Origin: a bacterium
GTDB lineage: Bacteria > Patescibacteriota > Andersenbacteria > UBA10190 > CAIZMI01
Direction: 5' to 3'
Length of the DNA stretch: 55,785 nt
Assembly (NCBI GenBank): GCA_030647555.1
Contig: JAUSJG010000030.1
Location: forward strand, 1-55,785
The position numbers were made by a program, and so were the translations under genes. Position 1 is the stretch's first letter. Each line of letters begins with the position of its first letter. Under the pieces are notes generated by a model, which was not told the DNA's origin, searched no databases, and was given only the letters and a program-made list of their open reading frames with translations. This document shows positions 1 to 55,785 of the stretch, piece after piece.

Positions 1-137
1 CCCTGATTAACTAATCTATGATACTTGATTTACTCTTTGTCTTAATCAGAATAGCCTCGATCTGTGAGCGGTTACCCGGATGCCACCTGTTGTTGATAAT
101 TCAATCTAACAGAGTATAGTTACTTCAGTATCAATAA

Positions 138-181
138 GAAAAAGCCCTTGCGCAGGTTCCGTCCTATGTGAGGGCTTTTTC
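138..181. terminator. bidirectional intrinsic-terminator-like stem-loop
   Basis: AAAAAGCCCT...AGGGCTTTTT: GC stem flanked by an A-run and a T-run. Confidence 0.45.
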
Positions 182-289
182 ATTATTTGGGACTTGCTTT
201 GATAACCCACATAGAATGTATACAATACATACTAAAGAAACAGCCGAATACTTCCCTTTCGGGTTGGTGGTCGCAAGGCCTAGACTGAT

Positions 290-311
290 CCCCCTATCCA
301 TGGGGGTTTTT
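290..311 (+). terminator. intrinsic terminator candidate
   Basis: CCCCCTATCCATGGGGG followed by TTTTT. Confidence 0.5.
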
Positions 312-315
312 GGTT

Positions 316-440
316 CAAATTTTCAATTTTCAATTTCTAATTTTCATTAAATTTTTAATTATTCAATTTTCAAACGGCGTCGTTGTTTAGAAATTGAAAA
401 TTGATAATTTAATAGAAATTATGCATTAGAAATTAGAAAT
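316..440. repeat. AT-rich long palindromic intergenic element, copy 1 (diverged)
   Basis: arms built of ttcaatttt / aaattgaaa words around central ACGGCGTCGT; same architecture as 1452-1580, 32058-32188, 33117-33277, 38619-38744. Confidence 0.55.
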
Positions 441-456
441 TCGTCTCCAGAATGTC

Positions 457-1467
457 CTATTTGATTCCGTACTTTGTCTCCAGCACCTTGATCTCCGTTC
501 CTACCTCTGCGAATACCGCTCTTAATCCCTCTATACGCGAGGCGGCTACTAATACGGAAACATAGTCGGTTTGGTAGTTTTTGAGGGTTTCTGTGTTGGT
601 TTGTAAGGCTACTACAGCGGAAAGATATTTTTTGTGCAGTTCCGCCACTTCTTTTGGCACGGAAACATCGCGGAAGATTTGCGTGTTGTTTTTCAAATTG
701 GCAATAATTTTATCAAGTGGGGCGGAATCTTTTTTGCTTGTCAGCGTAGTAAAGGCCGTAGTGATTTCTTCCGGTGTGACGGCTTTTAGTTTAGCGTTTG
801 TCTTGAGCGAAAGAGTGTCGAGGTATTTTACAATCGCTGTTTTTCCCGTTGCGGTAATAATTTTGATATCGCTATCCAAAATGATTGGCAAAATACCGCG
901 GGCGTTGGTTTCGTTGATGAATTGATTGATTTGCGCCTCGTTGGCTTGGATATTTTGGTCGGTGGGGGTGATCCCTGTTTTGTTTACGAATAATTGTGTG
1001 AGCGAGGGAGATGGCAGAGGTGAGGTTGAAAGTGGGGTTAACGCGGTGGTTCCCAGCCTTGTTGCAAGACGATCAATTTTATCGTTTGGTGACTTGATTA
1101 ACGGGTCGTAGCCGTTTGCCACTTCATCGCCGTCTTTGTAACCATCACCATCGGTATCGGGATTATTGGGGTCGGTCTTGTAAAGCGCCTCCATCGCGTC
1201 GGAAAGGCCGTCGTTGTCGGAATCGACTTCCGCGGATGGTACAACAATGTTGTTAGTAAAAGAGTCGGGCGTCGAACTGGGTGAGGTAATGTTGCTTTGG
1301 GCCATAAAATTGGTTGTTTTTGCCTTTTTGGGCCCGAAAATGGTTTGATAGCCGAACCAGAAAATCCCCAGCACAAAGATGGTTCCGATGAAGGGGAGAA
1401 TAATACTGCGAAGGTTGTCGAATGGAGTTGGTTTGTTCATATAATTTGTAAAATTATCAATTTTCAA
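457..1467 (-). CDS. membrane-anchored protein with thrombospondin type-3-like Ca-binding repeats (paralog of 15368-16561 and 16654-17733)
   Basis: N-terminal TM helix ILPFIGTIFVLGIFWFGY; DSDNDGLSD...DPNNPDTDGDGYKDGDE (DxDxDGxxDxxE repeats); C-terminal helical region alignable with the two paralogs. Confidence 0.7.
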   Translation of the reverse strand: MKIDNFTNYMNKPTPFDNLRSIILPFIGTIFVLGIFWFGYQTIFGPKKAKTTNFMAQSNITSPSSTPDSFTNNIVVPSAEVDSDNDGLSDAMEALYKTDPNNPDTDGDGYKDGDEVANGYDPLIKSPNDKIDRLATRLGTTALTPLSTSPLPSPSLTQLFVNKTGITPTDQNIQANEAQINQFINETNARGILPIILDSDIKIITATGKTAIVKYLDTLSLKTNAKLKAVTPEEITTAFTTLTSKKDSAPLDKIIANLKNNTQIFRDVSVPKEVAELHKKYLSAVVALQTNTETLKNYQTDYVSVLVAASRIEGLRAVFAEVGTEIKVLETKYGIK

Positions 1468-1580
1468 TGGCCAATTATCAATTAATGATCAAACTTCAAT
1501 TTTCAAACAATCGCGTAATAATTGATAATTTAGACATTGATAATTAATTGAAAATTGGGAATTGAACATTGAAAATTTTA
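1452..1580. repeat. AT-rich long palindromic intergenic element, copy 2 (reverse orientation)
   Basis: reads as reverse complement of copy 3: aaattatcaattttcaatggccaattatcaattaatgatc...attgataattaattgaaaattgggaattga. Confidence 0.7.
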
Positions 1581-1631
1581 TGTTTTAATTGTTCGGATAT
1601 TTTTAATATACATCACAATTTTCTTAAGTCA

Positions 1632-2192
1632 TCAGAAGTCCTGCAGGCATTCCGTCACCTTAGTATAGCTGTTATCGTGACGCGTGATATCGCGGCAATC
1701 TTCGCACCGACGATTTGTGTCGTCGGGACAATAACCGGTGGCTTCGTATTCCGTGTCTTTCTTGGCGCCCGTGGAGCAGTGACAAGAACAATCCTTCGCC
1801 CAAAAGGGGTCGCCGGATCCCCCGCCACAGGGCTTGCCCTCTTCTTCCGTGTCCGTAATTTTTGGGGCGGGTTGCGGTATTGCGCCGACCAAACTTTTTA
1901 AACTGATATTATTCAAATTGTATCCACCGGACTTTACACCATAGTTCGCCGCTTGAGTATTTTTGTAAGCTGATTGGGTCTGCGGTGCTGGTATCCGCAC
2001 CTTGCTAACAACCTGTCCGGCAAATGTACCAATCACAGCCAATAGATTGTGAATGATGTCGGTAATTTCTTGGGTAAAATTTGTTGTGTCGTTGCGAAAA
2101 GGATTCCAGAATTCATCGGAAGGCGTGGCACCGTGCGACGCAAAAGGAAAAAAGATTATAACCAAAACTACTATTGCCAAAAGATAACGCAT
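1632..2192 (-). CDS. secreted Cys-rich protein, function unknown
   Basis: signal peptide MRYLLAIVVLVIIFFPFASHG; C-terminal Cys cluster CGGGSGDPFW..DCSCHC..CPDD..CEDC..ECL resembling 4336-5145. Confidence 0.6.
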   Translation of the reverse strand: MRYLLAIVVLVIIFFPFASHGATPSDEFWNPFRNDTTNFTQEITDIIHNLLAVIGTFAGQVVSKVRIPAPQTQSAYKNTQAANYGVKSGGYNLNNISLKSLVGAIPQPAPKITDTEEEGKPCGGGSGDPFWAKDCSCHCSTGAKKDTEYEATGYCPDDTNRRCEDCRDITRHDNSYTKVTECLQDF

Positions 2193-2342
2193 TTCTTAGT
2201 AAGAATAGCATTATTTTGCCGATGAATCATATAAGTGAACACCCCGTCAAATCACCTCACTTCGCTAATCCCACTACGCTAAAGCTTCGTGGGACGCGGA
2301 GCTACGCGGGGTTATTTTGCTTTGCAAACGGCAAAGCAAAAT

Positions 2343-2373
2343 AAAAAATCGCGCACCTAGGGTTAGGTGCGCG
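2343..2373 (-). terminator. intrinsic terminator candidate downstream of the S1 peptidase gene
   Basis: CGCGCACCTAGGGTTAGGTGCGCG stem-loop preceded on the plus strand by AAAAAA (T-run in gene sense). Confidence 0.55.
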
Positions 2374-2400
2374 TTGTCTCAGTGTTGTCTCAAAAGAGCT

Positions 2401-3174
2401 TCAATTTCTGGTGGCTAATTGGGCGTGTTGCCCAAGGTTCTTGGCGCAATCCTCCGTGATGCGCACGTGCCACCAAATACCATCGTCATTCCCGTAAAAC
2501 AGGTTGATGCCGACGGCTGTCCATCGACTAGTGGCCCGTGAATAACGGAAGAAGGGTCCGCCGGACAACCCCTTCATGTCTTCGAACTTCTCACCGTAAG
2601 TCCAAAGGCGTTTTCCTGGACCGTTCTTAACTTTTACACTTGCCTGATACTCGCGTCCCTGCTCTTTGGTAGGGTATCCGCAGTACCAGGTTTCGGTACC
2701 GTACGGGGAAGGGATGACATTTTCGTCCTCTTCCAAAGGACCGAAGTCGAAGAATCCGAGCCCAGGGTCTCTCTCCAATGTGCAGACGACCCAGTCACGG
2801 CTAACTCTTTCCCACACTTCTTCACCGCCGGATGCGCTGGCGTACTTAGAGCGGTAATCGGGATCAAATGCTGTGGCAATGACCCGGATTTTCCCGTGGG
2901 GCATTACGAGACGTCGCCCCGAACTGTCCATTGTGGCTCCCGGAGCGAAATGAACGGTCGGGTTCATACTGGTTAACCCCTCGGCCGGCTTGTACAAGCA
3001 ATGGGCGGCCGTGATTATCGTTCGGCCACTGCCACAAAGAAAGCCGGTCGACGACGGCTTTCCGTTGTAAAACACGATGCCGGTCAGCTCATACGGAGCC
3101 GCCTGTTGTGCCACCGTGGTCGAGTTGACGAAACCAAACAAAACGACCAAAACCAACGCGATTTTCCCAAACAT
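2401..3174 (-). CDS. secreted trypsin-fold (S1 family) serine peptidase
   Basis: signal peptide; catalytic motifs TAAHC (His) and GLSGGP (Ser); SD AGGAGAG 5 nt upstream of ATG. Confidence 0.8.
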   Translation of the reverse strand: MFGKIALVLVVLFGFVNSTTVAQQAAPYELTGIVFYNGKPSSTGFLCGSGRTIITAAHCLYKPAEGLTSMNPTVHFAPGATMDSSGRRLVMPHGKIRVIATAFDPDYRSKYASASGGEEVWERVSRDWVVCTLERDPGLGFFDFGPLEEDENVIPSPYGTETWYCGYPTKEQGREYQASVKVKNGPGKRLWTYGEKFEDMKGLSGGPFFRYSRATSRWTAVGINLFYGNDDGIWWHVRITEDCAKNLGQHAQLATRN

Positions 3175-3287
3175 GATTTCTCTCCTATTCGATTTTGAAG
3201 GTCAGACTTAACTTAAACTATCGGTATTATAATACTAATAATAATTTAAGTCAAGTATTATATTATTAGAATGTCAGTATAGAATGA

Positions 3288-3313
3288 CAAAAAACACGGG
3301 TACGGCCCGTGTT
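3288..3313 (-). terminator. intrinsic terminator candidate
   Basis: AACACGGGTACGGCCCGTGTT with A-run on the plus side, just downstream of the stop of 3335-4207. Confidence 0.55.
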
Positions 3314-3334
3314 TAGTACCCCTTTTGTGCCCAA

Positions 3335-4207
3335 TTAGACCGAAATTGGCTTACGCTGTGAAGTAGTGGAAATACGCCTTGAAACACCAATTTTGTCGCT
3401 TTTTTCTGACAATCCGGTGGTTCGTTGACCAATTGTCTCTTGATACAACACAACTAAGAAGGCTACTCCGAGAAGCATAAGAATGGCGGGAACCAGCCAA
3501 TACGCAAGCGGTAATGGTTGGACAATATATGAGGCAACAACGACGAAAATGGTCCATCCAACCAGGCGTAAGGCAATCGGCTTAAAATTTGGACGAATTA
3601 GTGTGACGCTATGTGTAAGAGCAGTTAGTCCTGACTTATTGTCGATTGAGGCAATGAGTTGAGCAAAAGAAAGCCAAACACCAATTACGAAAACCGGTAT
3701 TAAAAAGATAATTGCAGTGATCAGAACAAGAAGTTCGGCGACTGCCAAGGGCATAAATTGCGCAAGCATTTGTGTACCCAAAACGCCAGACCAATAGTTT
3801 AGAATTAAGACCGGAACAAGGGAGACGAAGACAAAAACCGCCAAAATAATTTCGGTGAACAAGAAGGCGGGAAAACGTTGAGTACCAATTTGAAGTGCCT
3901 TGCGAGCGCCAATTGCTTTAGTGGTGGAAAAAATGGCATAAAGGCCGACTTTTACAATTTCACAGAGAATTAGGAAAGTAACGGAGGCAATAAGCGCGAC
4001 AACAAAGAAAACCAATGTCACCCCTCGCAATGAAGGAGTTAAATTATATTGGTCGTAATTGGCGAGGTCGATTAGGTAGGGTAACGTAAAAGCAAAAGGG
4101 ACAAGCGGGAGAAGTGCTAATTTAATCGCCGTAACTTTGTGTAACCGTAATAAACGGAATGCACTCGATACTTGTTCTGTAAACGTGGAGTATTTAGCTG
4201 TTGTCAT
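3335..4207 (-). CDS. polytopic membrane protein, function unknown
   Basis: 290-aa ORF with about 6-7 long hydrophobic segments; no recognisable motif. Confidence 0.6.
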   Translation of the reverse strand: MTTAKYSTFTEQVSSAFRLLRLHKVTAIKLALLPLVPFAFTLPYLIDLANYDQYNLTPSLRGVTLVFFVVALIASVTFLILCEIVKVGLYAIFSTTKAIGARKALQIGTQRFPAFLFTEIILAVFVFVSLVPVLILNYWSGVLGTQMLAQFMPLAVAELLVLITAIIFLIPVFVIGVWLSFAQLIASIDNKSGLTALTHSVTLIRPNFKPIALRLVGWTIFVVVASYIVQPLPLAYWLVPAILMLLGVAFLVVLYQETIGQRTTGLSEKSDKIGVSRRISTTSQRKPISV

Positions 4208-4335
4208 GGTTATGTGTTTGTATTAATTAATTTGGTTAAAGGTATTATATAGTGTCTGATTTAATTTTGCTAGTTCCATTTATTTTTGTCGATAGTTTTG
4301 TGTAGTGTTTAGTCAAATTTATATGTGGTACGGGG

Positions 4336-5145
4336 TTAAAATCCAAAAAGCGTTGGATCATTGGGCGACCCGCCCGGTCCGGAAGCGGCATAGCTTTCTA
4401 CACTCTGGCGGAGACACTCTTGATAACCGTCATTGGAGGGATCGGAAACGGGGTAGCCGGAAAAATCAGCGTCCGTGGTATCTTTGCCGACATAGTAATC
4501 ATGTTTACGAATGTGGGCGTCTTGACCGAAACAAACTTCGCAAGCAACTTTTTGCGTTGATGGACCTCCGCCGATAACACTCCATAAATCGTAGCCAACG
4601 TAGTCCGGGATTGGACAATCGATCTGTTCGCCACATCGACAATAACAATCAAATTGGTTATGCCACGTCTGATATTGTTGAGCGTATTCGATGTTTCCCG
4701 GGCGCCAATAAGCAACCCAATACGCGTCTCCGGGCTTTTTACCGCAAACCTCGCCGAGTTGTGCTTGGTCGGTTACGTTTTTCCCGCCGATTTTTTTAAT
4801 CCCTTCGAAAAATTGTTGGATCGCGGTTTTTTGACCGGTAATGGAGTTGGTGCTACCGGATTTAATTCCCAGCCACTTTGGATTGCTGAATTTAAAAAGA
4901 CTGCCTAATCCACCGGAGATTTCGCTGTACCACGAATACGTGGCCGGTAGCAGGCCAAGTGCGGGGTCTACATCCTGTTTGTACCCCGCGTTTTCTCGAC
5001 CGATTCCTTCCCGAATTGACGGGTTTGATAAATCGCGTTCCACGTTAATTGGGCCGGTGGGCGGTGGATTTGCTGTTAAACCGGGGCGCGCAAAAACTAT
5101 CGTACCAATAATGATGAGGAAAAGTGCAAAAAGATTCTTATGCAT
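4336..5145 (-). CDS. secreted Cys-rich protein, last gene of the paralog operon
   Basis: signal peptide MHKNLFALFLIIIGTIVFA; CGKKPGDAYW..DCYCRC..DC..CEVC..ECL pattern similar to 1632-2192; starts 14 nt after the upstream stop. Confidence 0.7.
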   Translation of the reverse strand: MHKNLFALFLIIIGTIVFARPGLTANPPPTGPINVERDLSNPSIREGIGRENAGYKQDVDPALGLLPATYSWYSEISGGLGSLFKFSNPKWLGIKSGSTNSITGQKTAIQQFFEGIKKIGGKNVTDQAQLGEVCGKKPGDAYWVAYWRPGNIEYAQQYQTWHNQFDCYCRCGEQIDCPIPDYVGYDLWSVIGGGPSTQKVACEVCFGQDAHIRKHDYYVGKDTTDADFSGYPVSDPSNDGYQECLRQSVESYAASGPGGSPNDPTLFGF

Positions 5146-5159
5146 TGTTTGTGACGTTC

Positions 5160-6887
5160 TTAATTTACCACAGTTGTGTTGGTCTGGCTTGAAAAGAAAT
5201 TTGTAATCAGGGGAGCAATTATTTTAACAACACTTTCGATGACATTTTGTGGCATACCGCTTTGAAAAAGTTGTTGGATAATTTTTACTAAAACCGTGAC
5301 ATCGGGAGAGGAAGTGGGGTCTTCGGTTTTTTTGACGCAGGCGCCATTATAGGCGATTTGAACACGTTTTTGTGTTTGGGCGACGCAGGCGTTGGGTTGG
5401 GTTTGGCTATTGATATCACATACCGGCGCATAAGTATTCGGGCACGTGGCTACTGCCGGACTCGGTGTTGGGTTGGGTGTAGGGCTGGGGGAAGGATTAT
5501 TTTGATTCCCCTGCTGGTTACCGCCCTGCCCGTTGTTACCACCACCGTTGTTTCCTCCGCCATTATTACCATCGTTGTTCGCGCCTTGGTTGTTTGGTTT
5601 ACCGCGATTTGGGTCAGGTGATTTAAATTGACAATCCGGTGTAATAATTATCGGCTTATTATCCAGGTCCATAACAATGGACCTTTTTAGATAAATAAAA
5701 GGTTGGACTTTTTTTCCGTTTACCGTGTACGCGTGTCGTCCCGCGACACCACTGGCCAAAGATTCCTGGGCCTGTGCTTCCGTGATCATGCCGTCTATTT
5801 TGCCTGTGTCGTTGAGCCAAGTTATTTTTTCCTTTTCTTCGGGTTTCATTTTTTGGTTTTCAACCATGAGGTCATAGCTTGAACCAGCATCCGCGGTCGC
5901 TTTCTGCGTTTTTCCGTAGGTGGGATCTTTTATTGCGTCTGTCGTATCAACCTTACGCAAAAAATGCATTCGCGCGTCGCGTAATTTTTTGTTAATGTCG
6001 GATTCTTCGATTTTGTGGTTATCATCTGCTTTATTTTGTTCTCCACGGGGGTAAACCCCTGTGTTGCCAAGCATCCCTGGGTTTTGATAGCCGGTGGATT
6101 GGCCCGGTGTTACTACGCCACAATAACCGCGATTCTTTTTTATCCATTCATCTTTGGCTTTTTCATCGCGAAAAAACATAGGTGTATCATGGTTCAAAAT
6201 CAATTCGGCTTTATTATTATATTTTCCATTTGCTTTCAAGTAATCTATAAGTTCTCCGACAGTGATTACACCATCTCCATCCTTGTCCGCGCCACCGTTA
6301 CTTACGGCATTTGTGATGCGGTTTCCCATATCCGGGGCATAGCCAAGTTGATAGGCGGCAGAAGAGCTTAAGACGGCGCCGTTGTAAAGCCCGCCACCCA
6401 TAATTGACTCAACATTGTATAAGCAAAAAACGGTTCCTGACCCACACGAATCCAGAATTGTCGTGCCAACCAATTGGTTTTGTTCCAAAACTTGGGACGC
6501 CATCCATACTTGGTCGGCTTTGGAAAAAATTGAATCAGTACCGAGGCCATTTGTAACACCATGGCCGGCAAAAACAAGAGTGGCCGCGGCGGCTTCCGCG
6601 TATGGGGCAACGGCAGCATTAATCATTCGAAGGCCTTCTTCTCTATCTCTTACGTTGGAAACATCAACCCTCACAAACTGCACACCTGGAAAGTTTGCCA
6701 TGTAGCCATATTGTTGTTTATCAAGACCGGCAATTAAGCCGTCATTTGTGTGATTAACCAAGACAACAAGACTGGTGATGGGACCCACCGCGTATGTTGT
6801 GGGAGTAAACGATAACGAAATTAATAAAGCAAAGACGGCAAATATCGCGATGCTTTTAATCAGATTGTTTTTAATAATGATTTTCAT
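5160..6887 (-). CDS. secreted caspase-fold (clan CD-like) peptidase domain + EF-hand-like loop + GGGNN linker + degenerate Kazal-like knot + family C-terminal tail
   Basis: signal peptide; TLVFAGHG...(about 40 aa)...ILDSCGSG His/Cys dyad spacing; DKDGDGVITVGELIDYL; GNNGGGNNGGGNNG; C-x7-C-x10-C-x15-C; ATGA overlap with the upstream gene. Confidence 0.6.
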   Translation of the reverse strand: MKIIIKNNLIKSIAIFAVFALLISLSFTPTTYAVGPITSLVVLVNHTNDGLIAGLDKQQYGYMANFPGVQFVRVDVSNVRDREEGLRMINAAVAPYAEAAAATLVFAGHGVTNGLGTDSIFSKADQVWMASQVLEQNQLVGTTILDSCGSGTVFCLYNVESIMGGGLYNGAVLSSSAAYQLGYAPDMGNRITNAVSNGGADKDGDGVITVGELIDYLKANGKYNNKAELILNHDTPMFFRDEKAKDEWIKKNRGYCGVVTPGQSTGYQNPGMLGNTGVYPRGEQNKADDNHKIEESDINKKLRDARMHFLRKVDTTDAIKDPTYGKTQKATADAGSSYDLMVENQKMKPEEKEKITWLNDTGKIDGMITEAQAQESLASGVAGRHAYTVNGKKVQPFIYLKRSIVMDLDNKPIIITPDCQFKSPDPNRGKPNNQGANNDGNNGGGNNGGGNNGQGGNQQGNQNNPSPSPTPNPTPSPAVATCPNTYAPVCDINSQTQPNACVAQTQKRVQIAYNGACVKKTEDPTSSPDVTVLVKIIQQLFQSGMPQNVIESVVKIIAPLITNFFSSQTNTTVVN

Positions 6888-8725
6888 TTAACCACGCTTT
6901 CCGTGATGGAAGAACCGCCCGTGAATAAGCTGGTCGCACTCTTGGAAATGATACTAACCAAGTCTTGTATAAGTTGTGTAGGAATGCCACTTGAGCTTAA
7001 TTGCGCTACTAATTCTTGAAGCGCGTCGCCGGTGGTTTTGTTGGAAACCATTAGTTTTTCCGCGTCGGTGCAAACGCCAAGATGTTTGACAGAAGTTTGG
7101 TAACGGTTTGCCATACAACTGTTGGCATATGTTTTATAGTCAGCGCCACAAACTTTTTGGGTGTCTTGTTGGCAAGCGAAATTTGGGTCGTTGTAGGGGT
7201 TTGAAGTTTGCTGGGGCTGTTGGTTTTGTTGACCACCTTGGCCGAGACCTTTCAGGGCCTGCATCAGTTTGTTCACCACATCACCGAGGCCACCATCTTG
7301 TCCCCCGCCGTTATTACCGCCACCGTTGTTACCTCCGCCATTGTTGCCACCACCGCCGAGGTTGGGACTACCCGGAGGGGTGTTGGGTTGGCCTGGAGGT
7401 GGAATGGTTTGGGGCGGTGGTATGGGGGCTCCTGGGTTGTTGTTGCCTGGAGAATTTTGGCCATTATTAGGCAAAACAGGATTAGTTTGGTTGGGTTGCG
7501 CTCCACTTCCAGGAAAACTTGAATTACCACCCGGCATACATGTCGTACCAACTTGTTTCTTTTTTGCGTCTTCTTTGGCTTTTGTTTGGTTTTCTAGCGC
7601 ATCAAATTTGCAAGATTTGCCATCTTTAACATCAACAACTTCCACAAACTTTCCATCTTTATCACATTCGTAGTGTCCAATCGTATAAATACCAGGTTGA
7701 ACCATCGGTCCGCCACTCGAAACAGAGTAAGGACCATTGTTCATGAGCATTTCACTGGCTCTTCGCCAATAATCTTTGGGAATTTCTGTTTTTCCTCCTG
7801 TGGTCCAGAGCGCGGTCTGACCTGGCTTGACCCTTTGCTGAAAAAAATCAACGTTAGTTTCGTTTGGATTTGGTAGACGTTGGCCTTTATGGGCTATGGT
7901 TTCATTGTTAGACACTTGGCTGTAGTGGCCGGAATTTTTTAGGCGTAACATATTATTTATTACATTTTCATATTTTTTAGCTTCTTTTCCTAGGATATCT
8001 CTGGGATCATTAATATTTCCTTCGTTTCTTGGTGCGACGAGGTTGTCACGATACATGGGGTGGTCATCATCTGCATATTCACCAAGTTTGGGGTGAACGC
8101 ATTGTTGGGTTAGCAATGACGGTGACGTGGGGAGGGATAATAAATTTGCCTCTAGGCTTTTTTTGTAATCTGCAATAAGTGGTCTTAATTTTTCCAGAAT
8201 TTTTGCTGAATCCTTTTGATCATTAAGTGATAATCCTAGTAGGTCTGACCACGGCGAACTAGGAGCTGATTCTGCTGTTGTGCCTAGCCTTTCGTTAGCA
8301 AGATCTTCTCCCGGCTTTCCAGTTCCCAAGGATTCTTTCCCACCCGGTAAATTCTTCGTATTTTCCCCAAAATAATACCATTCATTACCTGTCGATAGTT
8401 CTTTGTTTTCTACTAATTTTAGTCGTCCTGCCTTTGCCATTTCTTCTAGTAGACTTTGGCCTAGGCGGTCGGGATCAGTTAAGACGCCGGAGCCATAAAA
8501 TTCACGTCCGACAGCCGAAAGAAACTTGCGTGACTCATCTTTTTGAATGTTGCTTTGAATCCACGCAGGAGGGGATATCCACAATCCCGGGACTTTTGTC
8601 GTACACCCACCAAGAAGGGTGCAGGAATCACCATTTGCCGCCAAAGAAGCTTTGCCAAACAATGCAACAACTGCTAATAATACAAAAAGAGCGATTCTTT
8701 TTGGGGTAATTTTTGTACCCGACAT
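6884..8725 (-). CDS. large secreted paralog with Kazal-like domain and family C-terminal tail
   Basis: ATG at 8725, 4 nt after the upstream stop (ORF track extends to a TTG at 8740); signal peptide; GGGNNGGGNNGGGNN linker; VNKLMQALKGLGQG; CQQDTQKVCGADYKTYANSC...GVC; tail LQELVAQLSSSGIPTQLIQDLVSII. Confidence 0.75.
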   Translation of the reverse strand: MSGTKITPKRIALFVLLAVVALFGKASLAANGDSCTLLGGCTTKVPGLWISPPAWIQSNIQKDESRKFLSAVGREFYGSGVLTDPDRLGQSLLEEMAKAGRLKLVENKELSTGNEWYYFGENTKNLPGGKESLGTGKPGEDLANERLGTTAESAPSSPWSDLLGLSLNDQKDSAKILEKLRPLIADYKKSLEANLLSLPTSPSLLTQQCVHPKLGEYADDDHPMYRDNLVAPRNEGNINDPRDILGKEAKKYENVINNMLRLKNSGHYSQVSNNETIAHKGQRLPNPNETNVDFFQQRVKPGQTALWTTGGKTEIPKDYWRRASEMLMNNGPYSVSSGGPMVQPGIYTIGHYECDKDGKFVEVVDVKDGKSCKFDALENQTKAKEDAKKKQVGTTCMPGGNSSFPGSGAQPNQTNPVLPNNGQNSPGNNNPGAPIPPPQTIPPPGQPNTPPGSPNLGGGGNNGGGNNGGGNNGGGQDGGLGDVVNKLMQALKGLGQGGQQNQQPQQTSNPYNDPNFACQQDTQKVCGADYKTYANSCMANRYQTSVKHLGVCTDAEKLMVSNKTTGDALQELVAQLSSSGIPTQLIQDLVSIISKSATSLFTGGSSITESVVK

Positions 8726-8729
8726 ATTT

Positions 8730-9476
8730 TTAGTTTCCAACTGTTACTGTTGTTCCGCAGATCTCCTCTGTCGCGCTAGTTGAGGCGTTTTGTACGCAAA
8801 AGTTATAGGAGCCGGCATTTGGGAAGCGGAAAATTATTGTTCCCTCTTTATTGACTGTCTGCTCGTTAGTGGTGGTTTTTACGTTGTTTTTATAAACATG
8901 CATTACTCGGTTACTACCGGTGCCGTTGATTAAATTGACACAATTGCCTTTTGCAATACTAACAGTGGTCGGTTTAATCACTAATGCTTCCGCATCGCCC
9001 GCCAAGAATAAGGTTTGACCGCACAATGTTGGCCCCGCTGATGGTGTTGGCGTGGCGTAGGGATTCCACGTTGTTCCGTTGCCACCATAAGCATATGGAT
9101 CGTTGTAATTGCCGTTTTGACTACCGCTACCATTTTGACTGCCACTTCCCTGCGGGCCAACGGTACCGTATTGCGGAAGTTTTTCGTCAACGTTGCCTTG
9201 TTGGGGCGTACTACCGCCACCCTGAAACAGTTGCATAAGCATTGGTAGTAGGGAGAGCATAATTTTCATCATTCCACCGCCACCACCGCTAAGCAGTGAT
9301 CCTAGACCGCCGGCCGCAGCGCTTGATCCTCCGCCACATCCACCGGAACCACATCCGCCCGATTGTGCCAGGGCGGATTCTATGGGAAACGCGACCCCTG
9401 ATTGAATAAATAAAAGTACAAAGATGATTGCAACGACAGATTTTTTTCGGAGTGAGTTGAGTGTGAGTGTTTTCAT
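8730..9476 (-). CDS. small secreted Gly/Met-rich protein with 4-Cys beta-rich C-terminal domain (paralog of 11066-11650)
   Basis: ATG at 9476 (ORF track TTG at 9497); signal peptide; MLMQLFQGGG; GNVDEKLPQYGTV; LCGQTLFLAGD...NFCVQ...CGTTVTVGN aligns along its length with 11066-11650. Confidence 0.7.
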   Translation of the reverse strand: MKTLTLNSLRKKSVVAIIFVLLFIQSGVAFPIESALAQSGGCGSGGCGGGSSAAAGGLGSLLSGGGGGMMKIMLSLLPMLMQLFQGGGSTPQQGNVDEKLPQYGTVGPQGSGSQNGSGSQNGNYNDPYAYGGNGTTWNPYATPTPSAGPTLCGQTLFLAGDAEALVIKPTTVSIAKGNCVNLINGTGSNRVMHVYKNNVKTTTNEQTVNKEGTIIFRFPNAGSYNFCVQNASTSATEEICGTTVTVGN

Positions 9477-9486
9477 GTATTTGAAA

Positions 9487-11064
9487 TTATTTAACAACTG
9501 TTTCCGTCAAAACCGACGTACCGCTTAGGAAACTGCCGATTAATTTTGCGACAACCTGCGCGATGTCTGTGATTAGTTGTGTGGGTAGTCCGCTGGTGCT
9601 TAATTGTTGCAGAAGAGTGGTGGCTACTTTGCTGTTGCTGTCTAAAGTTGCGGTGGTTTGGTCTGCTTCAGTACATTCACCGATGTGTTTAATGGCGATT
9701 TGGTTTTTGTATTCAGCCACACAGCGATTCGCGTATGTAATCGCATCGGCTCCACACACTGCTTGTGCATCCGGGGGGCAAGCGAAAGCGCTTGGAGTCG
9801 GGGATGGGGATGTTGTTGGGTTTTGGTTGCCTTTACCTAGTCCTTGCAGGGCTTTCATAAGTTCCGGCAAAATTTTGTCGAGGCCACCACCACCTCCTCC
9901 GCCTGGTCCTCCGCCACCGCCACCCTCACCACCTTGGAGGTTTGGCCAGCCACCCGGGTTGTTGGCGCCCTGATTTCTAAGGTCTTCCGCGGTTGCTCTC
10001 AAGAACTTGCAATCGTCGGTAACTTTTGTGTCGTTGGTTGACTTCTTTGCCGCGGTGGGGCTTGGATTATCAGCACTGTCAGTAAATCTCAACGGATACG
10101 CGCCCGGTGTCATGCGCATTTCAGAACCGTTGTCTGGTTTGTACCCATTACGGGTGTCTGGATTAGCCTTGCTTTCTCCTGGGAATGTAAGCGCATATTT
10201 CGTGTGCTCACTTTTTGATTTTGGAATATATGGTGGCTTAAATCCTTCCGGCAGTTTTTCCTGTAGTTGTTTTTCGTTCGATTTGTTGCCAATTGTTACT
10301 CCACCGCCTCCAAGTTTGTCGTGGTGGAGTTTTCCTTTCTCGGTTAAGGAATTATAGTCGTCTTCTGATGTAACTCCCAGAGACCGTTTTGGGGGATTGT
10401 CTTTAAGGTACCACCAATTCAGCTGGCTCATTCTTTTTACCGGCACATCAATCCCATCAATATCTTTTGCACAAGAATCATCGACTCGACAAAATGGATT
10501 TTCAGCAAGAGTTGGACCTGCTGGGTTGTATTGCGCAAATTCCGGAAATTCATCCGCATCTTTGACTAAAGCTACGCCACTTTGGCCCCACATGTCGCCG
10601 TTAACTTTAGATTGGCCAGGTGGGACAAGACTACATTTGACACCTTTATCTAATTTCTTTTGTAGGTTGTCCCTTAGGGCCTTCATAACTTCGCTGGTCG
10701 GTGGTTTTAATGTTTCTGGGATACCGTTTTTCCCAAGATCTTTTTTGTCGACTTCTTTAACATCGAGACTGGCACCACGGAGTTGCTCTGCTATTTGTTT
10801 AGGAGAAAGTCCGTCTGCCAAGATACCTTTACCTAAAGCTTCGAGAGTGGCGTCACACGATGGACACCATGATTTTCCAGTTGTAACATCGAAAGTTCCT
10901 ACGTAGAGAACGGAGTTAACTGTATTGGCGCCACCGTTTGGAGGGCAACCTTGGGGGCCACAACCTGGCGCGGCATTAACCGAATTTTTTAAGGCATAGC
11001 CGGTAATACACAAAACGGCAATTACCAAACACGATTGCAATAAAGTTTTAAGTGATATTTTCAT
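9487..11064 (-). CDS. large secreted paralog with Kazal-like domain and family C-terminal tail
   Basis: ATG 1 nt after the upstream TAA, with AGGAGG inside the upstream gene end; signal peptide; KVTDDCKFLRATAEDL; poly-Gly; LMKALQGLGKG; CPPDAQAVCGADAITYANRC...GEC; tail LLQQLSTSGLPTQLITDIAQVV. Confidence 0.75.
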   Translation of the reverse strand: MKISLKTLLQSCLVIAVLCITGYALKNSVNAAPGCGPQGCPPNGGANTVNSVLYVGTFDVTTGKSWCPSCDATLEALGKGILADGLSPKQIAEQLRGASLDVKEVDKKDLGKNGIPETLKPPTSEVMKALRDNLQKKLDKGVKCSLVPPGQSKVNGDMWGQSGVALVKDADEFPEFAQYNPAGPTLAENPFCRVDDSCAKDIDGIDVPVKRMSQLNWWYLKDNPPKRSLGVTSEDDYNSLTEKGKLHHDKLGGGGVTIGNKSNEKQLQEKLPEGFKPPYIPKSKSEHTKYALTFPGESKANPDTRNGYKPDNGSEMRMTPGAYPLRFTDSADNPSPTAAKKSTNDTKVTDDCKFLRATAEDLRNQGANNPGGWPNLQGGEGGGGGGPGGGGGGGLDKILPELMKALQGLGKGNQNPTTSPSPTPSAFACPPDAQAVCGADAITYANRCVAEYKNQIAIKHIGECTEADQTTATLDSNSKVATTLLQQLSTSGLPTQLITDIAQVVAKLIGSFLSGTSVLTETVVK

Positions 11065-11065
11065 A

Positions 11066-11650
11066 TTAATTGCCTCCTACGGTTACGGTTGTGCCACAGA
11101 AGTCTGCGACGGAACCGGTGCCTTTGACACAGAATTTAAATATCCCACTATTTACGAAGCGGAAGATAAACATATCTTCTTTTTTGACAACCTGTTCGGT
11201 GGCTGTTTTGGCGTCGTCTTTGTAAATACGCATTGTTTTATCGCTACTCGAGCCATTGATTAAGTTTAGACAGTCGTTTTGGGCGACTTTTAATGAATCC
11301 GGTTTTAATGTCAAATCTTTTCCGGTGCCTGCTAAGAAAAATGTTTGATCGCAGAGAGTTGTTTTAGGAGTGGTGGGTGAATTGGTTGGTTGCACCGTGG
11401 CATAGCGTGGCAGTTGTTCCTCCACGTTACCTTTTTGCGGTGTATTACTACTCTGAAAAAGTTGCATCATCATTTGCATCAGGAGGGCGATGATCATAAT
11501 CATGCCACTGTCTTGCGCTTGGGCGTTTGGCGTGATGATAAATGCTACCGGCGAAATAAATTGCAGGCCGATGATGATTAGAACAAATAAAACACCCAAC
11601 TTAAAGGGAGTCCCAAACTTAGTATGAAGGCTACGAAATATTTTCTGCAT
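11066..11650 (-). CDS. small secreted Met-rich protein with 4-Cys beta-rich C-terminal domain, first gene of the operon
   Basis: start taken at MQKIFRSL (ORF track extends to 11725); TM/signal segment; MMMQLFQSS; GNVEEQLPRYATV; LCDQTFFLAG...KFCVK...FCGTTVTVGGN. Confidence 0.65.
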   Translation of the reverse strand: MQKIFRSLHTKFGTPFKLGVLFVLIIIGLQFISPVAFIITPNAQAQDSGMIMIIALLMQMMMQLFQSSNTPQKGNVEEQLPRYATVQPTNSPTTPKTTLCDQTFFLAGTGKDLTLKPDSLKVAQNDCLNLINGSSSDKTMRIYKDDAKTATEQVVKKEDMFIFRFVNSGIFKFCVKGTGSVADFCGTTVTVGGN

Positions 11651-11761
11651 TTTTGTATTTAGTGTTTTAGTTATTTTTATCCACCTAACATTAATTAGTA
11701 TAGCATGAATTGCAGTGTTGCACAAACGATATTTTTGAACTGCTTATAGGTTTGAAAGTTC

Positions 11762-11796
11762 GTCTTTGCGAGCCCTTTCAAGGGCGAAGCAATCTC
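11762..11796 (+). repeat. 35-nt GTCTTTGCGAG-hairpin-GAAGCAATCT element
   Basis: GTCTTTGCGAGCCCTTTCAAGGGCGAAGCAATCTC. Confidence 0.6.
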
Positions 11797-11818
11797 AGTG
11801 CTTTTTTGTTTATCGCGG

Positions 11819-11853
11819 GAGATTGCTTCGGCGTTGAAACGCCTCGCAAAGAC
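11819..11853 (-). repeat. 35-nt GTCTTTGCGAG-hairpin-GAAGCAATCT element (inverted copy)
   Basis: reverse complement reads GTCTTTGCGAGGCGTTTCAACGCCGAAGCAATCTC. Confidence 0.6.
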
Positions 11854-11988
11854 TGCGTTTTTTCGAATTACTTTCATGCGAGTGAGGAGTTACACGTTTT
11901 TTCGTTTGTTGTGAAAGAATCCCCGTCGGATCTTTTTAATGGGCAGTATTATTTTTTGTAATTAACGTCTATAATTAAGGAAAGAAAA

Positions 11989-13197
11989 ATGAAAACACTA
12001 AAACTTTTGCTTTTTTTTGTATTTCTGTTGCCACTGATCGCGCAAGCGGTTGGTGGTTGCTCCAATGGGAAGTGTTTAAATCCGAATCCGGTCGTTAGTC
12101 CAACATCGAAATCTTCTGATAAACCGGCTGATGCGCCTTCCTTGCCGAAACTGCCGGCCATGAACAGCGAAGATAAAAAGCCAACCCCTAATACCGAGGC
12201 GTGCGGATTTGTGAGCAAGGGAATGCAAGATGGCGGTGATGACGACAAAATGTATGGGCAACCGAATGTGGCGTCTTTCATGGACGAAGAGCCGTTATCA
12301 TATTACAGACCTATCCCGAATCCTGTGCCGATTGATTTTTATGATATTTCCGCTAGGCCGGATAATATTTTGTATTCTGCTTCGGATGTACATGGGCTGC
12401 CGACCTACTACTATGAAAGCGCCACTAACTTTTTTTATCGTACTCAAGGTGTGGATATGTGGAATAAAGGTCTGGGTGGAATAAGAACAAAATCAACATG
12501 GGACAAAAGCCAGCTCTATCCGGATATTCAGACGCGGTTGAATGAGGCAAGCGAGTATTACAAAGGATTATCCAATGAAGAAATTGTGCGGAAGGCGGTC
12601 GGCAAAAGGTCGGTAACAATAGTTTTGCCAACCATTGCGCAAAACAAAGACACTTCCAAGGTTTCATATATACCGGATAACGGTTCCAGTCAGGAAATTC
12701 GGCCAATTGTGGTGAATGAAGGCAGTGTCATTAGCAGTGTCAAAACTTTGCAAGACGGTCAAACGCCGGATACGAAAGTTAATGATGATTGTTCATTGAC
12801 GGAATTATCAAAAGACGAGGCAAAAAAGTTGCAAAACCCTCAGCCACCAAACGGATCAGGTTCACCACAAGGACAAGGTGGTGGCGGAGGGGGCGGTGGA
12901 GAAGATGGATTGAGTAAAATAATGTCGGCTTTACAGCAGGCTTTGAGTGCGGCCAAAGGCGGACAAAATAACAATGCCAACACGCAACCGCAGACGCAAC
13001 CGCAGGCAAGCGCGCAACCAACTCCCGCCTTTGTTCCTATGGCAAATAAGGTAGACGTTATCGGTCAGGCAATGAACGCCGGTATTCCTACGTCATTTCT
13101 GGAAAGTATTTTTCAGTCTATTACAAAACTATTGGAAAACATTTCACTGTACGGTCTGTCTAGCGATAAGACGGCGCGGACAGTAATTGTTCAGTGA
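11989..13197 (+). CDS. secreted paralog of the large-protein family (no Kazal knot)
   Basis: signal peptide MKTLKLLLFFVFLLPLIAQA; KVNDDCSLTELSKDEAKKL; GGGGGGGG; LSKIMSALQQAL; tail VIGQAMNAGIPTSFLESIFQSITKLL. Confidence 0.7.
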   Translation: MKTLKLLLFFVFLLPLIAQAVGGCSNGKCLNPNPVVSPTSKSSDKPADAPSLPKLPAMNSEDKKPTPNTEACGFVSKGMQDGGDDDKMYGQPNVASFMDEEPLSYYRPIPNPVPIDFYDISARPDNILYSASDVHGLPTYYYESATNFFYRTQGVDMWNKGLGGIRTKSTWDKSQLYPDIQTRLNEASEYYKGLSNEEIVRKAVGKRSVTIVLPTIAQNKDTSKVSYIPDNGSSQEIRPIVVNEGSVISSVKTLQDGQTPDTKVNDDCSLTELSKDEAKKLQNPQPPNGSGSPQGQGGGGGGGGEDGLSKIMSALQQALSAAKGGQNNNANTQPQTQPQASAQPTPAFVPMANKVDVIGQAMNAGIPTSFLESIFQSITKLLENISLYGLSSDKTARTVIVQ

Positions 13198-13497
13198 GGA
13201 AATAAGTCCAAGACATTGTGACTTGTTAGCCGATTCTCGTCGATCTACAGTAGTCTCCGGCGTCTGGTTTGATTTTTTGAGTAACTCCGTAACGTTGTGG
13301 AGTTTTTTGTTGACCAGCGTACCGTTCACGGAACGGAGCAAGGTTGCTCCGTTCCGTGAACGGGCGAAGCGGTTCGAATAATTCACTCTTGCCCATCCTC
13401 ACGGATGGTCAATGGTCCCCCCTCGCCGAGGCTATGGGGGGGGCGCAAAGACGCGAAACGCGTTAATTATTTCATACCCACTATTGCGTGTGGACTG

Positions 13498-14613
13498 TTA
13501 AACGCCACCAAATAGTTGCCACGTTTGAATCCCAATGTTACCAGCTAATGATTCAAACATATTGAATGGGAATGGGGTTAAATTACTCATCATATTCGTT
13601 ACCGGCTTAAGAAGCGAAGATGATGATGGCGGTACGGCCGGTGGTGGTACTGCGGGTGGCTCAAATTTCTGCGCGGCATCGGCGGCACTTTTTTGCAGAT
13701 TATCGAAATCTTCTTGTGTTGCCTCTACGAACGAACAATCAGCTGTCACTTTAGCTTTTTTACCATCAGCAGTGTCGTAAACTTGTCCTTTTACGTAGGC
13801 TCCAACGCCAGCTTTTTTTGTGGGATACATTTTTGATCCACCTTTTGTTTTATATCCTCCCTTGGGAGAGCTCATGTGTTCTTTTGCTTCATTTTCTCCA
13901 GGCAAAGGTGTTTCGCCTTTCCATCCCGCCCAGTCGGCATTAGATCTTCCCTCTTTTAATGAAAGTTCATTTTGAATTATGGGGTCAGCGCTTGCTGTTT
14001 TGGCGATCTTGAGGGCATCATCATCACGATAACCAAGATGTTTCTCGCGCAATTCCTTATTTGTTGGGGATTCCATCCCCTTTAGCGCTTCGTTTCCAAA
14101 AGCATCCTTGCCACCCGGATCTTTAGCGACTCCTTCTTCGCCCCACATATTGCCATATTCCGGCGTTTGGCCGGGTGTTACCAAGGCACAACCGTCATTT
14201 GTCGGTTTTTTGCCAAAAAGACTGCTTAGTAAATCGCCACCCTTTTTTGATGCTGCTTCCGCGGCATCTTGTATTTTTTTTCTCGCGATAAAATCGACTT
14301 GTTGATCGCTACCTAAGTATTTTGTAGCTGCTTTTGTATAAGCCTCTCCCGTATCAGGATCGAAAGTAGTTTTAGTTAACCTTGATAATTTTCCAGAGCT
14401 GGTCTCAAATAATTTTACTGTTTCACCTGCGGTGTTACTTGAATTAAACGTATTAAGTGTTATTGGTTTTAAGTTTTGAGAAATAAATGACGTCTGTCCC
14501 GCAGCCACGGGGTTTGATTGAGCCTTTATTATACTAAAATTTAAACCTAGCGCACCCATCGCGCATAGTATCAACGTCCCTAAAATTATTGAATGTTTTT
14601 TTAATTGTTTCAT
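13498..14613 (-). CDS. secreted paralog of the large-protein family (short form)
   Basis: signal peptide; CALVTPGQTPEYGNMWGEEG matches CSLVPPGQSKVNGDMWGQSG of 9487-11064; KVTADCSFVEATQEDF; Pro-rich linker. Confidence 0.7.
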   Translation of the reverse strand: MKQLKKHSIILGTLILCAMGALGLNFSIIKAQSNPVAAGQTSFISQNLKPITLNTFNSSNTAGETVKLFETSSGKLSRLTKTTFDPDTGEAYTKAATKYLGSDQQVDFIARKKIQDAAEAASKKGGDLLSSLFGKKPTNDGCALVTPGQTPEYGNMWGEEGVAKDPGGKDAFGNEALKGMESPTNKELREKHLGYRDDDALKIAKTASADPIIQNELSLKEGRSNADWAGWKGETPLPGENEAKEHMSSPKGGYKTKGGSKMYPTKKAGVGAYVKGQVYDTADGKKAKVTADCSFVEATQEDFDNLQKSAADAAQKFEPPAVPPPAVPPSSSSLLKPVTNMMSNLTPFPFNMFESLAGNIGIQTWQLFGGV

Positions 14614-14733
14614 GTGTGTATAAATAAAGGTTACAACATATTTATTACTTTGTCACAAACTTGACAAAAAACATAATTAAATATATAATTTTGGTGTTTC
14701 TTGTTCTACAAAATAATATAAAGGGAGATAGGC

Positions 14734-15108
14734 ATGTTCATTCTTTTAATGGCGACCGTGTTGGGGACAAACGGCCTGGCGCCCATTTCGGGACAAAACG
14801 AAATGCGGGTGGCCCTGGGCATGTCCGTTGTTCGTTCCGTGGACGGCGAAATGATCACTTTCCGTCTGCCGAAGGAGGCTAAGCTTACTCGGTATGATGA
14901 GGAAACAGTGATGATTTCTCATCCCCGTGTGCCTGGCCTAATCTTGCTCCAACGGTATGACCATGGTGAGTTCCGTTGGCGACTTATTGGCATAAAGGCA
15001 GAGGATGGAAAAATAGCCTCCGGTTGGGTGGCCGTGAACGAGCAAATCTTGCGAGACGAGTTGCGTTTCCTGGATACGCTCAAAGAGTCCGTCGACCAAA
15101 ACCGCTAG
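14734..15108 (+). CDS. hypothetical protein
   Basis: 124-aa ORF with GGGAG SD upstream of ATG; visibly more GC-rich than its neighbours. Confidence 0.5.
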   Translation: MFILLMATVLGTNGLAPISGQNEMRVALGMSVVRSVDGEMITFRLPKEAKLTRYDEETVMISHPRVPGLILLQRYDHGEFRWRLIGIKAEDGKIASGWVAVNEQILRDELRFLDTLKESVDQNR

Positions 15109-15367
15109 TTGCACTGCTGGCGGTATTTTTTATTGCCAAAACAGACAGAATTGCCACCAAGTTAGAGAAGAAGACGTCGTCGTTACCCTCCTTTGTTTAA
15201 AGTTGCACACGCCTCGGTGATGTTACTGTGATGAGCAAAGGGCGAGGGTGGATTAAGATAAGAAGCTAAGATTGTGCTTATATTCACAATCCCTCCCCGC
15301 CTCCCTTTAAATAAAGGGAGGACTCGCTACGCCTACCCGAAATGATCCACTATTGTGTGTGATTCTT

Positions 15368-16561
15368 TTATTGCACAAAGGAAGCGAGGTTGTCGCGAAT
15401 GGTTTTTAGTTTTGTGATATTTGTGTTTAATCCGGCCTGCAGTTCACGTGCCGCCAAGTACGCTTTTACCGGATCTGTTTTTCCATAAGTCTGAATTACT
15501 CCCAGGCGGTCGTTTAGAAACCTTGTTATTTGGACTAATAAAGTTTGGTGCGGTACGGCAGTTGCGGGAGTGGGAATGGCTAATAATTTTCCTTCGTAGG
15601 TTGTTAGGTTGCCTCGGATAGAAGCCAGTTGTTGTGTATTGCCATAGAACGCATTCATTAACGCGGTTGTTAGGGTGTTTGAGTCGAGAAGTTCGGTTGG
15701 TCGCATTGCATCTATTTTCGTTAAGTAATCATTTATATCGGCGGGGGTGTTGGTTTGAATAATATTTAATTCCGATACTTTTGCTTCCGGTAGGGTGGTG
15801 TTTAATTGCGCATTGGCCAGTGTTTGTTGGACTTGTTCCGGGGTTACTTTAACTTGCCCGATTTGGTTTGTGGGCGTGTTGCCAAGCATCAGGCCGGCCA
15901 AACCCTCGGTGTAGTTGGAGGAATTTGTGTTGGGGCGCATGGCGGCATCGGACAGTTGGGCTTTTTTTTCGGGTAACGCGTCGCTGCCTTTTCCGTCTCC
16001 CGTTTTGGCGGGATCATAGCCATTTGTAACTTCTACGCCATCTTTATAATTATCCCCGTCCGTATCCGGATTAAACGCGTCTGTCTCCCATTTACATTCT
16101 TGATCATCGGTTAAACCGTCATCATCACTATCCAGGCGGGCATTGCCAGGCGTTAGAGGATTATAGCCGTTCTTCACTTCGTCGCCGTCTTTATAACTGT
16201 CTCCGTCCGTATCAGGATTGTTGTTATCAGTTTTGTAAATTGTTTCCACGGTATCCGGTAAACCATCATTGTCGGTGTCGGTTTGGCCAACCCATTGTGT
16301 GGGGCAAGCACTTTTTGAATTGACTGTCAGGGTGCTTCCGTTTGAAATTGCGTTTGGGTCGGGGGTGCCGTTAAAAAGCGGATCGGAGCCGTTATTGTTT
16401 CCGTCACCAAAAAGCGGTGCTTCGGATGGTGTTGGTGAACTCGAGTCGGTTGGTGGTTGGTTTGTAGTTGTGTCCTTATTTCTTACTAATTGGAAAATAC
16501 CGACACTGGCAACGATGAGCAGTGCTACCCCGAGAACAATATAGAGAATTCTGTTTTGCAT
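15368..16561 (-). CDS. membrane-anchored thrombospondin type-3-repeat protein
   Basis: N-terminal TM; DTDNDGLPD, DPDTDGDSYKDGDE, DSDDDGLTDDQE, NPDTDGDNYKDG repeats; C-terminal helical domain. Confidence 0.75.
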   Translation of the reverse strand: MQNRILYIVLGVALLIVASVGIFQLVRNKDTTTNQPPTDSSSPTPSEAPLFGDGNNNGSDPLFNGTPDPNAISNGSTLTVNSKSACPTQWVGQTDTDNDGLPDTVETIYKTDNNNPDTDGDSYKDGDEVKNGYNPLTPGNARLDSDDDGLTDDQECKWETDAFNPDTDGDNYKDGVEVTNGYDPAKTGDGKGSDALPEKKAQLSDAAMRPNTNSSNYTEGLAGLMLGNTPTNQIGQVKVTPEQVQQTLANAQLNTTLPEAKVSELNIIQTNTPADINDYLTKIDAMRPTELLDSNTLTTALMNAFYGNTQQLASIRGNLTTYEGKLLAIPTPATAVPHQTLLVQITRFLNDRLGVIQTYGKTDPVKAYLAARELQAGLNTNITKLKTIRDNLASFVQ

Positions 16562-16653
16562 TTATTATTTTGGTTTACAAAAAGTATAGCACAAAAAATA
16601 ATTTAGTTGTTGCAACGGCACAGATTTGGAGTGTTGATTGATGATTTCAACAA

Positions 16654-17733
16654 CTATTTCGCTAACGCGTCTAATTTTTGTCTTTCAATTTTAAGCGCGT
16701 TTAAGTTATCGGAAAGAATTTTTTGTAAGCCGGTCGCGGCTTGTAATTGTTTTTGCGGGTCTTTTCCTGCCACAGAGGCGATAATTCCGAGTTGTTGGTT
16801 TACGGAACGCGCTAAAGAAACCAATAAAATTTGATGATTAATCGCGTTCTCGGGAGTGGAAATTTTGAGAATATCTTTTTCGTATGTGTTTAATTGTGCC
16901 AAGACTGGTTGAAGTTTTGAGCCATCTCCGTTAAAAGCGGCTACTAATGCGTCGGTAAAAGGCGTACCACCGATTAAAACAGCCGGACTGCTCTGATCAA
17001 CTGTAGCTAAATATGTTTTTACGTTAGCCGGTGTGCTGTTTTTGCTAATATTTAGTTCGGTACGGGCAACTTTTACGAAATTAACCGGAGGAAAAGTTGG
17101 CGCGACGGTGGCTCTTGGCGTGGCGGTTGGAAGTGTGGATGTGGTTGGGGTGGGTGTGCCAAAAACTATACCTGTTGGTTCCGGCGATGGTGAGAAACCC
17201 GGTATTGGGGTGGGTGATGTACCTCCAATGCGGGCGTTCCCTGGAATTAGCGGATCATAACCGTTTATTACTTCCGCGCCGTCATTAAAGCTATCTCCGT
17301 CCGAGTCTGCCTTAAACGCGTCTGTCTCCCATTTACATTCTTGATCATCGGTTAAACCGTCATTATCACTATCCAGTCTCGCGCTACCTGGCTTTAGTGG
17401 GTCATAACCATTCTTCACTTCTTCGCCATCTTTATAACTATCTCCGTCTGTATCAGGGTTATTGGTATCGGTTTTGTAGATTGCTTCCACGGTATCAGGT
17501 AGACCATCATTGTCTGTGTCGGTTTGACCAATCCATTGCGTGGGACAAATAGCGGCAACAAGCGGTCCGTCCGGTGTTGGAGTGGCGGTGAATATCGGGC
17601 TTTCGGTTGGGGTCGCCGTTGGTTCCGGTGAAGGACCAACGCCTGTTTTTTTGCCAAATAAAAAGTATCCGACAATGCCAAATACCAGTAGGGCAAATAC
17701 TATGGCGATAATGATGAGGTTGCGTTTCGACAT
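16654..17733 (-). CDS. membrane-anchored thrombospondin type-3-repeat protein (tandem paralog)
   Basis: same repeat series as 15368-16561; 64/65 nt identity between 17312-17376 and 16071-16135. Confidence 0.75.
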   Translation of the reverse strand: MSKRNLIIIAIVFALLVFGIVGYFLFGKKTGVGPSPEPTATPTESPIFTATPTPDGPLVAAICPTQWIGQTDTDNDGLPDTVEAIYKTDTNNPDTDGDSYKDGEEVKNGYDPLKPGSARLDSDNDGLTDDQECKWETDAFKADSDGDSFNDGAEVINGYDPLIPGNARIGGTSPTPIPGFSPSPEPTGIVFGTPTPTTSTLPTATPRATVAPTFPPVNFVKVARTELNISKNSTPANVKTYLATVDQSSPAVLIGGTPFTDALVAAFNGDGSKLQPVLAQLNTYEKDILKISTPENAINHQILLVSLARSVNQQLGIIASVAGKDPQKQLQAATGLQKILSDNLNALKIERQKLDALAK

Positions 17734-17766
17734 TGTTTGTTTTGTTTACTATTTATTAAATGTTTT

Positions 17767-18069
17767 TTAATTTTTCGGTCCGTAGAGTTCTTGTAAACTG
17801 GATTGGATATCTTCAACTACTTTGTCTGTTTGTGGCGCCATTCGATTCACCAGGGTGTCTTGATTAGTTTGCGGAGCAGAAGATACAACGGCCGGTGGTG
17901 GTTGCGTTGGAACTGTTTGGGTTTGTGTGTTTGCGGTAGGTTGAAAAGCCTGCGTCTTTAGAGTATCGCTACTTCTTTTTGTAATCCAAGAAATACCAAA
18001 AATAGTAATCGCGATAACGATTCCAATTCCGAAACCGAAAGCTAAACCAGATGTACGATTGAGATTCAT
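17767..18069 (-). CDS. small single-pass membrane protein
   Basis: 100-aa ORF, TM LAFGFGIGIVIAITIFGISWI, then a T/Q/P-rich segment. Confidence 0.5.
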   Translation of the reverse strand: MNLNRTSGLAFGFGIGIVIAITIFGISWITKRSSDTLKTQAFQPTANTQTQTVPTQPPPAVVSSAPQTNQDTLVNRMAPQTDKVVEDIQSSLQELYGPKN

Positions 18070-18137
18070 ATAAATTTGTTGACAAGTCTTATCTAAAAAA
18101 TATCACAAATAAGCGGTAAGCGCCATAAGGCTAAACA

Positions 18138-19052
18138 CTAATTGTTTTTAACGGCCAAAATTTGTAGCCACTCTTCTATTGAGAGGGTTTGCGCGCGGCG
18201 GGAGGGTTCTATATCCGCTTTTTTTAATATCTTGGCCGCTTCTTCCCCACTGCAATGCCAGAGGGCGTGCAAGGAGTTTTGAAGTGTTTTTCTTTTTTGG
18301 GCAAAGCCACCTTTTACTAACGAAAAAAATTCTTTTTGTAATTCTTCGGGGACTAATGGTTCTTTTCTCGTTTCCATTCTTAAAATGGAGGATTTTACTT
18401 TTGGTTGCGGAACGAATGCGGTTGGTAAAACTACCGGCCCGACAATTTTCGGTTCGGCAAAGACGTGGACGGAAATGGCGAGCACACTCATTTTGTCCGG
18501 TTTGGCGGTAATGCGTTCGGCAACGGCGGAGTCCATCAAGAAAGTAATTGAGCGCGGGCGCAGTTTCCAACCGAGGATATGGCGAATTAATTTGGACGTG
18601 ATGTTGTAGGGAATATTGCCGATTACGTCGAAGGGTACAGGGGTCAGGGTAGAGGGGACAGGCTTGTCGGATTCGGACTGAGTGAAAAAAATTAGTTCAG
18701 GATAGAGGTTCAAGATGTCGCCTTCGATTACTTTTATGCTTGGAATCTTTTTTGTTCGATGTTTCAAGAGTGGAGCTATCCGTCTATCAAGTTCAATCGC
18801 AAATATCCGTCCTGTACCATGTTCACTGTCCCCTGTACCCTTGGCCATCGCATCAGCGATGGCAAGCGTGAGTACTCCAAGGCCCGCACCGATTTCTATA
18901 ATCGGCACTTTTGGATCAGGATTTGCGGCGGAAACAATTTCATCTAATACGTTATGGTCAATTAAAAAATTCTGCCCAAAACGTTCCAGGAGAGGAAGAC
19001 CGTGGTGTTTTAGGTATTCTTCTAGGCCTGTTTGGCTGAGTAATTCGTCCAT
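18138..19052 (-). CDS. rsmA: 16S rRNA (adenine1518/1519-N6)-dimethyltransferase
   Basis: FGQNFLIDHNVLDEIV and SAM-binding IEIGAGLGVLT motifs typical of KsgA/RsmA. Confidence 0.85.
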   Translation of the reverse strand: MDELLSQTGLEEYLKHHGLPLLERFGQNFLIDHNVLDEIVSAANPDPKVPIIEIGAGLGVLTLAIADAMAKGTGDSEHGTGRIFAIELDRRIAPLLKHRTKKIPSIKVIEGDILNLYPELIFFTQSESDKPVPSTLTPVPFDVIGNIPYNITSKLIRHILGWKLRPRSITFLMDSAVAERITAKPDKMSVLAISVHVFAEPKIVGPVVLPTAFVPQPKVKSSILRMETRKEPLVPEELQKEFFSLVKGGFAQKRKTLQNSLHALWHCSGEEAAKILKKADIEPSRRAQTLSIEEWLQILAVKNN

Positions 19053-19172
19053 AGTGCTTTATGACCGTAATTATTAACTGAATAAGCGATGCTTGACAAA
19101 TCGACAATTACAATCATATTTAATGCGGTTTGAACTTTGGAACAAGAGGCCAACAAAGGGCGGAGAACCCAA

Positions 19173-19355
19173 ATGAAGATCGAAATTGCTAGCATTGTGA
19201 TTGGGCTGATTCTTGGCTTGGCTTACGGATGCTTGTATTGGTCGAAAGTGCGTCGAGCCGGCCGATCGTTGGTCTGGCATGATTGGTTGCCGTTCGTGTC
19301 GGGTTCAATTATGGCTTATGGATTGGCATATTTTACCCTGAGCATCATCTTTTGA
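19173..19355 (+). CDS. small two-TM membrane protein
   Basis: ATG at MKIEIAS with GGAG 8 nt upstream (ORF track starts at a TTG at 19137); followed by a terminator. Confidence 0.45.
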   Translation: MKIEIASIVIGLILGLAYGCLYWSKVRRAGRSLVWHDWLPFVSGSIMAYGLAYFTLSIIF

Positions 19356-19373
19356 TTTTCGGGGCGACCCACC

Positions 19374-19398
19374 ACTGCAGACCTATGTCTGCTTTTTT
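19374..19398 (+). terminator. intrinsic terminator
   Basis: GCAGACCTATGTCTGC followed by TTTTTT. Confidence 0.6.
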
Positions 19399-19399
19399 A

Positions 19400-20332
19400 T
19401 TACAGCAGTTGTTCTACTCTTACCGGTACCGTTCCCTGCCACAGTGGGGCGATGGCCGCGAAGGCGTCCGTACTCAAGTCCACGATACGGCCGGCCACGT
19501 ATGGACCTCGATCAGCTACGCGCACGATTGTTGATGCGCCTGTTTCCGTATTGATAACGCGCAGTTTTGTACCGAATGGTAACGTCTTATGGGCGGTCGT
19601 TTTGGGGTGGAAGGCGTACCAGGAGGCGCGACCGATTTCTGTACTGATGACGACTACTTTTGTGCCATGAACAGTAATTTTCGGTTTTGCTTCTTGTTTT
19701 ACTTCTTTCTTTACGACTTTTTTTAAAACTTCGACGCCGTTTTCACTGCGTATTTTATATGTGATCAAAGTAATTTTGGGTTGCCCTTCATCGATTATTT
19801 TTTCTTCACCTAATAATACTTTGGGATCGTCGCGCCATTTTTCGGTTTGTTTGGTTTCCTCTTCTTCGGTTTTTGTTACTTCGTTAACACGAGTGATTTT
19901 TATCGTGTCATCATTTTTAAGAAAGACGGAACGACCAGGTTGCACTAAGTCAATTTCACTCAAAGCAATCTTGGCTTTTTGCAAAACGTCCGTGACATTT
20001 GTTTTGTAGGTTGTAATATTGGTTGCCTTTTCTTTGCCAACAATAATGTGAATGGTACGCTGGCGCGAAATATAAACATTATTTACCGATTGGATTGGCG
20101 TGTTGGCAGGAGGAATGAGCCAGTCGCTTCCGCCCCACTTGATATTGGCGGTGTTGAGGGTGTCGGCGACGGTAGACCCGCTTCTGGGCAAAGTGAGCCA
20201 AACATCGTCGTCGTTAAGATATAGAGGTTGGATATAGGAAGGTTTGGGTGGCTCTTGAGCGTGCAAGAAGGACGCAAAGCAGAAGATGCCGGCGAGCATC
20301 AGGGGCAATAGTTGTTTATCGTGTTTTGGCAT
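19400..20332 (-). CDS. secreted DUF348-G5-RlpA-like (double-psi beta-barrel) cell-wall protein
   Basis: signal peptide; G5-like EKIIDEGQPKITLITYKIRSENG; C-terminal GRASWY...TAHKTLPFGTKLRV...VRVADRGPYVAGRIVDLS typical of the RlpA DPBB. Confidence 0.7.
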   Translation of the reverse strand: MPKHDKQLLPLMLAGIFCFASFLHAQEPPKPSYIQPLYLNDDDVWLTLPRSGSTVADTLNTANIKWGGSDWLIPPANTPIQSVNNVYISRQRTIHIIVGKEKATNITTYKTNVTDVLQKAKIALSEIDLVQPGRSVFLKNDDTIKITRVNEVTKTEEEETKQTEKWRDDPKVLLGEEKIIDEGQPKITLITYKIRSENGVEVLKKVVKKEVKQEAKPKITVHGTKVVVISTEIGRASWYAFHPKTTAHKTLPFGTKLRVINTETGASTIVRVADRGPYVAGRIVDLSTDAFAAIAPLWQGTVPVRVEQLL

Positions 20333-20393
20333 TGATAGATAGTACTATAGCAGATGAGGAATTGAACGCGAGGGGTTAGCGTTTAAGAGTGAT

Positions 20394-20428
20394 GTCTTTG
20401 CGAGGCGCTTCAGCGCCGAAGCAATCTT
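20394..20428 (+). repeat. 35-nt GTCTTTGCGAG-hairpin-GAAGCAATCT element
   Basis: GTCTTTGCGAGGCGCTTCAGCGCCGAAGCAATCTT. Confidence 0.6.
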
Positions 20429-20434
20429 ATGGTT

Positions 20435-20671
20435 GTATATTGTATTTGGTATATAGTATATGGAATTATTTTCCGTATTCTGTTTTAATGTCCAGATGCA
20501 ATTATCGTATGTTTCGGTAATAATTTTGGGCAATTCCAGCCGTCGCTAAAGCTATGGCCGGCAGGCATGAATTGCCCCTACAGCGGACGAATATGCTATT
20601 TAATTTCATTTGAGATTCAGGTGAAATATATTGTTTGTAGGTTCATATACTATATACCAAATACAATATAC
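20435..20671. repeat. 237-nt segment bounded by perfect 28-bp inverted repeats (MITE-like)
   Basis: GTATATTGTATTTGGTATATAGTATATG at 20435-20462 and its exact reverse complement at 20644-20671. Confidence 0.65.
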
Positions 20672-20720
20672 AAATCTTGGTATAGTAAAGGATGCGATTT
20701 TAGAAGAAGTATATAGGAAA

Positions 20721-22934
20721 CTACACACTACTTTCTACACACTTCTCCAGCGGCGCTACCGTTCCATCCAACATTTTTGTACCGACTTTGAACTTGATAA
20801 ACAAGATTGTGCCTTGGATTTTTTCGATTATACCTTCGCCAAATGTTTCGTGGCGCACACGCTCACCGGGGGCGTAGGCCAGTTCTTCTTCGGCAAACTC
20901 GCGCGCTTCGTCCATGAATGAACTGCCGATAATGCCGTTAGCAAGTGGCGCGTCTTCCGTGTCGCCACGGTAGTCTTTGATGTCGTCCAAGAAACGGGAC
21001 GGGTTGGTTTCCACCATTTTGCCGTAGATGGTGCGGGTGCGGGCATAAGATAGAAAAAGTTCCTCACGGGCGCGGGTGATGGCCACATAACAAAGACGAC
21101 GTTCTTCTTCCAGTTGCGAATCCATTTCCAGCGAATTTTGGTGTGGTAGTAATCCTTCCTCCATGCCGGCCACCGCGACGATTGGAAACTCCAAACCTTT
21201 GGCGGCGTGGATGGTCATCATCTTAATGCGCTGACGGTTTTCGTCTTTGGAAGAAGATTTTTCCGCGTCGGAAATAAGCGCCAACTCTTCAATAAATTCA
21301 GCAAGATTGTCGTGACGATTGGCGACCGTGGCTAATTCCATGACGTTTTCAAATTTGTTGTCGCCAAGGTCGGAACGGCCGTGGGTTCTCTCACTTTCCT
21401 CGCGCAAATAATTCTTAAACTGAATCTTGCGAAGCAGTTCATCAAAAATAATTACCGGTCGGGTATTTTCTATTTTGCTTCTTAACTCATCGATGATAAC
21501 GGCTAATTGATCTAGGCTTCCACGACGGGCTTCAGGGATGCCGGCACGATTTACCGCATCTAATGGTGTACCCCCGTTTTGGCGGGCTTGCTGGAGCAGA
21601 ATTTCCACTGAACGATCTCCTACCCCACGTGTTGGCACGTTCGCCATGCGCCGAAAAGCCAATTCGTCGTTAGGGTTCAAAATAAAACGGAGGTAAGCGA
21701 TGATATCGCGGACTTCTTTGCGTTCATAAAAAGTTAATCCGCCAATGATTTCATATGGTGTGCCGGTGTGTAGACAAGCTTCTTCCAAGGCGCGTGATTG
21801 GGCGTTGGTGCGATACAAAATAGCCGCGTCGGACGGCCGATACTGGAGCGTGCCGAATAATTTTTGGAACTGGCGGAGGATGCGACGCCCTTCATCTTTT
21901 TCATCGATGGCGCGAATTAGAAATGGGGCTTTGCCGGCCGGGTTTTGCGTCCACAAATCCTTTTTAAAACCTTCGGCACTTTTGGAAATAACTTGGTTGG
22001 CCGAGAGCAGGATTGCTTGTGTTGAGCGATAGTTTTGATCGAGGGTGATCACTTTACATCCTTCAAAATGGTCCGGAAAATTGCGGATGTTTTCGATCTT
22101 GGCACCGCGCCAACCATAGATAGATTGGGCGTCGTCTCCTACTGCGCAGACATTGTTGGTGGTGCCGGTAAGTAACTTTAGCATTTGAAATTGGCAGTTG
22201 CTGGTGTCCTGGTATTCATCAACAGAAATATACTGAAATTGTTTTTCATATTTTGCTCTAACATCTTCGTGGTTTTTTAAAATTTGCACGGTGGTGTGCA
22301 AGAGGCCGTCAAAATCAATCGCGTTTAGTTCCTTCAAGCGGTCTTCATAAGCGCGCCAAAGTTTGGCAACACGTCGTTCCCACACATCGCCGGCCGATGT
22401 TTCGGCGTAGGTGTAGTCGTGCATATCGTCTTTGTATTTGGCGATTTTACTTAAGATAGATGCCGGGTTGACGTCTTTGGGAGAAAGACTAGCGTCAACG
22501 ATAGCAGATTTCATTATTGAGCGCGATTCATCAGTATCGTAAATGGTGAATTGTGGTGGCAAACCAACCAGACTGCCTTCTTTACGCAAAAAACGGGCGC
22601 AGAAGCTGTGGAAAGTGCCCATAGTAGGCACTTCCGCTTTGCGGCCGATTAGTTTCACAATCCGCTCACGCATTTCGCGCGCGGCTTTATTGGTGAAGGT
22701 TAAGGAAAGAATATTTTCCGCCGAGACGTTTTTATCTTTAATAAGATAGGCGATACGGTGCGTGAGTGTTTTTGTTTTGCCGGATCCTGCTCCCGCGATA
22801 ATCAAAACCGGTCCATTGGTGGTGATGACGGCTTCGCGTTGGTTGGGATTAAGGGAATCAAGTAAATCATTTTTTTTGTTTACTCCGAGTGCAATCGAGG
22901 AGTGAATTTCCGGAGCTTTTTTTTGGGACGACAT
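20721..22934 (-). CDS. pcrA: ATP-dependent DNA helicase, UvrD/PcrA family
   Basis: Walker A AGAGSGKTKTLTHRIAYL, SF1 motifs (VDEYQDT, TIHAAKGLEF); start at MSSQKK chosen (ORF extends to 22979). Confidence 0.85.
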   Translation of the reverse strand: MSSQKKAPEIHSSIALGVNKKNDLLDSLNPNQREAVITTNGPVLIIAGAGSGKTKTLTHRIAYLIKDKNVSAENILSLTFTNKAAREMRERIVKLIGRKAEVPTMGTFHSFCARFLRKEGSLVGLPPQFTIYDTDESRSIMKSAIVDASLSPKDVNPASILSKIAKYKDDMHDYTYAETSAGDVWERRVAKLWRAYEDRLKELNAIDFDGLLHTTVQILKNHEDVRAKYEKQFQYISVDEYQDTSNCQFQMLKLLTGTTNNVCAVGDDAQSIYGWRGAKIENIRNFPDHFEGCKVITLDQNYRSTQAILLSANQVISKSAEGFKKDLWTQNPAGKAPFLIRAIDEKDEGRRILRQFQKLFGTLQYRPSDAAILYRTNAQSRALEEACLHTGTPYEIIGGLTFYERKEVRDIIAYLRFILNPNDELAFRRMANVPTRGVGDRSVEILLQQARQNGGTPLDAVNRAGIPEARRGSLDQLAVIIDELRSKIENTRPVIIFDELLRKIQFKNYLREESERTHGRSDLGDNKFENVMELATVANRHDNLAEFIEELALISDAEKSSSKDENRQRIKMMTIHAAKGLEFPIVAVAGMEEGLLPHQNSLEMDSQLEEERRLCYVAITRAREELFLSYARTRTIYGKMVETNPSRFLDDIKDYRGDTEDAPLANGIIGSSFMDEAREFAEEELAYAPGERVRHETFGEGIIEKIQGTILFIKFKVGTKMLDGTVAPLEKCVESSV

Positions 22935-23108
22935 GTGGGTGATTGTAGCACGGGGACCGCCAAAAATCCCAAACTCCAAACCCCAATGACCAACAAAATC
23001 CTAATTATTAAAAATCCAAAAACAAACGTTTTGGTCATTTGAGTTTTTGAGCATTTGTTTGGACATTGGGGTTTGGTCATTGGGATTTTTTATATTTGTC
23101 ACTTCCCC

Positions 23109-23136
23109 TTGACGCCTTTTGGGCACCATGTAACAT
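23109..23136 (+). promoter_or_regulatory. sigma70-like promoter candidate for the M23 peptidase gene
   Basis: TTGACG - 16 nt - TAACAT; would give a leader of about 140 nt. Confidence 0.35.
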
Positions 23137-23281
23137 AGGTCTTGTCGCAGCGCGTCAGTCTTTTACAGTAATTACGTAGTAAACGGCTAACGCAAGCGAA
23201 AAAAGGTTATAAACCAACCTTTTAGTCCAAGTGATTCATCAGTGATTTCCTTTAGTTAGTGCCAATAGGGGGGCGCATGTA

Positions 23282-24736
23282 ATGCGCGGGGGCAAACTAC
23301 TTAGAACTAGGTTTTATAGTAGTTTGGGTGCCTTTAGGAATCCAAGAAGAGAAAGGTCCGCTATTACTTCCTTTTCCCTCTGGGGTCGTCTGAAAAATCG
23401 CAAAAATTCGGATTCAGCGCTCCAAAGTGCCCAAGAAGGTGGCATCGTAGCGACAACTCATAATAAGCGTGCTTTTGGTGATAAGTTCAAGGTGCGTTTT
23501 CGTCGAGAATCTCTCGATATCGGACTCTGGCTCCGAAAATTGCCTGTGATCCGGGTGTCTCCACGGCTTTTACGTCTTTTGCCGAGAGGAAGATTCTCGA
23601 TTTTCAAGGAATATGTGGTGCATTTGGTAGTGCTTCTGATTGTTATTGGTGTGGTGTTTACAAATTTTGCCACCGGCGCGGCCGATCGTGGCAGTATGCT
23701 TTATCGTTTGTTTAGCGAAGCGGAAATTGAAGAAGGGCCGTTAAATACAAAGGCACTCCGTGAGGCGGCTTTGTCTTCTGTTACGGGGCGCAATTACGCC
23801 TTGGCGCAAGTTCCCTCTTCCGGCGGTATTACAGAAAATGACTTGGAGTTTCAACTTTCCAATACTTTGGATGGCAACGCGCTTCTTTCAACCGAGGAAC
23901 CAATTACATCCAACACGCAGACCGATCAGACGCAGAAACAAAAAAGTACTTTTGCATATTCTGTGCGTGAAGGTGATACGCCTTCAACGATTGCGGCTAA
24001 ATACGGCGTTAGTACCAATACAATCCTTTGGGCGAACGGTATTCATGATGGTGACACGATAAAAACAGGTGATATTTTGGTGATATTGCCGGTTACGGGT
24101 GTTCTCCACGAAGTTAAAGATGGTGATAATCTTGGTTCAATCGCCAAGAAATACAATGTTAAGTTGGAAGACATTGCTTCCGAAAATCACTTGGCCGATG
24201 CGGGAAGCCTGAAGATTAGTCAAAAATTAATAATTCCAGACGGTTATGTTGCACCAGTAACACAGCGACGAGTGGTGGCACAAGCGCCTGCCGATACAGC
24301 GGATAATTCCGACAATAGTGACGGCAGTGATCATACAGATCATCCAAAACCGGACGAAACACCAGCCAAACCGACAATTGGCGGTGGCTTTATTTGGCCG
24401 ACGGCCACCAAAAAACTGTCTCAATATTATGGTTGGAATCATACGGGGATTGATATTCCCAATCGCGCCTTGCCCCCGGTTTATGCGGCAAAGGCCGGTA
24501 CAGTTTCCTTTAGCGGTTGGTTGGGTGGTTATGGACACCTGATTATTGTTGATCATGGTAATTCAACTAAAACTTATTACGCTCACTTATCAAAAGACTT
24601 TGTAAAGACGGGAGAAGTTGTAAAACAAGGCGAGGTGATTGGAAATGTCGGTTCTACCGGTCGTTCTACCGGTCCGCATTTGCACTTCGAAATTCGTAAG
24701 AACGGAAAACCTACGAATCCGCTTAGTTACTTTTGA
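23282..24736 (+). CDS. LysM-domain M23 family metallopeptidase
   Basis: one TM; two LysM repeats (YSVREGDTPSTIAAKYGV, HEVKDGDNLGSIAKKYNV); M23 motifs HTGIDI and GSTGRSTGPHLHFEIR; exact start uncertain. Confidence 0.85.
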   Translation: MRGGKLLRTRFYSSLGAFRNPRRERSAITSFSLWGRLKNRKNSDSALQSAQEGGIVATTHNKRAFGDKFKVRFRRESLDIGLWLRKLPVIRVSPRLLRLLPRGRFSIFKEYVVHLVVLLIVIGVVFTNFATGAADRGSMLYRLFSEAEIEEGPLNTKALREAALSSVTGRNYALAQVPSSGGITENDLEFQLSNTLDGNALLSTEEPITSNTQTDQTQKQKSTFAYSVREGDTPSTIAAKYGVSTNTILWANGIHDGDTIKTGDILVILPVTGVLHEVKDGDNLGSIAKKYNVKLEDIASENHLADAGSLKISQKLIIPDGYVAPVTQRRVVAQAPADTADNSDNSDGSDHTDHPKPDETPAKPTIGGGFIWPTATKKLSQYYGWNHTGIDIPNRALPPVYAAKAGTVSFSGWLGGYGHLIIVDHGNSTKTYYAHLSKDFVKTGEVVKQGEVIGNVGSTGRSTGPHLHFEIRKNGKPTNPLSYF

Positions 24737-24776
24737 GCGAGACTCGCCCCGATGGGCGGTCCGCTTAGTTACTTTT
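24719..24776 (+). repeat. 16-bp direct duplication of the gene 3' end flanking a 26-nt GC-hairpin insert
   Basis: CCGCTTAGTTACTTTT at 24719-24734 and 24761-24776 around GAGCGAGACTCGCCCCGATGGGCGGT. Confidence 0.7.
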
Positions 24777-24896
24777 AGAAATAAACTCAAACAAGGAAGC
24801 AGGGTAAAAGGCCTTGCTTTTTTGTTGGATGTTTATCACTCTGTCTTTGGGTTGTTCCAGTTAAAACTTATTGTCTTTTGCACTAAGGAGTCATAC

Positions 24897-25853
24897 ATGT
24901 TATTGCGCGGAATTTATTATCGTCCCGTATTTAACGCGTCCGGAGCGCGGGGACCTTTTGGGGAAGGCTACAAAGCAGATCGTCTCTGGGGACCACTGAG
25001 GGCGCGTTTCGGTAACTGCGGTTTTAACGCCAAAACCACGACGTTGCTTGCCAATGCAGGCAATATGCCCATGCGGCCGGATGGAATTACGCCGCAGGAA
25101 ATTTTTCCTCGGTGTATTTATGTCGATATTTTCAAGGAAATTATGCTTAATGCGGTGGGCTTAAGCGGTCCAGGCTTGGAATTTCTGCTTAATGACGGAC
25201 GCTGGCAGGCACGAATGGAACCATTTTTCATTTCGTTTAGCCCTATCGGCAAAACACGTGATGAGCGCCTGGACGAGACGCAGGTGTTCGTGGATTTGCT
25301 ACAGCCACTTTTACCTTCGTTTCGATCACGTGTCGGTTTGGAGATTGACATTTCCTGCCCGAATGTCGGTCACGATCCCAATGAATGGATTTATGAAGTG
25401 CTGCACCTGCTGGATATTACTCTGGTGCTGAATATGCCCCAGCAATGTAAATTCAATGCGGTGGCTTCACCGGAGCTGGTGTCGGAAGTTTGCAGTCATC
25501 CGGCGTGCGACGCTGTTGTGGTGTCAAACACGATTCCTTGGTTGATGCTGCCGGAATGGATTGATTGGCATAAGCTTTTTGGAATGAGTGTTTCACCGTT
25601 GGCGCGTCGGGGTTTCAGTGACGGCGGGTTGTCCGGTTGGCCACTTCTACCGATTGTCTGTAACTGGATCAGAGAGATCAGAAAAAGAGGTTTCAAAAAA
25701 CCAATTTGGGCGTGTGGCGGGATTGATTCGGTTAGGGCGGTTGATAAAGTGCACGTGGCCGGTGCCAGTGGTATTCAAGTCGGATGCGTCAAAAGCCTGC
25801 GTCCATGGCGAGTGCCGGGCATCATCCGACGGGCGCACGAGTTGTTTGAGTAG
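24897..25853 (+). CDS. pyrD: class-1 dihydroorotate dehydrogenase-like flavoprotein
   Basis: ATG at 24897 with AAGGAG 6 nt upstream; NASGARG, NAVGLSGPG, EIDISCPNV (active-site Cys motif), GGLSG, ACGGI..GASGIQVG. Confidence 0.65.
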   Translation: MLLRGIYYRPVFNASGARGPFGEGYKADRLWGPLRARFGNCGFNAKTTTLLANAGNMPMRPDGITPQEIFPRCIYVDIFKEIMLNAVGLSGPGLEFLLNDGRWQARMEPFFISFSPIGKTRDERLDETQVFVDLLQPLLPSFRSRVGLEIDISCPNVGHDPNEWIYEVLHLLDITLVLNMPQQCKFNAVASPELVSEVCSHPACDAVVVSNTIPWLMLPEWIDWHKLFGMSVSPLARRGFSDGGLSGWPLLPIVCNWIREIRKRGFKKPIWACGGIDSVRAVDKVHVAGASGIQVGCVKSLRPWRVPGIIRRAHELFE

Positions 25854-25922
25854 TATTTTCTTTCGTTAATCACAGGTCTTCAGTGGCCTGTTTTTTAATT
25901 TGGCTCATATTTTTTTCAAAAG

Positions 25923-25952
25923 AAAAAACCGCCAGGGTGTGGGGTGGCGGTT
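25923..25952 (-). terminator. intrinsic terminator candidate for 25960-26274
   Basis: AACCGCC...GGCGGTT stem with an A-run on the plus strand. Confidence 0.55.
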
Positions 25953-25959
25953 GGACTGC

Positions 25960-26274
25960 TTAGGTTGCGGTTGTGGCAACTGTGGCGTTTTTCGGTTCGA
26001 GAGCCGTTCGAACCTCGTTTATGATTGCGCTCATTTCTTCTTGAATCCACTCCTTTGAGTCTTCTTCGCTGAACGTTAAGCAGATAACTCTGTTGTCATC
26101 TATAACGAGTCCTGTTTTCACGGGCAGGTCACTGTAATTCGGGCCAGAATAGCAGAAAACTACTCGTCCAGTTGTGTCAGCCTCGACAAAGAAATCGTCA
26201 TGCTTTCCAAGTTCATTGAGAAACCTGGTAAACAAAGCAGTCATGGACTGGTGGATCTGGTGATTGGGTAGCAT
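25960..26274 (-). CDS. hypothetical protein
   Basis: 104-aa ORF with AGGAGGG SD upstream. Confidence 0.55.
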   Translation of the reverse strand: MLPNHQIHQSMTALFTRFLNELGKHDDFFVEADTTGRVVFCYSGPNYSDLPVKTGLVIDDNRVICLTFSEEDSKEWIQEEMSAIINEVRTALEPKNATVATTAT

Positions 26275-26410
26275 TACGAGCCCTCCTTTATCCTGTGTGT
26301 AAAGTGCGCCCCCTCTAATTAAATTGTAGAACTATTAAATTGCAAATACAAAAAACTGAAGCAGTTCAGTTTTTTGTGACAGCCGTCCGACTCCCGTTAA
26401 GCCAATGTTG

Positions 26411-26505
26411 CTCCGAAATCTTCGCGCGTCCGAGCGCGAAGATTTCGGAGTTCTTCGATTCTTGTGCAAAACAACCAAACAGGATGTTTGGTTGTTTTGT
26501 GTACA
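26411..26505 (+). repeat. multi-hairpin trailer element, copy 1
   Basis: CTCCGAAATCTTCGCGCGTCCGAGCGCGAAGATTTCGGAG + TTCTTCGATTCTTGTGC + AAAACAACCAAACAGGATGTTTGGTTGTTTT. Confidence 0.7.
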
Positions 26506-26529
26506 TTAGGATTGTTTTGCTTCGCAAAT

Positions 26530-27150
26530 TTAAACAATAGGTTGCCTGAGAATTGTTCGCAATTTCTTTGGTGCAGTTTTCCTCATATCACTCAAATAAA
26601 TTTCGTGATGTTTTTGAACTAATCCGTCAAAGGCATACCCATTTTCTTTTATGAAAGTATGAAGGTTGGCGATAGTTGGTCCTTCGTCTTTGTATGCACC
26701 AATATACAAAATTTGTGCACAAAGACTCTCATCTAGTGTCTCAAGATGGAGTTTGCTTAAAGCGGGTAATTCCTTTTTAGATTTTACTTCCTCAAAAGCC
26801 GTATCAAACATTTTTTTAGTTACAAAATTTGGTTGAACAATAAATATTTTCCATTTCCATAAATCTTTGTTTTTTATGGAAAAATCCCTCATATCATCCA
26901 TCCACCACAACCCCTCTAGTGGCATAACCGCGAAATCTTTATTTAATTTCTTACATGCAAATTTGATTTTATATACCATCGAGTAAAGTGCTTCTGTTGC
27001 ATTTTTAAATTCTACAGACGTGTTTGGATTCCCTTGACCGATCACAGAAATGATCGTTTGTTTGGATACGGTAACAAACGAAGGTTGCTTGGCCGAAGGA
27101 CAATAAAGTTGTTTTAGTTCTTTCTTGAGATCAAGTTTCATAATTTTCAC
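26530..27150 (-). CDS. GyrI-like small-molecule-binding domain protein
   Basis: LYCPSAKQPSFVTV, PLEGLWWMDD, W.WKIFIVQPNFVT, HHEIYLSDMRKTAPKKLRTILRQPI are typical of the GyrI-like/effector-binding family. Confidence 0.7.
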   Translation of the reverse strand: MKIMKLDLKKELKQLYCPSAKQPSFVTVSKQTIISVIGQGNPNTSVEFKNATEALYSMVYKIKFACKKLNKDFAVMPLEGLWWMDDMRDFSIKNKDLWKWKIFIVQPNFVTKKMFDTAFEEVKSKKELPALSKLHLETLDESLCAQILYIGAYKDEGPTIANLHTFIKENGYAFDGLVQKHHEIYLSDMRKTAPKKLRTILRQPIV

Positions 27151-27220
27151 TGTAATTTGATACTTTTTTGTAAGTTTATGATCATTTTATGTAAGTTTCT
27201 AATTACTTCTGTACACTTTG

Positions 27221-27291
27221 AGCGGGTAACGGGAGTCGGACCCGTTTCTCTATCTTGGCAAGATAGCATAATACCGTTATACGATACCCGC
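27221..27291 (-). tRNA. tRNA-Gly(GCC)
   Basis: manual fold: acceptor GCGGGTA/TACCCGC, anticodon arm CTATC-TTGCCAA-GATAG, T arm ACGGG-TCCGACT-CCCGT, discriminator T; D stem weak; no encoded CCA. Confidence 0.7.
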
Positions 27292-27325
27292 GTGGTTAAT
27301 AATGTAATGGATAACCTCGGATTTT

Positions 27326-28024
27326 TCAAGCTTCCTGGATGCCTTTTATCAGTCCCATTATTTTATAAAATAGTTCGGTAGAATTGATTCTTATTTGAGC
27401 TGTGCCGTAAGGTAAACAATTAAACTTTTTTGTTCTTTTGCTAGAGATACTCACTCCCCTATACACTTTGCCCAGGTTTTCTTTTGGTATTTTTGTAATT
27501 TCTTGCCAATATCTCATTATTTTATTTTCATCCATTCCATCGTAAAGATGAACAGAAAGTTTAATTTTTGTTTCATTCACGTTAAGACATTTTCTAAGAA
27601 ATAGCAGAAATATCTTAATTAATTCCGGATCAGAATTTGATAGTGAAACCGGGTGATAGGTGCGTTCTTTGTTTCGTACGATAATTTGTTTTTTGTATCC
27701 CTCTCCCCAATAAAGTGCGGTTCCAATTAGCAATAGTTCGCGGGTGGAAAGTTCTCCTACAGTAGCTTTTGATATTCTTAATGTTTCTTGTGAGCGTTCA
27801 AGCGCTAATTTTGTTTGATGTATATTTCTTCGGATTAATCCCTTTTTTGAGCCCTTGTATACCCTGGAATCGATTCTATTTTGTGCTTGAACGGAAAGCT
27901 CAATATTTTCAAGCCATGAATATAAAGTGCTTTTTGGAATATGGAGAATAGAAACAATTTCATTGTAACTTTTGCCACTTTTTCGTAATTCCCTTGCTTG
28001 CTCAATTTCGTTTAAGCTGTGCAT
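27326..28024 (-). CDS. HTH + single-motif LAGLIDADG-like endonuclease-family protein
   Basis: N-terminal HTH KSGKSYNEIVSILHIPKSTLYSWL; LLLIGTALYWGEGYK (LAGLIDADG-type helix with acidic residue); VSLSNSDPELIKIFLLFLRK; paralog of 53470-54174. Confidence 0.55.
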   Translation of the reverse strand: MHSLNEIEQARELRKSGKSYNEIVSILHIPKSTLYSWLENIELSVQAQNRIDSRVYKGSKKGLIRRNIHQTKLALERSQETLRISKATVGELSTRELLLIGTALYWGEGYKKQIIVRNKERTYHPVSLSNSDPELIKIFLLFLRKCLNVNETKIKLSVHLYDGMDENKIMRYWQEITKIPKENLGKVYRGVSISSKRTKKFNCLPYGTAQIRINSTELFYKIMGLIKGIQEA

Positions 28025-28110
28025 TATCAGTAGTATAGCACAGCAGTTCGTATTTTACAAAATACGCAAGATTCGCTACCCTACATATAACAATACTTGC
28101 TATTGTTAAT

Positions 28111-28426
28111 GCCGCGGTAGCTCAGCGGTAGAGCGCAGCCCTGGAAACTTCGGGGCCCGGTACAGCAATGAACCGTGAATAACTGGGTGAATTCGGGGAA
28201 ACTTTCTTTCGTCTTTGGAAAAACAAAGACCCATGCCAGCCCATGGACAGAAACAATCCCGAGCCGAGCCAAAAAGGGTAACAAGTTTTTTGGAAGGTGT
28301 AGAGACTAGCGGGTGAGTCCCAACGATAATCCCGCACTAGCGCCCAGCTCCGTGATATTACGGATGATGAGATAGTCCAAATAAAGGAAGAGGCTGGCGT
28401 CGACAGTTCGACTCTGTCCCGCGGCA
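28111..28426 (+). tRNA. tRNA-Phe(GAA) interrupted by a 244-nt group I intron
   Basis: exon 1 GCCGCGGTAGCTCAGCGGTAGAGCGCAGCCCT + exon 2 GAAGAGGCTGGCGTCGACAGTTCGACTCTGTCCCGCGGCA gives a canonical cloverleaf with loop CTGAAGA. Confidence 0.8.
28143..28386 (+). ncRNA. group I intron (ORF-less) in the anticodon loop, between U33 and G34
   Basis: 5' exon ends in U that can pair CCCU with the internal guide GGGG (28152-28155); intron ends in G; R/S-like core GTAGAGACTAGCGG (28299-28312) and GAGATAGTCC (28369-28378) forming a P7-like GACUA/UAGUC. Confidence 0.75.
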
Positions 28427-28553
28427 CTCGAGATTTGTTTCGCTTTGCGAAACAACCAAGGGTACACCAAATGACCAAACATCCTGTTTGGTCATTTGGC
28501 ACAAGAATCGAAGAACTCCGAGAATGAGCGCCAAGAGGCGTGAATTCTCGGAG
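28427..28553 (-). repeat. multi-hairpin trailer element, copy 2 (directly 3' of tRNA-Phe)
   Basis: CTCGAGATTTGTTTCGCTTTGCGAAAC identical to the tRNA-Leu trailer, then hairpins CCAAATGACCAAAC..GTTTGGTCATTTGG and CTCCGAGAAT..ATTCTCGGAG. Confidence 0.7.
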
Positions 28554-28565
28554 CCAATTTATACA

Positions 28566-28590
28566 AAAATCCGGCTTTCGCCGGATTTTT
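28566..28590. terminator. bidirectional intrinsic terminator
   Basis: AAAAATCCGGCTTTCGCCGGATTTTT between convergent tRNA-Phe and 28617-29303. Confidence 0.7.
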
Positions 28591-28616
28591 CGCTTATACT
28601 CCAACTTTCTAATAAA

Positions 28617-29303
28617 TTAGAAGCTTAGAATGTTTTGCGCCGTAACGGTAATCGTCTGGATGAAGTGACTAATATCGGTAAAGATGCTAGTTACTGGAAT
28701 GAAGACAGTACCTTCTGAATGGGTTTTGCCCGTCAGAGTTTGACTTTGTGCCGGGTCGATGCGTCGAATGACCGGTGCTGGAACCACTACGAAATTGTTT
28801 GATTGCGTGAGGGTGCCAGTGGCCGCGCTTTGGTTTTCTCCAACTTTGGAGAATTGCGCGATCGATGAGTTTTCGCTCAAGTTGGCCGTCGCATCATTTG
28901 TGTGTTGCGATTGGGCAACGCTACCGATCGTGTCGGACGCGACATTGCTGAAGCCTGTACCTGAAGAACAAGGGGCTGGGTTACCACAACCGGAAACGCT
29001 GTTCCAAGTTAGTGCTGAACCGACGTTACCACCCTGTGCTTGTGCAAACGAACCATTCGAGTGCGTCAATGATTGGCCGGCGGTCGCTGCGGATTGCGCG
29101 ACGGCGTTATTGCCGAGTTGAGTTGCGGTGCTAACATTGGCATTCTGTTGCGCCGTGTAGGACGCAGTGCCAGCTCTTTCACCGCTTTGTGCTTGGTCAA
29201 AGGAGACTAAAGCCCATGAGCCGTTTCCGGCCATTGCTGAAGATGCAACCAAGGACAACGCCGCAATTGGAGCAGTAACTAATAGATTTTTGATTTTGAA
29301 CAT
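28617..29303 (-). CDS. secreted Q/N/S/A/T-rich low-complexity protein
   Basis: signal peptide ...SSAMA; strong SD GGAGG; loose Q-x-G-x-x-N-x-A-like repeats (TQLGNNAVAQS, AQAQGGNVGSA). Confidence 0.6.
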   Translation of the reverse strand: MFKIKNLLVTAPIAALSLVASSAMAGNGSWALVSFDQAQSGERAGTASYTAQQNANVSTATQLGNNAVAQSAATAGQSLTHSNGSFAQAQGGNVGSALTWNSVSGCGNPAPCSSGTGFSNVASDTIGSVAQSQHTNDATANLSENSSIAQFSKVGENQSAATGTLTQSNNFVVVPAPVIRRIDPAQSQTLTGKTHSEGTVFIPVTSIFTDISHFIQTITVTAQNILSF

Positions 29304-29515
29304 ATATTTTACCTCCTTTCAAGAGAAGATTGGCTAAAACAGCCATTCTTATCTGTTTAAACTAATCTTATATTATTAAATATCTTGTGTGTAAGGACAC
29401 ACCCCTGGAAACTGACATAACGGAGCGGAAAACGCACAAAAATAACGAACAACCTCCGTTTGTGTTCTTAATATAGGACTTTATAGGAAAATTGCAATGG
29501 GAATGTCAAGCTTCG

Positions 29516-29590
29516 TGGTGGGCAGTGCAGGGATCGAACCTGCGGCCTCCTCGGTGTAAACGAGATGCTCTACCGCTGAGCTAACTGCCC
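29516..29590 (-). tRNA. tRNA-Val(TAC)
   Basis: GGGCAGT-TA-GCTCAGCGGTAGAGC-A-TCTCG-TTTACAC-CGAGG-AGGCC-GCAGGTTCGATCCCTGC-ACTGCCC-A-CCA. Confidence 0.9.
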
Positions 29591-29673
29591 GGACAAGGAT
29601 GTCTTTGTTTATCGAGATTACTTCATTTTGTTATTGTTTTCAAGGTGTCTAGCTCAGTTGGTCTAGTGTGGGG

Positions 29674-29801
29674 CTTCGAAACTTCGCGCATCCGAGCACG
29701 AAGATTTCGAAGTTCTTCGATTCTTGTGCAAAACAACCAAACGGGATGTTTGGTTGTTTTGTGTACATTGTATGGTTTCGCAAAGCGAAACAAATCTCGA
29801 G
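29674..29801 (+). repeat. multi-hairpin trailer element, copy 3 (directly 3' of tRNA-Leu in gene sense)
   Basis: CTTCGAAACTTCGCGC..GCACGAAGATTTCGAAG, AAAACAACCAAACGGGATGTTTGGTTGTTTT, GGTTTCGCAAAGCGAAAC, CTCGAG junction. Confidence 0.7.
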
Positions 29802-29885
29802 TGCGGCCGATGGGACTCGAACCCACACGAGCTAAGCTCACACGCCCCTCAAGCGTGCACGTGCTACCAATTTCGTCACGGCCGC
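29802..29885 (-). tRNA. tRNA-Leu(GAG)
   Basis: GCGGCCG acceptor, anticodon arm CACGC-TTGAGGG-GCGTG, long variable arm, T arm GTGGG-TTCGAGT-CCCAT; no encoded CCA. Confidence 0.85.
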
Positions 29886-29920
29886 AACATTAGGGATCAT
29901 ATCAGTGATTGGTGATGTTT

Positions 29921-30649
29921 TCAAGAGATCTTTATTGCATGATTTTTGTCGGAGAATGTGGGTATTATTCCATTTTTTGCGTTGCTTAATGCTGTCCACT
30001 GTCTATCCATTTTATCTTTCTTTCTCTTAAGAAATAGGTCGGTTTGGTTATCGTATAAAGCGTTAAATAGCGGTCTTGCTTTTGTTTTTGAATACTGAAG
30101 AACATATATGCTTCTCGCCTTTTTTATGCAGCCCACGATTTCAAGTAAAAATAGTACTTTCTTCTGGATCCATTCCAAGTGTGGCCTGCTTGCGGAACAA
30201 AAATTCATGTAGAGGGATACACTGCTACGCCATCGTGTATCCCAATATGCACATGATGATCCATCACCGTCGAATTCTCCACGCAGATGATCAAAAAAGA
30301 AGCGGTCTGGCACGTTTATTGCACCGATAGTCTTGCTTTTTCTGGGCGTTATTCCGATACTGATGAACCATCGGTATAATTCAACATCGCCAAATTGTAG
30401 TTGGCCATACATTTTTCGTGGTTCGCCGCCTCGTGATTTGTAACTTATTTTAACTTTTAATTTTAGGATCTTTTTGAATAGTAATAATTGTTCTGTATCT
30501 TTTGATGTCAGATTTAGATGACGGCCGTCTGATATAAGACAACCGTCGGTAGCCATAAGCCCACAAGCGTAAGCTAATTCTGATGTCCACGTAGTCGGAG
30601 TTGTGCATCGTGGTTTTGGTCCGGGTTTCTTTTTTATTTTTGTTTCCAC
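29921..30649 (-). CDS. double-motif LAGLIDADG homing-endonuclease-family protein
   Basis: LAYACGLMATDGCL and FDHLRGEFDGDGSS motifs with about 100-aa spacing. Confidence 0.75.
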   Translation of the reverse strand: METKIKKKPGPKPRCTTPTTWTSELAYACGLMATDGCLISDGRHLNLTSKDTEQLLLFKKILKLKVKISYKSRGGEPRKMYGQLQFGDVELYRWFISIGITPRKSKTIGAINVPDRFFFDHLRGEFDGDGSSCAYWDTRWRSSVSLYMNFCSASRPHLEWIQKKVLFLLEIVGCIKKARSIYVLQYSKTKARPLFNALYDNQTDLFLKRKKDKMDRQWTALSNAKNGIIPTFSDKNHAIKIS

Positions 30650-30690
30650 AATACAATAGTACGGTAAACGTACGGCATAGTCAAGTCAAG

Positions 30691-30715
30691 AAAAAACCCG
30701 CAATTGGTGCGGGTT
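30691..30715 (-). terminator. intrinsic terminator for 30746-31303
   Basis: AACCCGCAATTGGTGCGGGTT preceded on the plus strand by AAAAAA. Confidence 0.65.
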
Positions 30716-30745
30716 AGGACGAAACGCGGAGTGCGAGTCGTGAAC

Positions 30746-31303
30746 TTATTCTTGGCCGATGAACTTCTGCCATTCCGGCGACTGTCGGTTGACGGTGTTG
30801 AACCCCTGATCGGCCATGACGCGGAGGACGTCAAGCGGTTTTCCGCCTTGTCCCGCCGCTTGTAGCAGGCCGGCCATGAACAAATCCTCATCAAATTCTT
30901 GGCTCGTCACATCCGTCCCGTGGACAAATTGGGCGAAGAGAACGGACTCCACTTTTTCGCTAGGCCCAGGTATGTGAGCACGATAGTTTACTGTTTCGCC
31001 GTCCCACTCCATGCCGATTTGTCCCGCCCATTTCTTTTGGATTTGATGAAGCGCGTCTGTCAACGCACCTTGTGTCCCAAAACCGAACTCACTGGGATCG
31101 TGATCGTCGTAATCACAAAACGTTTGTCCGATACACAGTGTATCGTGAACGATTTTAGACAAGTGATAGCCGAAGAGTGGGTTTTCTCCGATTTCTGCCA
31201 ATTCCAGCATATCTCTTGTGGCTTGAGCAACTAGAGTGTCAGTAAAACTAGTGAGATGGTCAAGAAACGCACTAAGTGACGGAATCGACATCGAAAGAGG
31301 CAT
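30746..31303 (-). CDS. hypothetical acidic cytoplasmic protein
   Basis: 185-aa ORF, AAGGAG SD, GC-richer than its surroundings. Confidence 0.55.
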   Translation of the reverse strand: MPLSMSIPSLSAFLDHLTSFTDTLVAQATRDMLELAEIGENPLFGYHLSKIVHDTLCIGQTFCDYDDHDPSEFGFGTQGALTDALHQIQKKWAGQIGMEWDGETVNYRAHIPGPSEKVESVLFAQFVHGTDVTSQEFDEDLFMAGLLQAAGQGGKPLDVLRVMADQGFNTVNRQSPEWQKFIGQE

Positions 31304-31467
31304 GAGGTTCTCCTTGTGAAAAACGAAACAACATTCAGGTCAACGGAACACTGAATTGTATATTTTAGTATGATTTTGTCAAGCGAAAGCTGGACAATCA
31401 GTGACCGACCCTGAACCCAACGTGGTTCAGGGACAGTCCCTGCGTGGGAGCACGGGGACGTGCTCCC

Positions 31468-32049
31468 CTACGATGTTTTATTGATTTTCTTTAATATCAG
31501 GGGGATTCTGGACGCGTCTTGAAACATTACTTCTCTTAAACTGCCATTATAAAGCGCGGCGGCGGGGTGATACATCGGATAGTAAACCAGTTTATCTTTA
31601 CGGAATGGTTTGCCATGGGCTTTGCCGATTGCCAATTCCGGTAGAAAGCGGGCCAATGAATGGCGACCCAATAGAACGATTATTTTTGGGGCGATGATTT
31701 CGACTTGCTTTTGCAAGTAGGGCCAGCAAGCCGTAACCTCTTCTGGTAATGGGTCGCGATTGCCCGGTGGTCGATGTTTAACCACATTGGCGATAAAAAC
31801 GTCGTTGCGCGTGAGGCCGATATGTTGTAGTAGTGCTTCGAGTAGTTTTCCCGCTGCCCCAACGAAAGGGCGGCCAAGCTCATCTTCTTTTTTGCCCGGG
31901 CCTTCGCCGATAAAAAGAATGTCGGCGTTGGGATTACCTTCACCGGGAACAGCATTGGTGGTGTTTTTATAGAGTGGGCAAAGTTGGCAAGTCTTGATCT
32001 TGGCTACTAATTCTTCGAGCTTTTCTTTCTTTTGTTCCAGAGTGGACAT
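31468..32049 (-). CDS. uracil-DNA glycosylase, family 4
   Basis: CQLCPL...VPGEGNPNADILFIGEGPG..ED..GRPFVGAAGKLL and HP motifs typical of family-4 UDG. Confidence 0.85.
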   Translation of the reverse strand: MSTLEQKKEKLEELVAKIKTCQLCPLYKNTTNAVPGEGNPNADILFIGEGPGKKEDELGRPFVGAAGKLLEALLQHIGLTRNDVFIANVVKHRPPGNRDPLPEEVTACWPYLQKQVEIIAPKIIVLLGRHSLARFLPELAIGKAHGKPFRKDKLVYYPMYHPAAALYNGSLREVMFQDASRIPLILKKINKTS

Positions 32050-32057
32050 GTAAAGTT

Positions 32058-32188
32058 ATTAATTATCAATTATCAATTCCCAATTTTCAATTAATTATCA
32101 ATGGTTTAATTATCAATTACGGCGTCGTATTTTGATAATTTAAAAATTGATCATTAATTGATAATTGGTCATTGAAAATTGATAATTT
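32058..32188. repeat. AT-rich long palindromic intergenic element, copy 3
   Basis: ttatcaattatcaattcccaattttcaattaattatcaatgg...ACGGCGTCGT...gatcattaattgataattggtcattgaaaattgataattt. Confidence 0.75.
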
Positions 32189-32212
32189 AGGGCTAATTAT
32201 TTTCTGAATAAG

Positions 32213-33052
32213 TTATATATTATTACGCATTTTTTTCAACAACTCCAAATCCTGAGTCTGTCTCTCCTCTCCTCCCGGGGTCTCCAATATCCAATTTATT
32301 TTGGAAAAAGTTTTATTGGCCATGAGATTTTTAAAAGTATTGATTCCCAACTTGCCGTTACCAATATCATCGTGACGATCTTTGAATTCGCCCAGCTCAA
32401 ATTTTGAATCATTTGCATGTAGGAGTTTTATTTTATCCAATGCAAGATATTTCTTAAATTCTTTTAGCGTGTTGGCGATTTCCTCGGACGTACGAATTGC
32501 ATATCCGGACGCGAACATGTGACAACTGTCCAGACAAATACCGATGTCTTCGCTTACTCCGTCAATAATTTGTCCCAATTCTTCAAATCTGGCACCCACT
32601 ACTCCACCCGCACCGGCGGAATTTTCCAAGAGTAGTTTTGTCGTCCATTTTTCAGGTTTCTTATATATTTCTTTTATTCGCTCGATTGTTTGTTTGATTG
32701 CTTCGTCCTTGCCTAGATCTTTACTTGAACCAAGGTGGGTCATTACATGTTTAACACCCAAGGCTGTACCCCGTTCTAATTCCTCACGAATGGTGGCGGC
32801 GGAGCCGTGCGAAATACGATCATTGCCAGATGCGAAATTGATGTAGTATGGCGCGTGGATGTAGCTTTCCATGCCGTATTCTTTGGTTTTTCCTTTGAAC
32901 AGGTCGGCAATTTCTTTGGTGATAGGTCTGCTGGGACCGCCACGCGGACTGCGCGAAAAGAACTGAAAAACCTCGCAACCGAGGAGTTTTGCGTTGTCGG
33001 GGGCGAGATCTAATGATCCTGCGCCTGATACGTGAGCACCTATGAGTGACAT
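32213..33052 (-). CDS. nfo: endonuclease IV (AP endonuclease)
   Basis: IGAHVS, HAPYYINFAS, MTHLGS, LENSAG, CLDSCHMFASGY, HANDSK...DRHDDIGNG metal-ligand pattern. Confidence 0.85.
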   Translation of the reverse strand: MSLIGAHVSGAGSLDLAPDNAKLLGCEVFQFFSRSPRGGPSRPITKEIADLFKGKTKEYGMESYIHAPYYINFASGNDRISHGSAATIREELERGTALGVKHVMTHLGSSKDLGKDEAIKQTIERIKEIYKKPEKWTTKLLLENSAGAGGVVGARFEELGQIIDGVSEDIGICLDSCHMFASGYAIRTSEEIANTLKEFKKYLALDKIKLLHANDSKFELGEFKDRHDDIGNGKLGINTFKNLMANKTFSKINWILETPGGEERQTQDLELLKKMRNNI

Positions 33053-33116
33053 GAGGACACTATAAGACAGAAGCTGGAGTTTTCAAAACATACATAATCT
33101 GTAAAAGATTATGAAT

Positions 33117-33277
33117 AATTTTCAATTATCAATTCCCAATTTTTCCGCCATCGGGCGGACCCGCCGTCGTGGCGGGCAATAAATTATCAATGGCCTAATT
33201 ATCAATTACGACGTCGTCTTTTGATAATTTAAAATTTGATCATTAATTGATAATTGGTCATTGAAAATTGATAATTT
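33117..33277. repeat. AT-rich long palindromic intergenic element, copy 4, carrying a nested 33-nt GC insert
   Basis: collinear with copies 3 and 5 except for 33144-33176. Confidence 0.75.
33144..33176 (+). mobile_element. 33-nt GC-rich double-hairpin insertion element
   Basis: TCCGCCATCGGGCGGACCCGCCGTCGTGGCGGG sits between cccaatttt and caataaatt, which are contiguous in copies 3 and 5; second copy at 53220-53252. Confidence 0.7.
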
Positions 33278-33284
33278 GTAAGTA

Positions 33285-34493
33285 CTAGTATCGTTCCAAT
33301 GTGATGTTTACACTCTTCTGCTCAACAGCAACGGCCGTCGTCTGGTCCGGTGTTACAATGTCACTCACCTGTGGTTGGACGCTAAAAGTTCCATCGTTTT
33401 TACCCGAAGCACTGATGTAGATTTTCGCGTCATTATTCTGCAGGTTGGAAACATTTTTTCCTCTTAGAGAAACCTTCAGCGATGTCGGATTAACAGTGGA
33501 CGCGCGTAAACCATCGGGTAAATCTTTTATGGAAATCGGAGCGCTGATTTCTTTGGTGTCTTCCAACGGCGCGATATCAACGCGGGCCCTAATTGTTGTT
33601 TCACCGGAAGATAATTTTACTCCATTAGGTAGTGTCGGTTTTAAATCCCCATCGCGGGCGGAAATGGCACCGTCGATATTGATTGGTTCGGTGTCTACCA
33701 AAGTAAGTGGATCAACTAAATTACGATCGCCGGTAACTTCTATGGTCACTGGTGTTGTAGTGATACCGCGCACAAAATAACCGTTTTGTGGCGTGCCTTG
33801 GGTTTTTACGCGGATACCAAGGTTTTTGCTGATTTGTGTTTGTTCAACGGCAATTTTCACTCGAACACGATCAACGCCCGATTGAACGCCTGTCGGTAAA
33901 ACCAAATAGGCATCGCCTTCAAACGCTTCCTTGATTCCTGCCACATTGATTTTGGCATCAATACCGGCGGAAAGGGTCTGAAAAAGTCCTAACGCCGCGC
34001 GTACTTTCACCAATTGCGGGGTGGGTTGAATTATTCCAAGCTGGTACCCTTCCGCAGGACTGCCTTCGGGGATAACTCTCACGGGTACTTCCCGTTCAAC
34101 GGATGGATCAAGAGCAACCGTGATGGAGTTTGGTACAACGGAAATTATTGTTGCGTTGGGGATAGAAGTTGTTACCGAGACTGAAACGGTGCGTTCACCG
34201 ATGCCGCTGCCGCTAAGATCGATAAAGGCGCGAACCAGTTGGTTTTTGTCTTGTGATGTGACGGCATTATTCGTTAGTGGGGCGCGCAACTGAACGGTGA
34301 CTTTTGGAAGATTTTCACCCAGTCCAAGTCCGGTTGGAATATTGACGATGTCCGGAGTGATATTGTCGATCGTGACTGTGTGATTTCCCAAAAAACTAAG
34401 TGTAGCCCATAAACCGACGGCAACGGCTAAGGCAAGCAGTTTAATGTTTAAGTCTTTTGTGAAAAACGCGAGGAGATTTATTTTTCGTTCCAT
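33285..34493 (-). CDS. YbbR-domain protein (CdaR-like)
   Basis: one N-terminal TM then four repeated beta-rich modules of about 90 aa (V.V..P.G) typical of YbbR repeats; start at MERKINLL (ORF extends to 34538). Confidence 0.65.
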   Translation of the reverse strand: MERKINLLAFFTKDLNIKLLALAVAVGLWATLSFLGNHTVTIDNITPDIVNIPTGLGLGENLPKVTVQLRAPLTNNAVTSQDKNQLVRAFIDLSGSGIGERTVSVSVTTSIPNATIISVVPNSITVALDPSVEREVPVRVIPEGSPAEGYQLGIIQPTPQLVKVRAALGLFQTLSAGIDAKINVAGIKEAFEGDAYLVLPTGVQSGVDRVRVKIAVEQTQISKNLGIRVKTQGTPQNGYFVRGITTTPVTIEVTGDRNLVDPLTLVDTEPINIDGAISARDGDLKPTLPNGVKLSSGETTIRARVDIAPLEDTKEISAPISIKDLPDGLRASTVNPTSLKVSLRGKNVSNLQNNDAKIYISASGKNDGTFSVQPQVSDIVTPDQTTAVAVEQKSVNITLERY

Positions 34494-34494
34494 A

Positions 34495-34632
34495 CCCAGT
34501 ATATCAACTTCCAATTTGAACGAACGCGGTTCGTTCAAAACGGGAGAGGATTAAGGTTGAGACTTTGTGTTTATTCATAATTTTGTTAATAATACAGTTC
34601 ATTGAGTTAAAATTGGAAGTTGTATTACTGGG
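34495..34632. repeat. inverted-repeat element abutting the start codon (copy 1)
   Basis: CCCAGTATATCAACTTCCAATTT ... AAATTGGAAGTTGTATTACTGGG; same ends at 40037-40180. Confidence 0.65.
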
Positions 34633-34671
34633 CATACAATATAGATGATAGCACAAAAAGAAAAGCTAAAT

Positions 34672-34691
34672 TGTATCGATATATCGATACA
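34672..34691. promoter_or_regulatory. perfect 20-bp palindrome (operator-like)
   Basis: TGTATCGATATATCGATACA. Confidence 0.35.
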
Positions 34692-34828
34692 AAAGTTTTA
34701 GGGAATAATCCCTAATACGGCGACCGTTTTTTGTAATTACCTCTGGATTATTTGGGGTCACACGTAATAGTGGGATAGATACAATTAATCGGCCTGTGTG
34801 CTTATCATCTTGTTTTGTATGTTCAAGT

Positions 34829-34990
34829 AATAATGACCAATGTTCAATAACCCAATGACCATTGAATAACCAATGCGTTAATGACCACTAATCGACGCGA
34901 ACACGACGATAACGACGTATAAGCGTGTAATTGGTCATTTGTCATAGTAGTCATTCAGTGGGTATTGGGAAGTGGGCATTGGTCATTTTT
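34829..34990. repeat. long imperfect palindrome built of aatgacca/tggtcatt words
   Basis: left arm aataatgaccaatgttcaataacccaatgaccattg, right arm ...gggaagtgggcattggtcatt; related word structure at 22981-23095. Confidence 0.5.
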
Positions 34991-35071
34991 AAGAACAAAA
35001 GAAACGGAATGATTGTTATTATATGACCCTATATTGCGTGTGATCCATTATTTGTTCACCGCTTTTGCTTT

Positions 35072-35090
35072 TCGTATCAATATGATACGA
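35072..35090. promoter_or_regulatory. 8-bp inverted repeat 28 nt upstream of the Fic gene ATG (operator-like)
   Basis: TCGTATCA-ATA-TGATACGA; an extra half-site TGATACG at 35105-35111. Confidence 0.35.
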
Positions 35091-35117
35091 TTAAAGTACT
35101 TAAATGATACGTAAGTA

Positions 35118-36173
35118 ATGCCCAAATTAGACACAAAACAGCAAAAAATCGTCGGTTTGTTTCTCGAAAAAGGCGAGATGCAATCTTCAGATGTTCATAA
35201 TGCACTTAGTGGTCAAGGGGAAGATATTTCGCTTGTCACTGTTAAAAGGGCTTTGTCCGAACTGGAAAGCGGTGGAATTTTAACTACTGCCGGATTGGGA
35301 CGATCGACAAGTTACAAGATTTCCTCTGTCGGAAGAGTATTCGCGGATATTGACGCGAAACAATACTGTACGATTGAACCGGACAAAAGATACGGCTTGA
35401 AACAATTCAATTTTGATTTATTACCGGCCGTGCCGACCAATATTATTTTTGAAGATGAAGTAAATAAACTCGACGAGGCGACGGTAAAGTACAAAGAAAG
35501 AATAAAAGACAGTTCCGCCGTAATTCAAAAGAAAGAACTGGAAAGATTGGTAATTGAACTGTCATGGAAATCATCAAAGCTTGAGGGAAATACCTATACT
35601 CTTTTGGACACAGAAAGACTTATTTTGGAAAACAAGAAAGCCGAGGGACACAGTAAGGATGAAGCGCAAATGATTCTTAATCATAAGGATGCTTTTAATT
35701 ATATTCATCAGAACTCGGCGCAATTTAAAACCGTGTCCCGAAAAAATATTGAAGAATTACACACAATTCTTGTAAAAGATTTAGGTGTCGGTGTGGGTTT
35801 GCGAAAAAAAGTTGTTGGCGTGACCGGTTCAATTTATCATCCATTGGATAATATCCACCAAATTTCCGAAGCGATTGAGTCGCTTGCCAATACCGTTTCG
35901 CGACTGGCAACGCCGTATGAAAAAGCACTCGTTGTGTTGCTTGGTATTAGTTATATTCAACCGTTCGAAGACGGAAATAAGAGAACCGCGCGATTGATGA
36001 CTAATGCGATATTGCTTGCTCATAAGTGCGCCCCGCTTTCCTATCGCAGTATTGACGAAAATGATTACCGTGAAGCGATGTTGGTTTTTTATGAAATAAA
36101 TTCCTTGATGCCGATTAAAAAAATATTTATTGAACAATACTTGTTTGCCGCGGAAAATTACGCGGTGAGATAA
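35118..36173 (+). CDS. wHTH + Fic-domain protein with a degenerate active-site motif
   Basis: N-terminal wHTH; inhibitory-helix-like SSKLEGN; Fic motif position reads IQPFEDGNKRTARL instead of HPFx(D/E)GNGRxxR. Confidence 0.75.
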   Translation: MPKLDTKQQKIVGLFLEKGEMQSSDVHNALSGQGEDISLVTVKRALSELESGGILTTAGLGRSTSYKISSVGRVFADIDAKQYCTIEPDKRYGLKQFNFDLLPAVPTNIIFEDEVNKLDEATVKYKERIKDSSAVIQKKELERLVIELSWKSSKLEGNTYTLLDTERLILENKKAEGHSKDEAQMILNHKDAFNYIHQNSAQFKTVSRKNIEELHTILVKDLGVGVGLRKKVVGVTGSIYHPLDNIHQISEAIESLANTVSRLATPYEKALVVLLGISYIQPFEDGNKRTARLMTNAILLAHKCAPLSYRSIDENDYREAMLVFYEINSLMPIKKIFIEQYLFAAENYAVR

Positions 36174-36184
36174 CAAGGCGAATT

Positions 36185-36237
36185 AAGGATTATCCTTTCG
36201 TTTACCCTGAGTGAAATCGAAGGGTAGGATAATCCTT
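36185..36237 (+). terminator. long stem-loop downstream of the Fic gene
   Basis: AAGGATTATCCT...AGGATAATCCTT; no clear T-run. Confidence 0.35.
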
Positions 36238-36242
36238 AATTG

Positions 36243-36282
36243 GAGATTGCCACGTCCCGCCCGTGGCGGGACTCGCAAAGAC
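36243..36282 (-). repeat. GTCTTTGCGAG-hairpin-..GCAATCTC element (variant)
   Basis: reverse complement GTCTTTGCGAGTCCCGCCACGGGCGGGACGTGGCAATCTC. Confidence 0.55.
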
Positions 36283-36335
36283 GCGCGTTTGGATCCTCGA
36301 TGTCGCTCGAGGATGATTTTGCGAACTACGCAAAA

Positions 36336-37889
36336 TCATTTCGCGATAGCTTCCGCGCGGAGTTCGCGGACGACGTTAACTTTCACGTCACCCGGGTATT
36401 CGAGTTCTTGTTCGATTTTGGCGGCGATGTCTTGGGCTAATTTGATGGCGGACAAATCATCTACTTTTTCGGGTTGCACAAACACACGTACTTCACGGCC
36501 GGCAGAGATGGCGTAAACTTTTTGCACGCCATCAAAGGCTTGCGCCAATCTTTCCAAGTCTTCCATGCGTTTCACATAGAGTTCATAGCTTTCGCGACGC
36601 GCACCGGGACGGGAGGCAGAAATGGCGTCGGCTACCTGCACGATTAACGCTTCCATTGTTTCGAACGGATAACTATCATGGTGAGCGGCGGCGGCTTTAA
36701 TGATGGCTTCCGGAATACTGAATTTCTTCATAATGTTGATGCCGATTTCAACGTGGTTTCCTTCTACTTCGTGATCAACCGCCTTACCGATGTCGTGGAG
36801 CAATGTGGCGCGTTTGGTGATATTTACGTCACCGCCCAATTCTTCGCAAAGCATCGTAGCGATTCTGGCGGCTTCCCATGAATGTTGGAGAATACTTTGG
36901 CCGTAGCTGGTGCGGAATTTGAGACGGCCGATTAGTTGGACCAAGTTTGGGTGAAAATCGGTGATACCGAGGTCGTAAACCACTTCTTCCCCGGCCTCCA
37001 TCACATTTTTAGCGATGTCTTTTTTGGCTTTTGCGACTACTTCTTCAATACGAGCGGGTTGAATACGTCCATCTTCGATCAGGCGCTCAATGGATACTTT
37101 GGCGATTTGACGACGGAGCGGTGAAAAACCGGAAACAACAATCGTGCCCGGGGTTTCATCGACCAAAATTTCACAGCCAGTAATAGTTTCCAAAACCTTG
37201 ATGTTGCGTCCTTCTTTGCCGATAATACGGCCTTTCAACGTGTCATCGGCCAAATGGACGACGGAAGTCGTTGTTTCAGAAACTTGTGAGGCGGCATAAC
37301 GTTGGACAACTTGCGCCAAAAGGTTGTTGGCGCGTTTTTCCCATTCGTCACGTCCCACTTCTTCCAATTTACGCATTCGGCGAACGAGTTCCACCTTGGT
37401 GCGTTCTTCGGCGGCAAACAAAACTTTCTTCTCCGCTTCCATTGGTGAAAGTTGGGCCACTTCTGACAGTTTTTGTTGTTCTTCGGCATAGAGTTGATCA
37501 ACAGACGCCTCTTTTTCTTGGACTGCTTTTATTTTTTCCTGCAAACGGCGGGCTTTGGCTTCCATTTCATCCAGTTTGACGGCAATGCGCTCTTCGCGTT
37601 GAATAACGCGTTCTTCCAGTTGGGCGAGGCGTTGTTTTTCTTGATGCGTGTCTTCGTCGACCCGACGGCGAATTTCGATTGCTTCCTGTTTGGCTTCCAT
37701 AACAATTTCGGCCGCTTCGTTGCGGGCCTGTTTTTCGTTTTGGGCCACCTGTTGCACACGCGGTTCATGTTGGGGTTTTACTCTTGGTTCAATGCGTTGT
37801 TTTCTTTGTTCAACCTCAAATGGTTCCTCAAATTTGCGTGGTTGCGGTTTAGGGGCTTTCCTAAAAAAACTAAATAATTTTCCAAACAT
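36336..37889 (-). CDS. rny: ribonuclease Y
   Basis: coiled-coil N-terminal part, KH domain (IIGKEGRNIKVLE), HD domain (LLHDIGKA...HH). Confidence 0.9.
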   Translation of the reverse strand: MFGKLFSFFRKAPKPQPRKFEEPFEVEQRKQRIEPRVKPQHEPRVQQVAQNEKQARNEAAEIVMEAKQEAIEIRRRVDEDTHQEKQRLAQLEERVIQREERIAVKLDEMEAKARRLQEKIKAVQEKEASVDQLYAEEQQKLSEVAQLSPMEAEKKVLFAAEERTKVELVRRMRKLEEVGRDEWEKRANNLLAQVVQRYAASQVSETTTSVVHLADDTLKGRIIGKEGRNIKVLETITGCEILVDETPGTIVVSGFSPLRRQIAKVSIERLIEDGRIQPARIEEVVAKAKKDIAKNVMEAGEEVVYDLGITDFHPNLVQLIGRLKFRTSYGQSILQHSWEAARIATMLCEELGGDVNITKRATLLHDIGKAVDHEVEGNHVEIGINIMKKFSIPEAIIKAAAAHHDSYPFETMEALIVQVADAISASRPGARRESYELYVKRMEDLERLAQAFDGVQKVYAISAGREVRVFVQPEKVDDLSAIKLAQDIAAKIEQELEYPGDVKVNVVRELRAEAIAK

Positions 37890-37954
37890 AACTTTATTAA
37901 CGAAGAGTGAGAGCCATTAGAAGCCTCTCGCAATTCCTAAAATTCCAGACAAAA

Positions 37955-38578
37955 TTAAGCAGATTTTTTAGACGTGACGATTTTATCGATAATGCCGTAG
38001 GCTTTGGCTTCGTCGGCCGACATATAATAGTCGCGATCCGTGTCTTTTTCAATCTTCTTAATAATTTGTCCGGTATGTTTTGAGAGAATGCGATTAAGAC
38101 GTTCTTTTGTGGCAAGAATATGCCGCGCGGAAATTTCAATTTCCGTGGCTTGCCCTTCCGCTCCGCCCATAACTTGGTGAATCAGTACTTCCGCGTTAGG
38201 AAGCGCGACTCTTTTACCTTTTACTCCGGCGGCCAGAAGGGTCGCGGCCATGCTCGCCGCCATGCCGACACAGATTGTCGATACATCGCACGGGATGTAT
38301 TGCATTGTGTCGTAGATGGCGAGACCAGCCGTCACGCTTCCACCGGGAGAATTGATGTAAAGGGAGATGTCTTTTTTTTCGTCTTGATTTGCTAAAAAGA
38401 TTAATTGGGCAATGATTGTATTGGCCATCGCGTCGGTAATTGCGCCACTCAAGAAAATTATTCGTTCGCGGAGGAGGCGTGAGTAAATATCGTAAGCCCG
38501 TTCGCCGAATTGGCTTTTTTCGATGACGGTGGGGATTAGATATGACACTTCTTGATTTGATTCTTCTTTATGACGCAT
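37955..38578 (-). CDS. clpP: ATP-dependent Clp protease proteolytic subunit
   Basis: [23 protein letters not shown] (active Ser), HQ..GG; start at MRHKEE (ORF track extends into the repeat, to 38626). Confidence 0.9.
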
Positions 38579-38584
38579 AAGTTC

Positions 38585-38613
38585 AGTGTAGTTTGGATGA
38601 AAGAAAATATCAA
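38585..38613 (-). promoter_or_regulatory. promoter candidate giving a leaderless or near-leaderless clpP mRNA
   Basis: gene sense TTGATA - 17 nt - TACACT - GAACTT - ATG; no SD. Confidence 0.4.
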
Positions 38614-38618
38614 CACTA

Positions 38619-38744
38619 ATTTTCAATTATCAATTCCCAATTTTCAATTAATTATCAATGACTCAATTATCAATTACAACGTCGTCACTTGATAATTTAA
38701 GAATTGATCATTAATTGATAATTGATCATTGAAAATTGATAATT
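38619..38744. repeat. AT-rich long palindromic intergenic element, copy 5
   Basis: ttttcaattatcaattcccaattttcaattaattatcaatgac...ACAACGTCGTC...gatcattaattgataattgatcattgaaaattgataatt. Confidence 0.75.
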
Positions 38745-38748
38745 ATCT

Positions 38749-40035
38749 TTATATTCCCGCTAGTTTTTCTAACAACTCAAATACTTTCTTGTTTCGTAAA
38801 GTACCAACAGTGATCTCCGTCAACGCCTCAATATCGACCTGTTTTTTGGCTTCTTCGGCGCTTGGAAAACGTTGCAGAAATTTAATCATTTCTTTTTGTA
38901 CTTCGTCATCGCTAACTTCAATATTTTCAATTTTTGCAATTGAACGTAAAGTTAAACCCGATTTAATGCGTTTCATGGCTTGTTCTTTCAAACCGTCACG
39001 CATTTGTTCTTGGGTTTTTTTGATTTGCAACAGATATTGTTCCATTGTTAAGCCTATTTGAGTGATTCCCTCTTCCATTTCGGAAACCATTTTATCCAGC
39101 TCATTTTCAACGAGAAGTTCCGGAATTTCTTCGAAGGTGGTTTTTTCTACCACTTGTTCCAGTAACGCTTGTTGTAACCGTTGTGTTTCCTTATATTCTT
39201 TTTCTAACAGTATGTTTTCTTTAATTTTGACTTTCAGTTCATCGATATTCGCAAATTTACCCATTCCTTGGGCGAAATTATCGTTTATTTCCGGTAAATT
39301 CTGTTGTTGCACCGTTAAAACTTTGATTTTGAAATCAACGGTTTTGTTCTGGAGGTCCTTTTGTGGGTGATCGGCGGGAAATTTGATCGGAAATTCTTTT
39401 GTTTCGCCTTCTTTGGCACCAATAATTTGGACCTCAAATTCCGGGAATAAGTGACTGTCGCCCAAAATTACGGATTGCTTGCGCGCATTGCCGTCTTCGA
39501 GCGGGACACCATCCGCGGAAACATTAATATCGATATCTACCCGATCGCCCTTTTCGGCGACTCTCTGAACAGTGACGTAGGAAGCGCGCATTTTGCGGAG
39601 TTCTTCAATTTCAGTGTCGACTTCTTTATCTTCAACCGTCATTTGTTTTTTTGTTTCCTTGACGGATTTATATTCGCCCAGTTTAATATCGGGCAACATC
39701 GAAACAGTGGCCTCGTAGACCCAATTCTTGCCAATTTCCACTTCTTTAGCTTCAATTTCCGGACGACCGATTGCTTCAATTTCTTTATCTTCCAAAAGCG
39801 CGTCCACATAAGTTTTCGGGACGAGTTTTTGGAGGGCGGTTTCAACCAAGTGATGATCACCAATGGCGGAACGCATCACATCAAACGGGACTTGGCCGGG
39901 ACGAAAACCTTTTACGGGGTGTTTTTTTGATTCTTCTTTAGCGGCCACATCCAAAAACGGCTGGACCTCGTCCGGTTCAATTTCAATAATTAACTTGATT
40001 TTTGACTTAGGGAGTTTCTCTTTTGTGACTTTCAT
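38749..40035 (-). CDS. tig: trigger factor
   Basis: N-terminal ribosome-binding region with GFRPGQVP signature, FKBP-like middle, helical C-terminus; start at MKVTKEKL (ORF extends to 40083). Confidence 0.85.
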   Translation of the reverse strand: MKVTKEKLPKSKIKLIIEIEPDEVQPFLDVAAKEESKKHPVKGFRPGQVPFDVMRSAIGDHHLVETALQKLVPKTYVDALLEDKEIEAIGRPEIEAKEVEIGKNWVYEATVSMLPDIKLGEYKSVKETKKQMTVEDKEVDTEIEELRKMRASYVTVQRVAEKGDRVDIDINVSADGVPLEDGNARKQSVILGDSHLFPEFEVQIIGAKEGETKEFPIKFPADHPQKDLQNKTVDFKIKVLTVQQQNLPEINDNFAQGMGKFANIDELKVKIKENILLEKEYKETQRLQQALLEQVVEKTTFEEIPELLVENELDKMVSEMEEGITQIGLTMEQYLLQIKKTQEQMRDGLKEQAMKRIKSGLTLRSIAKIENIEVSDDEVQKEMIKFLQRFPSAEEAKKQVDIEALTEITVGTLRNKKVFELLEKLAGI

Positions 40036-40036
40036 A

Positions 40037-40180
40037 CCCAGTATATCAACCCGCCAATGCAAACATTTTCGGAATGTTTGCAAAAAACAGTGTTTATTAC
40101 GTGTAAAAATTTCATTTGAATGATTTAGTTTGAATAATTCTTATATTAACCATGTCAAAGTGGCGGGTTGTATTACTGGG
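40037..40180. repeat. inverted-repeat element abutting the start codon (copy 2)
   Basis: CCCAGTATATCAACCCGCCA ... TGGCGGGTTGTATTACTGGG. Confidence 0.65.
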
Positions 40181-40302
40181 CATAGTCGCTTGAGAATACA
40201 ATATGAGCGCGATCTTGTCTAGGAAAAGGCTGAAAAGAGGGTGGAGTATCCCCCGTCGCTCTGATGAGCTATGGGGGATTATTGTTCTTTTTTAAGAACA
40301 AT

Positions 40303-40328
40303 AAAAAACCGCGGATGAGTTTCCGCGG
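40303..40328 (-). terminator. intrinsic terminator for 40349-40804
   Basis: CCGCGGATGAGTTTCCGCGG with an A-run on the plus strand. Confidence 0.6.
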
Positions 40329-40348
40329 TGGTGGGTAATTTTGTTGCC

Positions 40349-40804
40349 CTAGGACTCTCGTCCGAATGGTCTTAGATCCTTGAGCTTCATTTGCATAATT
40401 CCACTCGTTCCTTTGAAAAAGACGTCAATAATATCGCTGGTGCGGCCGCCTTGTCCTGGCATCGAAAACTTGATGACATATCCAACTGTTCCATCCATTA
40501 CGCCAATACGACCGTTTGCCACAACTACATCGCCTAATTCAAGATTAAACCCCACGGATTTTAGCGCGATAATTTTGTCGCCAGCGAACGTTAGTTCCAA
40601 GTCTCTACTTCTGATCGCAACTTTATGTGTCAGAGAGGCTTCGTGCTGAATTAGTAGCGCCAAGTCATGAAGAAGCTCGCAGTCTTCGATAGCATCCTTA
40701 ATGTTGTCATCGTTGCCACCGAGCGCGGCCACTTCAGGAAGCAGAGCGGAATAGAGGCGGAAAGCGCATGTCATGGGATGTTCTGTCTGTGTATTCTCGG
40801 TCAT
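40349..40804 (-). CDS. hypothetical protein
   Basis: start at MTENTQ with AAGAGGA SD (ORF track extends to 40873). Confidence 0.55.
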   Translation of the reverse strand: MTENTQTEHPMTCAFRLYSALLPEVAALGGNDDNIKDAIEDCELLHDLALLIQHEASLTHKVAIRSRDLELTFAGDKIIALKSVGFNLELGDVVVANGRIGVMDGTVGYVIKFSMPGQGGRTSDIIDVFFKGTSGIMQMKLKDLRPFGRES

Positions 40805-40938
40805 TGTGAGATCCTCTTGTACGGTCACTGAACTTGTTTTGAAACGAACGCGCGCTAAACATATATTAAACACTAAATAATGTCAATAAAAAACAGCGAC
40901 TTAATCGTATTATGTTGATGTTTTTTGCTAATTTTCGC

Positions 40939-41277
40939 TTAATATCCCAGTTTCACGCCCACTTTTTCAGCGAGTTCGTGGATCCACCGTTCGTGGCGGT
41001 CTGATTTGCGCGAGGTCATTATCATTTCTTGGAAATATTTATCGGACTTGGCAGAATAAGCATCAACAGCATCCAGTAGTTCACTAACGTCTTTCTTATC
41101 GGCCTTGTTTTCCTGAAGATCGTCTATTTTTGCTTCAACACTTATAAGTCTCTGGTCAAGGGTATTGAAGTGTTTATCATTGGAAACAAAATGCTTGTCA
41201 ATGTCGGCAAAACGTTCGTCAATCTTATTGAATTTTTTATCTAGATATTCAACTAATTCGGAATAATCTTCGCTCAT
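40939..41277 (-). CDS. hypothetical coiled-coil protein
   Basis: 112 aa, heptad-like, repeated DKHF / DERF words. Confidence 0.5.
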   Translation of the reverse strand: MSEDYSELVEYLDKKFNKIDERFADIDKHFVSNDKHFNTLDQRLISVEAKIDDLQENKADKKDVSELLDAVDAYSAKSDKYFQEMIMTSRKSDRHERWIHELAEKVGVKLGY

Positions 41278-41455
41278 TGCTACATTATATTCCTTCCCAA
41301 ATACTTGTCTAATTTATTACCAAAACCGCTCGGCGGGTGGTTGGTAAAAATCGTTTTTCATCGAATTGCCATTAAAGTTTCTGTCAAATTGCCTACTTGA
41401 AAAATACGGCATTGTGCCGTAAAATTGAATACATATTTATAAATATATTAAAAAT

Positions 41456-42676
41456 ATGAGTAGCGAACAGAAATCTTTTAGTTCGAATTTTATTGAAGAT
41501 CCGAAGGAGGGTGTTGAAGCAAGTAATACTGATCCAAACAAGGAAATGTCGGATCAAGAAAAGATGGTTAGTGAATACCAGGAATACCGAAACAAATTGG
41601 CCAATGAAATTTTGTCTGTATCAAAAGGGGAAAGAAAATGTGTTCTTGAAGATGCTAAAAAATTACGGCAGTATTGGGAGGCATCGCTATTCAAAATAGA
41701 ACAACGGCGAGTCCTGTATGATGAATATCCGACAGAAGAACCGATTCCCACAGTAGAGTTGGTTTCTAAATACCTTTCTGAAGAAGACCGTCCCACAGGT
41801 GAAAAGATTGTTTTTGAGGTTGATGATCGAGATGTTTATAACATTTCGGCGCCGGTTAGAGTTGGTGATAAACAATACATTGTTGGCAGGATGGAAAAGC
41901 GGTCGGAATGGGCTAAATCGCAAGTAGCGTTTTTTGCGGAAAATGAAGCAGATGGCGTTTGGGAAAAAGACCCCAGTTTGCCTTTTTATGATTTGGAAGA
42001 TTCATTTGTCACTCGTGTCGGTGATGAAATTGTTTTTGGTGGAGTGAGAGTTTGGCAAGCGCCGAATAAGCCCGATGGGTGGGTGGATTGGCAAACCGTT
42101 TTTTACCGTGGAAAAGATTTGGAAAATATGAAAGAGTTTGCACATAGTCCGGTTGGGATGAAAGATGTTCGTCTTGCCGAATTCAGTGACGGAACCATTG
42201 GGGTTTTTACTCGACCATTAGGAGGTGTGGCCGGTCGGGGCAAAATTGGCTTTGCACATATTAATTCGCTTGAAGAGCTGACGCCGGAAAAATTGATCCG
42301 AGCGAGGGTACTAAAAGAAAAATTTATTGCGGAAGAATGGGGAGGGGTGAACGAGGTACATGTTCTTCCAGACGGAAAGGTTGGCGTAATTGGCCATATC
42401 TCTGCCTACGATAATGAAAAAAATAAACATTATTACGCGATGTCTTTTGTTTATGATCCTGAAACACATCAATCATCAAAAATAAAAATAATTGCCACAC
42501 GAGAGGATTTTCCCAAGGGAGCCGCAAAAGTTGCAAATGAAAAAGTCCCAAACGAGCTGGTAGACATTGTTTTTCCGGGCGGGATTGTTGGTTTAAACGA
42601 TGATTTTGTTACCCTTTATTGCGGATTAAGCGACACGGAAGCAGGAAGAATTAAAATAAAGAACCCATTTAAATAA
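41456..42676 (+). CDS. hypothetical protein, possibly beta-propeller glycosidase-like (DUF1861-like)
   Basis: from memory resembles DUF1861-type proteins (MKDVRL..DGTIGVFTRP, WGGVNE..LPDGKVGVIGHI); convergent with the GH130 gene. Confidence 0.35.
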   Translation: MSSEQKSFSSNFIEDPKEGVEASNTDPNKEMSDQEKMVSEYQEYRNKLANEILSVSKGERKCVLEDAKKLRQYWEASLFKIEQRRVLYDEYPTEEPIPTVELVSKYLSEEDRPTGEKIVFEVDDRDVYNISAPVRVGDKQYIVGRMEKRSEWAKSQVAFFAENEADGVWEKDPSLPFYDLEDSFVTRVGDEIVFGGVRVWQAPNKPDGWVDWQTVFYRGKDLENMKEFAHSPVGMKDVRLAEFSDGTIGVFTRPLGGVAGRGKIGFAHINSLEELTPEKLIRARVLKEKFIAEEWGGVNEVHVLPDGKVGVIGHISAYDNEKNKHYYAMSFVYDPETHQSSKIKIIATREDFPKGAAKVANEKVPNELVDIVFPGGIVGLNDDFVTLYCGLSDTEAGRIKIKNPFK

Positions 42677-42707
42677 AAAAATCTGCTGTCTTTGCACGAA
42701 AGAGAGC

Positions 42708-43661
42708 TTAAATTTTTGTAAAAATCTTGTTTAATGGTAGGATAGCACGACCAATTACTCGATCAGCCGCACCGTAATAGATCCAGAGTTCTTCGCCGCG
42801 CTTTATCGCACCGCAGGTGTAGACAACGTTGTTTACAAACCCGACTTTTTCGTAGTCGGTTTCCGGTTCAAGAATGGGGCCGGCGTGCCAAATAATTTTT
42901 GAAGGGTCTTTGTTGTCTAGAAGCATTAGGCCAAGACGATAAACATGGTCATTGCTCACGGCGTGGTAGACCATTAACCAACCTTTTTCTGTTTTGATGG
43001 GTTGTGAACCGGCACCAAATTTGAAGCCTTCCCACGCGTCCGCTTTCGGCCAGGTGACCTCTGTTGTGTTGTGCCAGTTTTTAAAGTTTTCGCTATATGA
43101 AACTTTTAGCGTTTCTCCGGTTTCTGTGTGTTCGCGATAAAACACCGCGAATTCACCATTTACTTTTTCAGGTAAAAGAAAGGCATTTTTCGCCTTGATG
43201 TCCGGAAGAATGACACCATAGTTTTGGAAGCTAATAAAATCTTTAGTGGTGCGCATGCCCACACGCACACGCCAAGGGATGTAACCAAACGAGCCACGCA
43301 CATCGGGAATGTGGCCGATTTCGTGGTAAGAGGCGCTGGTGTGGAGAATATAATAAGTGTCGTCCAGTTTTGTAATGCGTGGGTCCTCAATCCCGAGGCG
43401 TTCAAACGGATCGTTTGGATTAGTATCAATGGCCGGGTTGTCGTGTTTGGTAAAATTTATGCCGTCGGAACTTTCCGCATAACCTAAACGGGAAATGCGA
43501 AAATCATCGTAGGCCCGGTATAATAAAATAACTTTTCCATCGTATTCAGTGACGCCGGGATTAAACGTGCCGTTCCGCTCCCACCAGTGTTGGTCGGAAG
43601 TTCTGGGTTCAATGATTGGATGAGTTGGATTTCGGGTTGCTTTGATGGTATTGGTATTCAT
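42708..43661 (-). CDS. GH130-family glycoside phosphorylase/hydrolase
   Basis: FNPGV..DGKVILLYRAYD...RLGYAESSDGINF...GIEDPRITKLDDTYYILHT pattern typical of GH130. Confidence 0.7.
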   Translation of the reverse strand: MNTNTIKATRNPTHPIIEPRTSDQHWWERNGTFNPGVTEYDGKVILLYRAYDDFRISRLGYAESSDGINFTKHDNPAIDTNPNDPFERLGIEDPRITKLDDTYYILHTSASYHEIGHIPDVRGSFGYIPWRVRVGMRTTKDFISFQNYGVILPDIKAKNAFLLPEKVNGEFAVFYREHTETGETLKVSYSENFKNWHNTTEVTWPKADAWEGFKFGAGSQPIKTEKGWLMVYHAVSNDHVYRLGLMLLDNKDPSKIIWHAGPILEPETDYEKVGFVNNVVYTCGAIKRGEELWIYYGAADRVIGRAILPLNKIFTKI

Positions 43662-43675
43662 ATTTTGATTTTATC

Positions 43676-43706
43676 ACAAAAACCGCCCAGCGATTGCCGA
43701 GCGGTT
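43676..43706 (-). terminator. intrinsic terminator downstream of hppA
   Basis: AACCGC..GCGGTT stem with an A-run on the plus side. Confidence 0.55.
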
Positions 43707-43757
43707 TATTCTGAACATTAGGGATTCTCCTGCGAAAGGAAAATTCCTAATGACGGT

Positions 43758-45824
43758 TTAGATAAACAATGACGCTAATGCTAATGTGAGTGTGCTGAAA
43801 AGTTTGATCAACACGTGCAATGACGGCCCGGCAGTGTCTTTGAAGGGGTCGCCTACTGTATCGCCCGTGACGGCAGCTTGATGAGCAAAGCTCTTTTTGC
43901 CACCGAAGTTGCCTTTTTCGATGAATTTCTTGGCATTGTCCCAAGCGCCACCGGCGTTATTGAGCATAATCGCCATTAAGACGCCAACAATTGTACCAAC
44001 CATCACGAATCCGGCCGCCGCTTCGGCGCGCAGGAAGTAGCCGACCAAAATTGGAGCAGTAATTGCCAGGATGCCCGGGGCAATCATGTGACGAAGGGCG
44101 CTCACGGTCGCGATATCAACGGCTGCGGCGTAATCCGGTTTGTCTGTTCCGGCCATAATGCCGGGTTTGGCCTTGAATTGACGGCGAACTTCCTCAACGA
44201 TTACGCCGGCTGCTTTACCAACCGCGCGAATAGCGAGAGAAGAAAAGAGAAATACCACCATTCCACCGATCAGGGCGCCGACGAAAACCGGCACTTTGGC
44301 CATATCAACAGAGGTAATTTTGGCTTGTTCAAGATAAGCCGAGAAAAGTAGAAAAGCGGCTAAGGCGGCAGAACCAACGGCGTAGCCTTTTGTGATTGCC
44401 TTGGTGGTGTTGCCCGTCGCGTCTAATTCATCTGTTACTTCACGTGTCGCTTCCGGAGCATTGCTCATTTCCACGATTCCACCGGCGTTATCGGTGATCG
44501 GGCCAAACATATCCATGGCCAAGATATAGCCAACCGTGGCCAGCATTCCGATAGTGGCCACCGCTGTGCCGTATAATCCGCCCATTGGAATTCCCGTGCT
44601 ATTACCTAGCGCGTAGGAGCTCAACAGTGCTCCGGCAACCACAATTACCGGTAGTGCTGTGCTTTCCATACCAACCGACATTCCGGTGATGACGTTTGTG
44701 CCGTGACCGGTGAGGGAAGATTCGGCAATCGATTTTACCGGGCGATATTGTTTGCCGGTGTAGTAATCGGTGATGTAAACGAAAGCAAGCGCGGTAAGAA
44801 TGCCGATAAATCCGGCCCAGAAGAATGGCGTGGTGTTGTAACCGGGCGCCACTAGCATCATACGGGTTGTGAAGAACAAGGCGATGATTGCCAAAATAGT
44901 TGTTACCCAATAACCACGCGTGAGAGCCTTCATGGGGTTTTCACCCTCTTTGGCTTTTACAAACCAAAGTCCGATAATTGTTGCCAATAGTCCAAAAGCA
45001 TGTAAAACGAGAGGAAACAAAATACCTTTGACGCCAAAAATTGGGTAAAGGGCGACACCCAGGACCATCGCGCCGATGCTTTCAGCAGAAATACTCTCGA
45101 ACAAATCGGCACCGCGACCGGCGCAGTCACCAACGTTGTCTCCGACTAAGTCGGCGATAACGGCTGGGTTACGTGGATCATCTTCCGGAATGCCTGCTTC
45201 CACTTTTCCAACCAAATCTGCTCCCACGTCAGCGGCCTTGGTATAAATGCCACCACCGAGCTGGGCAAATAAAGCCACAAAGCTCGCGCCAAAACCATAA
45301 CCCACAATCAGGCCGGGAATTTGTGCCACGGCGATGTGGAAGATGTTTTGATAGATCAAATAGAGTGACATCACTCCCAGAAGCGAGAGGGCGACGATGG
45401 TAATACCGGAAACCGCCCCTGCTTTAAGCGCTGTAAGGAGAGCGTGATTCAATCCGGAACCAGCGGCATCCGCTGTGCGAATGTTGGCACGGGTGGCGAC
45501 AACCATACTGATTGCGCCTGCCAGGGCGGAGAGAAAAGCACCAATGATGAAGGCGCCGGCCACTTGCGCACCCGCTGTCCAGCCGTTTGTGCCACCGGTT
45601 AGGCCGTGTGCGAGATAAATAACGACCGCCACCACCGCCACAAAGATTACAATTGTCTTATATTGGCGCTTCAAAAAGGCGTTTGAGCCTTCTTTAATCG
45701 CGTCGGCGACTTTGCGCATCGTGTCCGTGCCGGTTCCCTGCTTGAAAATTTGGGACCACAGCATCCAGGCATAGACGAGTGCCAATATCCCCACCCCTGA
45801 AATGAATATATCGATTCTCTGCAT
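43758..45824 (-). CDS. hppA: membrane-bound pyrophosphatase, K+-independent H+-translocating type
   Basis: GGIYTKAADVGADLVGKVE, DNVGDCAGRGADLFES; GNTTKAITKG carries the Lys associated with K+ independence. Confidence 0.9.
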   Translation of the reverse strand: MQRIDIFISGVGILALVYAWMLWSQIFKQGTGTDTMRKVADAIKEGSNAFLKRQYKTIVIFVAVVAVVIYLAHGLTGGTNGWTAGAQVAGAFIIGAFLSALAGAISMVVATRANIRTADAAGSGLNHALLTALKAGAVSGITIVALSLLGVMSLYLIYQNIFHIAVAQIPGLIVGYGFGASFVALFAQLGGGIYTKAADVGADLVGKVEAGIPEDDPRNPAVIADLVGDNVGDCAGRGADLFESISAESIGAMVLGVALYPIFGVKGILFPLVLHAFGLLATIIGLWFVKAKEGENPMKALTRGYWVTTILAIIALFFTTRMMLVAPGYNTTPFFWAGFIGILTALAFVYITDYYTGKQYRPVKSIAESSLTGHGTNVITGMSVGMESTALPVIVVAGALLSSYALGNSTGIPMGGLYGTAVATIGMLATVGYILAMDMFGPITDNAGGIVEMSNAPEATREVTDELDATGNTTKAITKGYAVGSAALAAFLLFSAYLEQAKITSVDMAKVPVFVGALIGGMVVFLFSSLAIRAVGKAAGVIVEEVRRQFKAKPGIMAGTDKPDYAAAVDIATVSALRHMIAPGILAITAPILVGYFLRAEAAAGFVMVGTIVGVLMAIMLNNAGGAWDNAKKFIEKGNFGGKKSFAHQAAVTGDTVGDPFKDTAGPSLHVLIKLFSTLTLALASLFI

Positions 45825-45919
45825 AACAATATTCTTAAAAATTAATTATTAAGCTTTTGAATAATGATTTATGATATATGAATGATGATAACGCGCGTAC
45901 ATTCATCATTCTTCATTCG

Positions 45920-47110
45920 TTATTCATCATTCTTCTTCAGCTCTTCTGCCGGCTTCACAGTTGCCTCATTAGCAGAAATTTCCTCGGACTTTATTTCTTC
46001 GTCGGGCGTCGCGCTGGCGTCTTCCATCACGACCGCTTCTTCTCCGGATTTCACGATATCAATTCTCCACCCCGTCAATTTGGCGGCCAAGCGGACATTC
46101 TGGCCACGCTTACCGATCGCCAAACTTAATTGATCTTCGTTAACGTGAACCACCGCTTTGTGTTCGTCGTTTTGCAAGTCTACTCTCACAATTTTTGCGG
46201 GCGATAAAGCTTGGACGATAAACTTTGCGAAATCGTCATCCCATTGAATAATATCAATTTTCTCACCGGATAATTCGGAAATTACTGTTTGAATACGTGT
46301 TCCGCGTTGGCCGATACACGAACCAACCGCATCCACACCGTCTTGTTTGGAAAGGACCGCCACTTTTGAGCGTTGGCCCGCTTCACGCGCGACCGCCTTG
46401 ATTTCCACGATGCCACTGTAAACTTCCGGCACTTCCAGTTCAAACAATTTCTTCATCATACCGGGATGGGCGCGAGACAAAATAATATCCGTACCTCGCG
46501 AGGTTAATTCCACTTTTACGAGGTAAACCTTCACGCGCTGGTTGATGCGATAGTGTTCGGTGGGAACTTGCTCTGAAGGAAACAAAACACCCGTGGCACG
46601 GCCCAAGTCAACGAAGATATTATTGTTTTCAATCCGCTGAATCGTGCCGTTGATGATTTCACCTTCTTTGCCCTTAAAGGCTTCGAAAGTGGCGGAGCGT
46701 TCCGCTTCGCGAATACGTTGGATAATAACCTGCTTGGCGGTTTGCGCGGCAATGCGACCGTAATTGGGATCGGTTGGTGTCACTTCCGTAGAGATTTCAT
46801 CGCCAACTTTGGCGTCCGCCTTTTGTTCGGAGGCCTCTGTGACTGTAAATTCTGCGTCAGGATTGAGAATTTTCGGTTCTTCGCCTTCCACTACCGTTGT
46901 GGGTTCGACAACCGTCATAACTCTAAAAATTCGCGCTCTGCCGGTTTTCACGTCGAACGTGGCGCGAATATCTTGACCACGCTTTCCGTAATCGCGTCGA
47001 AAAGCGGCCGCAATAGCAGCGGCGATAGTTTCGATGACTTTATTGGGATCAATTCCCTTTTCTTCCGCAATCTGCGTGATTGCCGCGGCGAACTCGTCTT
47101 GTGATGGCAT
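45920..47110 (-). CDS. nusA: transcription termination/antitermination factor NusA
   Basis: N-terminal domain, S1 (GTIQRIENNNIFVDLG), two KH (CIGQRGTRIQ, AIGKRGQNVRLA), acidic tail. Confidence 0.9.
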   Translation of the reverse strand: MPSQDEFAAAITQIAEEKGIDPNKVIETIAAAIAAAFRRDYGKRGQDIRATFDVKTGRARIFRVMTVVEPTTVVEGEEPKILNPDAEFTVTEASEQKADAKVGDEISTEVTPTDPNYGRIAAQTAKQVIIQRIREAERSATFEAFKGKEGEIINGTIQRIENNNIFVDLGRATGVLFPSEQVPTEHYRINQRVKVYLVKVELTSRGTDIILSRAHPGMMKKLFELEVPEVYSGIVEIKAVAREAGQRSKVAVLSKQDGVDAVGSCIGQRGTRIQTVISELSGEKIDIIQWDDDFAKFIVQALSPAKIVRVDLQNDEHKAVVHVNEDQLSLAIGKRGQNVRLAAKLTGWRIDIVKSGEEAVVMEDASATPDEEIKSEEISANEATVKPAEELKKNDE

Positions 47111-47133
47111 ATGGATTGTTATTTAATTGTCTA

Positions 47134-47191
47134 AGTCTTTGTGAGCGAAGCGCCTGCCACCCGATGCTTTAGCGAAGGGTGGAAGCAATCT
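47134..47191 (+). repeat. GTCTTTG(T)GAG-hairpin-GAAGCAATCTT element (expanded hairpin)
   Basis: GTCTTTGTGAGCGAAGCGCCTGCCACCCGATGCTTTAGCGAAGGGTGGAAGCAATCTT. Confidence 0.5.
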
Positions 47192-47377
47192 TCGCGTCCC
47201 ACGAATAACCGCTTGTAATGAACAGGCGGTACTGTGGATAGATTAATCGAAATTATATTACTTGTCAAATTTAGGAATTGCTTAAGATTGGGTGAATTTT
47301 AGATATTGAATAATGATTTATGAATGATGCAACAAAAAAACCGACACTGGGTAGTGTCGGGTGGTTCTTCGGGTTTC

Positions 47378-48301
47378 TTAATCCCTTTTCTTTGTTCGCG
47401 GACGACGCGGACGAGCCGTCTTTGCTGGCTTCCTTTGCTGTTCATTGATTCGATGGTCGGCAAACATCCCTGCGACCTGTTTAAAGATTCTGGTGTCGCC
47501 ATCGTCGGCCAGTGCATCCAGAACCTCAAGAACAAGCGCCTCCGGAAGTGTGACGGCAAGTTCCTTATAAACATCAAGGCCGATTCGAATCTGGTGTGCG
47601 GTACGCGTATTTTTGCCGCGGCGCACAAACCAGTCAGCGCACTCAAGTGCTTTCTCATGGTTTCCCGATGCCTTAAAGCAATAGAGCGCGTATTGCGTGG
47701 GCATTGTATCGCCGTTATCATTTTGCATCTCAAGCAACCCGTTTCCCAGTTCGTTGAGTTTGGCGATGGCTTTTGCATCCATGTAGCAATTAATCGCCGT
47801 CTCAAATTGCAGAAACCTTCGGGAAACATCACCCAACTCCACTTGTTCTTGTTCCGCGTATGTCTTTGCGGAGGCGAGTAGGCTATAGGCCAATCCGAAG
47901 TATCTTGAGCAATCCGAGGAAATGTTTAATGCTTTGAGATACAGAAGGTATTTCCTGCCAAGCGATAACTGCTGGTCTGTGGCATTACAGACACCAAAGC
48001 ATATGCGGGCGAGTTGATGTCGTTCGTAATTTTCCGGTCCGGCAATGCCTACTGCGCAAATTTTTCCCAAATCAAGAAGCTTTTCGAGGGCGTTTGCCTT
48101 TTTGTAAGCTTCTATTGCATCATCAAGCCTTCCAATTTTCGCCGCCGCATTCCCGCACATTACCAATAAGTCGGCTGGAATGGGTTGGTTTTTTGGGTTG
48201 CAGTCGAGGGCTTTGTCTAAGTTGCCTCGTCGCAGATACGTGTCTCTGATCATCAAAGCCTTGAGTTCTTCTGCAGTGAGTTTTGTCGTCGTCATGGCCA
48301 T
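47378..48301 (-). CDS. helical-repeat (TPR-like) protein with a basic C-terminal tail
   Basis: 307-aa ORF preferred over overlapping 47299-47832 and 47324-47881; repeated A/L/Y-rich helix pairs; tail RKPAKTARPRRPRTKKRD. Confidence 0.5.
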   Translation of the reverse strand: MAMTTTKLTAEELKALMIRDTYLRRGNLDKALDCNPKNQPIPADLLVMCGNAAAKIGRLDDAIEAYKKANALEKLLDLGKICAVGIAGPENYERHQLARICFGVCNATDQQLSLGRKYLLYLKALNISSDCSRYFGLAYSLLASAKTYAEQEQVELGDVSRRFLQFETAINCYMDAKAIAKLNELGNGLLEMQNDNGDTMPTQYALYCFKASGNHEKALECADWFVRRGKNTRTAHQIRIGLDVYKELAVTLPEALVLEVLDALADDGDTRIFKQVAGMFADHRINEQQRKPAKTARPRRPRTKKRD

Positions 48302-48439
48302 TTCCTTTAATTCTATTTCGCGACTGAAGCATGGATTACCACGTTGGTAACCCTAAATTGTGAAGGAACTGGTGAATTTACTACTGGGCAACGTTTATGT
48401 CAATTTTTTGTACTCTCGTTGATAGCACACATCAACTTA

Positions 48440-48808
48440 TTATGTCAGTGTGATGTACTTTAAATGTTCAATCTTTGATTCTCCCGTTGTCAGCATAATT
48501 GCTACTAAATCCAGTCGATATTGCGTTTGCCACGGGAAATTTTGCATATACATTAATATACTGCGTTTCAGTATATGCTGTTTATTTGGGGTTATAGACG
48601 CTATGGGTTCACCGAATTTGGTATTCGTCCGCGTCTTAACTTCTACAAAAACATATTCGTTTTTTTCCGAATCATGCATTACAAGGTCGAGTTCCCCACC
48701 CGGAACGCGAGCATTGGCTTCAATAAACTTGAGACCGATGCCTTCCAAATATTCGCGCGCCAAATCTTCTCCTTTTTTACCTGTGATGCCAAGATGTGGA
48801 ATTGCCAT
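48440..48808 (-). CDS. yraN: YraN-family (UPF0102) endonuclease
   Basis: GKKGEDLAREYLE..G.....N.....GELDLV......YVFVEVKTR pattern. Confidence 0.8.
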   Translation of the reverse strand: MAIPHLGITGKKGEDLAREYLEGIGLKFIEANARVPGGELDLVMHDSEKNEYVFVEVKTRTNTKFGEPIASITPNKQHILKRSILMYMQNFPWQTQYRLDLVAIMLTTGESKIEHLKYITLT

Positions 48809-49044
48809 AGTTTAATTATCATATAAATAGTCTCTTGATTTCTCTTTTGAATCGATATATTCTTAATTATATGACAAATATATCAACTGGTCGCTATATA
48901 AGAGATATTAAAATTTCAGCCTTCGTGGCTTTGGTGTTCATGGTTGTTTTGTTTGGGATGTTTATGGCCAATGTAAAATACGGTTTTTCGGAGCGTTTTG
49001 TAAACGTATTTGTAGCAAAAATCTACGGCGGAGCGTAGTGGTTG

Positions 49045-50409
49045 CTAGAGATTTGATTGATTATTCTTACGGGTAGGAACGGTAGGAACATTATTTCGTT
49101 CCTCGCGGAGGGTTGTGTCAGGATGTTTTGACAGAATTGCCGGAATCAGGGTTAGAAATATAACAAGCATCACGCGCCCCGCCTGATTAGTCCAAAGATA
49201 ATGATCGAGCAAAATAAGTGGCGAGATTATAAGCAGTGTTACTAATAATGCGTTAGTAGAATTATGGACGGGTTTTAGAGTTTTATATATAAAATACAAT
49301 ATTACAATTGTTCCAAAAATCCCCAGGTCCGTCATGACCAGGATTAATGTGTTGTGTGGATAATCATATTGCCAATTTTTTAGGCCAGTTCCAAAGGGAG
49401 CTCGTCTAGTTAAACTGTTAAAATAATTTCCCAACCCAATTCCAAAAAGTGGGTCGGACATAAAAATTTTCGTGCCGAATTCGTTTAATATAATTCGGTC
49501 CGAAAAAAACAAATCCGATGTCGGGGGTGAGATTCGGTGCCAAATGGCGGTTCGAAGCGGTGAAATTATCATCAATATGCCAATAATGATAAAAATTGTA
49601 TAAAAAATGGTGCGCCTGTAAAGAAAATAATTCCAGAGACGAAATTGCCAAAACAAGATGAAAATTAATAAAAATATCGAAAATAACGCCGATCTTGAGA
49701 ATGTCAGGGTCGCGCCGGCGAGCATAATAATGATTGAGATTCCCGAAATACGGCGTTTTGATGGATATTTATAAAATAAATAGAGCCCGGCACAAATACT
49801 TAACACCAAAAAACCACCAAGAATGTTGGGATGTGGCATTGTTCCGTAGGCACGTAAAAGTTTTTCGCCGTTGTTGAGATCAACTTTTGCAACGCCAGCC
49901 ATGCCAGTCGACAAAGTTTGTTCCGCAAGAAAGTACAAACCGAACGAATGGCCGACGATTACCTGGAAAAACCCCAACAATGATTCGAACATGCCAATTC
50001 CTACAAGTGTTGCGGAAACATAAAGTCTTGTTTTTTGTTCGCGAAGGAACTTGGAGAATAAATAGACCAGCACTAAAAATTGAATGATGCGGACTAGAGA
50101 GTAGATTCCCAGTGAAGTAATTGGGTTACGAAGGGTTTCAGCAATTAGGAAGACTAAAATAGCGCCAAACAAAAGGTAGTTTTGTTTAGAATGCCTGAAA
50201 AAATGCTTTCGTTCGGCAAATAAAACAAAAAGAAAAAAGAAATCGGCTGTATAGATGGAAATAGCGAGTAGTTCCGAAAACCATCCGGCTCGACTGGCAT
50301 CGGCGAAATTCATTACGTGACGGAACGGTAGGAAGGAGGTTGCGATAAATAAACAAAACAGGGCGATTTTATTATTGACATTATTTATGAAACTAGAAAA
50401 TTTGTTCAT
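49045..50409 (-). CDS. O-antigen ligase/Wzy-like polytopic membrane protein
   Basis: about 10-12 TM segments, central loop with ..TFSRSALFS.. typical of Wzy_C. Confidence 0.5.
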   Translation of the reverse strand: MNKFSSFINNVNNKIALFCLFIATSFLPFRHVMNFADASRAGWFSELLAISIYTADFFFLFVLFAERKHFFRHSKQNYLLFGAILVFLIAETLRNPITSLGIYSLVRIIQFLVLVYLFSKFLREQKTRLYVSATLVGIGMFESLLGFFQVIVGHSFGLYFLAEQTLSTGMAGVAKVDLNNGEKLLRAYGTMPHPNILGGFLVLSICAGLYLFYKYPSKRRISGISIIIMLAGATLTFSRSALFSIFLLIFILFWQFRLWNYFLYRRTIFYTIFIIIGILMIISPLRTAIWHRISPPTSDLFFSDRIILNEFGTKIFMSDPLFGIGLGNYFNSLTRRAPFGTGLKNWQYDYPHNTLILVMTDLGIFGTIVILYFIYKTLKPVHNSTNALLVTLLIISPLILLDHYLWTNQAGRVMLVIFLTLIPAILSKHPDTTLREERNNVPTVPTRKNNQSNL

Positions 50410-50410
50410 T

Positions 50411-50905
50411 TTAGTTTGAGTATGTCACGACATCACCTATTTTAATATTATTCGATATCGTCCAGTTAAGATTAGTTTCAATAACTACATCAACTGCAGA
50501 AGGGGAATAAAAGTGCTTTAATTGCTCAATTGGCGTATCTAGTTCAGGAAACATATGGTCAAAGCCAACCACTTTATGATTGGCTACCCAAATTATATCT
50601 AATGGGATTATTGTGTCCTTCATCCAAAAATTCTGAATTTGCGCTGTTGGGAAGACAAAAATCATGCCGTTATCTTTTTCAAGCGAAATGCGATTGGAAA
50701 GACCTTTCGACCATTCGGCGAGTGTTGAAGCATATTCGACCCGTAGTGACTTATCGCTGATCGTGAGGGTTTTGAATTTTGTGGCGTTTGTTTGAAGGGG
50801 AACTGTTATTGGTTGTTTCGCCCGATAGGGTTTGAAACTAATCAGCATCACCGAACTGATAACAATTAGTAAAAGCAAGAAAAATATAATTAGTTTTTTA
50901 TCCAT
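50411..50905 (-). CDS. DUF192-domain protein
   Basis: signal anchor; GLSNR..L..D.GMIFVF......FWMKDTIIPLDIIWV. Confidence 0.7.
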   Translation of the reverse strand: MDKKLIIFFLLLLIVISSVMLISFKPYRAKQPITVPLQTNATKFKTLTISDKSLRVEYASTLAEWSKGLSNRISLEKDNGMIFVFPTAQIQNFWMKDTIIPLDIIWVANHKVVGFDHMFPELDTPIEQLKHFYSPSAVDVVIETNLNWTISNNIKIGDVVTYSN

Positions 50906-51010
50906 TTGTTTAATATATCACAATGGCCTGCACAAATTATTAAATATCTTCATCTTTTTTGGGTTAAAATCATGGATTTTCTAAACCCAAAATGCTAGAC
51001 TTCATTTGCT

Positions 51011-52579
51011 ATGAATAAAATGAAAAATCTTTCCGCAACCGATGATCAGGCATTCAAACTCAAAGTTTTGGCCAAGGAAAAAGAAAGTGTCAGACGCAAG
51101 CTGGCGGTGAAGGCCGAGAAACTTCGTCTCAAAGCCAAAACGCGTGTCGCGACCGCCAAGGAAAAGGAAAGCGTCAGACGCAAGTTGGCGGTGAAGGCCG
51201 AGAAACTTCGTCTCAAAGCCAAACTGCTCGCCTTGACCGCCAAGGAAAAAGAAAGCGTCAGACGCGAGCTGGCGGTGACGGCCGAGAAACTTCGTCTCAA
51301 AGCCAAACTGCTCGCCTTGACCGCCAAGGAAAAAGAAAGTGTCAGACGCAAGCTGGCGGTGACGGCCGAAGATCTGGAACAGATTAGAGTGAAAAACGAA
51401 GCGATGCTGGTGAGTATCGGCGACGGTTTGGTGGTAACGGATAAAAACGAACGGATTCTGCTGGTGAATAAGGCGTTTGAGAATATTTTGGGCTGGAAGA
51501 AAAAAGAAGTAATGGGGAAGTTTTTGGACAAAGTTATTCCTATGGTCGACGAAAACGGTAAGGTTATCTCTTCGTCGGAACGCTTAATCACTAAAACGAT
51601 CAAAAAACACGCTACCATTTCCATTTCTATCGCTACCGCGGAAGAAGAAAAAGAAAAGATTAATCCCGAAACAATGACTGCATCCGGTTTTTATTATTAC
51701 GTGCGCAAAGACAAGACCAGGTTTCCGGTAGCCGTAACCGTCGCCCCGGTAAAGCTGGGGAATAAGTTTATCGGAGCAATTGAGGTTTTTCGCGACATCA
51801 CGCAAGAAAAAGAAATTGACAAAGCAAAAAGCGAATTCATTTCTCTCGCCTCTCATCAGCTAAAAACGCCGCCAACAGCAATCAAGTTGGTCGTCGAAAG
51901 GTTGCTTGGCGGCAAAATGGGGACATTCACGGAAAAACAGAAAGAATATCTCAATTATATTCACTTTTCAAACCAGCGGATGATTGACCTAATTAACGCG
52001 CTTTTAAATGTCTCGCGAATCGAGCTTGGCGCGTTTACTATTCAAGCAAAGGAGAAAGATGCCTACGCCACTGTGCAGAGTATTTTGGACGAATTGAAGT
52101 ACGCTGTTGATAAAAAACAATTGAAACTGAAAATAATTCCTCCCGAAAAACAGATTCTGCTCATGCTCGACGAATCTCTGTTCCGCATGGTAATGAATAA
52201 CATTGTCACAAACGCCATCCACTATACGGCGGAGGGAGGCGAGATACGAGTCGAATGCAAGGTGATGAATAAGGGACAATTTCTGGGAGAGAAGCTTTTG
52301 GAAGAGGACTATTTTGTGGTCATCGTGGCCGATACCGGCTACGGAATTCCGCAAAAAGACCAGAACAAATTGTTCACTAAATTTTTCAGAGCGGATAATG
52401 CCAGAGAAAAAAGCAGCGACGGAACAGGCCTTGGGCTCTATATCGCAAAATCCATTCTTGAACAATCCAGCGGATTGATCTGGTTCACTTCGCGTGTAAA
52501 TAAAGGGTCGGAGTTTTATGTGGCCATCCCAATTGCCGGAATGAGAGCAAAGGATGGCAAAAAAGGGCTTATTGGCTAA
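51011..52579 (+). CDS. PAS-domain sensor histidine kinase with a repeated coiled-coil N-terminus
   Basis: H-box SEFISLASHQLKTP, N-box NAIHYT, G-box DTGYGIP..GTGLGLYIAKS. Confidence 0.85.
   Translation: MNKMKNLSATDDQAFKLKVLAKEKESVRRKLAVKAEKLRLKAKTRVATAKEKESVRRKLAVKAEKLRLKAKLLALTAKEKESVRRELAVTAEKLRLKAKLLALTAKEKESVRRKLAVTAEDLEQIRVKNEAMLVSIGDGLVVTDKNERILLVNKAFENILGWKKKEVMGKFLDKVIPMVDENGKVISSSERLITKTIKKHATISISIATAEEEKEKINPETMTASGFYYYVRKDKTRFPVAVTVAPVKLGNKFIGAIEVFRDITQEKEIDKAKSEFISLASHQLKTPPTAIKLVVERLLGGKMGTFTEKQKEYLNYIHFSNQRMIDLINALLNVSRIELGAFTIQAKEKDAYATVQSILDELKYAVDKKQLKLKIIPPEKQILLMLDESLFRMVMNNIVTNAIHYTAEGGEIRVECKVMNKGQFLGEKLLEEDYFVVIVADTGYGIPQKDQNKLFTKFFRADNAREKSSDGTGLGLYIAKSILEQSSGLIWFTSRVNKGSEFYVAIPIAGMRAKDGKKGLIG
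51071..51370 (+). repeat. 84-nt tandem repeat, about 3.6 copies, inside the kinase gene
   Basis: unit starts GCCAAGGAAAA at 51071, 51155, 51239 and 51323; encodes AKEKESVRRKLAV(K/T)AEKLRLKAK(LLALT/TRVAT). Confidence 0.85.
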
Positions 52580-52615
52580 AAAAGTATATTGCGTTATAAT
52601 AACGTCACCTACATT

Positions 52616-53014
52616 ATGACCGAAGATAAAAAGATGAAAATTCTACTTGTTGAGGATGAGCCGGCAATTAGCAAAGTATATGCGGAGGAGCTAACTGATG
52701 AAGGATTTGTCACGCTTACGGCAACGAATGGCAGAGATGGCTTAGAGCTTGCGCTTGTTGAAAAGCCCGATCTTATTTTACTCGATATCCTCATGCCGAT
52801 AATGGATGGTCTCACAATGATGGACCAACTGCGCAAAAAAAACGAATACGGAAGGAAAGTTCCGATCATTCTTTTAACCAATTTGTCCGCGGATGAGGAA
52901 AGAATTATTAAAGCAATCGTGGAAAATGAACCTGTGTATTATGTGGTAAAATCTGATTACAAACTAAGCGATGTGGTGAAGATGGTGCGAGAGGGGCTTA
53001 CTCGGATATCATAA
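52616..53014 (+). CDS. stand-alone response-regulator receiver domain
   Basis: KILLVEDEP, LILLDILMP (phospho-Asp), LTN, K; start among three in-frame ATGs (52589/52616/52634) is uncertain. Confidence 0.8.
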   Translation: MTEDKKMKILLVEDEPAISKVYAEELTDEGFVTLTATNGRDGLELALVEKPDLILLDILMPIMDGLTMMDQLRKKNEYGRKVPIILLTNLSADEERIIKAIVENEPVYYVVKSDYKLSDVVKMVREGLTRIS

Positions 53015-53019
53015 TAAAG

Positions 53020-53090
53020 TCGGGGCGACAGGATTTGGCTTCATCGTCCTTTGCCCAGTACATTTATTGTGCTGGGCGAAACGATGCGCC
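53020..53090 (-). pseudogene. tRNA-Pro 3' fragment with a hairpin inserted in the anticodon loop
   Basis: matches the intact copy in TCGGGGCGACAGGATTTG and ..CATCGTCC / GAAACGATGCGCC, with a 28-nt hairpin TTTGCCCAGTACATTTATTGTGCTGGGC in between; lacks the 5' acceptor and D arm. Confidence 0.6.
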
Positions 53091-53104
53091 TGTTAAATTG
53101 TCCG

Positions 53105-53176
53105 TCGGGGCGACAGGATTTGAACCTGCGGCCTCATCGTCCCGAACGATGCGCGCTACCACTGCGCTACGCCCCG
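53105..53176 (-). tRNA. tRNA-Pro(CGG)
   Basis: CGGGGCG-TA-GCGCAGTGGTAGCGC-G-CATCG-TTCGGGA-CGATG-AGGCC-GCAGGTTCAAATCCTGT-CGCCCCG-A. Confidence 0.9.
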
Positions 53177-53213
53177 ACGAACAATTCAACACCTCAATTT
53201 TTACTAATTTTTT

Positions 53214-53306
53214 GATTTGCCCGCCACATCGGCGGGTCCGCCTGCTGGCGGAAACCTGCGGCCTCATCGTCCCGAACGATGCGCGCTACCACTGCGCTAC
53301 GCCCCG
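53214..53306 (-). pseudogene. tRNA-Pro(CGG) copy truncated after the T loop and carrying the 33-nt GC element
   Basis: 53253-53306 is 54/54 identical to 53123-53176; insert after GGTT; CAAATC follows, then homology ends (no 3' T stem or acceptor). Confidence 0.75.
53220..53252 (-). mobile_element. 33-nt GC-rich double-hairpin insertion element (second copy)
   Basis: gene-sense TCCGCCAGCAGGCGGACCCGCCGATGTGGCGGG; stems identical to 33144-33176, loops differ. Confidence 0.7.
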
Positions 53307-53318
53307 AAATTTTTTATG

Positions 53319-53390
53319 TGGACCTGGCGGGACTCGAACCCGCGGTCTTTAGTATGCCATACTAACGCTTTTCCTCTAAGCTACAGGCCC
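53319..53390 (-). tRNA. tRNA-Ala(GGC)
   Basis: GGGCCTG acceptor with G3:U70, anticodon arm TTAGT-ATGGCAT-ACTAA, T arm GCGGG-TTCGAGT-CCCGC. Confidence 0.85.
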
Positions 53391-53469
53391 CCAACTTCGC
53401 TCTGTCTTGCTAGCCAGAGCTTCGCTGGGCAGGCAATGGAGATATTTACCACTGCTTGTCCCGCGAAGC

Positions 53470-54174
53470 TCAATCAAGAGATTGAGCGGAGTGGGAAGCT
53501 ACAGGCCCTAATTTTTCTAATAGTACTTTGGGAAGTGTTTCTAACTCTAGTTGTTTATCGGTTCCGGCGCAACCGATGATACATACGCCGTGATAATCCT
53601 TTTTTAATGTCGGTTTACCAATTGTGCGAGGATCAGGTTTAGACTGGCAAAAGTTTTTAATTGGAATACCCAGTGTCTTAGACCAATATTTATGCAATTT
53701 ATGAAGATTCTGATCAGCCCTATAACTCATTGATGCGTGAAGAACATCACGACTGATACCGTAGCATTTTTCAAGTAGCAGTACATACAGTCCCATTAAT
53801 TCTGGAGAGGAACTTCCCAACTGAAGACCTCGGTGTCCTGCCCATTTATAACCCTCTCCAAGATATAGAAATGAAAGTGCGATTTTATATATTTGAGGAT
53901 CCGGGTCATGTAAAAAATCCTCACATGTTTGTTGAATTGCAGCCATTCTGTCTTCTTGTTTTTTCCTACTATAAGCCAACGAATTTACCCTGCCACGCGC
54001 CAGACTTTTTAACATATTTTCCTTGTAAGCTTTCATGTAAGCTGGAGGAAGTTTTACGTCTTTTAACCAATAAGAAAGTGTACCTTTTGGAATTTTTCGC
54101 CCAAGAGCTTCTTGAATATCACCAAAAGTTTTTCCTTGTGCTCTTAGTTTCTGCGCCATTTCTTTTTCTGTCAT
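53470..54174 (-). CDS. HTH + single-motif LAGLIDADG-like endonuclease-family protein (paralog of 27326-28024)
   Basis: AQGKTFGDIQEALGRKIPKGTLSYWL; ALSFLYLGEGYKW; LQLGSSSPELMGLYVLLLEK. Confidence 0.55.
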   Translation of the reverse strand: MTEKEMAQKLRAQGKTFGDIQEALGRKIPKGTLSYWLKDVKLPPAYMKAYKENMLKSLARGRVNSLAYSRKKQEDRMAAIQQTCEDFLHDPDPQIYKIALSFLYLGEGYKWAGHRGLQLGSSSPELMGLYVLLLEKCYGISRDVLHASMSYRADQNLHKLHKYWSKTLGIPIKNFCQSKPDPRTIGKPTLKKDYHGVCIIGCAGTDKQLELETLPKVLLEKLGPVASHSAQSLD

Positions 54175-54278
54175 GTTGTAATTATACTCCGCGCCTATTC
54201 CATGTGCAATATCGTTTATGAGAAAAATCCATATTGCAGAAATTCAAATAATAAGTAAAAATAGGCGTACAGACGTAG

Positions 54279-54520
54279 GGGCCGTTAGCTCAGCCAGTAG
54301 GATTGTCGGCAATGAGTTGCCGAATCGGGGCAATCCTTCGGTGGGATGAGCCGGCTCCGCCGGAACATTATTTCACCGTAGAGCGCTACATTCGCATTGT
54401 AGAGGTCGGCGGTTCGCCGGAGCACCATGTGGGGAGCGGCGGGTTCCCCGAGAACATTCTGTGAATGTTCGAGAGGGTGCCAGCTCGCGTCCAGTACCCT
54501 ACGTGGTACTGGACGAATCC
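54279..54520 (+). pseudogene. tRNA-Ala(CGC) copy with structured inserts in the D loop and T loop, 3' end missing
   Basis: GGGCCGTTAGCTCAGC[about 83 nt]GTAGAGCGCTACATTCGCATTGTAGAGGTCGGCGGTTCG[about 105 nt]AATCC, then no acceptor 3' strand. Confidence 0.65.
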
Positions 54521-54565
54521 AAATTGCTATTTTCAAAAGCATGTTTGTATCATGATCAAATATTA

Positions 54566-54665
54566 GGGCTCGTAGCTCAGCTGGCAGAGCGCGGCATTCG
54601 CATTGCCGAGGTCAAGGGTTCGCTCGCTATCGCAGCGAGCGCCCGCTGAAATAGCGGGCGAATCC
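54566..54665 (+). pseudogene. second tRNA-Ala(CGC)-like copy with a 38-nt double hairpin in the T loop, 3' end missing
   Basis: GGGCTCGTAGCTCAGCTGGCAGAGCGCGGCATTCGCATTGCCGAGGTCAAGGGTTCG[CTCGCTATCGCAGCGAGCGCCCGCTGAAATAGCGGGCG]AATCC. Confidence 0.65.
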
Positions 54666-54697
54666 TAGCATTTCATTATATAATTGATTAATTACCA

Positions 54698-54773
54698 GGG
54701 CCGTTAGCTCAGCTGGCAGAGCGCTACATTCGCATTGTAGAGGTCGGCGGTTCGAATCCGCCACGGTCCACCA
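54698..54773 (+). tRNA. tRNA-Ala(CGC)
   Basis: GGGCCGT acceptor with G3:U70, CTACA-TTCGCAT-TGTAG, GGCGG-TTCGAAT-CCGCC, ACGGTCC-A-CCA. Confidence 0.9.
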
Positions 54774-54778
54774 AAATC

Positions 54779-55228
54779 ATGCGTGAAATACTAGACAGGC
54801 CCGGTGACGGTATTCTTTGCGCGGTAGCCATCATGATTAAAGGTGACAAAATTCTTGTTGGTCATCGGCATTACACAAAAGACAAATGGAAAGTTATTTC
54901 TGTTTGGACTATTCCTGGTGGTAGATCTGATAAGGGTGAAATTATTGAACAAACATTGCGACGCGAGGTTGCGGAAGAAGTCGGTATTTCTGAATTTGAA
55001 ATTGTTGATTTTATTGGAGAAGTACCTGGAGCTAAAGAAGGCGACGTGGTTTTAATTTTCCATTGTGAAACTGGTCAGGAAGCGAAACTCATGGAACCGG
55101 AAAAATTTTCGGAGTGGAGATGGGTTTCGATTGATGATTATATTTCGGAAGAAAAGTACAGTGGCTTTAATCCGGTTGCCAAGCAAATGATAGTGAATTA
55201 TTTGCTCGGTTTACGAAGGGGAAAATAA
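54779..55228 (+). CDS. Nudix hydrolase
   Basis: Nudix box GGRSDKGEIIEQTLRREVAEEVGI; ATG 5 nt after the tRNA CCA end. Confidence 0.85.
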   Translation: MREILDRPGDGILCAVAIMIKGDKILVGHRHYTKDKWKVISVWTIPGGRSDKGEIIEQTLRREVAEEVGISEFEIVDFIGEVPGAKEGDVVLIFHCETGQEAKLMEPEKFSEWRWVSIDDYISEEKYSGFNPVAKQMIVNYLLGLRRGK

Positions 55229-55234
55229 CTTGAT

Positions 55235-55638
55235 ATGTCCTGGTATCTCTATATCGCGCAAGCGCAAAAGACGGGGAATTATTATGTTGGAATTTCCACG
55301 GATGTGAAAAAGCGGATTATTGCGCACAATAAGGGTAAGGCCTCGTCCGTAAATAAATTCCCCAAGATTATACTCACTGCATCTTTAACTGCAAGCACTT
55401 CTCAATCGTAAAACCTTTCACCGTACTGCTAGTACGCCTCAAGGTTTTACTCAATCAAAGTACTTACATTTAAAGCGCATTGAGTATAATCTTGGGGAAT
55501 TTATTTACGGACGAGGCCTAAGGGAGCGTAATGGCGCGGACGCAGGAGCCGTTCGTTTTGGTTTACAAATCAAAAAACTGCCGACGTAGTTGGTGGTTTC
55601 GATCGAATACCATGATGCCGATATCCTATGGCGACTGA
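55235..55638 (+). pseudogene. GIY-YIG (UPF0213-like) nuclease gene disrupted by a MITE and a frame change
   Basis: MSWYLYIAQAQKTGNYYVGISTDVKKRIIAHNKGK up to 55338; after the insert GA-stop, while ..EPFVLVY.. continues in another frame. Confidence 0.5.
55339..55518. mobile_element. 180-nt MITE with perfect 38-bp terminal inverted repeats and TAA flanks
   Basis: GGCCTCGTCCGTAAATAAATTCCCCAAGATTATACTCA at 55339-55376, exact reverse complement at 55481-55518; TAA on both sides (55336-55338, 55519-55521). Confidence 0.8.
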
Positions 55639-55682
55639 CGTAAATAACCTGTCCATATTCTGTTCAATACGCTCTGAATACT

Positions 55683-55746
55683 GTTACTATGATTGAACAA
55701 AATTTAGAGGCGTACTGTAAGTACGGTGAGAGATTTTGTGATTGAG
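55683..55746 (-). repeat. second, diverged copy of the MITE core
   Basis: reverse complement aligns with 55401-55463 (CTCAATC..AAAA..TCACCGTACT..AGTACGCCTC..TT..CAATCA.AGTA); 55630-55680 weakly resembles the TIR; runs to the window edge. Confidence 0.5.
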
Positions 55747-55785
55747 TAGTAATTGTAGTCAGAGATGTAGTGGACATAAGATGGA

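Follow-up and report, generated by a model that had tools for sequence, protein, structure and literature searches.

The genome of a groundwater Patescibacteria (CPR) member carries, upstream of a live tRNA-Ala(CGC) gene, two further tRNA-Ala(CGC) sequences interrupted by hairpin-rich inserts. This raises the question of whether these are functional genes in pieces or remnants of broken genes and, if the latter, why they are broken where they are. The sequence studied was contig JAUSJG010000030.1 of assembly GCA_030647555.1 (55,785 nt in full, referred to as the window). Two forms of the gene, A-type and B-type, occur at this locus, and L095, L002 and L005 denote the locus in relatives. The array and its surroundings were found to contain the following features:

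54175–54278, + strand: upstream/promoter region original to the resident tRNA-Ala(CGC), aligning with L095 upstream of the uninterrupted A-type gene
54279–54294, + strand: copy 1, tRNA positions 1–16, 16/16 identical to the intact gene
54295–54379, + strand: structured D-loop insert of copy 1, 85 nt, in place of positions 17–20
54380–54416, + strand: copy 1, positions 21–57 (D-stem 3′ strand, anticodon arm, T-stem 5′ strand, TTCG), 37/37 identical
54417–54514, + strand: T-loop insert of copy 1, 98 nt after GGTTCG, with H1 (54417–54487) and H2 (54488–54514)
54431–54484, + strand: hairpin pair nested in the H1 loop, a dispersed repeat
54515–54520, + strand: GAATCC, T-loop positions 57–62 of copy 1, where tRNA homology stops
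54521–54565, + strand: spacer 1, with a promoter-like TTGCTA-18-TATCAT (54524–54553; consensus match) serving the next unit
54566–54622, + strand: copy 2, tRNA positions 1–57, one difference compared to the intact B-type genes of L002 and L005 (nhmmer E-value 5e-8)
54623–54659, + strand: T-loop tandem hairpin pair of copy 2, two near-identical 7-bp hairpins (fold z-score −5.9)
54660–54665, + strand: GAATCC of copy 2, where tRNA homology stops
54666–54697, + strand: spacer 2, AT-rich, its end TAATTACCA matching the L095 spacer 3′ of the A-type gene
54698–54773, + strand: intact tRNA-Ala(CGC), A-type, the sole live copy (ARAGORN; Rfam 66.6 bits)

The two decayed copies reported by a first-pass annotation were shown by ARAGORN, Rfam and alignments to be real, 3′-truncated genes (54279–54520 and 54566–54665), both upstream of 54698–54773, which was the one intact tRNA-Ala(CGC) in the array (ARAGORN and Rfam). 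Copy 1 had been described as matching the intact gene base for base, and positions 1–16 and 21–57 were indeed 100% identical; both of its inserts were present as well, but measured 85 and 98 nt instead of about 83 and 105 nt. The 85-nt insert separates G19 from T20 and is flanked on either side by a TAG repeat. Copy 2 was 31/33 identical over positions 8–40, and its anticodon stem reads CGGCA/TGCCG, a compensated change compared to CTACA/TGTAG. The suggestion that it is a distinct isodecoder was borne out by the B-type gene, which was found intact in L002 and L005. Its tandem hairpin (37–38 nt) sits after GGTTCG and is followed by GAATCC. As also claimed, no acceptor 3′ strand follows GAATCC in either copy, and neither forms the complete cloverleaf, with T and acceptor stem, of a functional tRNA gene. 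Neither was called by ARAGORN; copy 1 gave no Rfam tRNA match, and copy 2 scored 22.7 bits, under the 29-bit threshold, with the T arm skipped. No B-type 3′ end was found in the window, and the only A-type 3′ end was that of the intact gene. Neither copy is a tRNA, and a functional RNA of another kind is unlikely; none of the RNA runs checked holds the array region.

Misassembly was considered and rejected, the array being tiled by independent Logan contigs, among them one of 361 nt from the same sample that covers 54387–54747 with zero differences. The sole ambiguity is a 37-nt exact repeat joining the D-loop insert to copy 1, a linkage supported by the original assembly and by the contigs having equal depth.

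Each relative had a single intact tRNA-Ala(CGC) at this locus. In L095 the A-type gene was uninterrupted at this place (69 bits) and preceded by the same upstream sequence as copy 1. L002 showed the order A 5′ part, hairpins, GAATCC, the same spacer, an intact B-type gene, a terminator, a structured region and the A 3′ end, so that the 3′ end missing from the gene of copy 1 was found downstream of the intact B-type gene. In L005, two 5′ modules were followed by the intact B gene and then by GAATCCCTTCG. H1 and H2 were also found in L002 and L005, there without the nested part, and H2 was 28/28 identical to that of L002. The first 18 nt of spacer 1 were identical in L002, the remainder being about one-third diverged. 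H2, GAATCC and these 18 nt together were 52/52 identical between the window and L002, compared to 81% protein identity of the flanking ORFs, which points to constraint on this stretch; the promoter-like site explains it in part. A sequence able to complete the cloverleaf, which the first-pass annotation had named as grounds for abandoning decay, was indeed present downstream in relatives and, in the case of tRNA-Pro, in the window as well. However, a whole tRNA gene separates it from the 5′ part, and it is decaying. The A 3′ end of L002 has a T-stem mismatch, the tRNA-Pro remnant of L002 has two uncompensated anticodon-stem changes, and a Pro-like copy in L095 is degenerate. Judged on these sequences, the downstream 3′ end looks like a displaced remnant and not like an exon.

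Similar remnants accompany two neighbouring tRNA genes in the window:

53253–53306, − strand: tRNA-Pro(CGG) 5′ remnant, positions 1–54, 54/54 identical to the intact gene
53220–53252, − strand: T-loop double hairpin of this remnant, 33 nt, followed by CAAATC (53219–53214)
53104–53176, − strand: intact tRNA-Pro(CGG) (ARAGORN, Rfam)
53019–53103, − strand: degenerate Pro copy (positions 23–47, with a hairpin in the anticodon loop) plus 3′ remnant
53037–53019, − strand: tRNA-Pro 3′ remnant, positions 55–73, downstream of the intact tRNA-Pro, 19/19 identical
53390–53318, − strand: intact tRNA-Ala(GGC)
53391–53508, − strand: tRNA-Ala(GGC) 5′ remnant and hairpin-rich insert of 105 nt, preceding the intact tRNA-Ala(GGC)
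53470–54174, − strand: conserved Patescibacteria ORF (about 228 aa, HTH and alpha/beta domain) that reads into the old tRNA start
33144–33176, + strand: second copy of the Pro-type double hairpin, intergenic between TTTT and CAAT, 29/33 identical

The broken tRNA-Pro copy of the earlier annotation was likewise real, with positions 1–54 (100% identical) followed by the 33-nt double hairpin and CAAATC. Its 5′ part (1–54, and 55–60 past the hairpins) and its 3′ part (55–73) flank the intact tRNA-Pro. Remnant and live Pro gene have GGCC in common in the window and GGTC in L002, which supports concerted evolution. The tRNA-Ala(GGC) remnant consists of 13 nt (positions 1–13, 53508–53496), and the adjoining insert occurs at 3–4 times baseline depth; in L095 the tRNA lies directly at the ORF end. 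The Pro 3′ fragment, the 13-nt Ala(GGC) fragment and the hairpin copy at 33144–33176 were absent from the earlier annotation.

Across the loci surveyed, 5′ remnants ended at positions 13–19 or 53–63 and 3′ remnants started at positions 55–58 (22/86 loci). At least six remnants break within positions 60–63 and four more within 13–19, and none of the loci surveyed showed a break in the anticodon arm or acceptor stem. The break between T loop and 3′ T stem, which had been claimed to be non-random, was seen again in L002 and twice in L005, and in L040 at position 53; 3′ fragments starting at positions 55–58 were found in six other Patescibacteria tRNAs. The same short core was present at both junctions: CAAATC ends the 5′ and starts the 3′ Pro remnant in the window, and GAATCC and GAATCa do so for Ala in L002. 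This is the direct repeat of a T-loop core expected of insertion by an integrase.

The T-loop hairpin pairs are dispersed repeats and not the product of random decay. The Pro-type double hairpins at 53220 and 33144 have identical stems and differ in the loops only, and this pair reached an X1 contig depth of 187 compared to a baseline of about 11. Counted over the whole metagenome and not over a single genome, as Logan contigs are, the pair nested in H1 was found on seven other X1 contigs (genome-like depth of 12–13.5, 88–93% identity, different flanks) and the copy 2 pair on one further X1 contig and three X2 contigs. On these, GGGTTCG before and GAATCC after the pair were retained and the outer flanks differed. 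On one X1 contig a copy 2-type pair lies 6 nt past an anticodon-arm-like hairpin with a TTC triplet, so that one repeat copy elsewhere in the metagenome apparently sits in a Glu-like T loop. Fold z-scores of the insert hairpins ranged from −2.8 to −5.9 (−3.7 for the T-loop insert of copy 1). Multiple copies that differ in their flanks, and hairpins that remain stable despite sequence change, are the marks of REP- or double-hairpin-type elements, and the earlier idea of a preferred target for hairpin elements fits these data.

The D-loop insert belongs to a family of its own. It was 86% identical to the D-loop insert in the tRNA-Pro remnant of L002, and a third variant was found in a B-type Ala remnant from run X2. 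Across these three different tRNA remnants, 13/13 pairs were kept and 8/13 were compensated, a result matched by 0/500 shuffles (fold z-score −3.2). The compensated helices show selection on the structure, which could act on an RNA. Besides this insert, two further element types were named, CGCCGGAACC..GGTGGCCAG and GGGTCGG..CCGTGYAGGAAG. A metagenome-wide scan with the D-loop insert motif TGTCGGCAANNNGTTGCCGAATC gave nine matches, of which all eight inspected were chance, non-tRNA and mostly coding-like occurrences. H2 had no match in a viral-contig scan, and a permissive script for otherwise intact tRNAs with a T-loop insert returned just the known cases and noise. A resemblance of CCGCCACG to GTCCA in the alignment, which might have meant that the T-loop insert derives from the 3′ end of the tRNA itself, was too weak to be retained. 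A GIY-YIG gene 0.5 kb away was found to be interrupted by a MITE, which indicates that small elements have been mobile in this genome.

On balance, we lean towards the view that copies 1 and 2 are the dead remains of former tRNA-Ala(CGC) genes in a recombination-prone cluster and that the hairpin inserts came later. Comparison with the relatives shows that the locus began with a single A-type gene free of interruptions, the state seen in L095. This gene was broken in its T loop in the L002/L005 lineage, where the break is followed by a unit with its own promoter, a full B-type tRNA-Ala(CGC) gene, a terminator and a structured tail, and the old 3′ end GAATCaGCCACGGTCCA was displaced downstream; in the window lineage the B-type gene was broken likewise, with an A-type gene following and the displaced 3′ ends gone. 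Resident genes were thus replaced in turn, each being cut at T-loop positions 61–62 and fused to the next unit with its promoter and tRNA. The breaks fall at the junction of T loop and 3′ T stem (positions 61–63) and the surviving 3′ remnants start at 55–57, so that a core of 5–6 nt (GAATCC/CAAATC) lies at both junctions. Such geometry would be expected from site-specific recombination with a 6–7 bp T-loop overlap, in which the incoming DNA would bring its own tRNA gene and not just a tRNA 3′ end; palindrome-stimulated deletion or duplication would give the same junctions.

The dead copies would later have gained small GC-rich palindromic elements, namely tandem hairpin pairs in the T-loop TTCGAA/TTCAA and the 85-nt element at G19/T20 of the D loop. 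Insertion into a live gene would be harmful, and this would explain why the elements are seen in dead copies only. Shared lineage-specific bases suggest that gene conversion from the live neighbour may keep the tRNA parts near-identical. No integrase, transposase or HUH enzyme was found in the 55.8-kb window (45 ORFs) or among the 15 ORFs flanking the relatives' arrays, and no integrase gene lay in or beside the inserted DNA. The would-be integrating units, of only about 180–300 nt, are small for a recombinase substrate, which counts against such insertion. The constraint on H2, GAATCC and the start of spacer 1 and the selection on the structure of the D-loop insert also count against the reading as dead remnants. 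The enzyme and any RNA-level role are inferred.

A broader reading, which we put forward tentatively and regard as rather doubtful, is that small structure-dependent elements targeting both tRNA loops make up a so far undescribed Patescibacteria system of three components. Positions 19/20 of the D loop may be the target of an element of about 85 nt, hairpin pairs or larger elements may insert into the T loop at positions 55–57, and tRNA-gene cassettes of 0.2–0.3 kb may recombine at the 6-nt T-loop core. The cassette tail was found to include an antisense copy of the local T arm, which covaries with the neighbouring tRNA (L027, L041, L048, L059, L069, L002, L005). If this reading holds, cassette exchange would replace tRNA genes in these reduced genomes through a trans-acting enzyme, which, like integron integrases, might recognise single-stranded DNA in its folded form.

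The order of events could also be reversed, an alternative that we consider unlikely. Hairpins would then have inserted into the T loop first, and the palindrome would have stalled replication or been cut, giving deletions or duplications a few bases away; or dispersed copies in TTCGAATCC-like targets would have recombined and swapped right flanks. The T-loop-truncated remnants of the window, L002 and L005 all carry a hairpin pair 6 nt before the break, by which the hairpins may be the cause of the break and not a later arrival. The GGTTCG and CGAATCC flanks can pair and lengthen the palindrome, and the conservation of GGGTTCG and GAATCC around the copy 2 pair, with differing outer flanks, also fits. 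However, the remnant of L040 is T-loop-truncated and has no hairpins, and the Pro-like copy of L095 has a large T-loop insert with a contiguous 3′ end and no truncation, which shows truncation and insertion to be separable. The 3′ remnants downstream are not explained by this alone.

It is somewhat less likely still that no site-specific process was involved, and that the tRNA gene and its promoter underwent ordinary tandem duplication, after which the copies decayed at random, with deletions and insertions by chance. There are tandem copies and chimeras of tRNAs, and the modules of L005 mix A-type and B-type parts. The match of the end of spacer 2 to the L095 spacer also fits, and a duplication with its right end inside the gene would place a truncated copy upstream of an intact one. 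The clustering of breaks at positions 60–63 and 13–19 speaks against it, as do 3′ remnants past the intact gene without a repeat of the intervening DNA and inserts that are not random sequence but belong to repeat families and to a structure family with covariation.

Far less probable is the reading of the inserts as introns, split-tRNA halves or structured non-coding RNAs that are co-transcribed and processed or joined, or that act as leaders or decoys. The insert sites, 19/20 and 56/57, coincide with the two nucleotides whose pairing forms the outer corner of the tRNA elbow. The D-loop insert helices are fully compensated in three tRNA contexts, copies 1 and 2 retain intact anticodon arms, and a matching 3′ end lies downstream in L002 and for tRNA-Pro in the window. 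Against this, no copy forms a T or acceptor stem or scores as a tRNA, and each remnant has an intact gene of the same anticodon next to it. Two exons forming a mature cloverleaf were not found, as the B-type 3′ end is absent from the window and the A 3′ end of L002 lies beyond a whole tRNA gene, and uncompensated stem changes occur in the A 3′ end of L002 and in the Pro remnants of both L002 and L095. A split-tRNA arrangement was rejected, the 3′ pieces being nested around the live gene and decaying; by eye, neither complementary leader and trailer sequences nor a bulge-helix-bulge motif at the D-loop insert junctions was seen. No tRNA splicing endonuclease is known from bacteria. The inserts matched no known RNA family at permissive thresholds (Rfam; window region and eight relatives) and no group I intron core (E-value up to 10 in the window and up to 1 in relatives); at 33–98 nt and in D and T loops, they differ from group I introns of bacterial tRNAs, which have a catalytic core and lie in the anticodon loop.

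The first-pass annotation had called the adjacent ORF (53470–54174) LAGLIDADG-like and suspected it as the cause of the breaks; neither proposal was upheld. No Pfam LAGLIDADG match was obtained at an E-value up to 0.1, a family profile found no relative and no nuclease among PDB sequences, and PHROGs gave nothing. The AlphaFold model (mean pLDDT 90) had no Foldseek hit below E 0.001 in PDB and no endonuclease, and its predicted topology of alternating helices and single strands is unlike the LAGLIDADG alpha-beta-beta-alpha-beta-beta-alpha fold. Relatives of the ORF were present in 198 stretches of GTDB representative genomes, and in the 80 loci fetched and examined a tRNA lay at the ORF 3′ end in all but three, tRNA-Ala(GGC) in 73/80. 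This placement was independent of nearby fragments and mostly without them; judging from it, the ORF behaves as a resident gene and is a conserved partner of tRNA-Ala(GGC), and its fixed position beside a tRNA with or without fragments (77/80 loci) makes it a poor suspect. Free-standing homing endonucleases are known in tRNA clusters of T4-like phages, but despite this precedent, an LYLGEG motif, an N-terminal helix-turn-helix and its position next to tRNA genes in every relative, it is highly improbable that the ORF encodes a homing-type nuclease that cuts tRNA T loops and drives rearrangement, given the absence of any sequence or nuclease fold match, the deviating topology and its nearly invariable site 5′ of tRNA-Ala(GGC).

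Under the favoured reading, that of dead remnants in a recombination-prone cluster, the locus would record how tRNA genes turn over in CPR bacteria, whose genomes are small and whose tRNAs are mostly present once: the resident gene breaks at one fixed point, an incoming copy replaces it and the fossils stay. The analysis identifies two hot spots in these bacteria, the D loop and the T loop, at which tRNA genes break and structured repeats insert; these loops are the longest stretches common to nearly all tRNA genes. It also provides concrete element families, one with clear covariation, for comparison across complete genomes. For annotation, such remnants matter in that they break short-read assemblies, lengthen neighbouring ORFs, as here where an old tRNA start is read through, and may be taken for intron-containing or split tRNAs.

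Sublocation classes of integration within tRNA genes were reportedly distinguished by Williams in 2002. The integrase of mycobacteriophage Ms6 crosses over in the T loop of tRNA-Ala (PMC1762012). Like the targets of such integrases, the genes studied here are affected in the T loop, tRNA-Ala among them, with a short core at both junctions and a 3′ fragment of 17–19 nt, from the T loop to the 3′ end, downstream of the live gene. In contrast, known elements are kilobases long and carry an integrase gene and the tRNA 3′ end only, whereas here an insert of 0.2–0.3 kb with no integrase found would contain a whole tRNA gene and promoter and leave a 5′ remnant upstream.

REP, BIME and REPIN sequences are dispersed palindromic repeats of bacteria. 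Mitochondrial double-hairpin elements and GC clusters are cited in PMC5910586 and PMC4478555. The hairpin pairs resemble both groups in being short, GC-rich, often tandem and present in many copies in an AT-richer genome, and also in their nesting, their location in non-essential DNA and their link to rearrangements. They differ in the apparent preference for the tRNA T-loop TTCGAA/TTCAA and in the host, a CPR bacterium; no RAYT or other mobilising enzyme for hairpin repeats was found within the window.

The non-canonical introns and split tRNAs of archaea (Fujishima et al., 2009, 2010, summarised in PMC10714607) also present short structured inserts at the same position of different tRNAs, in D and T loops, and genes in pieces. 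The archaeal introns are cut at a bulge-helix-bulge by a splicing endonuclease and give functional tRNAs, whereas in the present array there is no 3′ half, the copies decay, an intact paralogue is adjacent and the motif was not seen.

Integron gene cassettes have folded attC sites with the core GTTRRRY and are inserted by the IntI integrase at an attI site. The present units have no IntI gene or attI, and their cargo would be a tRNA gene with its own promoter. They nevertheless share with cassettes the arrangement as small tandem units, and the T loop GTTCGAA appears to resemble the GTTRRRY core. The post-tRNA elements of the relatives likewise have two inverted arms around a variable structured centre, one arm being antisense to the T loop and T-stem 3′ strand and the other formed by the start of the 3′ fragment.

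The tRNA-Ala(CGC) array is a real, non-random feature, and is best read as tRNA pseudogene remnants of serial replacement at a T-loop hot spot, with dispersed structured repeats later settling in the remnants. The tRNA genes and remnants of the region were as follows.

54279-54294, + strand: copy 1, positions 1-16, every base as in the intact gene
54295-54379, + strand: copy 1, D-loop insert, 85 nt
54380-54416, + strand: copy 1, positions 21-57, every base as in the intact gene
54417-54514, + strand: copy 1, T-loop insert, 98 nt, directly 3′ of GGTTCG
54515-54520, + strand: copy 1, terminal GAATCC, then unrelated AT-rich DNA
54566-54665, + strand: copy 2, a different isodecoder, anticodon-stem changes compensated
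54698-54773, + strand: intact tRNA-Ala(CGC) (ARAGORN, Rfam)
53508-53496, - strand: tRNA-Ala(GGC) 5′ remnant, 13 nt
53306-53253, - strand: tRNA-Pro(CGG) 5′ remnant, positions 1-54, 100% identical to the intact gene
Between the Pro 5′ remnant and the intact Pro gene, - strand: 33-nt double hairpin, then CAAATC, then 37-nt spacer
53176-53104, - strand: intact tRNA-Pro(CGG)
Between the intact Pro gene and the Pro 3′ remnant, - strand: 66-nt degenerate partial Pro copy
53037-53019, - strand: tRNA-Pro 3′ remnant, positions 55-73, 100% identical to the intact gene

The window is a chromosome piece of a groundwater Patescibacteria/Parcubacteria organism. The sequencing runs matching it were groundwater metagenomes, protein relatives carry the names Parcubacteria or Portnoybacteria, and it contains housekeeping genes (KsgA, UvrD, RNase Y, ClpP, trigger factor, NusA and H+-pyrophosphatase) and tRNAs (six by ARAGORN, five by Rfam). 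From the same sample, an independent Logan contig of 361 nt matched 54387-54747 with 0 differences, and the Logan contigs tiling the array were of equal depth (~10-15). The linkage of the D-loop insert to copy 1 passes through a 37-nt exact repeat and thus rests on the original assembly.

Sequence comparison bore out the two truncated copies that the first-pass annotation had placed 5′ of the intact tRNA-Ala(CGC), with no 3′ strand past GAATCC. In copy 2, GGTTCG is followed by a tandem hairpin of 37-38 nt, GAATCC and unrelated DNA, and neither the T stem nor the acceptor stem can form in either copy. No 3′ end of the copy 2 isodecoder (B-type) was found in the window, and the sole 3′ end there of the type common to copy 1 and the intact gene (A-type) is that of the intact gene. 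The assignment of copy 2 to a different isodecoder held as well, its sequence being intact in relatives (L002, L003, L005 and L006). The broken tRNA-Pro copy was likewise recovered (5′ part, hairpins and CAAATC), together with a 3′ remnant beyond the intact gene; from the order of the pieces, CAAATC is both the end of the 5′ remnant and the start of the 3′ remnant. At tRNA-Ala(GGC), 105 nt of hairpins separate the 5′ remnant from the intact gene, and the neighbouring ORF (53470-54174) runs across the old tRNA start.

Close relatives, obtained by way of this ORF, showed that resident genes were disrupted and replaced serially. Locus L095 (ORF 77% identical) contained an uninterrupted A-type tRNA-Ala(CGC) (69 bits) with the same upstream sequence as copy 1, which identifies copy 1 as a resident gene that was disrupted later. 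In L002, L003 and L006 (ORF 81% identical), the A-type 5′ part lacks the D-loop insert and is followed by the two T-loop hairpins of copy 1 (H1 and H2), and then by GAATCC and a spacer that starts as in the window. An intact B-type tRNA and a terminator come next, and ~150 nt of structured sequence separate them from the A-type 3′ end, GAATCaGCCACGGTCCA. In L005, two 5′ modules precede the intact B-type gene, and the structured region between that gene and GAATCCCTTCG is longer. Exactly one intact tRNA-Ala(CGC), of A-type in some genomes and of B-type in others, was present at the array locus of each.

The remnants show decay. Two changes in the anticodon stem of the L002 Pro remnant are uncompensated, the A-type 3′ end in L002 contains a T-stem mismatch, and L095 has a badly degenerate Pro-like copy with 115 nt inserted in its T loop and its 3′ end contiguous. 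Yet they seem to be homogenised with the live gene. The Pro remnant and the live Pro gene share lineage-specific bases (GGCC in the window, GGTC in L002), which points to gene conversion and would explain why the tRNA parts of the remnants are near-identical though not functional.

Breakpoints were surveyed in 86 loci (the window, close relatives and 80 GTDB-representative loci encoding the ORF family), and tRNA fragments were present in 22. The 5′ remnants ended either in the D arm or D loop, at positions 13-19 (window Ala(GGC), L016, L041, L010), or at the T loop, at 53-63 (two window Ala, window Pro, L002, two in L005, L040), and 3′ remnants began at 55-58 (window Pro, two in L027, L041, L048, L059, L069). 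No break in the anticodon arm or acceptor stem was found among these remnants. The non-random breakage suspected at the boundary of T loop and 3′ T stem was thereby supported: breaks there fall at a fixed point of the T loop, and both junctions contain a core of 5-6 nt. L040 is truncated at the T loop without hairpins, and in the L095 Pro-like copy an insert is present but the tRNA is not truncated, so that breakage and insertion are separable processes with the same target.

The inserts were shown to be elements, belonging to repeat or structure families, rather than debris; none matched an Rfam family. Another copy of the Pro hairpin pair, identical in its stems and different in its loops, lies at 33144-33176 in the gap between two unrelated genes; the depth of the pair in the sample contigs peaked at 187 against a baseline of ~11. 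The hairpins at 54431-54484, a pair nested in the loop of H1 (54417-54487) in copy 1, are absent in L002 and L005; seven further contigs with the depth of this genome also carry them, between different flanks. The copy 2 pair was present on four other contigs, with GGGTTCG 5′ in two, GAATCC 3′ in two and both in one; on one of the four it lies 3′ of an anticodon-arm-like hairpin with a TTC triplet, and thus seems to sit in the T loop of another tRNA. Within each pair the two hairpins are near-duplicates, and the flanks GGTTCG and CGAATCC lengthen the palindrome, since TTCGAA forms a palindrome by itself and the CG is duplicated. The D-loop insert shares 86% identity with one that the L002 tRNA-Pro remnant has at the same D-loop position, and a third variant was found in a B-type Ala remnant from sequencing run X2. 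Across the three variants, 13/13 pairs of the 5′ domain were kept, with compensatory double changes in 8/13 (0/500 shuffles equally good), and an unpaired ATCRGGG was conserved.

A motif pair, CGSCGGRWYC - hairpin - GAG..GGTG(G)CCAG, joins three elements (window 54431-54484 and 54351-54367; L002 6240-6270; L095 ~60-110, - strand): the nested repeat of copy 1, the large inserts in the T loops of the Pro remnants in L002 and L095, and an element 3′ of the L002 and L005 Ala genes. CGCCGGAAC is present too in the 3′ half of the D-loop insert. The common motif pair suggests a single superfamily of repeats.

Downstream by 0.5 kb, a GIY-YIG gene (55235-55640) is split after codon 35 by a 186-nt MITE-like element (~55340-55525) with perfect inverted ends of 39-41 bp (GGCCTCGTCCGTAAATAAATTCCCCAAGATTATACTCA) and a TAAG target duplication. 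Deletion in silico restored an open frame of ~88 codons, and the orthologue in L002 (7809-8078) is uninterrupted. The element's contig depth of ~160, against ~12 alongside, indicates multiple copies in the sample; a weak Rfam 'mir-559' match corresponds to its palindrome. Small elements have thus been mobile in this genome.

Site-specific exchange with an overlap in the T loop (55/57 to 61/62) would fit the junction geometry, and might bring in a small unit of a promoter and a whole tRNA. The spacer 3′ of GAATCC contains a promoter-like TTCGTA-type site, TTGCTA-18-TATCAT, conserved in L002. Hairpin and D-loop elements would settle in the dead copies afterwards, probably preferring conserved loop sequences, and selection would purge insertions from the live gene. 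The main alternative is that palindrome-stimulated deletion or duplication produces the breaks. Weak points of this account are the very small size of the putative units and the negative searches: neither a recombinase nor a transposase turned up in the window or next to the arrays in relatives, and no RNA run contained the region.

The adjacent ORF, suspected in the first-pass annotation as a LAGLIDADG-like gene, was rejected as the nuclease behind the breaks: Pfam, PHROGs and PDB sequence searches gave no nuclease relatives, its AlphaFold model (mean pLDDT 90) lacks LAGLIDADG topology and had no PDB fold match below E 0.001, and most of the 80 ORF loci have no tRNA fragments nearby. It belongs to a Patescibacteria family of ~228 aa (- strand; 82 relatives found, no structural relatives in PDB). 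Its N-terminal helix-turn-helix and long helix are accompanied by an alpha/beta domain that carries the conserved motifs LYLGEG-K, R-DQ, DPRT-GK and Y-GVC. tRNA-Ala(GGC) starts at or just beyond its 3′ end in 73/80 representative loci, and tRNA-Val(GAC) in four more. The ORF is a resident partner of the tRNA-Ala(GGC) gene and not a convincing culprit. Its stop codon often lies within the first bases of the tRNA, with C-termini ..GP and ..GPVA (window 53470-54174, loci L006-L085). Directly 5′ of the ORF, where tRNA-Arg(CCT) sits elsewhere, three loci contained tRNA-like sequences (L062 3843-3920, L032 3876-3950, L045 3524-3600) with good D and T arms, odd anticodon loops and acceptor strands that are direct repeats, not complementary; ARAGORN called no tRNA in them.

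Compared with L002 (3740-6560), the block of tRNA-Ala(CGC) array, ORF, tRNA-Ala(GGC) and tRNA-Pro (52950-54800) is inverted, flanked on the outside by the same genes in both: Wzy_C/DUF192 at one end and NUDIX/GIY-YIG at the other. Gene gain or loss was seen at its borders (histidine kinase and response regulator in the window; GATase, nucleoside deoxyribosyltransferase and a 302-aa ORF in L002). The L002 tRNA-Ala(GGC) resembles A-type tRNA-Ala(CGC) with the anticodon changed (86% identical).

A recurrent architecture was found 3′ of tRNA genes in other Patescibacteria (L027 2561-2713 and 3646-3817; L041 2487-2665; L048 3754-3941; L059 6048-6175; L069 1182-1349; L002 ~4090-4261; L005 ~130-416). 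The tRNA is followed by a terminator hairpin and by an antisense segment that copies the T loop and 3′ T-stem strand of this very tRNA. A structured core (in four cases with a conserved GGGTCGG-hairpin-CCGTGYAGGAAG) comes next, and then a 3′ fragment of the tRNA, 17-19 nt long and starting in the T loop. Antisense segment and fragment form a closing helix covarying with the local tRNA; there was no Rfam match and no recombinase nearby. In the window, a tRNA-like start (GCGGTAGCTCAGCGGTAGAGCGC) at 28113-28210 (+ strand) leads into non-tRNA sequence with a final motif common to L037 6675-6760 (GGGTGAATTCGGGGAA), overlaps a doubtful ORF (28122-28604, - strand), and could represent a further disrupted tRNA or an RNA not yet recognised. 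A 680-nt intergenic gap (25853-26530) contains a T-loop-like palindrome GGTTCGAGAGCCGTTCGAACC (25994-26014), an inverted 15-nt tRNA-Gly T-arm fragment (26385-26399) and a 17-bp perfect hairpin (26411-26450).

A cassette or element system of a truly new kind is considered possible but unlikely. Mobile non-canonical tRNA introns occur in Thermoproteales (PMC10714607), and the inserts common to D-loop and T-loop positions recall them; of their defining features, both exons and a functional product were not found here, and no bulge-helix-bulge was seen by eye at the D-loop junctions. The closest known situation is the debris of integrases crossing over in the T loop of a tRNA gene, such as Ms6, which integrates in tRNA-Ala (PMC1762012). 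Unlike such debris, no integrase was seen here in the window or the array flanks in relatives, a whole tRNA gene is imported, the 5′ remnant stays, and the insert is only 0.2-0.3 kb. The hairpin pairs are similar to REP/BIME elements, and to mitochondrial double-hairpin elements (PMC5910586, PMC4478555), and differ from both in their apparent T-loop preference.
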